From: Thermoplasmatota archaeon
GTDB taxonomy: Archaea; Thermoplasmatota; Penumbrarchaeia; Penumbrarchaeales; Penumbrarchaeaceae
Reading direction: 5' to 3'
NCBI GenBank assembly: GCA_029762535.1
Contig: JARVGK010000025.1
Span: forward strand, 1-44,621
DNA length: 44,621 nucleotides
Shown here: one piece after another, positions 1 to 44,621 of the stretch
How the letters are laid out: each line of letters starts with the position of its first letter
How positions within the stretch are numbered: position 1 is the first letter of the stretch
Position numbers and translations under genes: made by a program
The notes under the pieces: model-generated
What the model was told of the DNA's origin: nothing
The model's database searches: none
Seen by the model: the letters and a program-made list of their open reading frames with translations, nothing else

Positions 1-345
1 AAAAATCAGTTCACAAGATGCGGAATGTGGGATTAAACATGTAATTTCCGTATTAGTGTTGTCGAATTTTATGGAATAATCTGTTGTGATATCCATTTCC
101 GAATCTGGTTCTGCGATATGTTTACCGAGTAATACATATACATCATTATTATTACGGACAATAATATCCGTCAAACCATCCCCATCAATATCGCCTGTTG
201 TGTCACTCGTTGGTTTGGTCCTTGTTCCCGTGATTCTCACATCGTGATCATTTTCTGTTCTCATCTCCACAGATGTTACTTCGGGAACTGGAATTAAACT
301 TAAGAGAAGGAGAACCAACATCATTACTGACACTGCTTTTTTCAC
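1..345 (-). CDS. Secreted FG-GAP/VCBS-repeat protein, N-terminal part (runs off the window)
   Basis: Manual translation from GTG at 345 (AGGTGA RBS at 350-355): MKKAVSVMMLVLLLLSLIPV signal peptide, then GDIDGDGLTDIIV...VYVLLG FG-GAP motif; open to position 1. Confidence 0.8.
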   Translation of the reverse strand, partial: MKKAVSVMMLVLLLLSLIPVPEVTSVEMRTENDHDVRITGTRTKPTSDTTGDIDGDGLTDIIVRNNNDVYVLLGKHIAEPDSEMDITTDYSIKFDNTNTEITCLIPHSASCELIF

Positions 346-774
346 TGTATCACCTTTATTTGCGATATCATATATCATTCTACTATACACCTTAATCACT
401 TATTAAGATTATGAGCGGGTGTCCATTCTTGCACCACTCGTCCCTGTACGTTTGCATTTCACTCATTGCTCTTGATATGAGAATCACAGCAAGGTTTGGC
501 ATACTGATTTTCATACCCTTGCCCAACGGTGACGTGAAATTGACTCTCCGTGGGGCTATGATCATGCCAATGTAATTGGCAGGTTATGTGAAATAACATC
601 AGTTATTTTGCGACCATTTCGAAGTCCCGGATCGAAAAGATCTTGACGCAAGGGACTTACGAAAAAATCGACCATATTTTTCATACCATGTTGTGAACTT
701 TTAACTCAAGAGGGTTTCATCTCTTCTACAGGATCGGTCAATATGGTCCTGGAAAAAATGTGAACTTAGAGGCA

Positions 775-1824
775 CTACCTCACCTCAGCCCTCACGTCAA
801 GGTTGCTGGTAATGAGATCATATATCTTCATGTTCGTTCCCATGTCGATCTTGGATGAAGGGTAGATGTTCAACTTGTTATTCCTTATTCTGAGCTCCGT
901 TTTGACCATCTTGCATTCGTCTATCAGATCGGCCAGGAGAAAACCTTCATCCACTATCCTTGACAGATATGAGGTCTTCCATTCCTCTGAACTTTCCCTC
1001 AAGATCGCATTGATAGCATATCCGTCCAATGAGCTGGCGATATCCATCTTCCACGGATGCTCCACTCCAACTGTTCTGTTTTTATCGTCTAGCTTTACCT
1101 GCTCATAGGAGGTTGTCTTCTCTATCCTATCTTTGATCATGATATTCGATCGAACTATAAGATCGATAAAGGGCACAACATTTGCACATTCACCATGGTA
1201 AACGGAGAAGATACCCCGGCTATCTATACGAAAGCTGGTATCGTTGAACATACTGAAAGTTACGATATTGGGATATATCCCATAATAACTGGCCCATTCT
1301 TTTAGTGTCTCATACCCATCCTCCCCCGAGTACTGGGCATTCCTTTTGATCTCAGGGCGGATCCTCGATCTTTTCCTGGAACCTGGAACGTATCTTCCCG
1401 AAAAATGAGTGATTCGGCCTCTTTTTTCTTGGCCTATGAATGATGCGGCAAGGTCCATCATCATCGATGGGCTCACATAGAGATGATAAACATCCTTTTC
1501 ACCTTTGAAGAGCGGAAGGATATGTTCCGGTATCTGGTCGGTCTTTCTGAGATTTGTTATCAGGTACAGTATACCTTCTTCGGCCAATATTACCAGTAAT
1601 TCTTCATCCCCTTTTCCAAAGTGGGCCATAATGCCATGTCGTCCTTTTGAGGTATAACCGTTTTTTAAAAGGATCGTGAACGTATCATCGACCTTATCAT
1701 ACGAAGTGAGAAAACCTATGATCTGAAGGGTCCTGGAAATTCGTTCCTCTGACCCATCGATAAATGATAGGACCTCCTTCAAAGAACTGAAGGTCACATC
1801 ATCCGGTATTTGAATGAGAGCCAT
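775..1824 (-). CDS. Hypothetical protein (349 aa)
   Basis: Long ORF in AT-richer DNA with ATG start and an AT-rich TATA-like upstream region; no motif recognised. Confidence 0.75.
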   Translation of the reverse strand: MALIQIPDDVTFSSLKEVLSFIDGSEERISRTLQIIGFLTSYDKVDDTFTILLKNGYTSKGRHGIMAHFGKGDEELLVILAEEGILYLITNLRKTDQIPEHILPLFKGEKDVYHLYVSPSMMMDLAASFIGQEKRGRITHFSGRYVPGSRKRSRIRPEIKRNAQYSGEDGYETLKEWASYYGIYPNIVTFSMFNDTSFRIDSRGIFSVYHGECANVVPFIDLIVRSNIMIKDRIEKTTSYEQVKLDDKNRTVGVEHPWKMDIASSLDGYAINAILRESSEEWKTSYLSRIVDEGFLLADLIDECKMVKTELRIRNNKLNIYPSSKIDMGTNMKIYDLITSNLDVRAEVR

Positions 1825-1899
1825 AGGACATTCCCCATGAATAATACCTTAATCTTCTATTTAAACCAGATGGTATGGGTTCAGCGAATATCTGGCACC

Positions 1900-3030
1900 T
1901 CAATCCCCACCAGGGGATCGGCATTCCTTGCCTTTACACCACTTCTCGTCCAGATGGCAGTCCCTATGGAAGTTGCACGTCCTCTTGGAGATGTACACGA
2001 GAAGGAGCATTGTGGGGACCTCTATGAGGACGCCCACAACTGTCGCCAATGCCGCTCCGGAGGAGAGACCGAAGAGGATCGTCGCGGTGGCGATAGCCAC
2101 CTCGAAATGATTGGATGCGCCTATCATCGCCGCGGGGGCAGCGTCCCTGTAGGACAGCTTGAGGATCTTGGCGACGACGAAGTACCCGATCGAGAATATC
2201 AATATCGTCTGTATGAACAGCGGGATCGAGATCCAGAATATGGTGAGGGGATTGTTCACTATCACATCGCCCTTGAACGAGAACAGAAGCACGAGGGTCG
2301 CCAGAAGGGCGATAATACTGACAGGGGTCAGATACTTCATGAACCTTGTCTCGAACCACTCCTTCCCCTTGTATCTGATGAGGAGCTTCCTCGAGGCATA
2401 CCCGGTCGCCAGAGGGAGAGCGACGTAGATGCTGACGGAGAGCAGGATCGTCTCCCATGGGATCGGCATCGAGTTGACGCCGAGCAGGAACCCTCCCAGA
2501 GGGGCATACAGGAACAGCATCGTCAGGGAGTTGATCCCGACCATTACCAAGGTGAGCCCGTCATTGCCCCGAGCGAGATATCCCCAGACCAGCACCATCG
2601 CGGTGCAGGGAGCGATCCCCAGAAGGATCGCACCGGATATGTAGCTCCTCCACAGCTCGACCTCCTCCCCGCCCTTTATCACCTCGGTCCCGTCCAAAAA
2701 CCCCTTGAAGAGAACTCCCAGGAACAGGAACGCGATGGCGTACATGGTGAAGGGCTTGATGAGCCAGTTGATGCCGAGCGTCATCAATACCGGTTTCGGC
2801 GTCTTAGCCGCTTTAAGGACCTCGGTGAAATCGATCTTGACCATGATGGGATACATCATGAAGAACAGGGCGATGGCGATCGGGATCGAAACCTGGTATA
2901 TCGAGAACGAATCCAGGGTAGTTGCAACATCGGGAACGAGGCGCCCGAGGAGGATCCCCGCCCCGATGCAGATGATCACCCATATGCTCAGATATTTTTC
3001 GAAACCCGATAAAGCCCTTCCGGATGCCAT
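1900..3030 (-). CDS. acr3: ACR3-family arsenite efflux transporter
   Basis: [45 protein letters not shown] and GVLIEVP are ACR3 signature motifs; start taken as ATG 3030. Confidence 0.95.
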
Positions 3031-3056
3031 GCGTCCCACTCCGTCATAGGTCCTGC

Positions 3057-3078
3057 CATTACGAATTTTTTTGAAATG
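3057..3078. promoter_or_regulatory. Putative ArsR operator upstream of acr3
   Basis: CATTACGAA-TTTT-TTTGAAATG, imperfect 9-4-9 inverted repeat between the minus-strand TATA (~3091-3099) and the acr3 start; resembles the site at 4675. Confidence 0.65.
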
Positions 3079-3156
3079 ATATCGTTCCTAATTATAAAGC
3101 TTATGCCTGAGCTTCCTCATCGTTCCATTTAATAATCATCAAAGGATTCATCCCTC

Positions 3157-3570
3157 ATGGCGGAGAAGGACAAGGGGCGCCTGGAGACGGCATGCAGATG
3201 CCTGGACATCGTCAAGCCGGACAGGAAGGACTACATCATACTGGAGGAGGGCGTATGCAAGGACATATCCTCCTTCATGAAGGCCCTCTCCGATCCTATA
3301 CGCATAAGGATAATCGAGATGCTCTCCCATGACCACCTCTACGTCTGCATAATACAGCATATACTCGACGATATCAGCAATTCCAAGCTCTCCTATCATC
3401 TGGACATATTGAAGAAAGAGGGGTTTATAGGATCGAAGAGGCAGGGGAACTTCATACTGTATTCGCTGACCCCTTTCGGCAAGGGGATCTGGGAAGGAAT
3501 GCTCTCTTCATGGGATAGGGATTCATGGTCCTCAGACGATCAGATTGCCGTAGATGAACCCCGCCAGTGA
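3157..3570 (+). CDS. arsR: ArsR/SmtB-family transcriptional regulator
   Basis: KALSDPIRIRII...LYVC...SKLSYHLDILKKEGFI winged HTH; divergent from acr3. Confidence 0.9.
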   Translation: MAEKDKGRLETACRCLDIVKPDRKDYIILEEGVCKDISSFMKALSDPIRIRIIEMLSHDHLYVCIIQHILDDISNSKLSYHLDILKKEGFIGSKRQGNFILYSLTPFGKGIWEGMLSSWDRDSWSSDDQIAVDEPRQ

Positions 3571-4662
3571 CGAGAATATCACGACCAGAAGTATGTATGT
3601 CATGGTCTTCTTCAGGCCCATTATCTTCGTGAGCACTATCATACTGGGAAGGCTGACCGCGGGTCCGGCGAGCAAGAGGGCAAGGGCGGGACCGGATCCC
3701 ATCACACCGTCGGAATATCCGAACGTCGTTCCGATTATCGGGACCTCGAGGAGCGTGGGCATGTAGAGAAGGGCCCCGATGACGGATGCGAGAAGGTTAG
3801 CGAGTATTCCCTCGTTCCCCAATGCCGGCCTGAACGTCTCCGGGGGCACGAAATAGGCGATGACACCCACGACGAAGGCCCCGGCGACGAGAATGGGCAC
3901 GATCTTCTTTGTGAGGTCCCATGTCTCCATGCCCCAATCGGTGATCTCGTCCTTTTTGAAGTAATAGATAGACATCAATCCTATTCCGATGGTGAGGGCA
4001 TAGACTATGGGGAACTTGATCATCCAGGGAGAACTGATGTCCAACCCAATGGAGGATGCGAATTCCATCACGTTGCTGAAGGAGGAGGCCCCGAAGATCA
4101 GGATCCCCAACAACGATAGGAAAAAGGCCAATGGGACCCATTTTGGCCTTTCGCTCTTCTCGGAAGCCATCTCCAGCATCGGGTTCTTCTTCGCCTCCTC
4201 CATGAGCGCCCTGTCGTGCTTCCTGTAGATCACGGACATTAGAAAACCGATCACCATCGACATGAGAACGGCGATGATCGCTCTCGCCGCTCCGATGTCG
4301 TAACCCAAAGCACTTGCGGTATATGCTATGGCCAGGACGTTTATGGCGGGTCCGGAATAGAGAAAGGCCGTCGCCGGTCCGATCCCGCTTCCCTTCTTGT
4401 AGATCCCGGCAAAGAGCGGCAGTATCGTGCATGAGCATACGGCAAGAACGGTCCCGGATACGGCGGCGAGCGGGTATGATATATAGCGCTTGACGCTGGG
4501 TCCGAAATACTTCAGGATCGCGTCCTTCTTGACGAAGGCGGCTATGGCCCCTGCGATGAACAGGGCCGGAATTAGGCAGGTTATGGTGTGGTTGACTATG
4601 TAGTCCAGGAGCGAGTCCATTCCGCTCCCGAGGGATCTGATGATCATGCCGATGATGTCCAT
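3532..4662 (-). CDS. ArsP-like permease (DUF318)
   Basis: CLIPALFIAGAI, LAVCSCTILPLF, FLYSGPAIN and GPALALLLAGPAVSLP; two-lobed membrane protein in an ars context. Confidence 0.9.
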   Translation of the reverse strand: MDIIGMIIRSLGSGMDSLLDYIVNHTITCLIPALFIAGAIAAFVKKDAILKYFGPSVKRYISYPLAAVSGTVLAVCSCTILPLFAGIYKKGSGIGPATAFLYSGPAINVLAIAYTASALGYDIGAARAIIAVLMSMVIGFLMSVIYRKHDRALMEEAKKNPMLEMASEKSERPKWVPLAFFLSLLGILIFGASSFSNVMEFASSIGLDISSPWMIKFPIVYALTIGIGLMSIYYFKKDEITDWGMETWDLTKKIVPILVAGAFVVGVIAYFVPPETFRPALGNEGILANLLASVIGALLYMPTLLEVPIIGTTFGYSDGVMGSGPALALLLAGPAVSLPSMIVLTKIMGLKKTMTYILLVVIFSSLAGFIYGNLIV

Positions 4663-4674
4663 TGCGATGCCTTC

Positions 4675-4696
4675 TGTTTCAAATTATTTTGAAACA
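4675..4696. promoter_or_regulatory. Putative ArsR operator upstream of the permease
   Basis: Perfect 9-4-9 inverted repeat TGTTTCAAA-TTAT-TTTGAAACA, 13 nt before the permease start and downstream of a TATA-like ATTAATAT. Confidence 0.75.
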
Positions 4697-4798
4697 CCAT
4701 TGCTAACCCCATATTAATCCTTTCGGCTATATAGAAGAAAGAGGGAGAATAGTTTATAATGGGGATCCATGAGGATCCTCATGTATGGAGGCCCGGCA

Positions 4799-5299
4799 AT
4801 GAAGGGCATGGTCATATTCACATCCAAGTACGGTTCCACGGAACAATACGCACGCTGGATAGGCGAGGAGACAGGGTTCCCAGTCATCGATCTTAAGAAG
4901 GATAAGAACATCATGATCGATGACGCCCGGATCATCGTAATCGGGGGATGGATACTCGCGTCGAAACTGACGAGCCGATCATGGATAATCAAGAACTGGG
5001 ACCGTATCAAGGACAGGAAAGTGATCCTGTTCTCGGCTTCCGGCGAGGAGCCAAACGAGAAGATGAAGAGGACCATACTTGAACAAAGCCTCCCTCCGCA
5101 TATCAGGGATGGGATCTCCTACTACCCGCTCTATGGCAGGTTCATCCCTGAGAGGTTGAACATCGGACACAGGATAATGACCGGGGCCGCATCCAAGCTC
5201 TTCGGAGGGGATCCCCTCGTCCGGAAGATGATGGCGGGTTTCGACGGGGTGAAAAAGGAGAACATTAAAAGCATCATCGAGGCGATCCGAAAAAGATGA
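4799..5299 (+). CDS. Flavodoxin-domain protein (HemG-like/Flavodoxin_5)
   Basis: FTSKYGSTEQYARWI FMN-binding loop; GGAGG RBS at 4787 and TTTATAAT at 4753. Confidence 0.85.
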   Translation: MKGMVIFTSKYGSTEQYARWIGEETGFPVIDLKKDKNIMIDDARIIVIGGWILASKLTSRSWIIKNWDRIKDRKVILFSASGEEPNEKMKRTILEQSLPPHIRDGISYYPLYGRFIPERLNIGHRIMTGAASKLFGGDPLVRKMMAGFDGVKKENIKSIIEAIRKR

Positions 5300-5310
5300 G
5301 GAATGGACCT

Positions 5311-5700
5311 TCAATAAAGGATGACGTTGACCATTACCTTCCTTCCGCGGACCCTCTCCTCTCCAAGCCTCTCGATGACGGTCCTGACGAGATCCTCATC
5401 GTCGATGTCCTGGATCCTGCCGTCCCTGCGGTCGATTATATTGATATGGCTGTCGGGTTTCATCTCGATCCTGGTCTCCCCCCCCAGGTCGATGAGGTTG
5501 AGATAGCCGTGCTTCTCCAGCGTGGATATCGTGTTGTACAGCGTCGAGAAGCTTACGGAGGGCATCCTCTCCTTGACAAGCGAGTGCAGTTCGTTAAGAG
5601 AGGGGTGGTCCAAGCGTCTCTCGTTAAGGATCCTTATGATCTCGATCCTCTGGGGGGTCATCTTCAACCCCATGGCCTTGAGGTCCCTGGAGACATCCAT
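5311..5700 (-). CDS. Fur/PerR-family transcriptional regulator
   Basis: GLKMTPQRIEII, HPS and SFSTLYNTI Fur HTH; divergent from prx-katG. Confidence 0.9.
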   Translation of the reverse strand: MDVSRDLKAMGLKMTPQRIEIIRILNERRLDHPSLNELHSLVKERMPSVSFSTLYNTISTLEKHGYLNLIDLGGETRIEMKPDSHINIIDRRDGRIQDIDDEDLVRTVIERLGEERVRGRKVMVNVILY

Positions 5701-5754
5701 GCCCGGGTAATTGCATCTCCTGATATTTAACTTTTAATTGATTATTACTTCTAC

Positions 5755-5770
5755 ATAGAAACGATTTTAT
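5755..5770. promoter_or_regulatory. Possible Fur/PerR operator
   Basis: Imperfect AT-rich palindrome ATAGAAAC|GATTTTAT in the fur-prx divergent intergenic region. Confidence 0.3.
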
Positions 5771-5903
5771 ATTCTGATAGCTTTCACACATTCCGCCAAG
5801 AGCCGTATGAAGAACGTCGCGGACCGTCATCATAATAAGAAGCGGTCGGCCGACCATTTATATGGTGAATGGACAATATAGCAATAGAAATGGAGGGAAG
5901 AGT

Positions 5904-6587
5904 ATGGAAGAGAAAAATGAGGCATACAGGATGCCCCTCATAGGGGACAAGGCGCCGTCATTCACGGCCAAGACGACACAGGGGGAGATCAGTTTCCCCG
6001 ACGACTACAAGGGAAAATGGGTGATACTGTTCAGCCATCCGGCGGACTTCACCCCGGTGTGTACGACAGAGTTCATGACCTTCGCGTCCATGCATGAGGA
6101 TTTCAAGGCCCTGAACTGCGAGCTGATAGGGCTTTCTATCGACAGCATATACGCCCACATCGCCTGGCTCAGGACGATAAAGGAGAAGATCGTTTTCAAA
6201 GGGATGAAGAACATCGAGGTCAACTTCCCTGTCATCGAGGACCTAAAGATGGAGGTAGCCAAGGCCTTCGGGATGCTTCAGTTGAACGCCTCGACGACCC
6301 AGGCGGTCAGGGCGGTCTTTATAATGGACCCCGAATCGAAGGTGAGGGCGATCCTCTACTATCCTTTGTCCAACGGCAGGAACATGGACGAGATCATGAG
6401 ACTGCTGGTGGCCATGCAGAAGTCCGATGCGGAGAAGATCGCCACCCCCGCCAACTGGAGGCCCGGTGACGATGTCATCATCCCGCCCCCCGGGTCCTGC
6501 GGCATGGCCAAGGACAGGGTAGAGAAGGAGGAAGAAGGCAAATACTGCCTGGACTGGTTCATGTGCTTCAGGAAAGAGAAGAAGTGA
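5904..6587 (+). CDS. Peroxiredoxin (Prx6/archaeal type)
   Basis: FSHPADFTPVCTTE, YYPLSNGRN, TPANWRPG and C-terminal CLDWFMC; ATG 5904 after GGAGG. Confidence 0.95.
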   Translation: MEEKNEAYRMPLIGDKAPSFTAKTTQGEISFPDDYKGKWVILFSHPADFTPVCTTEFMTFASMHEDFKALNCELIGLSIDSIYAHIAWLRTIKEKIVFKGMKNIEVNFPVIEDLKMEVAKAFGMLQLNASTTQAVRAVFIMDPESKVRAILYYPLSNGRNMDEIMRLLVAMQKSDAEKIATPANWRPGDDVIIPPPGSCGMAKDRVEKEEEGKYCLDWFMCFRKEKK

Positions 6588-6599
6588 TAAACATCATAG

Positions 6600-8813
<2,214 letters not shown>

Positions 8814-8822
8814 GCTTCGAGA

Positions 8823-9242
8823 ATGGACCTTCGAGGACCGATGTCGCAAGAAGCAGGCATCAGAAGGATACGCAGCCCGATCATACGGGGGGCCCTCATA
8901 TCCCTTGGTATAATTAGCGTGGCCCTTGGGACGATCGGCATATTCGTCCCTCTTTTGCCCACGACCCCGTTCCTTCTCCTGGCGGCGGCATGTTTCATAT
9001 ACAGTTCCCAAACGATGTATAAATGGCTTCTGACCAACCGCATTTTCGGAAGGTATCTGAGAGATTACATCGAAAGCAAGGGGATCCCCCTCCGCATCAA
9101 GATCTGGACGTTGTTATTCCTGTGGGGCACCATCATCACATCCATGATATTCTTCACCGATTCGATTCTCGTTCGAATAATGCTGCTGTTCATCGCTTCA
9201 GCGGTAACGTTACATCTGTTCTGGATCAAGACAAAGAAATAG
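8823..9242 (+). CDS. YbaN/DUF454 membrane protein
   Basis: LGTIGIFVPLLPTTPFLLLAAACF signature. Confidence 0.9.
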   Translation: MDLRGPMSQEAGIRRIRSPIIRGALISLGIISVALGTIGIFVPLLPTTPFLLLAAACFIYSSQTMYKWLLTNRIFGRYLRDYIESKGIPLRIKIWTLLFLWGTIITSMIFFTDSILVRIMLLFIASAVTLHLFWIKTKK

Positions 9243-9305
9243 AAATCCATAGTCGATATTTTCAACGCCATAGGTAGGCGATGACCCTGAACAAGCCAAT
9301 ACCGA

Positions 9306-9482
9306 TATCCCGGAAGGGGATCCGAAGATAAGGAGAGGCTACCGATCAGGGGTAAGCTGAGATATCGAATGCACATCGGAAGGATATGGACAATATTCTA
9401 TTCCATACTGGAAGATGTTAAAGAGGTCCGCGTATCGGAGATCCTCCCGATAGATGATACGCACAAGAGATACGGTTTTTAA
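9306..9482 (+). pseudogene. 5'-truncated RelE/ParE-like toxin remnant
   Basis: Manual translation YPGRGSEDKERLPIRGKLRYRMHIGRIWTIFYSILEDVKEVRVSEILPIDDTHKRYGF*; in-frame TGA at 9288 upstream and no N-terminal half. Confidence 0.7.
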
Positions 9483-9515
9483 CAGCATCCGACATGAGTG
9501 TGGTCGGTTATCAGT

Positions 9516-9560
9516 TGCTCATAGTTGCACAATATATTTATATTACTTCTCATATGAGCA
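9516..9560. promoter_or_regulatory. Promoter with inverted TGCTCATA/TATGAGCA boxes; putative DUF134 operator
   Basis: TGCTCATA (9516-9523) and TATGAGCA (9553-9560) flank a TATA (ATATATTTATATT); palindrome CTCATATGAG at 9549-9558 just before the ATG. Confidence 0.55.
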
Positions 9561-9565
9561 TTATC

Positions 9566-9904
9566 ATGCGGTGGAGGCACGGCCGATACAGAAGCTCGAG
9601 GATCATCGAGAACGTCCCTGACGTGACCTTCTTCAAACCGGCGGGGGTCCCCATGTGGTCCATGGAGATCGTAGATATCTCATACCCGGAGCTGGAATCG
9701 CTCAGGCTAGTGGATTACGAGGGGCTGACCCAGGAGGAGGCCGCTTCAAAGATGGGTATCTCAAGGAGATCCCTCTGGAGCGATCTCAACAACGCCAGGA
9801 AGAAGGTGGCCTATGCGCTGTCTATGGGCTGCGCACTTCAAATATCAGGCATGGGACATTCGGCCCCCAAAAAGACCGCAGAAGAGGAGAAAGGAAGTGA
9901 GTGA
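9566..9904 (+). CDS. DUF134 (UPF0251) HTH DNA-binding protein
   Basis: FFKPAGVP, ELESLRLVDYEGLTQEEAASKMGISR, ARKKVA. Confidence 0.92.
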   Translation: MRWRHGRYRSSRIIENVPDVTFFKPAGVPMWSMEIVDISYPELESLRLVDYEGLTQEEAASKMGISRRSLWSDLNNARKKVAYALSMGCALQISGMGHSAPKKTAEEEKGSE

Positions 9905-9905
9905 G

Positions 9906-10127
9906 ATGCCGGGAGGCGACAGGACAGGACCATGGGGTCAAGGCCCCATGACGGGAAGGCGAATGGGCTACTGCTCGGGAAGCAATTACCCGGGATACAC
10001 GGGCAATTTCGGATGGGGCGGAGGCCGAGGATATGGAAGGAGGACCTTCGGGCCTGGAAGGTTCGGCAGGTTCTTCGGGTTCGGACCCTTCAGAAGAGGG
10101 TTCTTCTTCGGAAGAGGCAGGTGGTGA
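9906..10127 (+). CDS. DUF5320-family Gly/Arg-rich protein, copy 1 (short)
   Basis: MPGGDRTGPWGQGPMTGRRMGYC N-terminal signature. Confidence 0.85.
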   Translation: MPGGDRTGPWGQGPMTGRRMGYCSGSNYPGYTGNFGWGGGRGYGRRTFGPGRFGRFFGFGPFRRGFFFGRGRW

Positions 10128-10128
10128 G

Positions 10129-10443
10129 ATGCCGGGAGGAGACGGAACAGGACCATGGGGCAGGGGCCCCAGGACGGGGTGGGGGCTCGGATACTGCGGA
10201 GATCCTTATGGACCGATGTATCCAGGACCCCGTGGAAGAGGTTTCGGAAGGGGTAGGAGATGGTTCTATGAGGACATTCCCGAGAGAAACCCCATCAGGT
10301 CACCCGTCGATCAGTCTTACTTCAAGGAACCATCCAGAGAGAAAGAGAAGAACTATCTCCAAGGGATCGTCCAGGACATGGAGGCAGAGCTCCTGGACAT
10401 TAAGGAAAGGATCGCAGAACTCGATAAGGAAAAGGATGAATGA
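10129..10443 (+). CDS. DUF5320-family protein, copy 2 (with C-terminal coiled coil)
   Basis: MPGGDGTGPWGRGPRTGWGLGYC ... EKEKNYL...LLDIKERIAEL. Confidence 0.88.
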   Translation: MPGGDGTGPWGRGPRTGWGLGYCGDPYGPMYPGPRGRGFGRGRRWFYEDIPERNPIRSPVDQSYFKEPSREKEKNYLQGIVQDMEAELLDIKERIAELDKEKDE

Positions 10444-10489
10444 ACGGTCCGAAGGATCGTTCCCGTATATACACATCGGATAATGGACA

Positions 10490-11320
10490 GTGATGGTCAT
10501 GGATCAAAATGAAAGGATGAAAGAGATGGAAGAGCAGCAGGAGAGGATCCGAAAGAACGTCGGCCGCATTAGGAACAAGATCGTCGTGATGAGCGGCAAG
10601 GGAGGGGTCGGAAAGACCACTGTTGCCGTGAACATCGCAAGCGGACTTGCAAAAAAGGGCCACAACGTTGGGATCCTGGACGTTGACATACACGGTCCCA
10701 ACGTCCCCAAGATGCTGGGCCTTGAGGGGAGCAAGCTCCACTACAACGATGAGGGGATGATCCCCTTGAAGGTCACGGACCACCTTAAAGCGATCTCCAT
10801 GTCCTTTCTGCTGCCGGATGAGGGATCTCCGGTCATCTGGAGAGGGCCCATGAAGATCTCGATCATAAACCAGTTCCTCGGCGATGTCCTATGGGGAGAT
10901 CTGGACTATCTCGTTATCGACCTTCCACCGGGAACCGGGGATGAGACACTGAGCATCGCACAGCTGATCACAGGGGCCCATGCTCTGATAGTGACAACGC
11001 CGCAGGATGTTGCATTGCTAGATTCGAGGAAGGCTCTGAACTTCGCAAGGAAGCTCGACATGCCGATACTGGGCCTGGTCGAGAACATGAGCGGCATGGC
11101 CTGCCCCCATTGCGGGAAGGGGATCGACCTCTTCAAGAAGGGAGGAGGGGAAAGGTCCGCCATCGAGATGGGGGTCGAATTCCTCGGGAGACTTCCCATA
11201 GACCCGAACATCGTACTTAGCGGAGACGAGGGGATCCCGATGATGCTAAAAGAGGAGGATTCAGCCTCCATAGGACCTTTCAATGAGATATTGGACAGGA
11301 TAGAAAAAATAATGGAGTAG
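10490..11320 (+). CDS. mrp: Mrp/NBP35 (ApbC) Fe-S carrier ATPase
   Basis: [31 protein letters not shown] and ENMS..CPHC motifs. Confidence 0.95.
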
Positions 11321-11325
11321 GTAAA

Positions 11326-11472
11326 ATGCAACAGGGGAGACAACGATCCGGAATGGGACCAGGCGGTTCCTGCAAATGCGCGAATTGCGGCCATGTGGAA
11401 CCTCATCAGAGAGGGGTTCCTTGCATGGAGAGAAAATGCCCCAAGTGCGGATCCGCACTGACAAGGGGATGA
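11326..11472 (+). CDS. 48-aa Cys-rich mini-protein (double CxxC)
   Basis: Manual translation MQQGRQRSGMGPGGSCKCANCGHVEPHQRGVPCMERKCPKCGSALTRG*; fills the gap in the operon. Confidence 0.85.
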   Translation: MQQGRQRSGMGPGGSCKCANCGHVEPHQRGVPCMERKCPKCGSALTRG

Positions 11473-11508
11473 GCGTAGTAAATTTCACGAACAAGGAGGG
11501 AAATTCAA

Positions 11509-11874
11509 ATGAAGATAGCAGTAACGGCAAAGGGAAATGAATTGACATCGGAGATGGATCCCAGGTTTGGCAGGTGCAGGTTCTTCCTGATAGTGGACCC
11601 GAACACCAAGGAGTTCGAGGCGGTGGAGAACAAAAGCGCCATGGCGACGGGAGGAGCCGGCCCCCAGGCATCTCAGACGATATCCAGGCTGGGCGTCGAG
11701 GTGCTGATAACAGGCAACGTCGGGCCCAACGCGTTCGAGGCGTTGAAGGCATCCGGGATCAGGGTCCTCATAGGTGCGTCTGGCACGGTTGAGGAGATTC
11801 TCGGCAAGTATGATAAGGGCGAGCTCGAAGAGATACAGGGAGCAAGCGTTGGATCCCATTCGGGAATGAGGTAG
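11509..11874 (+). CDS. NifB/NifX-family FeMo-cofactor-binding-like protein (ORP-like), copy 1
   Basis: MKIAV, DPRFGRCRFFLIVD, GGAGPQA, ITGNVGPNAF; C-terminal SHSG. Confidence 0.92.
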   Translation: MKIAVTAKGNELTSEMDPRFGRCRFFLIVDPNTKEFEAVENKSAMATGGAGPQASQTISRLGVEVLITGNVGPNAFEALKASGIRVLIGASGTVEEILGKYDKGELEEIQGASVGSHSGMR

Positions 11875-11921
11875 TTCGAGACCCCGATCGGTCCGATAGC
11901 AAGTGAAATGGGGGGCCCCTG

Positions 11922-12749
11922 TTGAAGATCGCGGTAGCCAGCGGAAAGGGTGGGACAGGAAAGACAACCGTCGCCGTAAACCTCGCTTTGAGCATCAAGG
12001 GCTCAACTCTCATCGACTGTGATGTGGAGGGGCCGAACTGTCATTTGTTCGTCAGGGGACCGATGAAAAAAGTCAAGGACGTTAGCATTCCGGCCCCGAA
12101 GTTCGACCTCGATAAATGCACGTATTGTGGAAAGTGCGCGGATTTCTGTCAGTACAATGCCATATCGGTCATAGGCCGGAAGCTTCTGTTCTTCAAGGAG
12201 CTGTGCCACGGATGCGGCGGATGCAGGATCATCTGTCCCGCGGAAGCCGTTGAGGAGATCGAACACCACATCGGCGTCATAGAGATGAACGAGGGGGAGC
12301 GGCCCCTGTTCCATGGAATGCTGGATATCGGCGAGCCTTTCGGGGTTCCCATAATAAGAGAACTGAAAGGCCTATCTGATGATGACGGCATCACCATATT
12401 CGATTCTCCTCCGGGGACCGCATGTCCCGCCGTGGAGACGATGAGGGACGTTGATCTCTGCATCCTTGTCACGGAGCCAACCCCGTTCGGACTGCACGAT
12501 CTCAAGCTCACGGTGGACGTTGTGAGAGAGATCGGCGTTCCTTTCGGGGTGGTGGTGAACCGGGATGGGATCGGGGACGACCGGGTGGATACATACTGCA
12601 GGGAGGAGGGGATCCCCCTTCTTGCGAAGATCCCGAACGACATGGAGATAGCAAAGGCCTACTCGATGGGGGTTCCCATCGTGGTGGCCCTGCCTCATTA
12701 CATGGAACTCTTCAGGGAGATATACGAGAAGGCCAGGGGGATGATCTGA
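11922..12749 (+). CDS. MinD-superfamily P-loop ATPase with inserted 2x[4Fe-4S] domain, copy 1
   Basis: SGKGGTGKTT, DCDVE, CTYCGKCADFC / CHGCGGCRIICP, DSPPGTAC, TEPTPFGLHD. Confidence 0.93.
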   Translation: MKIAVASGKGGTGKTTVAVNLALSIKGSTLIDCDVEGPNCHLFVRGPMKKVKDVSIPAPKFDLDKCTYCGKCADFCQYNAISVIGRKLLFFKELCHGCGGCRIICPAEAVEEIEHHIGVIEMNEGERPLFHGMLDIGEPFGVPIIRELKGLSDDDGITIFDSPPGTACPAVETMRDVDLCILVTEPTPFGLHDLKLTVDVVREIGVPFGVVVNRDGIGDDRVDTYCREEGIPLLAKIPNDMEIAKAYSMGVPIVVALPHYMELFREIYEKARGMI

Positions 12750-13612
12750 TGGTCAGGGAGTTGACCGTTATAAGTGGCAAGGGAGGCTGTGGAAAGACAA
12801 CCCTTACCGCTTCCTTCTCTGCGCTTGCCAGGAACCATGTCACCGCCGACGCCGATGTGGACGCGGCTGACATGCACATCCTTCTGGACCCGAAAGTGCT
12901 CAGAACCGAGAGATTCCATGGCCTCAACATCGCCAAAATGAACGATGAGTTATGCATCAACTGCGGTAAATGCTATGAGAACTGCAGGTACGGGGCTTTC
13001 GACCCTGACAACACACTGCATCCGGAGAAATGCGAGGGCTGCGCCGTCTGCGAACTCGTGTGCCCCGTGGGTGCGATCGATATGGTGGAAAGGGAGGCGG
13101 GAGAGGCCTACGTTTCCGAAACGAGGTTCGGGCCTCTAATACATGCCAAGCTCCATGCGGGGGAGGAGGCGTCGGGGAAGCTTGTCGCGCTTGTCAGGGA
13201 GCGGGCCAGGCAGGTCGCAGAGGATCAGGGCAAGGACCTTATCATCATTGACGGTCCGCCGGGTACGGGATGTACCGTTATATCATCCATGACCGGCGTG
13301 GACCTCGTCCTCGTCGTCATAGAGCCCTCCCTTTCGGGGATACACGATTCGAAGAGGATACTCGACGTCGCCAAGCATTTCAGGATCCCCTCTGTGGTCT
13401 GTATAAACAAGTATGATATCAACAAGGAGAACACACACAGCATTATGGAATTCTGCCGAAATGAAGGGATCGAGGTCGTCGGTAAGCTTCCCTATGACGA
13501 GACCGCCACGAAAGCGATGATGGGGGGTAAAACGGTCGTCGAGTTCTCTGAGGGGGAACTCTCCCAGAGCATCAAAGAGATCTGGAGAAGGGTCGAGAAG
13601 GAATTGATATGA
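12749..13612 (+). CDS. MinD-superfamily P-loop ATPase with inserted 2x[4Fe-4S] domain, copy 2
   Basis: SGKGGCGKTT, DADVDA, CINCGKCYENC / CEGCAVCELVCP, GEEASGKLV, DGPPGTGC; TGATG overlap with copy 1. Confidence 0.93.
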   Translation: MVRELTVISGKGGCGKTTLTASFSALARNHVTADADVDAADMHILLDPKVLRTERFHGLNIAKMNDELCINCGKCYENCRYGAFDPDNTLHPEKCEGCAVCELVCPVGAIDMVEREAGEAYVSETRFGPLIHAKLHAGEEASGKLVALVRERARQVAEDQGKDLIIIDGPPGTGCTVISSMTGVDLVLVVIEPSLSGIHDSKRILDVAKHFRIPSVVCINKYDINKENTHSIMEFCRNEGIEVVGKLPYDETATKAMMGGKTVVEFSEGELSQSIKEIWRRVEKELI

Positions 13613-14043
13613 ACATGTTCGACATCAACGACATCGCGATGGACATAGAGGATCGGATAAGAAAAGATGAGAAAAAGAAGTTCTCGGCCAGGGTCCTAAA
13701 GGAGGCTTATGAAGCTCAGAACATAGGAAGGATCGAGGATCCTGATGGCTGTGCATCGATAACGGGTCCCTGCGGGGACACCATGGAATTCTCGATCAAG
13801 GTCAAAGACAGCAGGATATCGGATATCCGCTTCATGACCGATGGATGCGGATCCTCCATCGCCTGCGGGAGCGCGACCACGAAGATGGCGCTTGGCCGGA
13901 CATTGGAAACGGCGCTGAATATCTCGGACATCGACATCCTGAACGAACTTGGGGGTCTGCCGGAGGAGAACCGGCATTGCGCAAAGCTCGCTGCGGACAC
14001 ACTGCGAAAGGCCTTCCGCAATTATCAGGAGAAGGGGAGATGA
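13609..14043 (+). CDS. NifU/IscU-like Fe-S scaffold, copy 1
   Basis: GPCGDTM, DGCGSSIAC and LGGLP..RHCA: the three-Cys U-type scaffold pattern. Confidence 0.9.
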   Translation: MNMFDINDIAMDIEDRIRKDEKKKFSARVLKEAYEAQNIGRIEDPDGCASITGPCGDTMEFSIKVKDSRISDIRFMTDGCGSSIACGSATTKMALGRTLETALNISDIDILNELGGLPEENRHCAKLAADTLRKAFRNYQEKGR

Positions 14044-14047
14044 TCCG

Positions 14048-14632
14048 TTGAGATGTGCTTTATGCGAAAAAAAAGAATGCTACGCCGGTAAGGACTGTGT
14101 CCAACTGAAGGAAGTGGTCCAAAAGCGCTATACCGGAGAGGATCTGAGGTCCATGGAGGTCTCAACCTCGATAGAATCCCGATATTATATGGAAAAGACC
14201 CGTCTCGAAGAATTGATCCTTTATGCCAGGGGAATGAACTATCAGAGGATCGGGATCGCATTCTGTATCGGAATGGAAAAGGAGGCGAAAATAATTCACA
14301 AGATACTCGAGAATGATTTCGAGGTCCATTCAGTGTGCTGCAAGGTCTGCGGTATAGATAAGGACCAGTTCGGACTTGAGAAACTTCACAGCAAGGTGGG
14401 ATTGGAGGCCATGTGCGATCCTGTAGGACAGGCGATGGTGCTCAACAACGAAGGCACTCAGATGAACGTCATTCTCGGTCTTTGTATGGGGCATGACATA
14501 CTCTTCACCAAGCACTCCGAAGCCCCAGTGACCACTCTGGCAGTGAAGGACAGGGTCCTCGCCCACAATCCGTTGGGGGCGATCTATTCCAATTATTATC
14601 TGAAGAGAAGGTTCAAAGGAGGGTTCGAATGA
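14048..14632 (+). CDS. DUF1847 Cys-rich metal-binding protein
   Basis: CALC...C, TRLEE, IGIAFCIG, CCKVCG, MCDPVGQA, GLCMGHD, KDRVLAHNP; TTG start after a purine-rich RBS. Confidence 0.9.
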   Translation: MRCALCEKKECYAGKDCVQLKEVVQKRYTGEDLRSMEVSTSIESRYYMEKTRLEELILYARGMNYQRIGIAFCIGMEKEAKIIHKILENDFEVHSVCCKVCGIDKDQFGLEKLHSKVGLEAMCDPVGQAMVLNNEGTQMNVILGLCMGHDILFTKHSEAPVTTLAVKDRVLAHNPLGAIYSNYYLKRRFKGGFE

Positions 14633-15279
14633 AGCTCACGGTCCTTTACGACAACGAGGCTCTTGAGGGTTTCAAGAAAGGGTGGGGTTTCTCCTGTTTG
14701 ATCGAAAAGGGTGGAAAGAGGATATTATTCGATACAGGTTGGGACGGAAAGAAACTGCTCTACAACATGAAAAAGGCAGGGATAAGGAAAGAGGATATCG
14801 ACATCATCGTGCTCTCCCATGATCACTGGGACCATATAGGGGGTCTTACCCGTGTCCTTCACCCGAAAGCGGAGGTGTACCTTCCCGGATCTTTCTCAAA
14901 GCGTCTGAAGAAGGAGATATCCGAACAGGCCAGACTCCATGAGGTAAACGGCCCTGAAGAGGTGCTCGAGGGGGTCCATCTTACAGGTGAACTGGGCTCG
15001 AGGATCAAGGAGCAGGCTATTGCGATCGACACCGGGAACGGCCTTCTGGTGATCACCGGCTGTGCCCATCCTGGCCTTGAAGAGATCGTGAGAGCTGCGG
15101 GAAGTTTCGGCAAAGTGACCGGAGTGATGGGGGGATTTCACGGTTTCAATGAAATTGAACTCCTGGATGACCTTGATATGATATCCCCCTGCCACTGCAC
15201 GGAAGAAAAGATCGGTATACTTGAAAGATACCCGGAAAAGGCCATGCAATGCGGGTCCGGGCTGAGTATGGATTTGTGA
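14629..15279 (+). CDS. MBL-fold metallo-hydrolase
   Basis: LYDN, WGFSCL, LFDTG, LSHDHWDHIGG, TGCAHPG, GGFH, PCHCT. Confidence 0.92.
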   Translation: MKLTVLYDNEALEGFKKGWGFSCLIEKGGKRILFDTGWDGKKLLYNMKKAGIRKEDIDIIVLSHDHWDHIGGLTRVLHPKAEVYLPGSFSKRLKKEISEQARLHEVNGPEEVLEGVHLTGELGSRIKEQAIAIDTGNGLLVITGCAHPGLEEIVRAAGSFGKVTGVMGGFHGFNEIELLDDLDMISPCHCTEEKIGILERYPEKAMQCGSGLSMDL

Positions 15280-15305
15280 GGGACTACTCGCGAGGAAGGA
15301 AAAAT

Positions 15306-16256
15306 ATGACCTCCAAAAACAGGATAGCATATGGCCCGGTACCTTCAAGACGGCTCGGCCGAAGTATGGGGATCAACAACATCCCGTCCAAGTTCTGCAG
15401 TTATTCCTGTGTATACTGTCAGCTCGGCAGGACAAAGGACCTTACTATCGAGAGGAGGAGATTCCACGGTCCAGATAGGGTTTTTCAAGATGTGGAAGCA
15501 CAGGTCGCCTCGGTGGAGGAGATGGGTGGCCGGATCGATCATCTCACGTTCGTCCCGGATGGAGAGCCCACACTGGATATCGATCTGGGAAAGGAGATAG
15601 AGATGGTCAAAGGGCTCGGATACCCCGTTGCGGTGATAACGAACTCGTCCTTGCTTGGTCATCAGAGCGTAAGAGAGGAGTTATCCGGAGCTGATCTCGT
15701 TTCGGTCAAGGTCGATGCCGTGGACGAGGGCGTTTGGAGGAAGGTGAACAGACCCCACGGCTCCCTGGTGTTCAATGATATCAAGGAGGGTTTGAAGAAG
15801 TTCTCCAACCGGTTCAAAGGTTCTCTGATAACGGAGACCATGCTCGTCAAGGGTATCAATGATGCGTATGAGATCGTAGAGGGGACGGCCGAATTCATAA
15901 GTGAGCTCGAACCCAAAATCGCATACATCAGCGTCCCGATCAGACCCCCTTCGGAGGAATGGGCCGTGATCCCATCCGATGAGAGCATAATGCGCATCAT
16001 AGCGAATCTCGCCTCGAGGCGGACCAGGACCGTACCGCTGGTCGAAAGGGAATTGGGTGACTTCACCTACACGGGAGATATTAAGGAGGACCTGCTCGCG
16101 ATAACATCCGTCCATCCGATGAGAAAGGACAGCGTTGTTGAAATGATCGAGAGAGCGGGCGCAGGATGGGATATCGTTGAGGGAATGGTCCGGTCCGGCG
16201 AGCTTGCCTCATCGGAATACATGGGGTGTATCTTCTACAGGAGGGCGTTATACTGA
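15306..16256 (+). CDS. Radical SAM protein (COG0731-like)
   Basis: YGPVPSRRLGRSMGIN, CSYSCVYC (CxxxCxxC), DGEPTL, ITNSSL, ETMLV. Confidence 0.92.
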   Translation: MTSKNRIAYGPVPSRRLGRSMGINNIPSKFCSYSCVYCQLGRTKDLTIERRRFHGPDRVFQDVEAQVASVEEMGGRIDHLTFVPDGEPTLDIDLGKEIEMVKGLGYPVAVITNSSLLGHQSVREELSGADLVSVKVDAVDEGVWRKVNRPHGSLVFNDIKEGLKKFSNRFKGSLITETMLVKGINDAYEIVEGTAEFISELEPKIAYISVPIRPPSEEWAVIPSDESIMRIIANLASRRTRTVPLVERELGDFTYTGDIKEDLLAITSVHPMRKDSVVEMIERAGAGWDIVEGMVRSGELASSEYMGCIFYRRALY

Positions 16257-16333
16257 ACTTTCGGACCCGGACGTGACGCTAGCTTATTAATCGAATTGAA
16301 CATCAGGGATATGAAAAACAGGAGGCTACGAAC

Positions 16334-16741
16334 ATGAAAGTGGGAATACCCAGCATGAGAGGTACAGGACTGGACGATGAGATAGGAGAGCATTTCGGGC
16401 GTGTACCGTTCTACACCATAGTGGAGACGGACTCAGGTTCCGTCAAGGTCATAAAGAACACCAGCGAGCACATGGGGGGGCAGGGGCTTCCCGCCGAACT
16501 CCTCAGGAAGGAGGGGGTGCATACGATGATATGCCGTGGGCTCGGCAGGCGTGCCATCGCTATGTTCGAGGAATCGAACATCGATGTCTTCGTCGGAGCC
16601 TCCGGAACGGTCCGCGATGCCCTGGAATCGTTGAAGAGGGGGGATCTCCCCAAAGCCAGCGAGGACGACGCCTGCCAGCAGCACGCCTTCCGCGAGCACC
16701 ATCATCACAGCGATCATGACCATGAATGCAAGAATCATTGA
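16334..16741 (+). CDS. NifB/NifX-family protein, copy 2, with His-rich tail
   Basis: EHFGRVPFY, GLGRRA; tail CQQHAFREHHHHSDHDHEC; AGGAGG RBS. Confidence 0.9.
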   Translation: MKVGIPSMRGTGLDDEIGEHFGRVPFYTIVETDSGSVKVIKNTSEHMGGQGLPAELLRKEGVHTMICRGLGRRAIAMFEESNIDVFVGASGTVRDALESLKRGDLPKASEDDACQQHAFREHHHHSDHDHECKNH

Positions 16742-16755
16742 TAGGCGGCAGATCG

Positions 16756-17139
16756 ATGTCTGGTTCGGAAGAATACTCCGATAAGGTGCTCGAGGAATAC
16801 CATTCCCCATACGGCATGGAGACCCTGTTCGATCCGGATGGACACGCTGTTGTCGAGGGGGTATGCGGGGACACCATCGAGATGTTTTTAAGGCTCGACG
16901 AAGAGAAGCTCCTTCACATGAGCTACCGGACCGACGGCTGCATCGCCACCGTCGCATGCTGCAGCATGCTCTCGAAGATCATCCTAGGCAGAGCACCGAA
17001 AGAGGCTGAATCGATCCGCGAGGAGGATCTCGTAGAAGCACTGGGAGGGCTTCCATCGGACCATCTGCACTGCGCAACCCTTGCTGTGGATACCTTTTTC
17101 AAGGCGCTTCTGGAACTTCAGCCCGATCCCAGAGGGTAA
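16756..17139 (+). CDS. NifU/IscU-like Fe-S scaffold, copy 2
   Basis: YSDKVLE, GVCGDTI, DGCIATVAC, LGGLP..HLHCA. Confidence 0.88.
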   Translation: MSGSEEYSDKVLEEYHSPYGMETLFDPDGHAVVEGVCGDTIEMFLRLDEEKLLHMSYRTDGCIATVACCSMLSKIILGRAPKEAESIREEDLVEALGGLPSDHLHCATLAVDTFFKALLELQPDPRG

Positions 17140-17241
17140 TGGACCCATATACGGCGATAAGTGCCCTCATCGGGGCCTGTCCTTTAGATAAAATATAAGT
17201 ATATTCCGAGGATAAACCATATCGAGGTATTGTATTTGGCC

Positions 17242-17553
17242 ATGGATCGCAGAGGCAAGGATGATGCCGCCAAAAGGGCGAGAAAACCCTATACCGACAG
17301 GACGCGCCGCGCCATGCTGAACATGGGCCAATTGGTTTATTTCCGCAACGATCTCAAAGAGATCATGTCCTTCTCGGACATGATAGAGAAAGACCGGGCC
17401 TCGTTCATGGCCACGCTCACGGCCAGGGCGTCACAGAGATCGATCCCCGAGGCGAGGCAGTACATCGATGAGGTGGAGGCGAGGGAGGGGTTCTCAAAAG
17501 ATACCGCACGAAGGCTGCATCGGCTCCTCGACCATTACACCAAATACAGATGA
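17242..17553 (+). CDS. Hypothetical helical protein
   Basis: ORF with an upstream TATA (AAATATAAG) and coding-like composition. Confidence 0.7.
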   Translation: MDRRGKDDAAKRARKPYTDRTRRAMLNMGQLVYFRNDLKEIMSFSDMIEKDRASFMATLTARASQRSIPEARQYIDEVEAREGFSKDTARRLHRLLDHYTKYR

Positions 17554-17554
17554 T

Positions 17555-18508
17555 TCACTTCCTGTAGGCCACGTAAATGTCGGCCTCGATCATCACATCG
17601 TTCTCGTAGTAATGATGGACGAAGTAGAGGTTCCCCCTGTCATCCAGCGTAGGCTCGCCGGCGAACATGGAGACCATCAGCTCCGGCTCCTGCCAATCCC
17701 CATCCACGTTCAGCGACCTGAATATCCCGGGAGTTCCCATATACGTCCTGGTGAACCACAGTTCCTTCCCATCGGTGGAAACGAATGGATACCCGTCCAT
17801 CGCATCGCTGTTCACGGCCTCTATGTTCACGGGATCGGACCATGAACCGTCGCTCCTCGTGGTCACCCATATATCGTAACCTCCCTTTCCTCCCGGTCTG
17901 CCGGAGTGGAAATATAGATCGTTCCCGTGTATGTGGACCTCGCCGATCTGCAGCTCCTTCATCAGCCTGTCCCCGGAATACTGCCAGTTCGTCCATTCTC
18001 CATCGATTAGCTCGGCGGTGAACATGTTCACACCGGTGTGACCTTCCCTTGCCGAGGCGAACCACATCTCGTTGCCCTGTATGGCGACCGCTCCATCCAG
18101 TGCGAGCCTGCCCGGTTTCTGCAGCCATACCCTATCTGGAACGCTCCATATGTTCCCGGTCCTGCGCGTCACGTATATCCCGGTGACATCGTCCATGACC
18201 TGTTCCTCCGGAGGGACCCTCACGTCGGGTGTGAAGAAGAAATAGAGCGTGTTCCCGTCAGGAAGGACAAAGGGCGAATCCTCCGCACCGGCGGTATTCA
18301 CAGGATATGGTACGGGGACCGGATCCTCGAATATATCAGTGTGAAGCACGGAAGGATTACGATCGGTATCTGGGCCCCTTTTAGCGATGTCATCGGGGAT
18401 CATGCTCTCCCGATCAATTTCGGGATGGTCCGCGGGATCGCTATCTCCGAGACAGCCCGATGCCAAAAGAAGCGACAGTGCGGTAAGGATCAACGCGGTC
18501 CTGTTCAT
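17555..18508 (-). CDS. Lipoprotein with PD40/WD40-like beta-propeller repeats
   Basis: Lipobox LASGC; repeats VNTAGAEDSPFVLPDGNTLYF, GGKGGYDIWV and VNSDAMDGYPFVSTDGKELWF. Confidence 0.88.
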   Translation of the reverse strand: MNRTALILTALSLLLASGCLGDSDPADHPEIDRESMIPDDIAKRGPDTDRNPSVLHTDIFEDPVPVPYPVNTAGAEDSPFVLPDGNTLYFFFTPDVRVPPEEQVMDDVTGIYVTRRTGNIWSVPDRVWLQKPGRLALDGAVAIQGNEMWFASAREGHTGVNMFTAELIDGEWTNWQYSGDRLMKELQIGEVHIHGNDLYFHSGRPGGKGGYDIWVTTRSDGSWSDPVNIEAVNSDAMDGYPFVSTDGKELWFTRTYMGTPGIFRSLNVDGDWQEPELMVSMFAGEPTLDDRGNLYFVHHYYENDVMIEADIYVAYRK

Positions 18509-18619
18509 GTATTAAAGACTCCATCGCATCATATATAAACGATCAGGGCTCGTCTTCATTTGGAAGAAATGACGGATGCAGGCCGGATCCCCATAGAAAT
18601 GGCGACTCCGAGGCGAAGA

Positions 18620-18628
18620 TTATATATA
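18620..18628 (+). promoter_or_regulatory. TATA box for the CxxC-x17-CxxC transcript
   Basis: TTATATATA preceded by a purine-rich BRE-like CGAAGA. Confidence 0.6.
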
Positions 18629-18742
18629 CCATATATTGGTCTCATCGTATCGAATAGGGCCCATCGGATATCTCAAGGTGCCGGTAAGGAATCAACGAGG
18701 TGGAGAGAAGGCCTTATCATAAAAAGAAAAGGAGGTGAACCG

Positions 18743-18901
18743 GTGAGATTCGATGGACCCCCAAGGGAGATGCACAAGGCCGTCTGCTCCGACTGCGGAC
18801 AGGAATGCGAAGTGCCATTCGCACCCGCAGAGGGAAGGCCCGTATACTGCAGGGAATGTTTCAGGAACCACAGGCCCCCAAGGCAGCAGAGAAGGTTCTG
18901 A
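18743..18901 (+). CDS. CxxC-x17-CxxC domain mini-protein
   Basis: PREMHKAVCSDCGQECEVPFAPAEGRPVYCRECF; GTG start after a strong GGAGGTGA RBS. Confidence 0.93.
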   Translation: MRFDGPPREMHKAVCSDCGQECEVPFAPAEGRPVYCRECFRNHRPPRQQRRF

Positions 18902-18918
18902 TACACCCGCAATAACGT

Positions 18919-19016
18919 AAGATCGCCCCGCAAGGCGGGGATACCCGAATGGACGGACGTTCGAATCGTCCGGCCATCCCTCTATCGAGGGCCCGATGTA
19001 TATCGGGTCGGATCTT
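18919..19016 (+). ncRNA. Structured RNA element (four-way junction with tRNA-like T-loop); 3' UTR or independent ncRNA
   Basis: Abutting stems visible by eye: CCCCGC/GCGGGG; CCGA[ATGG-a-CGGACG TTCGAAT CGTCCG-g-CCAT][CCCTC/GAGGG][CCCGAT/ATCGGG]TCGG; ends at T9. Confidence 0.6.
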
Positions 19017-19023
19017 TTTTTTT
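19015..19023 (+). terminator. Oligo-T archaeal terminator
   Basis: Run of 9 T directly after the structured element. Confidence 0.7.
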
Positions 19024-19069
19024 ATCATTTAGGGAATACGTTTAAACTCTCGTAGGGGTTTTTATCATC

Positions 19070-19135
19070 ATGGTTGTAACGGAAGCAAAGGAAGAATGTC
19101 TCGAAACATGCTTCTTGATTCCCCAAGCAACCTGA
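19070..19135 (+). CDS. Candidate leaderless 21-aa peptide MVVTEAKEECLETCFLIPQAT
   Basis: TTTAAA box at 19041-19046 spaced ~24 nt before the ATG; followed by a long hairpin. Confidence 0.35.
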   Translation: MVVTEAKEECLETCFLIPQAT

Positions 19136-19142
19136 GGAACCC

Positions 19143-19211
19143 GGCGAGGAGGGAGAGAATTTTTGACCTCACACCCCTCTCCTCTCTCAAATCCCCACAT
19201 CCCTCCTCGCC
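19143..19211. repeat. 12-bp perfect inverted repeat enclosing a C/T-rich segment
   Basis: GGCGAGGAGGGA (19143-19154) / TCCCTCCTCGCC (19200-19211). Confidence 0.8.
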
Positions 19212-19257
19212 ACACATAATGGAAAGATTAACCATCATGTTTCTCCTTGCACCTTCG

Positions 19258-21249
19258 ATGAGATACTCCCTTTTCGCCCTCGGGATCCTTCTGATGCTTT
19301 TGCCTTCATCGGTTGCGCTAGACCGCGTTCATGAAGAAGTAAACCCCTCGGCCTTCCAACGCAATGAGGTCGAGGAACCCCTCCTTGCTCTCCCTTGGTG
19401 GGAGAGGACCGCGATGGACAAGGACCGTAACGGGATAGCTGACCATATGGAGGACCGACCATCATCCGGGGATCCACTCGACATCATCGTCTCCTTCTCC
19501 AGGAAGGTCACGGATAGGGACATGGACGCTTTGTGGGGGGCCGGTTTCATCGTGGGATCCCGGATCGATCCAATTGACGCCGTCACGCTATTCGATGTCC
19601 CATCGACAAGGCTGGGGAACATACTCGGGATCCCAGGGGTCGTGTTCGTGGAGCCACTCGGAGTTCCCGTTCTATTCTCGGACATAGCCACGCCGACGGT
19701 CAGGGCGAGGGGTTCGAAGATGTATTCTCCTCTGACCGCCTGGGACCTGGGTTATCTCGGGAGGGGCGTCTCGATAGCTATCATAGACACGGGGATCGAC
19801 GACGAGCACCCCTCCCTCAGGGGCAAGTTCCTCGGCGGCGTCGATATGACCAAACCGGACAATCTCCAGCTCATCTACCCCCAGGACGGAACCTACGATC
19901 CCGACGACATACAGGGTCACGGGTCCACCTGTGCGGGTATCGCGACAGGCACCGGGGCTCCGACAGGGGATTATATGGGATCCGCCCCGGAGGCCAGGCT
20001 GGTCGACATAAGGATCGGGACCAAGATCGGATACGCCCCCGGTGAGTTCTGGGTCGGGGCGCAGAACGATCCCCACTTGAAGGACGGTACCCTCCGCGGT
20101 ATCGATTGGGGGATATCAAATATCGACAAGGAATGGTCCGGAGCAGGTTCGGATTACGCGGGCATAGATATCCTCTCCCTTTCCTGGGGGATAGACATCG
20201 GGACGGACTCCGACGGTACCGACGCTTATTCCAGGCTCCTCGACACCGCGGTGGAGAGGGGGGCGATCGTGGTCAATGCCGCAGGTAACGACGGCCCCTC
20301 CAACACGGGTTTCAACGGGCTGTCAGCGTCCTCGAGGGCGATCATCGTAGCCGCGACCCTCGATAACAACACGCTCGAACACGATGACGATACCATAGCG
20401 GTCTATTCTTCAAGGGGGCCCAGGACCGACAATGGCGACGGTGACCCCTACGACGAGCTCAAACCCGACATAGCTGCGCCTGGAACATACATAAACAACC
20501 TGCAGCCGCACACGAACAGGTTCATCGGTGACGCGTCCGGTAACGGATACGGCAACCGCGGCTCTGGAACGTCGTACGCCACCCCGCTCGTTGCAGGTGT
20601 GATCGCCCTGATGCTCGAGGCGAACCCCGCCCTCGAAGGGGAGAACGACCTGGTCAAGGAGATATTGAGGTACACCGCCCACAGGAAGGGGGACCCGACC
20701 TACCCCGAGCTCGACCCGTTCTGGGAGCGGGACCACGGCTGGGGTACCGTCGATGCATATTCAGCGGTCGAGCTGTCCCTTCTGGTCGAGGACCCCTCCA
20801 TCATCGATCCCCGGCTACAATCTCATATTTTAAGCCCGGCGATCACTAACATCACCGATCCGGTGATCGCCTTCAACGCATCGGATAGGATCACCATCGA
20901 AGGCCTGGGATGGTCCAGGGGAGGGGACTTCGAGGGAACGGAGTATCGTATCGACGATGGCGAATGGCGAAGCGTCACATACCAGAACGGATCCACTTTT
21001 CATCCCTTCAGGATAGATCTCCCGAGATCGGAGCCCGGGACCTACAGGATATGGGTCCGCTCTATCGGCGGGGATATGGAGTCGCTGCCGGATTGGATCG
21101 ATATCGAGATATTGGACGATGGTACTGGACCAGAGGGCGAGATCGGCTCCACGATTCTCATCACGCTTTTGTTGGCAGCCATTGCAGCGGTAGGGGCAGG
21201 GGTCTTCGTTATGGGGAAACGCATCATTTCGAAGCGTAGGACCGGTTGA
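19258..21249 (+). CDS. Membrane-anchored subtilisin-like S8 serine peptidase
   Basis: Catalytic motifs IIDTGID, GHGSTCAG, AAGN and SGTSYATP; signal peptide from ATG 19258; C-terminal TM helix. Confidence 0.93.
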   Translation: MRYSLFALGILLMLLPSSVALDRVHEEVNPSAFQRNEVEEPLLALPWWERTAMDKDRNGIADHMEDRPSSGDPLDIIVSFSRKVTDRDMDALWGAGFIVGSRIDPIDAVTLFDVPSTRLGNILGIPGVVFVEPLGVPVLFSDIATPTVRARGSKMYSPLTAWDLGYLGRGVSIAIIDTGIDDEHPSLRGKFLGGVDMTKPDNLQLIYPQDGTYDPDDIQGHGSTCAGIATGTGAPTGDYMGSAPEARLVDIRIGTKIGYAPGEFWVGAQNDPHLKDGTLRGIDWGISNIDKEWSGAGSDYAGIDILSLSWGIDIGTDSDGTDAYSRLLDTAVERGAIVVNAAGNDGPSNTGFNGLSASSRAIIVAATLDNNTLEHDDDTIAVYSSRGPRTDNGDGDPYDELKPDIAAPGTYINNLQPHTNRFIGDASGNGYGNRGSGTSYATPLVAGVIALMLEANPALEGENDLVKEILRYTAHRKGDPTYPELDPFWERDHGWGTVDAYSAVELSLLVEDPSIIDPRLQSHILSPAITNITDPVIAFNASDRITIEGLGWSRGGDFEGTEYRIDDGEWRSVTYQNGSTFHPFRIDLPRSEPGTYRIWVRSIGGDMESLPDWIDIEILDDGTGPEGEIGSTILITLLLAAIAAVGAGVFVMGKRIISKRRTG

Positions 21250-22225
21250 GGGTCATCTTGCCTATGTCCGCCCCGTAAGCCCCGATCCTATCGATAGAAC
21301 TGAGAAGCTGTGTGAGGGTCACGGCCTCGTCGGCCGGGATGTCGAAGAGCTTCCTCTGAAGGGCGTCAGCCTTTTTCCGCTGCTTTTTCGCCCTGTCAAT
21401 GACGGAATCCGCAAGAGAGAGCTCCTCAGTGAAAAGGGCCTTGATCGAGTCGGAATAGATATCCCTGGACTTGATCCCCAAGGCCTGTACCTCCTTTATC
21501 AGAGCCTCGTTGGTCCCGATGTCCCCCTCCTTGATAAGTATGGCCATGGATACCGTGTGGTCCGCGACCCTCTCTATCAACCTCGAGGAAAGGAGGAAGT
21601 TGAGAGCCTGATCGAGAGGCATCTGGTTCTTCTCCATCGAGCGAGGGGATACCAAAAGCATGTTGTATTCCTTGTGTATCAGCCAGGTGATCCTGTCCAC
21701 TTCGAGGTCCCGAAGTATCACATCATCGAGAAGCGATTCCTGGCGGTCGGTCATTATCTTCATTGAGTCCTCGATCATTCTCTCGGTGATGTAGGACATC
21801 CTCTTGAGGCCCGACCTCATCGAGAAATCCGCCGGGTCGATGAGGTCCTGAAGCTCAATGGCATCCCTTCTCTCCTCGACGATCTCCACTCCCATCACGA
21901 GCCTGGTGAACTCCCTGACCGTTCTTACCACATCCACTGGCAGCTGGTCCTTGGACGTCACCGTGATCGAGGTAGTGCCGGAGACGTATGCCCCCACGAG
22001 CCTCCTCATTATGCCTTCCTGGCTCTCCTTGCCCGTGACCTGGATATCAGCCTTCAATGCGACCTTCTGGGTCAAAGGGCGCGGCGATACAACAAGGTTA
22101 CCCGCCCTGTCCTCGAGCAGGTTTATGCTGGTGCCGGATTCGATCCCGTTCTTCTCCGCCCATTTCTTGGGCAGGGACACTATGAAAGTGGATCCCCCTG
22201 ATATCTGTACCCTTCGCGTATCCAT
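21224..22225 (-). CDS. phoU: Archaeal phosphate-uptake regulator PhoU with N-terminal AbrB domain
   Basis: MDTRRVQISGGSTFIVSLPKKWA (AbrB); RDLEVDR, ERVADH and DRIGAY PhoU repeats. Confidence 0.92.
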   Translation of the reverse strand: MDTRRVQISGGSTFIVSLPKKWAEKNGIESGTSINLLEDRAGNLVVSPRPLTQKVALKADIQVTGKESQEGIMRRLVGAYVSGTTSITVTSKDQLPVDVVRTVREFTRLVMGVEIVEERRDAIELQDLIDPADFSMRSGLKRMSYITERMIEDSMKIMTDRQESLLDDVILRDLEVDRITWLIHKEYNMLLVSPRSMEKNQMPLDQALNFLLSSRLIERVADHTVSMAILIKEGDIGTNEALIKEVQALGIKSRDIYSDSIKALFTEELSLADSVIDRAKKQRKKADALQRKLFDIPADEAVTLTQLLSSIDRIGAYGADIGKMTLNRSYASK

Positions 22226-22257
22226 GAGTATCGATATGTCCATGTGAAAAGTGGTAT

Positions 22258-23466
22258 TTAAATATATATATCGACTATATATATAACAGATGAATCCGTA
22301 AATTCCCAACCCAAATCCGGATAGCCATATACATACTGATCCTTGATCGGAGCATCTACCAACCTCACGTTCACCGGGGGCCATCCGAAAACGGGCTCGA
22401 CCTGGGGCTCCACTATGAGCCATTTTCCGAGCTCGTCCTCGTGTACAAGCAGAGGTATCTCGGTATCGAAAGCCTGTACGATCGACCCCAACACAGCATC
22501 GTCCTCGCCTATGTACACGGCGCTTACGGCATGCCTGTCGTTGACCAGCACCCTGGACGATCCACCCATCGCGCCGATAAGGCCGCTGTAGAGGACGGCC
22601 CAATCCTCGCAGTCCCCTCCGGACCTATCCAGAGTGGTCAAGGGGCTGCACCATTCGTCCTCGGGACGTATGTCCTGGATGTATTCCAGGTTCTCCTCGA
22701 GGTACAACGCCGTATCGACCAGGTCCATTATGGTGAAGGATCCGGCACCGGTCAAGTTGACCGCGATCGACCTCAATCGATCCATCTCATCCGATACGGC
22801 GGGGACCACCTTGTCGTATATGCCCGGTACGTTCTTCCGGACCTCGGGAAGGTCCTTGGCGCGCCCCAGAGGGACCAAGTCAAGGGCGTTGGTCCCGAAC
22901 TCGACCTGGGTCCTCCTGGTCCATACGGTATCACCGATGAGGGGACCGACCAGAACGTCCAATGATATCGAGAACTCCAGCCCTGAGGTCCTGTCGTCAG
23001 GGATCGGTATCATTAGATGCCGAAGGTACCTCGCACTTCCGGATGATACGTACCTACCGACATCGGCCTTCACATCGTATCCGTAATTCGTGTCTATCAC
23101 CAGATACTCGACGTAGAGGTCGGTCTCGCCTGTGTTGGCTATAGAGAGGTTCAGGACCGCTCCGACCCCCGATAGCGCCGTTAGCCTCTTCGTCGTGGCG
23201 TTGACGGGAAAGGAGATGGTATACGAACTTGGAGGGGGTACGCCTCCCCTGATGAACCTGGGAGGGGTATCTATGACATATGGCTTGTTCTCGCTCATCG
23301 GAGGATCGAGGTCCTCCTCGGAGAACCCTGGCCTGGACCTCTCCAGGTCCAGGAACCTGCCGATGAGCAGATAGGTCGCCGCCCCCGCCATGGCGATGGA
23401 GATGACGACCAGTATTATGAGAACGATCGATAAAAGCCTGCCCTTGTCCTTCTTCCTTGCTGCCAC
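22258..23466 (-). CDS. Membrane-anchored transglutaminase-like protein
   Basis: N-terminal TM; YIQD...W.SP..TL..GGDCEDWA, with downstream HA and EP motifs; GTG start inferred. Confidence 0.85.
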   Translation of the reverse strand: MAARKKDKGRLLSIVLIILVVISIAMAGAATYLLIGRFLDLERSRPGFSEEDLDPPMSENKPYVIDTPPRFIRGGVPPPSSYTISFPVNATTKRLTALSGVGAVLNLSIANTGETDLYVEYLVIDTNYGYDVKADVGRYVSSGSARYLRHLMIPIPDDRTSGLEFSISLDVLVGPLIGDTVWTRRTQVEFGTNALDLVPLGRAKDLPEVRKNVPGIYDKVVPAVSDEMDRLRSIAVNLTGAGSFTIMDLVDTALYLEENLEYIQDIRPEDEWCSPLTTLDRSGGDCEDWAVLYSGLIGAMGGSSRVLVNDRHAVSAVYIGEDDAVLGSIVQAFDTEIPLLVHEDELGKWLIVEPQVEPVFGWPPVNVRLVDAPIKDQYVYGYPDLGWEFTDSSVIYIVDIYI

Positions 23467-23542
23467 GCCACAAGAGCGTCGATATTCGTAAAATAACTTG
23501 CGATGTGACGAATATAATATGATATGATGCGCATACGCTGGC

Positions 23543-24028
23543 ATGGACCGTGATATGAAGCTCCATTCCAGGCAGGATAGCACGTCGATAATAGAAAGGG
23601 AATGGGCACCTTTGAAGGAAGGGGCCAGATGGAGCTGCATAAGGTGCGGATGGTGCTGCAGGCAGCCCTGGGCAGTTAACATGACCTGGGCCGAGTTCGA
23701 GAGGACCAGGGACGATCCCAGGTTCAGCAAATTGATTGTGGACAGGATCGAAGTGGACCAACGGACGGGCGCGACCCATCCCTATTTCGTCATATCCGGG
23801 GCATGCCCTCTCTTCGAAGCCGGGGAAGGGCTCTGCAGCGTTCATCCGGACTGGTTCTACACATGCGCCACATGGCCATTCCTTCTTATGCCCGATGGCA
23901 CATTGATGATCAACGTCAGATGCAAGGGGATCGGTACCGGTGAAGTGATAAGGGCCGATGCGATGAGGAAGAGGATACTCCGCGAGAGGGAAAGGGCGGG
24001 CATGGTCGGATCACAATGCGATCCTTAG
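23543..24028 (+). CDS. YkgJ-family cysteine-cluster (CxxCxxCC) protein
   Basis: CIRCGWCC, ACPLF, LCSVH, CATWPF, CKGIG. Confidence 0.88.
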   Translation: MDRDMKLHSRQDSTSIIEREWAPLKEGARWSCIRCGWCCRQPWAVNMTWAEFERTRDDPRFSKLIVDRIEVDQRTGATHPYFVISGACPLFEAGEGLCSVHPDWFYTCATWPFLLMPDGTLMINVRCKGIGTGEVIRADAMRKRILRERERAGMVGSQCDP

Positions 24029-26046
24029 GGGCCGCCCTTCTCTACCAGTTCGTCCAGCGATGACAGCGAGGTGAAATCCTCATTACCTTCGGCGGGAGGG
24101 GCATTGTCCTTCCTGCTCCTGGCGCTGTGAACGATCTCGCGGTATCTGTCCTCGTCGCTCGCGCGAAAGGGTATGACCATGCTAGGAACGTTGAGATGCG
24201 ATAGGAGCTCCTGGCTGACGCTCTTTCTTGTGATCGATCCGATCATGGATTCCTCAGTGGCGCCGATCATTACCAACGTCGCCCCCTCCTCCTCGACGGT
24301 CTCCATGATCTTCTCGAGAACGTCCCCCTCCTTGAATATCATCTTGATATCTACACCGTAATGTTTTGCCACCTCGTTGTATATCCTCAACGCTCTCTGT
24401 CCGTCGTGCTCGTTGCCCCCATGGGACCGAACGAAAAGAGCCGCGACGGATGCGTTCATCCTGCTCGCCGTGTCCATGACGACCGGAGCGGTCAGCTTCG
24501 CCGCATATGATGCGGATGTCGGGGCCAGTATCACCTTCTCCTCGTGGATACGATCATCGTCCAGATCGGCCTGCAATTTGTATCTTCTGAACCCCGTCGA
24601 CGGGAGATAGAGCGGGCTGACGTAGGGTTTGGTCATCTTTGCTGGAGGGGTCATATCCTTGTGATAGACCACTGTCCTGTGCGGGAAGGGTATGGAGACG
24701 CCGTTCCGGTCGAAGGCGTCCTTTATCCTTTTCAGGACATCCGACTGTATGTTGAGCTTGTCCCTCGCCTCGGGGACCCAGAACCATGGCTTGAGGATTA
24801 TCGCCGAGTTGCCGAACTCCTTCATTATGACGTAGGGTTTCGGCTTGTTCATGACCAGTGGATGGGACCGTAGAATATCCAGGATCAACGTCTCGGCCAG
24901 CTTCCAATCGGAATCGTACGATATCCCCACGTCGAACTGTATGACGACCTTTGGGGATTCCCTCGTATAGTTCCACACCTGAGAGGAGGCTATGACGTTG
25001 TTGGGTATCACTATCATCTCCTCCTCCGGGGTCTTGATCCATGTGGACCTAAGGGAAATATCCTTGACATCCCCCCATGTGTCCTGACCCCCCCACAGGA
25101 TCCTTATCCTGTCCCCTATGACGAAGGGGCGGTCTATCGCGATCATGATCCCGGCCGCGAAGTTGGCCACCGTGTCCTGCAATCCGAAGGCGAGGGCGAA
25201 GCCGATCAATCCCAGGGATGTCGCCATGGTCAATGGGTCAAGGCCAAGCACCAGCATCGCGATGAGCGCCGCAAGAAGGTATATCCCGGCCTTGACGAGC
25301 CTTCCGATGGCCTTTCCGGTATCCTTACCGCTCCTCTTGTTTATCTTGAAGCTGGGTTCCATGAGAGATACCGCGATGTTCGCGACGATATGGGCTCCGA
25401 ACAATATCAGAAGGAATCGATGGATGTCGATTATGATATCGAGGACGGAGATCTGCCTGTGGGTGAATGATATCATTATGGCCGCATAGGAACCGAGGAC
25501 GATGACGGCCGCCTTCGAGGAGAACCTCAGGGACTTGAAGAGCCTGTACTTGACCACCTTGGACATGCTCGAACCGGTAACGAAATACACGATGGCCCTA
25601 AGAATGGGGTCAATGCCCATCAGGGAGAACACTATGACGATGATGTTCACGAGCATCCACTGCATCAACCGCCAGACCTCGAAAGTCCTGCTGTCTATTC
25701 GCAGGGTCGTGTCCATCTTGATGCCCATCGAATAGTACGCAAGTCCTGCGAACAGTATCAGGTACATCCAGAAGAGGGTCCTCTGAAGCGGGACCTCCAC
25801 CTTCTTTTTGTATTTGGCCTTCTCCACAGAGAGCCTGCGCTCGATCTCGCCTGTATCCTTGCCCTCCCTCTTCATGGACCTGCGATCGAGGGCCAGGAAC
25901 ATCGACGTAAGATGCCTGGCTATCCTCGTAGGAAAGGTGAGGGCCATTATCAGTCCAAAGAGGATTATGATCGCCGCCAGGATGACATCCTTCATGACGA
26001 GCGTTGACCCCAGAACGGGATCCTCAAGGAAACCCCAATCGACCAC
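24025..26046 (-). CDS. MscS mechanosensitive channel fused to a C-terminal USP domain
   Basis: GFALAFGLQDTVANFAAG, PFVIGDRI, ISLRST, IPNN, VSIPFPHR; then ILAPTS...EGDV...LVMIG...SVSQELL USP fold. Confidence 0.9.
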   Translation of the reverse strand: MVDWGFLEDPVLGSTLVMKDVILAAIIILFGLIMALTFPTRIARHLTSMFLALDRRSMKREGKDTGEIERRLSVEKAKYKKKVEVPLQRTLFWMYLILFAGLAYYSMGIKMDTTLRIDSRTFEVWRLMQWMLVNIIVIVFSLMGIDPILRAIVYFVTGSSMSKVVKYRLFKSLRFSSKAAVIVLGSYAAIMISFTHRQISVLDIIIDIHRFLLILFGAHIVANIAVSLMEPSFKINKRSGKDTGKAIGRLVKAGIYLLAALIAMLVLGLDPLTMATSLGLIGFALAFGLQDTVANFAAGIMIAIDRPFVIGDRIRILWGGQDTWGDVKDISLRSTWIKTPEEEMIVIPNNVIASSQVWNYTRESPKVVIQFDVGISYDSDWKLAETLILDILRSHPLVMNKPKPYVIMKEFGNSAIILKPWFWVPEARDKLNIQSDVLKRIKDAFDRNGVSIPFPHRTVVYHKDMTPPAKMTKPYVSPLYLPSTGFRRYKLQADLDDDRIHEEKVILAPTSASYAAKLTAPVVMDTASRMNASVAALFVRSHGGNEHDGQRALRIYNEVAKHYGVDIKMIFKEGDVLEKIMETVEEEGATLVMIGATEESMIGSITRKSVSQELLSHLNVPSMVIPFRASDEDRYREIVHSARSRKDNAPPAEGNEDFTSLSSLDELVEKGGP

Positions 26047-26144
26047 GCTACCATATCGTCCTGAACGTATTTAAGAATTAGAGCGTGGGGAGGTCTATGA
26101 CCGAAAGGTAAAAACACATTACGGGGATATTACCCTCGATCCCT

Positions 26145-27596
26145 ATGAAGGTCAACAAACGCCTCTTCGCCATCGCCCTGGTAGCCGTAATGGTGGTCGG
26201 GGGGCTGACGGCTCTTCTTCTGTCCTCATGGGGCGGATTCGGCCCTCCGGAAGATGAGGGGGAAGAGGAGCCTGAAGGTTTCACCCCATATGCGGTGTGG
26301 CCGAACACCCATGTGACGAACACTCCTGAGGCGAACAACGAGCCGACGATCGTGGTCAATCCCACTGACCCGCTGAACATCGTGGCGGGATCGAACGATT
26401 ACGGCACCCCCTCCGGGGATGCCTGGGTCGGTTTCTACGCGTCATTCGATGGGGGGCAGACCTGGGAGAGAGGCCTGATCCCCGGCTACAACGGGGATCG
26501 CTCCAGCCCCCTCTGGCTTTTCCAGGGAACGGGGGATCCCGTGCTTGCATTCGCCTCCAACGGCGACGTGTACATGGCAGGGATCGCCTTCCAGAGACGG
26601 CCGGGCCCCGGGATGATCCTGAAACCCGGGACAGGCATATTCGTGGCGAGGTCCACGGACGGGGGCAGGTCCTTCCCGCAGGTGGTCATGGTCATACAAT
26701 CCGTATCTCTTCTAACAACTTTCCATGACAAGGAATGGATAGCGGTGGATCCCACTAACGGGGACGTCCATGTGACATGGACCGCTTTCAACCTATACGG
26801 GGTGGCCGCCTCCATCGTGCATTCGAAGTCAACCGACGGGGGACAGACCTGGACCCGGCCCAAGATCATCTCGGAGATCGGGCAGCGCGAGCTGCAGGTG
26901 CAGGGATCCCAGATCGAGGTGGACGAGGGAGGCATCCTCCACGTGTCCTGGATAGATTTCAACGCCGGTTCCATGCGCTACACCAGGTCGAGGGACAAGG
27001 GTAGCAGCTTCGAATCCGTAAAGAGCATCGCTCCCGTGGTGCCGCTTCCCTATACTCCCCCCAACGGCAATTACAGGACGCCGACCATGGGGGATATGGA
27101 CGTGGACAGGACGGACGGGAACAGATCGGGATCGGTGTATATCGCCTGGCCGGACCATGCCACGGGCGAGGCGGACATACTCTTCATCGCCTCCTACGAC
27201 GGCGGGGACACTTGGACGACGCCTGCCAGGGTGAACCAGGACCCGGTAGGGAACGGCTGCGACCAATGGTTCCCGGCCGTCTGCGTAGCGGGGGACGGGT
27301 CTTTTCAGGTGTTCTACTACGATAGGCGCGACTCCAACAACACTCTGCTCACGACATATGTCTCCGTCTCGTACGATGGCGGGGCCACGTTCACCGATGT
27401 GAGGATCGGCGAGGAACTGTTCGACGGGGACAATACCCGAGGGCCCTTCATCGGGGACTATCTCTCCATCGACGACGGCCCCGGCTGGTCCGTTGTGGTC
27501 TGGTGCGATGCGAGGGAGGGATCCCCCGAGAACCCGCGCTCAGACATCTGGATCGAGACACTCATATGGGCCCCGGTGGAGGAATTACCTGTTTAG
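26145..27596 (+). CDS. Membrane-anchored BNR/Asp-box (sialidase-fold) protein
   Basis: Repeated SxDGGxTW/F boxes (SFDGGQTW, STDGGRSF, STDGGQTW, SYDGGDTW, SYDGGATF); FIGDY; N-terminal TM. Confidence 0.9.
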   Translation: MKVNKRLFAIALVAVMVVGGLTALLLSSWGGFGPPEDEGEEEPEGFTPYAVWPNTHVTNTPEANNEPTIVVNPTDPLNIVAGSNDYGTPSGDAWVGFYASFDGGQTWERGLIPGYNGDRSSPLWLFQGTGDPVLAFASNGDVYMAGIAFQRRPGPGMILKPGTGIFVARSTDGGRSFPQVVMVIQSVSLLTTFHDKEWIAVDPTNGDVHVTWTAFNLYGVAASIVHSKSTDGGQTWTRPKIISEIGQRELQVQGSQIEVDEGGILHVSWIDFNAGSMRYTRSRDKGSSFESVKSIAPVVPLPYTPPNGNYRTPTMGDMDVDRTDGNRSGSVYIAWPDHATGEADILFIASYDGGDTWTTPARVNQDPVGNGCDQWFPAVCVAGDGSFQVFYYDRRDSNNTLLTTYVSVSYDGGATFTDVRIGEELFDGDNTRGPFIGDYLSIDDGPGWSVVVWCDAREGSPENPRSDIWIETLIWAPVEELPV

Positions 27597-27617
27597 GGGG
27601 GTCCAGGAGGGGGATAG

Positions 27618-27788
27618 ATGGAAAAAGGTTTCTACCACACCCTCGAGGACGATAAGATCCGCGAATACATGAAGCTCTCCACCAAGGAGAAGCTGATGTG
27701 GCTCGAGGAGATGCACGAGCTCACCAGGAAGGTCCTGACCGAGAAAGAATGGGAGTTCCGGAGAAAGCTCCTCGAAGGCGAGATCTGA
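27618..27788 (+). CDS. 56-aa small helical protein, possible antitoxin-like
   Basis: Manual translation MEKGFYHTLEDDKIREYMKLSTKEKLMWLEEMHELTRKVLTEKEWEFRRKLLEGEI*; AGGAGG RBS; coding-like codon usage. Confidence 0.8.
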   Translation: MEKGFYHTLEDDKIREYMKLSTKEKLMWLEEMHELTRKVLTEKEWEFRRKLLEGEI

Positions 27789-27862
27789 TCGTCCTTCATA
27801 CCCCTCAGGTATGATTCCTGCCAGGTATGGTTCGTACGCTCACAATTGATGATCGATGTCGT

Positions 27863-29002
27863 TCAATACCGAAGGATCGCCCCGATGCCCCCTATGGATT
27901 CCATGAATGGGGAGGAATCTATGAAGTCGATATGAGCGCCCGTCCTTTGGGCCAGCTCGTAGAGCTCCTCGATGAAGTCCACCTGGGTGAGGGGGGACCC
28001 GCATCGGGGGCATTTCGACGGAGGGCTCTTCCCCTTCTTCAGGTTCTGGCATGATTCGCACAACCACCCGGGAACCTTCGTACCCTTCAATATCAAAAGG
28101 TCGCGTACCTTTCCCTTCTCGAGGGCCTTTCTCACATCCGCCGGGCCGAAGGCCGCGCTCTCCCCTCTTAGGATGTCGGAGCGGAGCTCATCGACCAATT
28201 CCTTGCCCCATTCCATCTCATGGGCCTTGGATATCTCCTCACCGCTCTCGATGATCTCGCCGCAGGGCATGTCCATATCCCAGTCCATTACCGATATCAC
28301 CATGTCCTTGAGATGCGGCGGGAGCATGTCGAAGAGCTGTTTCTTGGCCTCTCCCGGCCCCGCGATGATGATCCCCCGCAATCTGTCTTGCGAGGTGAAG
28401 GACTCCATGTCGTCGGTGACCCCCTTGAGGAAATTGCCTATGGCCCCCTCCCTCAGCCGTTGGAAGCGCCTCTGGCTCATACCCCCCATCTTGTGCTTGT
28501 TCATCAGATCGATGGAGGAGGAGTCGATGGATTCGCATGTCCCGGATCGGACCAGGACCAGCTTGGAGCTTCTCGAATCCACCATGACCACACCGTAGGG
28601 GAGTATGTCGTCCCGGAGGATCGCGAGTGGAAGGAGATATGGGGATGTGTCGAGGACTAGCTTCCTGTCTATAGATACGGGGACCCGATATCGCTCCAGG
28701 AGGTCCATGGAGAGCGAGGAGAATATTATCCTCCCCTTCTCTCCCTCGATCGGATCGGGACCTATGAGGTCCCGGACCCTCTCGATGTTGGACCGCACCT
28801 CCTCGTACATCTCCTTGCCGAGAACCTTCCTCATCGTCCTGAGGCGCTTTTCGATGAAGGTATCGTTCCTCCTCGCGTCGGAGGAGGATCCCACGGGTAG
28901 ATAGAGCGTAAGGAAAGTGTCCCTGGTGTCGTAGATATCGGAGAGGCGCCTCACATCGATGTCCCAAAGGAGCGTCAGGGACCCGTCGTCGATCATTGCC
29001 AT
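27863..29002 (-). CDS. aRF1/eRF1-superfamily paralog (baeRF10/Vms1-like) with Zn-ribbon insert
   Basis: TLYLP; NKHKMGGMSQRRFQR loop; IIIAGPGEAK; CESC...CPRC; C-terminal GGIGAILRY. Confidence 0.88.
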   Translation of the reverse strand: MAMIDDGSLTLLWDIDVRRLSDIYDTRDTFLTLYLPVGSSSDARRNDTFIEKRLRTMRKVLGKEMYEEVRSNIERVRDLIGPDPIEGEKGRIIFSSLSMDLLERYRVPVSIDRKLVLDTSPYLLPLAILRDDILPYGVVMVDSRSSKLVLVRSGTCESIDSSSIDLMNKHKMGGMSQRRFQRLREGAIGNFLKGVTDDMESFTSQDRLRGIIIAGPGEAKKQLFDMLPPHLKDMVISVMDWDMDMPCGEIIESGEEISKAHEMEWGKELVDELRSDILRGESAAFGPADVRKALEKGKVRDLLILKGTKVPGWLCESCQNLKKGKSPPSKCPRCGSPLTQVDFIEELYELAQRTGAHIDFIDSSPFMESIGGIGAILRY

Positions 29003-29057
29003 GCTTCTCCATCGTTATCGTGGCTATTATCCTTTTCCTCAGAGGGGGAGGATCCAC

Positions 29058-30623
29058 CTACAGGCGGGATCGGAGGATGACGGCGATAACGGCGAAGGCG
29101 CCTATGGCTCCGGCGATCCCGAAACATGTTCCCTCTCCGCCCTTACTCGCCTCCCGGATCGTGAACTCGAGGTCCGGGATCCGGGCATCGGTCCTCAGGC
29201 TGGTGGGGTCCTGCTGCTCCGCAGCATATCCTTCGGAGGTCCGGTCCACGCGGGAGATCTCCCACCCGCCCTCCACCATGATCTCCAGGTCCCCCGGGTC
29301 GTAATAATACATCATGTAGGGGAGATCCCTCATATGATATCCCACGGTATGCGATCCCCCTGAAAGCTCCTCGTGAGGGATGGTGTAGGTCCAACTCAGG
29401 GTCATCGTATCTCCCACGGGAGAGAACAGGGTCTCCTCGAGGAGTACGAGCTCCGGCTCGAGTTCGATCCCGTCGAGCGTCAAGACAGGAACAACCATGG
29501 CATCCAGAACCTGTTCCGGGTCCTGCATCGCCTCGGCGTATCCTGCAGGATCCCCGAACGCCTCAAGGAACATGTATCTAAGGTTCGAAGGGCAATCCAG
29601 ATGTACGATCAGGACCATGTCCTCGGCGGGGCGGATAACGAGCTGGGACCGAAGCCTGCTATAATCGACGTTCCAGACCGATATATCCCACTTCGGCCCG
29701 ATCTCGTCCACGTAGGAGCTCACTCCGTCCTCGAGAGCCTCTCTCGCGAGCGCTCCCACCCTGTCGCGGGTCAGGGGAAGGGCGGGGGAACGGTCCACCT
29801 TGACGATGACAGCGTTGCCGGAAACGACCATGTTCTCGACCACCTCGGATCCGGAGTCAGCGTATTCTATCCTGACGATCCCCTGGGATATCCTCACCTG
29901 GACCAGGTTGGAATGTATCTTGTATTCCACCTCCTTCTTCACGGAAGGCCTTGCGGCAAGGACAAGGGTGAAGGTCACACGCTCCCCGTCATCGACGGCA
30001 TCCAAACCCAGTATGTCCAGATACGGCCTGTCCGCGGATATCTCCTCCCGCTCCACATGCTCTATGAGGTCCTCCTCTCCATCGATGAACGCATATACGA
30101 ACTCGAAGGTGAGATCGTATGTCACGTTCGATCCCGCGTCCGGGCAGACGTCTGTCACCCTCCCGCCGTATGTCGCAAAGGATAGCAGATCGCCCTCCCT
30201 CGCATCCGGGATGTAACTCGCAGGGAAGCTGACCTTGATCTCGTTCGTATGAACGGCGTATGTGTAAGGCATGGGATATTCAAGGTCCTCTATTGCGGTG
30301 TGGCTGACGCCGTTGAAGAACCCATTGTAATATGAAAAAAATGCCTGGCCAATGAAGATCTCATATGCGACCGACCCGGATATCTCCCCCTTGATGATGA
30401 ATGAAGCGTTGATCGTGCCGCTCTCGTTCCTGACGGAGAAGCTCAGGATGTCGGCTGTGTCGGGCCCGCTCGCATCGACGTACTCGTGGATCGTCCCTTT
30501 CACATCCCCGGGGTCGTCCTCCACTGATAGGGAGCGCATCGTGATCTCGCCTGATACGAAGGAGCAGCCAAATACCATGATCCCGATGAACAACAGGGGC
30601 GCGATCCTCGACACGGCCATCAC
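29058..30623 (-). CDS. Secreted, C-terminally anchored surface protein with tandem beta-rich repeats
   Basis: Signal peptide; two related modules (DDPGDV..DIL / DGEEDL..DIL); tail GTCFG + TM + RSRL. Confidence 0.75.
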   Translation of the reverse strand: MMAVSRIAPLLFIGIMVFGCSFVSGEITMRSLSVEDDPGDVKGTIHEYVDASGPDTADILSFSVRNESGTINASFIIKGEISGSVAYEIFIGQAFFSYYNGFFNGVSHTAIEDLEYPMPYTYAVHTNEIKVSFPASYIPDAREGDLLSFATYGGRVTDVCPDAGSNVTYDLTFEFVYAFIDGEEDLIEHVEREEISADRPYLDILGLDAVDDGERVTFTLVLAARPSVKKEVEYKIHSNLVQVRISQGIVRIEYADSGSEVVENMVVSGNAVIVKVDRSPALPLTRDRVGALAREALEDGVSSYVDEIGPKWDISVWNVDYSRLRSQLVIRPAEDMVLIVHLDCPSNLRYMFLEAFGDPAGYAEAMQDPEQVLDAMVVPVLTLDGIELEPELVLLEETLFSPVGDTMTLSWTYTIPHEELSGGSHTVGYHMRDLPYMMYYYDPGDLEIMVEGGWEISRVDRTSEGYAAEQQDPTSLRTDARIPDLEFTIREASKGGEGTCFGIAGAIGAFAVIAVILRSRL

Positions 30624-30683
30624 CCGGCCCTTAGAAATGGCCTTACGAACGATATATAGTTATAGGTCCGCGATCAAAAACAA

Positions 30684-30760
30684 TGGCGCCGCAGGACGGA
30701 TTCGAACCGACGGCCTTACGGTTAACAGCCGTACGCTCTGACCAACTGAGCTACTGCGGC
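30684..30760 (-). tRNA. tRNA-Asn (GTT)
   Basis: GCCGCAGTAGCTCAGTTGGTCAGAGCGTACGGCTGTTAACCGTAAGGCCGTCGGTTCGAATCCGTCCTGCGGCGCCA: cloverleaf, encoded CCA, no intron; upstream TTTTATAT box. Confidence 0.97.
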
Positions 30761-30806
30761 AGGGTTGGGTTCTGACCCAATAATATCTCCCTATATAAAA
30801 ATAGCC

Positions 30807-32438
30807 TCATGCGGCCGGGAGCGGGGCGTCCACCATTCCCAGGTCGGATATGAAGGCCGCATCTTCCTGGACCGAAATATACAGCTTCCGGATCCCGTTC
30901 ACATCGTGGACCTCGATCAACCCCTTCCTCTCAAGGTCCTTGAGGTGCCGAGAGACCGTTCGCCTGGACCGATCCTTAGAAAAATGCCTTGTGACCTTCA
31001 CGGTCGATATCCCGGGAGAATCCCTGATCATCCGCATCATGTCCCTATCGAGAAGCGATATGACGATCCCGCATCCCTTCATCCTGACACCGTCCGGGTA
31101 GAACAGCTTGAACTTCCCCACGCTTCTAGAAGACACCAGCTCCTCCTTCTCCAGTCGATGAAGGTGATAGGTCAGGTTCCCGTTGTTAACGCCGAAATGC
31201 CTCTTCAGGGCGGTGAAGCTGACACCGGGGTTCTCCTTGATGTGTTCGTAGAGCCTGCCCCTGAAGAAGTGGTCCAGGACCTTCTCCCCGCGTGCAAGGG
31301 AGTACAGAGGCACCAGACCGATCGCCAGCCATCGGTACCTGAACGCTTCCGAGGCCGCGTAAAGATACCCCATGTACCCTACGGCCAATACCCCTAAGGC
31401 GCCCGCTCCGCCTCCTATCACAGGAGCCACGTTCATACTACCCTCGACCTTCGATGTCACCATCACCGGCACCATAACCACGTTGCTCGTCACCTCGGAC
31501 CCTTCCATCTCCGCCATAAACCTCAGAGGCACCGTCCTCCTGCCGGGACCCCCTCCGACGTCAAGATGGAACTCTCGCCTCTGGAGTTCCCCCACCAGAC
31601 CATCGCCCTCCAGAGCCGCCTGGGATCCGTCCAACGCTTCCACGGACGTGATCCGCGCATCGGCGCCGAGCGCCATCACCATGACGTTGTTGTATCCCCC
31701 TACCAACGACGGCAGGGCGATGATGGCATGCCTTTTTCCAAACAGTATGTGTACGAACTCCCCGTCAGGGTAGAATACGATCTCGTGCGAGAGCGAGGAC
31801 CGGTCCATATCCAATGTCGCCACCAGCTCGCTCTCGACGCTGTAAGGAACGCTCACAACGATGGAGGACCCAGCCTCCACTGGCCGGGGTGCCGCTTCGA
31901 GACCTAACTCGTTCGATACGACGCCGATCAAGGCCTGAGCATTGCCATCGTTCACGACGGTGATGTTGAAGGACCCTGTCAGTGGCATGTCCAGAAGGTA
32001 TTCTCCGGGGAAGATCGCGTATGAAGAGCTGAATGGAAGGACCCTCACCGTGCATTTTGCACTCCAGGAGGAGGTCTTTCCCTCGGCGGAGGCGGCCACG
32101 ACCAGATCCCCCGTGGCCAGGGCCTTCTCCCCGCGGGGAACGAAGACCCTCACCGGGGCAGTGCCCGAGGAGAGAGCGGCCATGGATATCGATCCCTGGA
32201 CCTCCGCTCTCCATTCCGGCTGGCCGTCGATCCTTGACGACAGGAGGAAGGTGGCGGCCTCGGGATAGGGATTCCTCAGCGTGGCGTTGACCGTGACGAA
32301 AACGGGATCGGAAGGCCCTACGCCCACGTTGATGCTCTCATCGGAAAGCGAAAGCACCTCCGGGACCGCGAGGGCATGGCCCGAACCTAGGACCAACAAC
32401 ATCAGGGCGGATGAGAGCAATAATGCGGCATGCTTCAT
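30807..32438 (-). CDS. Membrane-anchored transcription regulator: extracellular beta domains + TM + tandem winged-HTH
   Basis: Signal peptide; TM; PLYS..VLDHFFRGRLYEHIKENPG..NGNLTYHLHRLEK; second HTH PGIS..TVSRHLKDLERKGLI. Confidence 0.85.
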   Translation of the reverse strand: MKHAALLLSSALMLLVLGSGHALAVPEVLSLSDESINVGVGPSDPVFVTVNATLRNPYPEAATFLLSSRIDGQPEWRAEVQGSISMAALSSGTAPVRVFVPRGEKALATGDLVVAASAEGKTSSWSAKCTVRVLPFSSSYAIFPGEYLLDMPLTGSFNITVVNDGNAQALIGVVSNELGLEAAPRPVEAGSSIVVSVPYSVESELVATLDMDRSSLSHEIVFYPDGEFVHILFGKRHAIIALPSLVGGYNNVMVMALGADARITSVEALDGSQAALEGDGLVGELQRREFHLDVGGGPGRRTVPLRFMAEMEGSEVTSNVVMVPVMVTSKVEGSMNVAPVIGGGAGALGVLAVGYMGYLYAASEAFRYRWLAIGLVPLYSLARGEKVLDHFFRGRLYEHIKENPGVSFTALKRHFGVNNGNLTYHLHRLEKEELVSSRSVGKFKLFYPDGVRMKGCGIVISLLDRDMMRMIRDSPGISTVKVTRHFSKDRSRRTVSRHLKDLERKGLIEVHDVNGIRKLYISVQEDAAFISDLGMVDAPLPAA

Positions 32439-32496
32439 CGAAACATAATGCCATTGAGGATTATTTAAAGGGTGTTGAACTAAAGCGGCGACCGTT

Positions 32497-32859
32497 TCAG
32501 GACAGCTCGAGGAGCAGTTCCTCGGCCCCCCCGGTCACCTTGACCTCTACATCTCCCAACCCGGAATCCCCGGAAGTGAAGTTAACGACCCCCATGAAGG
32601 CGGCCTGTTTGTTGAGAAAGAAATGCAACGAATCCCCATCCAGGGACCTTCTGAGCACCATCAAGGCGCTGTCCTTTATCCTCTGGTCCTTAACCTTGTG
32701 AACGAACGCGTCCAAGGACCCGGCGACAACAATTACCCGATCATCATCGCCGCCAAGAACGCCGTCGGGAAAGATCTGCGATACGGCCGACCGGACCTTC
32801 AGCACATCCTCCGTGGGATGGACCGGTACGCTGGCCTCAACGATCATACGAGGCCTCAT
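32497..32859 (-). CDS. UPF0201/DUF54 RNA-binding-like protein
   Basis: VHPTED..KV..AV..IFP, QRIKDSA, LNKQAAF.G.VNF. Confidence 0.9.
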   Translation of the reverse strand: MRPRMIVEASVPVHPTEDVLKVRSAVSQIFPDGVLGGDDDRVIVVAGSLDAFVHKVKDQRIKDSALMVLRRSLDGDSLHFFLNKQAAFMGVVNFTSGDSGLGDVEVKVTGGAEELLLELS

Positions 32860-33122
32860 AGCAGGCCCATCTCGACGACCTCGACGGATTGGACGCCCTC
32901 TGTGGAGTTCAGCTTCTCCTCGAGCTCCTCGCCGCCGCCCTTCTTATCGTCGAGCACCACGGCCCACATGAGCATCTTCAATCCGAAGAACGCCGGGACG
33001 ATCTCGGACTGGGATACCCTGCCGTGCTCGGGGACGTATGTCGCGAACCTGTCGGATATCGCCTGCAGGTCCACGTCGGTTCCCTCGGGCATTACCTTGT
33101 ATCTGATGAGTACATCGCCCAT
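32856..33122 (-). CDS. ef1b: Archaeal elongation factor 1-beta
   Basis: MGDV...YKVMPE, P.FFGLK.L, EGVQSVEV; AGGTGTGA RBS. Confidence 0.93.
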   Translation of the reverse strand: MGDVLIRYKVMPEGTDVDLQAISDRFATYVPEHGRVSQSEIVPAFFGLKMLMWAVVLDDKKGGGEELEEKLNSTEGVQSVEVVEMGLL

Positions 33123-33134
33123 GTCACACACCTC

Positions 33135-33305
33135 TCAAGGTCCCTCGAAACCGCAGCCGGGGCATATGTATATGGCCGACTGGTTCCTGCAGTTGCCACA
33201 TCTACCAAGCTGGACATTGTTGCAGTTCGGGCAGATGAACATGACGTCATGCTCCCTCGAGAGGGGTATTCCACATGAGGTGCATCGAGATATCGGATCG
33301 GGCAT
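33135..33305 (-). CDS. Zn-ribbon RNA-binding protein (HVO_2753/DUF1610 family)
   Basis: Manual translation MPDPISRCTSCGIPL...FICPNC...RCGNCR...YICPGCGFEGP*; conserved position upstream of aEF-1beta. Confidence 0.92.
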   Translation of the reverse strand: MPDPISRCTSCGIPLSREHDVMFICPNCNNVQLGRCGNCRNQSAIYICPGCGFEGP

Positions 33306-33409
33306 GGTGTTCGCCTCTTTTTCGCCCTTTAATGGGTCTTTCCATTTAAGCCTTTCCAGGTAATGGCCAATGTTTATTTACCCGCTTCCTTTTGTCATCA
33401 ACGATCCCC

Positions 33410-34609
33410 ATGGATAAAGCGATAGAGATCACGGATGAGATATACTGGATAGGCGTCAACGACAGGGAGACGCATCTTTTCGAGGCTTTGTGGCCCCTTC
33501 CCTACGGCGTGTCCTACAACTCCTACATCATAATGGACGAGAAGGTGGCGATCGTCGACACCGTCAAATTCACGGCTACCGGAACGTTCCTGGACAAGAT
33601 AAGCGACATACTATGCGGAAGGGACATCGACTATCTCGTGATCAACCACATGGAGCCGGACCACTCGGGCTCGATCAGGAGCCTCATAGAGCTTTACCCT
33701 GGTATAACGATAATCGGCAACAGGAAGACCGCGGAGTTCCTTGACAACTTCTACGGGATCGTGGACAACGTGAAAGTGGTAGAGGACGGCGAGTCCCTCT
33801 CACTGGGAAAGCACGATCTCACTTTCCACCTTACACCGATGGTACACTGGCCAGAGACCATGATGACCTACGACAGGACCAGCGGGATACTGTTCTCGGG
33901 GGACGCCTTCGGGGGCTTCGGGACCCTTGACGGATCGATATTCGACGACGAGCTCAACATCAAGTTCTTCGCGGATGAGATCTCCCGCTACTACACCAAC
34001 ATCGTCGCGAAGTTCAGCCCCATGGTCCAGTCCGCCCTCAAGAAGCTGTCGGGGCTCGATATAAGCATCATATGCGCGACCCACGGCCCCATCTGGAGGA
34101 AGAACCCCGAGTTCATAATAGATTACTACGACAGGCTCAGCCGCCAGGAGACGGAGGAGGGGGTCGTCATCGTCTACGGCTCGATGTACGGGAACACGAA
34201 GAAGATGGCCGAGGCGGTGGCAAGGGGGATCGCCCACGAGGGCATCCGAAACATCAGGATATACGATGCGTCAAAGACGCATCTATCCTACCTGATCAAC
34301 GATATCTGGAGGTACAGGGGGCTCGTCATAGGCTCCTGCACCTACAACGGCGGGATGTTCCCACCCATCTCCCAGCTCGTGCATTTCATGGAGAAGGCAA
34401 GGGTGAAGAACCATGTCGTGGGCGTGTTCGGATCCTACAGCTGGAGCGGCGAGGGCATAAAGGACCTGGAATCCTTCGCCAGATCGAGCTCCTGCAAATT
34501 CATCGAGCCCGCGGTATCGGCCCTGGCATGTCCCAAGGACGACGCTCTGGCATCCCTGTTCGACATGGGCAGCTCTCTGGCCAGAGAGGTCAAGGCCTTC
34601 AAGTGCTGA
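33410..34609 (+). CDS. fprA: Flavodiiron protein (FprA, O2/NO reductase)
   Basis: YNSY, NHMEPDHSG, VHWPETM, SGDAFG, THGPIW; flavodoxin YGSMYGNT and FGSYSWSG. Confidence 0.95.
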   Translation: MDKAIEITDEIYWIGVNDRETHLFEALWPLPYGVSYNSYIIMDEKVAIVDTVKFTATGTFLDKISDILCGRDIDYLVINHMEPDHSGSIRSLIELYPGITIIGNRKTAEFLDNFYGIVDNVKVVEDGESLSLGKHDLTFHLTPMVHWPETMMTYDRTSGILFSGDAFGGFGTLDGSIFDDELNIKFFADEISRYYTNIVAKFSPMVQSALKKLSGLDISIICATHGPIWRKNPEFIIDYYDRLSRQETEEGVVIVYGSMYGNTKKMAEAVARGIAHEGIRNIRIYDASKTHLSYLINDIWRYRGLVIGSCTYNGGMFPPISQLVHFMEKARVKNHVVGVFGSYSWSGEGIKDLESFARSSSCKFIEPAVSALACPKDDALASLFDMGSSLAREVKAFKC

Positions 34610-34658
34610 AATATCAGACCCAGCATGGTTTTATTTCCATGTCCAGTGTTCGGCCCCC

Positions 34659-35084
34659 ATGGTGAAGCGGATGCAGACTTGGATGATATTCGTCATACTC
34701 TCCTTTCTCATGTACGGATTGTGGGCCTTCCTCCCCAAGATCGCCTCGAAGGACCTTGACCCGAGGACCATACTGATCTTCGAGGGCATTGGCACGCTGG
34801 CCGTGGTCATGGTCCTCTTCTTGATAGCTGGCTTTAAAGTGCCCACGCACAGGACCGGGACACCGGTCGCGATCATGGCCGGATCTTTCGGGGCCGTCGG
34901 GTCCTTGCTGTTCCTGATGGCCCTCTCCAAAGGCAACACCTCGGTGGTCGTGACCGCCACCGCGCTCTATCCCCTTATGGTCATCGTGCTATCGAGCGTG
35001 TTCCTCAAAGAGCACCTTGAGGTTCGACAGATCGCCGGGATCGTACTCGCCCTTGCGGCCATGGTCCTCTTCGCCTGGAAATGA
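34659..35084 (+). CDS. EamA/DMT single-domain transporter
   Basis: GLWAFLPK, ALSKG..SVV..ALYP, FLKE; ~5 TM helices. Confidence 0.88.
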   Translation: MVKRMQTWMIFVILSFLMYGLWAFLPKIASKDLDPRTILIFEGIGTLAVVMVLFLIAGFKVPTHRTGTPVAIMAGSFGAVGSLLFLMALSKGNTSVVVTATALYPLMVIVLSSVFLKEHLEVRQIAGIVLALAAMVLFAWK

Positions 35085-35119
35085 AAAGGTATTTCCGAGA
35101 AGTATGCCTTTTGACCTCC

Positions 35120-36214
35120 ATGAGGATAAGGACCGTCACACTGATGATGGACATCGATCCGAACATCATGGACGAACAGATCGAGGAGGCCTCAGCCTTC
35201 CTTCAGGGAGCACGGGAGACCTTTCGGGAGGGAGGATGGGAGGTGCAGACAGTACGGGCCTCCACCCAGCCTTTTGGTAATTATTTGGGCCCCGATAACC
35301 TAGATACCGCTATCGAACTCGACCGTCTCGCGGTTAGATCCGGGATAGACCATATCGGAATAGGTCCTGCCATCGACCCACTCCAGATAGGAATGGTCCC
35401 CCGGATCCTCGAAAGAACGCTAAGGACCAGCGCCTCCTGCATCATCTGCTCTGACAGCATCATCGAGGAGAACATCATATCGGCCGCCAGGGCCGTGAAG
35501 GCCATATCGGGGATCGAGAAGGATGGTATGAAGAACTTCCATTTCTGCTGCATGGCGACATGCCCTCCCGGCATCCCCTTCTTTCCAGCATCCTACAGCT
35601 CGGGGGAAGGACCCTCCTTCTCCATCGGACTCGAGTCGGCGGACCTTCTCCACACTGGAAACGAGAGGGCGCCTTTCGAGGAGCGTTTCAAAGCGTACAC
35701 CGATGCATGCCTCTCCATCGAGATGGTCGCCTCGGGGCTCGGGGGTTTCGAGTACGCCGGGATCGACACCTCTCTGAATCCTTCCATATCGCCGGAAGGC
35801 TCCGCCGCCCTCGTCATAGAGGGGCTTTCCGGTTCGCCGTTCGGATCCCCCGGCACTCTGGCGGCATGTTCCGAACTCACCGATCGCTTAAGGTCGATCC
35901 CGATCAAAAGGACCGGATTTTGCGGGCTGATGTTCCCCATCATGGAGGACGCGCATCTCGCCTCCCTGGCGGATGACGGCCTTCTCGACCTGCAGAGGTT
36001 GCTTCTGTATTCATCCGTTTGCGGCACGGGGCTCGACGCCGTTCCGCTCCGGGGGGATATATCCGAGTCGGTGCTCTCCTCGATACTCAGGGACGTAGCA
36101 CATCTGTCATGGAGGCTTGGAAAACCCCTCACCGCAAGGCTTCTGCCCTGCCCTGGGAAGAGAACAGAACTCTCCTCGGAGCATCTCATAAACTGCAGGG
36201 TGATCGATCCATAG
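35120..36214 (+). CDS. DUF711 (UPF0210) family protein
   Basis: MRIRTVT, VQTVR, PFFPASY, GIDTSL, GFCGLMFPIMED, SSVCGTGLDAVP, KPLTARL. Confidence 0.88.
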   Translation: MRIRTVTLMMDIDPNIMDEQIEEASAFLQGARETFREGGWEVQTVRASTQPFGNYLGPDNLDTAIELDRLAVRSGIDHIGIGPAIDPLQIGMVPRILERTLRTSASCIICSDSIIEENIISAARAVKAISGIEKDGMKNFHFCCMATCPPGIPFFPASYSSGEGPSFSIGLESADLLHTGNERAPFEERFKAYTDACLSIEMVASGLGGFEYAGIDTSLNPSISPEGSAALVIEGLSGSPFGSPGTLAACSELTDRLRSIPIKRTGFCGLMFPIMEDAHLASLADDGLLDLQRLLLYSSVCGTGLDAVPLRGDISESVLSSILRDVAHLSWRLGKPLTARLLPCPGKRTELSSEHLINCRVIDP

Positions 36215-36217
36215 ACC

Positions 36218-36541
36218 TCAGAGGAAGTCCTTCATCCTCGGGATCAGCGTATCGGCCCTCGTGAGGCCTGTCCAGCCCTCCACCGGCCTGCCGTCAACGA
36301 ACAGATAAAGCTGTGGTATTCCCCTCACTCCGAACCTCTGGGCCAGTGAGGGGTTCACATCCACATTCACCTTGGCGACCTGCACGCCCTCCGGAACTTC
36401 GGCCTTGGCCGCCTCGAGTATTCGGCCCTGCATCTGGCAGGGCATACACCAGGGTGCCCAGAAATCCACCAGTACTACGCGGTTCTCCTTGAGGAATGCG
36501 TCGAAGTTGTTGGCATCAAGCATATGAATATCGGGATCCAT
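36218..36541 (-). CDS. trxA: Thioredoxin
   Basis: VLVDFWAPWCMPC, KVNVD, GVRGIP; AGGAGG RBS before ATG 36541. Confidence 0.93.
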   Translation of the reverse strand: MDPDIHMLDANNFDAFLKENRVVLVDFWAPWCMPCQMQGRILEAAKAEVPEGVQVAKVNVDVNPSLAQRFGVRGIPQLYLFVDGRPVEGWTGLTRADTLIPRMKDFL

Positions 36542-36615
36542 GTCGGTCCTCCTGTAGTTAGGCGCCAACCAACAAAGTCCATATCTCACTTGTCCCATAC
36601 ACTACAGGGTATGCG

Positions 36616-36990
36616 ATGGCAGGACCGGACCGATCAAGAAAGATCAGGATGAGCACGGATGAGATGATGGAGTTCTTCTTCCACATCAAGGGCGAGGACC
36701 TGTGCATCTACAGGGACCTCCTCAAGAGCGGGCCAGCCACCGCCAAGGAGCTCGGCGGAAGGATGGGGAAAGACCGGGGGCCAGTTTATTCCGGGGTCAC
36801 ATCTCTCGTTAGGACGGGACTGGTGAGGAAGACCGTCAAGAAACGCAAGGCCGGAGGGCTCTACTACGTGTATGATGCGATGGAGCCGGAGAAGGTCCAC
36901 GACCTCCTCTGTGAGCGGATCAAGGACTGGCAGAACTCGATCGAATCCTCCCTCACCAAGGTCTGCTCGGACCTCAGGAAGGCCGGATGA
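36616..36990 (+). CDS. TrmB-like HTH transcriptional regulator
   Basis: IY..LL..GPATAKEL...DR..VY..V..L...GLV, GG.YYVY. Confidence 0.85.
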   Translation: MAGPDRSRKIRMSTDEMMEFFFHIKGEDLCIYRDLLKSGPATAKELGGRMGKDRGPVYSGVTSLVRTGLVRKTVKKRKAGGLYYVYDAMEPEKVHDLLCERIKDWQNSIESSLTKVCSDLRKAG

Positions 36991-38035
36991 CCTTTCTCTG
37001 CACCCCTATGAAGTTGATGGCCCAGGTCGATAGATACCCCAGCCCAAGCTCGAACGCGTAAGAGTTCATCTGGGTGAGTATAGCCACCGTAATGGCCGGA
37101 CCGGGGCTGACCCCCATCGCCACGTAAAGCCCGTACATCATGGTCTCCGAAATGCCGACCATCCCCGGGAGCTGGCTTATCAGGCCTACGATGAAAGTGA
37201 TGTGAACGGCCACGGCCACGGTCAGAACGCTCACCTGAAAGCCCACCGCCATGAAGAACATGTAGGCGGCGGCGATCCTCAAGAAATACATCAGTACCGC
37301 AAGGAAGATGTCAATAGACATCATGATCGGGTCCTTCAGCATCTCCTTGAATGACTCCCTGAAGCTTGAAAAACCCTCCTTGACCCTCTCCACGACGTGT
37401 TTTTTGTCGAAGGGGGATGTCCCTTTGAAGAATTTGGTCACCAGGTAGGCGACGTTGACCATCCTGTCTATCCTCCACCTCTTCATGCTTTTTAGAACTA
37501 GGAAGGAAACGCCTCCCACAACCAGCCAGAAGACGAAGAAGATGAAAAGGAAATACTTCAGAAGAGGAGGCATGTCGTATTTCGCGTAAGCGTATATCAT
37601 GGCCGGGATCAGCACAATGATCATACCCACGGTCAGCCCCATCTTGTCGACCATGGTCGCGGCGAATACCTCGGAGAACCGGGCCCTGTACCTCCTGGCA
37701 ACGGCCCCTGCCCTCACGGGCTCTCCTGCGAGCCTGCCGCTTGGCGTTGTGATATTGACGAAATTACCGGTCATGTTGGCGAGCATTACGTAGGGGAACC
37801 GGGCCCTTGGAACCCTTTTACTGACCAGCAGATACCACTTGATGGCCCAGGCGAGCTGAATGCAAAGGAACGCTATGATCGCAAGCAGGACGTGCTGCAG
37901 GTTCAGACCGAGCATCGTCGAGAGGACCTCACGCCCCCTTAACGAGAATATCACTATTATCACTACCAGCAAAATGAGGAGCGCCACTGCGGTGTAGAGC
38001 TTTCTCCTGGTGCCGGTGTCCATGTTACGGTTCAA
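36974..38035 (-). CDS. UPF0104 / lysylphosphatidylglycerol-synthase-TM flippase-like protein
   Basis: FVNITTPSGRLAGEPVR, LPGMVGISE; multi-TM. Confidence 0.88.
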   Translation of the reverse strand: MNRNMDTGTRRKLYTAVALLILLVVIIVIFSLRGREVLSTMLGLNLQHVLLAIIAFLCIQLAWAIKWYLLVSKRVPRARFPYVMLANMTGNFVNITTPSGRLAGEPVRAGAVARRYRARFSEVFAATMVDKMGLTVGMIIVLIPAMIYAYAKYDMPPLLKYFLFIFFVFWLVVGGVSFLVLKSMKRWRIDRMVNVAYLVTKFFKGTSPFDKKHVVERVKEGFSSFRESFKEMLKDPIMMSIDIFLAVLMYFLRIAAAYMFFMAVGFQVSVLTVAVAVHITFIVGLISQLPGMVGISETMMYGLYVAMGVSPGPAITVAILTQMNSYAFELGLGYLSTWAINFIGVQRKVIRPS

Positions 38036-38055
38036 GACATATCCTGTAAAAATAT

Positions 38056-40185
38056 TTACCCGCCGACGACCAGATAAACGGCCAGCACAGTTCCGATTAT
38101 CGCCTCGCCTATGTAGAACCCCGTCATTATCATATACGAGTCAAGGAGCTTGAAGGTCTTCTCGGCCTCTCCCCAGTTAAGGCGCTTGGCCCTGGGACCG
38201 AGCCATTTCTTCTCCCACAGGTCCCTTGCGAAGCCTCCGGTGACCAGCATGAGGGTGTACTGCAGGGGCAGGTACATCCCGAGGCCGAAGGCCGTACCCA
38301 TTCCCGTAAGAAGCTCCACGAATACGCCGATGAATATGCCCAGGCCGAAAAGCAGCATGCTTACCTGGCCTCCGGCCAGGATCTGCACGAACACTGCGAA
38401 GGCCGATGCCTGAGGCGCCTCGAGCGCCATCTCGCCGTTGGCGAGCCTCATGGAGAAGAAGGCCGCCGCCAACGCTGCGGCGGGGGTGCCGAAGATTATC
38501 GCCACGGACTCGCCTTTGATGAGGTGCATGGGCCTCGTTCCAGCATAGAGCCCCGCCTTGAAATCCCACATGATCTCTGAGGATAACGAGATGGCGCTGC
38601 CGAAGACCGTTGTCCCCACGAGGGCCATCAGTATGATCTGGCTCTTGCCGTGGGGGAATGGTATGAGCAATGCGATGAGGCTGAACGAGCCGAACAGCAG
38701 GAGCAGGGTCAGGAAGGACGTTCCCGACACCGGCGTGGTACCGATCTCCCCGGAGATCTTGACAGCGATCGCACCCAGGGCGAAGGTCAGGACGACGAGA
38801 AGCCCGGAGAATACGAATGATGCCAGAACAGGGAAGCCGCCGAAGAGCCAGAAGGCCAGCCCTATGGTCACGAACGCAGCGCCCATGACAATGGGTATAT
38901 GCTGGGTGGGCCACTCGTACCAGCCCATTCCCGGCACCCACTCCTTCTTCTGACCTCCCTTGGTCTTCATGACGTCCTGAAAGACGGTCTTGAAAACGGG
39001 CAGCATCTTGAAGAGGGCTGTCGTGCCCCCTCCCAGAATGGCGCCTATGGCTATGATCTTCGCTATACCCTGCGCAGCCCCGAAGGCCGGAGCAGGATAT
39101 GGGATGAACTCAGACAGAGGGCCGGGAGGGATCGGCAGGGCCCGGACCGACAGGAAGCCCGTCCCTCCATACTTCTCGAGGATCGGGATATAGATGGGCA
39201 CATCCAGAAGATAGACCATCGGCACGATCAAGAACCATGTGACGAAGGATCCGAAAGCGACGGTGAGCGATGCCCTCGATTTCATGAACCAACCGATGGC
39301 GAATCCGATCCCCGTGAACTCGTACGAGATATGCGTTAGGTTGGACCACTTGTAGGGCATGTGTATCCGGCCGTGGCTGTACCACTGCCCGAGGCCGATG
39401 GAGTTGATCACATAGGTGATGGGGGGGAGGTCCTTGAAGAACGACAAGGGGAAGTCTCTAAGGAAAGCGAAGGCGAACATCGCCAGGAACGAGGCCATCA
39501 CCTTCTTGATCGAGCTGCGGGCCTGTTTCACCCCGCCTTCGGATAGATGCCCCGCGATATCGAGGAGCTTCACGAAGGCCTGGAAACCCGGGGAGGGCAG
39601 AGGATCCTCCACCTGCCACAGCCTCCTGAATATGATGAAGTACATCATACCCATTAGCGATGCGAACAGGGATGCGACCATCGCCAGCGGTACGATGTTC
39701 GAGCTCTCGATGAGGGCGGGGGAAAGCAGGGGCTCACCGTCGGACATGACGTACTGGCTGGAGTAAGCCAGCAAGTATATGGCCGGGAAGGTGAAGACGA
39801 ATCCGGTCACTGTCCTGTCGGTGGCGGTAGCGGAACCCGAGGCGATGTTCACCTGGGACGGCTTCCACCTGAAGAGCATTCCTACCAGATAGGAGACATA
39901 GAACGCTCCTCCGGTCACGAGGCCGATCTTGAGGGCGATGTACTGAGATATCACCGTGAACGGAAGACCGACCACGATTATGACCAGGAGCAGCTTCCAC
40001 CAGCTGAAGGAGGAGACCCTGAAGCCCTCGGTCCTGTTCTTATGGTCGAGGTATTCCTCGAGCACCTCGGTGTTAAGGTTCGAATACACCTCGGTGTCGA
40101 AATAGTTCAGCGTGCCCTTCTCGATCTTCTCCAGGCCCTTGGCAGTTGGAGGCTGCCTGTAAACGGACCTGCGGACCTTGCCCAT
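38056..40185 (-). CDS. OPT/YSL-family oligopeptide transporter
   Basis: YIALKIG, GFVFTFPA, GEIGTTPVSG, DFKAGLYAGTRP, EAPQA, FGLGMYLP. Confidence 0.88.
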   Translation of the reverse strand: MGKVRRSVYRQPPTAKGLEKIEKGTLNYFDTEVYSNLNTEVLEEYLDHKNRTEGFRVSSFSWWKLLLVIIVVGLPFTVISQYIALKIGLVTGGAFYVSYLVGMLFRWKPSQVNIASGSATATDRTVTGFVFTFPAIYLLAYSSQYVMSDGEPLLSPALIESSNIVPLAMVASLFASLMGMMYFIIFRRLWQVEDPLPSPGFQAFVKLLDIAGHLSEGGVKQARSSIKKVMASFLAMFAFAFLRDFPLSFFKDLPPITYVINSIGLGQWYSHGRIHMPYKWSNLTHISYEFTGIGFAIGWFMKSRASLTVAFGSFVTWFLIVPMVYLLDVPIYIPILEKYGGTGFLSVRALPIPPGPLSEFIPYPAPAFGAAQGIAKIIAIGAILGGGTTALFKMLPVFKTVFQDVMKTKGGQKKEWVPGMGWYEWPTQHIPIVMGAAFVTIGLAFWLFGGFPVLASFVFSGLLVVLTFALGAIAVKISGEIGTTPVSGTSFLTLLLLFGSFSLIALLIPFPHGKSQIILMALVGTTVFGSAISLSSEIMWDFKAGLYAGTRPMHLIKGESVAIIFGTPAAALAAAFFSMRLANGEMALEAPQASAFAVFVQILAGGQVSMLLFGLGIFIGVFVELLTGMGTAFGLGMYLPLQYTLMLVTGGFARDLWEKKWLGPRAKRLNWGEAEKTFKLLDSYMIMTGFYIGEAIIGTVLAVYLVVGG

Positions 40186-40863
40186 TCAGCTGACCTCCGG
40201 GGCTCTACCTGCCTCGAGGGCCTTGTTCTCCATGATAGCCTTTATCCTCTTCCTCCGGAAGAAGTCCTCCCTCTCACGCTCCTGGAGCTGCATGGTTATG
40301 TACCTCTCGGTATTCCTAAGCCTGGGGATGAATATGTGCTCCAGGGCGTTGACCCTTCTCTTGGTCTTCTCTATCTCAACGGCGATCCGCTCCATGGCGG
40401 ATTCGACCTCGGCGAGCTTGAGAAGGGATCGTATCGCCCCCCTGTATGCGGTCATCGAGTCGTCCAGCGCCTGGGGGGTCGAGCCCAATGACCAGGGCTT
40501 GTCCTTATCCTCGGGATCCCTCCCCTCGATGGTGGGCACTCTCACCCCCATGATGTTGAGCATGGATATCCTCGGAGCGGGATATGGTTCTATCCCCAGT
40601 GTATACGATCTGATCGTCTCGTAACCGAGCACTGCCATGGCATTCTGGATATGGACCTGGGCTCCCTCGAACGAGGAGCGCACCTCGGACCTCAGCTCCT
40701 TCCTCCTTTTGATTATGTCGAAGAACTGCACCACCAGCGCGTCCCTCTTCTCGCCAAGCAATTTGTGTCCCTTCTCGGCAAGAATCCTCTTCCTCCGGGT
40801 GGATAGGAGCTCCATCCTGGTCGGGTTGATGCCCTCGATGACCTCGCCTGGCATTACCTTCAC
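40186..40863 (-). CDS. atpD: A/V-type ATP synthase subunit D
   Basis: NPTRMEL, GHKLL.EKRDAL, NIMGV.VP, IEKTKRRVNALE..IP, ERERE. Confidence 0.95.
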   Translation of the reverse strand: MKVMPGEVIEGINPTRMELLSTRRKRILAEKGHKLLGEKRDALVVQFFDIIKRRKELRSEVRSSFEGAQVHIQNAMAVLGYETIRSYTLGIEPYPAPRISMLNIMGVRVPTIEGRDPEDKDKPWSLGSTPQALDDSMTAYRGAIRSLLKLAEVESAMERIAVEIEKTKRRVNALEHIFIPRLRNTERYITMQLQEREREDFFRRKRIKAIMENKALEAGRAPEVS

Positions 40864-40921
40864 CGTTATATCGCTGCCCTCAATATCACATTTATTATTA
40901 TTATATGTCGGAGGAGAACGG

Positions 40922-42325
40922 TCATTGCTTCTTGATGTGCGACAATCCGGCGATGGCCCCGGGGTTGTTCTCGAAGTATTTCCTCAGCGGGTCCAGGATC
41001 GATATCAGCAGCTCCGAGACGGCTTTTTTTAGGTCCTGTGGATGGACCTCCTTGTTGACGAAGGCTGAACGAAGCTCCTCCATGGATGAGAAGGATACGT
41101 TGCCACCCCATTTCTCAGGCCGCTCTATCCTAAGCTGGCCCTTGAACGGGAAGACGATATGAGCGCATATGTCCATGACAGGGTTGTCAGGCACTCCCTC
41201 CGGGCACCAGGCCTTCTTCAGCTTCCTCCTGATATCATCGGGGGAGTCGTGGAGGAATATTCCTGAATCGGGATCGGACTTTGACATCTTCTCATCGGAT
41301 GCCTCCTCGGGATCCTCGTCGATCCCGAGATAATCCAGAAGCTCCGAGCGGGCGAGGTTCAGCGTCCTCTCGATGCCTTTTATCTCCATGGGTTCGGTTA
41401 CGGAATCCATGGCATTCGCATCCTTCTGAAGTATGTTGTATATCGGTGCCTTTCCCCCTACCCTTCTCCTCCCGGCGAGAAGGACCTCCAGAGCCTTGTG
41501 TCGTTTCTCCGGCGACATCGATGAGAGGCCGGTAATCAGGTCCCGCGTGTCCCCGCTTAGCCTTCCGTTCTTTATGAGGAGGGGGATATCCTCCTCCAGC
41601 CTCTTGGCGAGCGCATCGTGGTCCAGACCTCCGGATGATGTGCTGGCCATCTCCATCCTTCCGCTCTTGCTCAAGGATGATAGGAGCGGTGTGTGCAGGG
41701 CTATCGGTTTTTCCCGGCCGAGCTTCTCCGCCACATCCCTGGCGAGCATGTGGGCGTGCCTCTGGTCCGTCCCGCCGATGGCGAGGTCTATTCCCATGTC
41801 GAAGATGTCCGCCGCCTGCATTGAAGGGTATATGAACTTGGATGAGTCGGCGTCCGCCTCGTCCTCCTTCCTTCCCATGATGGTCATCGCTCTCCTGATC
41901 CTCGAAAGCGAGGCGGACTTGGCGACCCTCAGGACGGTCTCCCAGTACTGGGCGCGATCGGCCAGATCGCTGGCCCACATGAACTTTAACCTGCCGGAAT
42001 CGATCTCCGTCCCCAGGCCGTAGGCCCTGTAGCATTCCATGAAATACTTGCCGCAGGTCTTGATCCTCTCCATGTCGCCCCCATACTTGTCGTTGATGAA
42101 GGCGTGCCAGTCGGCAAGGAGGACTATCACCTCGAAATCAGCGTCCAGGAGCTGTTTGAGCTTTCGCGTTATTATAAGCCATCCTATGTGGACGAAGCCG
42201 GACGGCTCGTACCCCACGTATGCCCTGGGCCTCTCCTTGCGCTGGAGCAGTCCCCAGAGCTCCTGCTCCATGACGATCTCCTGGGCCCCTTCCGTGACCA
42301 GTTCCACCCTCTCCGTTATATCCAT
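40922..42325 (-). CDS. tyrS: Tyrosyl-tRNA synthetase (archaeal type) with large insertion
   Basis: YVGYEPSG..HIGW, LADWHA, YPSMQAADI, GGTDQR, KMSKS, HPQDLK. Confidence 0.95.
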   Translation of the reverse strand: MDITERVELVTEGAQEIVMEQELWGLLQRKERPRAYVGYEPSGFVHIGWLIITRKLKQLLDADFEVIVLLADWHAFINDKYGGDMERIKTCGKYFMECYRAYGLGTEIDSGRLKFMWASDLADRAQYWETVLRVAKSASLSRIRRAMTIMGRKEDEADADSSKFIYPSMQAADIFDMGIDLAIGGTDQRHAHMLARDVAEKLGREKPIALHTPLLSSLSKSGRMEMASTSSGGLDHDALAKRLEEDIPLLIKNGRLSGDTRDLITGLSSMSPEKRHKALEVLLAGRRRVGGKAPIYNILQKDANAMDSVTEPMEIKGIERTLNLARSELLDYLGIDEDPEEASDEKMSKSDPDSGIFLHDSPDDIRRKLKKAWCPEGVPDNPVMDICAHIVFPFKGQLRIERPEKWGGNVSFSSMEELRSAFVNKEVHPQDLKKAVSELLISILDPLRKYFENNPGAIAGLSHIKKQ

Positions 42326-42383
42326 GAGCAATATCACCGACCCTGACGCTAGGCTAATAAGGGAGGGCTACTTTAAATTGATT

Positions 42384-43364
42384 ATGGTCGCCTTCCCCGA
42401 GGGGGTGAATATTGGATTCCCCTTTGTGCGTTATCAGGACGGTTCCCTAACGGACGAGGCTTCGAGATCGCCATTTCACGTCCTCGGGCACAGCTGGGCG
42501 GGGGCCTCACCCGTTCTCGCTCTCAGGCCGTTGAGGGAGGAGGGCGGCCCTCTCTTCTACGAAGGAGAGGTACTTGAGTTGGAACTATCCTCATTCGGGA
42601 GGATCGATATGAGGGCCGGGAGGGAGGTGTTCTGCACCGGACGATGGGAGGGGGAGCATGTCCCATGCCCAGGGAGGGAACCATACGAGGGTTTCTCCAG
42701 ATGCCGGGAGTGTATGGCCCCCGAGATCCCCGATCCATCCTGCGTTTTCGAACCGCACTGCCACATGGGCACTTGCGGAGCATTCTTCTGCCAGGCCGAG
42801 CATGTTGTGTACCTGGCGATGTTCGGCAGGAGGATGAAGGTCGGATTGACCCAGGCCTCAAGGGTGATAGAGAGGGGAATGGAGCAGGGTGCTGATCTGA
42901 TGATGGTTTTGGCGAGGACGCAGGACCGCTACAGCGCCAGGGCGCTCGAGAACCTGATCTCGCGCAGGTACAGGATATCCCAGTTCTCCTCGGATGCCGT
43001 CCTGAAGGGGCTTGAGAGGCCGACGCCGATAGCTGAGGTCAAGAACCTGGCGCTGGCGTTCTTCGAGAGGGTCCGGAGGGAACAGATCGCGATATCGGAC
43101 CTGTTCCCCTCGAGAGGGACCTCCGTTGCCGCACTCCCAAGGGACCTGCCCTCGGAGCCACTTATCATGGGCCCATACCCGATCCCCGAAAGACTTGAAG
43201 CGGCCCCCAGGAGGATCCCCCCCGAGATCGTTCGAGGGGAGGTGGTGGGATTCAAGGGGAAATGGGGAGTGATCAGATCCAACGGATCCCTCGCGGCGTT
43301 CAAGACGGGGGATCTTGTCGGAAGGATCGCATACATGGACCCCTCCTCTCTCGGGAACGATTAA
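42384..43364 (+). CDS. DUF2797-like Cys-rich protein
   Basis: CTG..CP..C..C, C...C...C...C..HVVYLA, KVGLT, RGMEQGA, G.KG. Confidence 0.75.
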   Translation: MVAFPEGVNIGFPFVRYQDGSLTDEASRSPFHVLGHSWAGASPVLALRPLREEGGPLFYEGEVLELELSSFGRIDMRAGREVFCTGRWEGEHVPCPGREPYEGFSRCRECMAPEIPDPSCVFEPHCHMGTCGAFFCQAEHVVYLAMFGRRMKVGLTQASRVIERGMEQGADLMMVLARTQDRYSARALENLISRRYRISQFSSDAVLKGLERPTPIAEVKNLALAFFERVRREQIAISDLFPSRGTSVAALPRDLPSEPLIMGPYPIPERLEAAPRRIPPEIVRGEVVGFKGKWGVIRSNGSLAAFKTGDLVGRIAYMDPSSLGND

Positions 43365-43390
43365 TTACATGCTCGTATTTTTCATGCTCC

Positions 43391-44149
43391 ATGGCGCAAT
43401 GGTACGAGGAGCTGTTCGTGAACTACTCAAAGAAGTACGACAGGGAGGACTTCACCCTGGGGACGATCCAGGAGGTCGATTTCATAGAGCAGGAGATCGC
43501 CTTCGACAAGGGATGCCGGATACTGGACATAGGATGCGGCACGGGCAGGCATTCCATCGAACTGGCGAAGAGGGGCTACAAGGTCGTCGGGGTGGACCTG
43601 TCCGAAGACCAGCTCAAGAGTGCGAGGGAGAAGGCCTCCGAGGCGGGAGTGGAGGTAGAATTCAAGCAGGCGGACGCGAGGGATCTCGATTTCGATGAGG
43701 AGTTCGACCTGGTCCTGATGATATGCGAGGGGGCGTTCCCGCTGATGGAGACGGACGAGATGAACTACCAGATCCTGATAAACGCCGCGACGTCGCTGGT
43801 GAGGGGCGGGAAGCTCATCATGACCACTCTTAACGGTCTGTTCCCCCTCTTCCACTCGGTGAAGGATTTCATCAATGAGAATTCGCAGGAGGGATGCTCC
43901 ACGAAGGGGAACACCTTCGACCTGATGACGTTCAGGGACCATTCCACATACGAGATCGTCGATGACGACGGGAACGTCAAGACCCTGACCTGCAACGAGA
44001 GGTACTATGTCCCCTCCGAGATGAGGTGGCTGTTGAGATCCGTGGGGATGAGGGAGATCTCGATCCTGGGGTGTGAGATCGGCAACTGGTCCAGGGATAG
44101 GGAGCTCACGACGGAAGATTACGAGATGCTGATAGTCGCCCGGTATTGA
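43391..44149 (+). CDS. Class I SAM-dependent methyltransferase
   Basis: ILDIGCGTGRH, VVGVDLS, ADAR, FDLV. Confidence 0.93.
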   Translation: MAQWYEELFVNYSKKYDREDFTLGTIQEVDFIEQEIAFDKGCRILDIGCGTGRHSIELAKRGYKVVGVDLSEDQLKSAREKASEAGVEVEFKQADARDLDFDEEFDLVLMICEGAFPLMETDEMNYQILINAATSLVRGGKLIMTTLNGLFPLFHSVKDFINENSQEGCSTKGNTFDLMTFRDHSTYEIVDDDGNVKTLTCNERYYVPSEMRWLLRSVGMREISILGCEIGNWSRDRELTTEDYEMLIVARY

Positions 44150-44162
44150 ATTATAACGTATA

Positions 44163-44621
44163 TCATTCCGACCCCATGGATCCATTAATATCCGAAGGAG
44201 GCGGGGCAGCAACGAATTCGGATCCCGAAACCGTTATCGGGTCCGGACCCTTTTTCGATCCCCTCGTGAAGAGGTAGATCCCTACCACCAGGAGAACGAT
44301 GAAAGCACCCATCAGCAGAAAAGCGAAATATGGGGGTCCATCCTCATCCGATACCTTGACTATCTCCACTTCGAACTCGTAATATATCGACTCCCCGGAT
44401 CCGTCCCTCACAGTGACATTTATGAGATATGATCCCGAAGGAAGGTTCAGGTCTATCTCCGGACCGTAACCTATCGCAACACCGTTCGCCTTCCAAGTGA
44501 AGTTGAGGGCATCCCCGTACGGAAGATCGGGATCCTTCGCACTGGCCCTCGCGATCTGTGGGGATCCCTCCGCATAGCTCTCGTTGTATTCGACGACGAG
44601 ATCGTACGGTGGATCATTGAC
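44163..44621 (-). CDS. C-terminal part of a large surface protein (cadherin/PKD-like Ig domain + TM)
   Basis: Frame open from the window end: VNDPP...DPDLPYGDALNFTW...GSYLINVTVRDG, then TM and basic residues. Confidence 0.8.
   Translation of the reverse strand, partial: VNDPPYDLVVEYNESYAEGSPQIARASAKDPDLPYGDALNFTWKANGVAIGYGPEIDLNLPSGSYLINVTVRDGSGESIYYEFEVEIVKVSDEDGPPYFAFLLMGAFIVLLVVGIYLFTRGSKKGPDPITVSGSEFVAAPPPSDINGSMGSE

Follow-up and report, generated by a model that had tools for sequence, protein, structure and literature searches.

The decoration of a conserved core with lineage-specific modules is a textbook trait of aminoacyl-tRNA synthetases. Among them, the class Ic enzymes, TyrRS and TrpRS, generally pass for compact. 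In TyrRS, the mobile KMSKS loop connects the catalytic domain to the anticodon-binding domain; it takes up open, semi-open and closed states during activation and gates the access of the tRNA CCA end to Tyr-AMP (PMC1934993). In bacterial leucyl-tRNA synthetase (LeuRS), the leucine-specific domain (LSD) occupies an equivalent position; there it assists in placing the KMSKS loop and modulates aminoacylation (PMC3643597). The LSD is the closest described parallel to the subject of this report, an insert in the TyrRS of an archaeal family within the Thermoplasmatota. In both enzymes a compact module interrupts the class I catalytic domain on the immediate N-terminal side of KMSKS, and the replacement of the LSD by a few residues in some LeuRSs has its parallel in the 2–7 residue loop of insert-less TyrRSs. 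The two cases also differ: LeuRS, a monomer, belongs to class Ia, and TyrRS, a dimer, to class Ic. In addition, the module in TyrRS exceeds the LSD in size, is predicted to be all-helical and is restricted to one archaeal family. No LeuRS chain was found among the fold and sequence matches of the insert, although absence from a match list does not exclude homology to the LSD.

An otherwise canonical archaeal TyrRS with an accessory module

The stretch of DNA analyzed here (the window; 44,621 nucleotides) contains tyrS on the minus strand, and all positions given below for parts of this gene refer to that strand. The gene lies within an open frame of 471 amino acids (40922..42337), and the coding sequence itself (40922..42325, stop codon included) specifies 467 amino acids. 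The ATG at 42325, which is M5 of the open frame, is the likely start because homologs begin there (MD...). Residue numbers throughout are those of the 471-amino-acid frame, in which the start codon is M5. The product passed the curated cut-off of the NCBIfam model for tyrosine--tRNA ligase (NF006330; 416.7 bits against a cut-off of 220) as well as that of PF00579 in Pfam (161.9 bits). Each of the two profiles matched it in two pieces, however, skipping residues ~229–349. The same gap appeared with the best solved relative, A. pernix TyrRS (2cya), which aligned to residues 4–236 and 346–461 with only five residues of its own between them.

Outside this gap the enzyme has the expected architecture. 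The Rossmann-fold catalytic part (residues 5–228; 41654..42325) includes the HIGW (HIGH-type) motif and the residues of the tyrosine pocket, the KMSKS signature (residues 350–354; 41276..41290) is intact and invariant, and the C-terminal helical anticodon-binding domain (residues 355–471; 40925..41275) could be delimited from the 2cya alignment and the predicted model. HIGW, KMSKS and the tyrosine-pocket residues Y40, Q174, D177 and Q192 were invariant columns in a 63-sequence alignment. The full-length AlphaFold2 model (mean pLDDT 85) is predicted to contain both the Rossmann catalytic domain and the helical C-terminal domain, and it superposed on 2cya over 326 residues with a Z score of 41.8, an rmsd of 1.7 Å and 47% identity. 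The enzyme shares signature motifs, tyrosine pocket and C-terminal domain with both A. pernix TyrRS and M. jannaschii TyrRS (1j1u). Since at most ~341 of the 471 residues aligned with any of the solved TyrRS structures, none of them has a counterpart of residues 229–349. Only one TyrRS was found in the genome, which is 93% complete, and the TrpRS gene is the only other PF00579 gene there; tyrS therefore appears to be the sole TyrRS gene, and from this we infer that the insert-bearing enzyme is active in tyrosylation. These results show an otherwise canonical archaeal-type TyrRS that carries a lineage-specific accessory module.

The insert comprises residues 229–349 (121 amino acids; 41291..41653), as delimited by alignment and a translation check, and adjoins KMSKS (41276–41290) directly, without a gap. 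Its length in these comparisons is 118–122 residues, as against 2–7 residues at the same place in close insert-less Thermoplasmatota TyrRSs, whose total length is 340–357 residues. It begins with a Gly-rich entry linker (residues 229–238; 41624..41653; consensus EMxTGPTGG), in which pLDDT falls below 50 at residues 230–236. Four short helices follow (residues 239–289; 41471..41623) with a pLDDT of ~90 in the full-length model; their predicted limits are 240–249, 251–256, 262–272 and 276–288, and D239, H240, T264, R265, K278, R279 and E284 are conserved in this region. Next comes a basic loop of low pLDDT (residues 290–299; 41441..41470), which reads RRRVGGKAPI here and KRRVGGKTPI in the family consensus. 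This loop (consensus G-K-R-R-V-G-G-K) is the best conserved of the insert segments (conservation 0.83; mean charge +3.8). The acidic segment after it (residues 300–315; 41393..41440) is variable (conservation 0.46), with low pLDDT and in-frame indels among relatives. A long return helix (residues 316–337; 41327..41392) bears the motif LNxARRELFxYLG, in which A329, R330 and E332 are invariant, and an acidic, poorly conserved exit linker (residues 338–349; 41291..41326; pLDDT below 50 from residue 344) leads into KMSKS. In the AlphaFold2 prediction, a helical module of about five helices is thus held between two low-confidence linkers, which are predicted to be flexible. The whole module is acidic, with a mean net charge of –5.8. 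Because it is net acidic and has a single conserved basic loop, a general RNA-binding role is not obvious.

The initial annotation, made from the letters of the DNA, had described much of this anatomy. It reported an in-frame domain of ~115 amino acids before KMSKS, at 41295–41650, which alignment with Thermoplasmatota TyrRSs extended to 121 residues and the translation check refined to the limits given above. Its enzyme length of ~467 amino acids agrees with a start at the ATG at 42325, its expectation of only a short linker at this place in other archaeal TyrRSs agrees with the loops of the insert-less relatives, and the alpha-helical look that it noted agrees with the AlphaFold2 prediction. 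Its remark on host-like codons also holds, the GC content of the insert (55–60%) being like that of its flanks.

Codon-level comparisons indicate how the insert has evolved. For the four closest pairs among 12 family genes, dN/dS was 0.08–0.14 in the insert and 0.06–0.09 in the core. Mean pairwise nucleotide identity in the insert was 0.69, 0.78 and 0.43 at the first, second and third codon positions, respectively, and every length difference among 32 inserts was in frame. The insert nevertheless evolves ~1.8 times faster than the core (mean pN of 0.28 versus 0.15). Judged by this selection at the codon level and by the in-frame indels, the insert is shown to be translated and under purifying selection.

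Distribution, origin and relatives of the insert

We searched 401 Thermoplasmatota genomes with a profile of 32 inserts. The insert was present in 22 of the 24 sampled genomes of the window's family and in none of the 377 genomes from ~50 other Thermoplasmatota families, the second family of the same order included. The two family genomes without a match have a completeness of 76% and 65%, and in them tyrS is either absent or incompletely assembled. Wherever it occurred in these genomes, the insert was single-copy and inside tyrS, and it was neither lost nor shortened in any sampled family member. One of the carriers is a Guaymas MAG named ex4484_6; EX4484-6 is listed as an undescribed class of Thermoplasmatota in a 2025 survey, which does not mention TyrRS (PMC12220078).

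In a TyrRS tree computed without the insert columns, the family formed one clade (ultrafast bootstrap 100, SH-aLRT 99) whose sister was the other family of the same order (98/97), congruent with the taxonomy, and a larger tree of 63 TyrRS sequences recovered the same single family clade. The congruence of tree and taxonomy indicates vertical inheritance of the gene and one gain of the insert. The insert is therefore a synapomorphy of the whole family and not peculiar to the genome of the window, and the sequence comparisons fit a single gain on the family stem, by expansion of the short pre-KMSKS loop.

Gene order around tyrS is also conserved in the family (window 38056–43364), with genes for an OPT transporter, atpD and tyrS and a divergent DUF2797 gene. 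Here atpD (A-type ATPase subunit D; 40186–40863) is directly downstream of tyrS on the same strand, and the DUF2797 gene, at about 42.4–43.4 kb, is divergent from tyrS. Another family genome has, besides a full tyrS, a 157-amino-acid open frame (G009:C59:12363-12776) that matches only residues 319–458 and so covers the end of the insert, KMSKS and the C-terminal domain; this frame may be a pseudogene, or else a partial copy of the gene.

Searches for relatives of the module outside the family were uniformly negative. An exhaustive HMM search with the 32 inserts against 1.84 billion representatives returned four real matches, all of them TyrRSs or TyrRS fragments of the same clade; a further match, P0124, was rejected as spurious, since it is a low-complexity repeat protein. 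NCBIfam gave no match to the insert up to an E value of 1, and Pfam gave no recurring family for the 32 inserts up to an E value of 10, a search in which known appended helical domains of synthetases, such as WHEP-TRS, also went unmatched. A profile search of the PDB with the insert yielded nothing below an E value of 0.37. Fold searches were made with a model of the insert alone (pLDDT 69). Foldseek found no match in the PDB at E ≤ 0.001, the best Z score of VIA-align 2 against 48,161 chains was 4.0, well under the level that is meaningful for helical proteins, and matches in the ESM Atlas had TM scores of 0.5 or less. A feature search of the ESM Atlas returned scores of 0.85 or less, which are to be taken as leads only. 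Internal duplication of TyrRS was rejected as a source of the insert (hhalign against insert-less TyrRS, probability 0.1%), as was kinship with either of two other synthetase inserts described below, that of P0039 and that of TrpRS (probability below 2%). The literature and profile libraries searched contain no description of the insert.

These results support the view that the module is a new appended domain without detectable sequence or fold relatives. Idiosyncratic insertions in synthetases as such are known; what is new here is a domain without relatives in an unusual place, the catalytic loop of a class Ic synthetase. The initial annotation had likewise proposed a new appended domain, and this proposal stands in so far as the module is selected, has a predicted fold and lacks relatives; the Foldseek and AlphaFold analyses that it suggested gave just such a predicted helical module with no fold relative in the PDB. 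One qualification is the family-wide distribution of the domain. The annotation had itself named, as a finding that would count against its reading, that the insert be a known and widespread feature of its TyrRS clade: widespread it is (22/24), but no description of it was found where we searched.

The site of the insert has received additional sequence in other TyrRSs as well. P0039 (L031:1798-2100; ENA contig k141_324822) has an orphan, AT-rich insert of ~98 amino acids at exactly the same pre-KMSKS site, where it replaces four residues (PIEA). The core of this TyrRS is 88% identical to that of the insert-less P0042 and nests in a different clade from the window's family. The two inserts are alike in that both are in frame, similar in size and placed at the same site of an essential gene. 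The P0039 insert, however, is sporadic, compositionally foreign (GC 29–35% versus 47–52% in its flanks) and unrelated in sequence, whereas that of the window's family is host-like, fixed and under strong purifying selection. In two other Thermoplasmatota families, the pre-KMSKS loop has 19 (L071, genome G033) and 24 (L068, genome G038) residues instead of 2–7. As far as these sequences tell, the pre-KMSKS loop of TyrRS demonstrably tolerates insertions, and the family insert is a fixed and selected example of a recurrent phenomenon.

The TrpRS gene of the same genome (C30:15106-16416) also encodes an extra block of ~83 residues relative to A. pernix TrpRS (3a04). This block (residues 224–306; L028:1990-2238, G000:C30) lies between the region of the DQDPH helix and the strand before KMSSS. 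In contrast to the TyrRS insert, this block had contiguous matches in nearly all of 40 sampled Thermoplasmatota relatives, across classes. It matched no Pfam family and showed no similarity to the TyrRS insert.

Candidate functions of the module

By analogy with the LSD of LeuRS, we tentatively propose that the module tunes the closure of the KMSKS loop and the handling of the tRNA 3′ end, a proposal to which we give somewhat less than an even chance. A short, flexible, acidic linker would tie the module to the N-side of the mobile KMSKS loop, so that the two would move together; in this way the module could tune the closure of the KMSKS loop, and its basic loop might contact the phosphate backbone of the acceptor end of tRNA-Tyr. 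Consistent with this proposal, the insert is translated, selected and located directly before an intact KMSKS, and its basic loop is its best conserved segment. Several observations argue against it. The module is acidic overall, unlike a typical RNA-binding appendage, and the searches made revealed no similarity in fold or sequence to the LSD or to any RNA-binding domain. The strong constraint, moreover, could also arise if an entrenched insert simply had to fold in a way that leaves the enzyme undisturbed. Docking prediction, in which the insert was offered as a partner to two pieces of the core, gave a score of 0.00, which weighs neither for nor against the proposal.

Nor does the substrate of the enzyme point to such a contact. 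The tRNA-Tyr (GUA) gene of this genome (G000:C91:71252-71364) has the archaeal identity set, C1-G72 and A73, and a 38-nt intron at 37/38. The tRNA-Tyr of the family is canonical and of normal length, and ARAGORN places introns of 29–40 nt at 37/38. Position 9 is the exception, as it is G in all 20 family tRNA-Tyr genes recovered and A in all eight outgroup genes (L033-L062). Comparison of the family with the outgroups revealed no new identity element besides G9, and G9, one correlated change that falls on the branch of the insert gain, is hence not statistically informative. With a tRNA-Tyr that is canonical but for G9, no new contact is indicated.

A broader formulation is that the module is a hitherto unseen fold that gives TyrRS a new contact of its KMSKS loop, either with the acceptor or core of tRNA-Tyr, whose position 9 differs between family and outgroups, or with a family-specific partner; this, too, is possible but doubtful.

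Alternatively, the module might have no dedicated function. A foreign sequence could have been inserted in frame and fixed in the ancestor of the family by constructive neutral evolution, to be conserved thereafter only for compact folding that spares the KMSKS loop. We regard this as rather unlikely, though several findings accord with it: the site is tolerant, having accepted the unrelated P0039 insert and the 19- and 24-residue loops of the two other families, the module lacks relatives and any recognizable functional motif, and it evolves faster than the core by the factor given above. Set against these points, dN/dS between close pairs is nearly as low in the insert as in the catalytic core, and no loss or shortening of the insert was seen in any sampled member of the family. 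Many of the conserved residues are charged (D239, R265, K278, R279, E284, K/R290, R291, R330 and E332), and the best conserved segment is a loop predicted to be disordered; a constraint on folding alone would not be expected to leave such a pattern.

Another possible role is that of a protein-docking or regulatory platform. The module would then recruit a further protein, be it a second synthetase, elongation factor 1-alpha or some regulator, or it would cover the active site as an auto-inhibitory lid responsive to a cellular signal. In other synthetases, protein contacts are commonly made by appended helical domains, as in multi-synthetase complexes, and the net acidic surface, conserved charged residues and flexible tether predicted for this module would suit such a role. 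No candidate partner was identified, however; the conserved neighbors, namely the DUF2797 gene, atpD and the OPT transporter gene, give no functional link, and the Pfam and PDB profile searches recognized no known interaction domain in the insert. We consider a docking or regulatory platform improbable.

It is highly improbable that the insert is absent from the mature enzyme as an intein, a spliced archaeal mRNA intron or an assembly chimera. Conserved catalytic motifs are classic homing sites of inteins, which speaks for an intein, but the insert is predicted to be all-helical rather than to have the HINT beta fold, no intein family appeared among the Pfam matches to the 32 inserts, and, as the initial annotation had pointed out, intein termini are lacking: the insert ends in ...ASDE without a terminal HN, and the next residue is K350, not C, S or T. 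An intron is countered by the low dN/dS, by third codon positions that are far less conserved than the first and second, and by the in-frame indels. A chimera, which the initial annotation had named as a possible refutation, is opposed by the occurrence of the same insert in at least 22 of the genomes searched and in 14 named MAG records that stem from separate studies, the latter found in a related-locus search with a 15-row insert alignment. With no intein features, constraint at the codon level and recurrence across genomes and studies, all three readings are effectively excluded.

Implications for synthetase evolution and for the family

Whatever its function, a 115-residue module without relatives has persisted under strong selection across a family, attached to the catalytic element that is most mobile in an essential enzyme. 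The family is thereby a natural experiment in the load that the KMSKS loop can bear and, when the sporadic foreign inserts at this site are considered too, in the passage from captured sequence to fixed domain. If the module does provide a new contact, the loop before KMSKS in TyrRS would be a recurrent site of domain capture, and this would be the first instance for which fixation and selection have been shown. Genetic-code expansion relies mainly on archaeal TyrRS/tRNA pairs, and an insertion-tolerant site near the active site could therefore be practically useful. For this uncultured family, the module further provides a clean molecular marker. Should the new contact prove real, a whole archaeal family would charge its tRNA-Tyr by an altered catalytic cycle that depends on the module.
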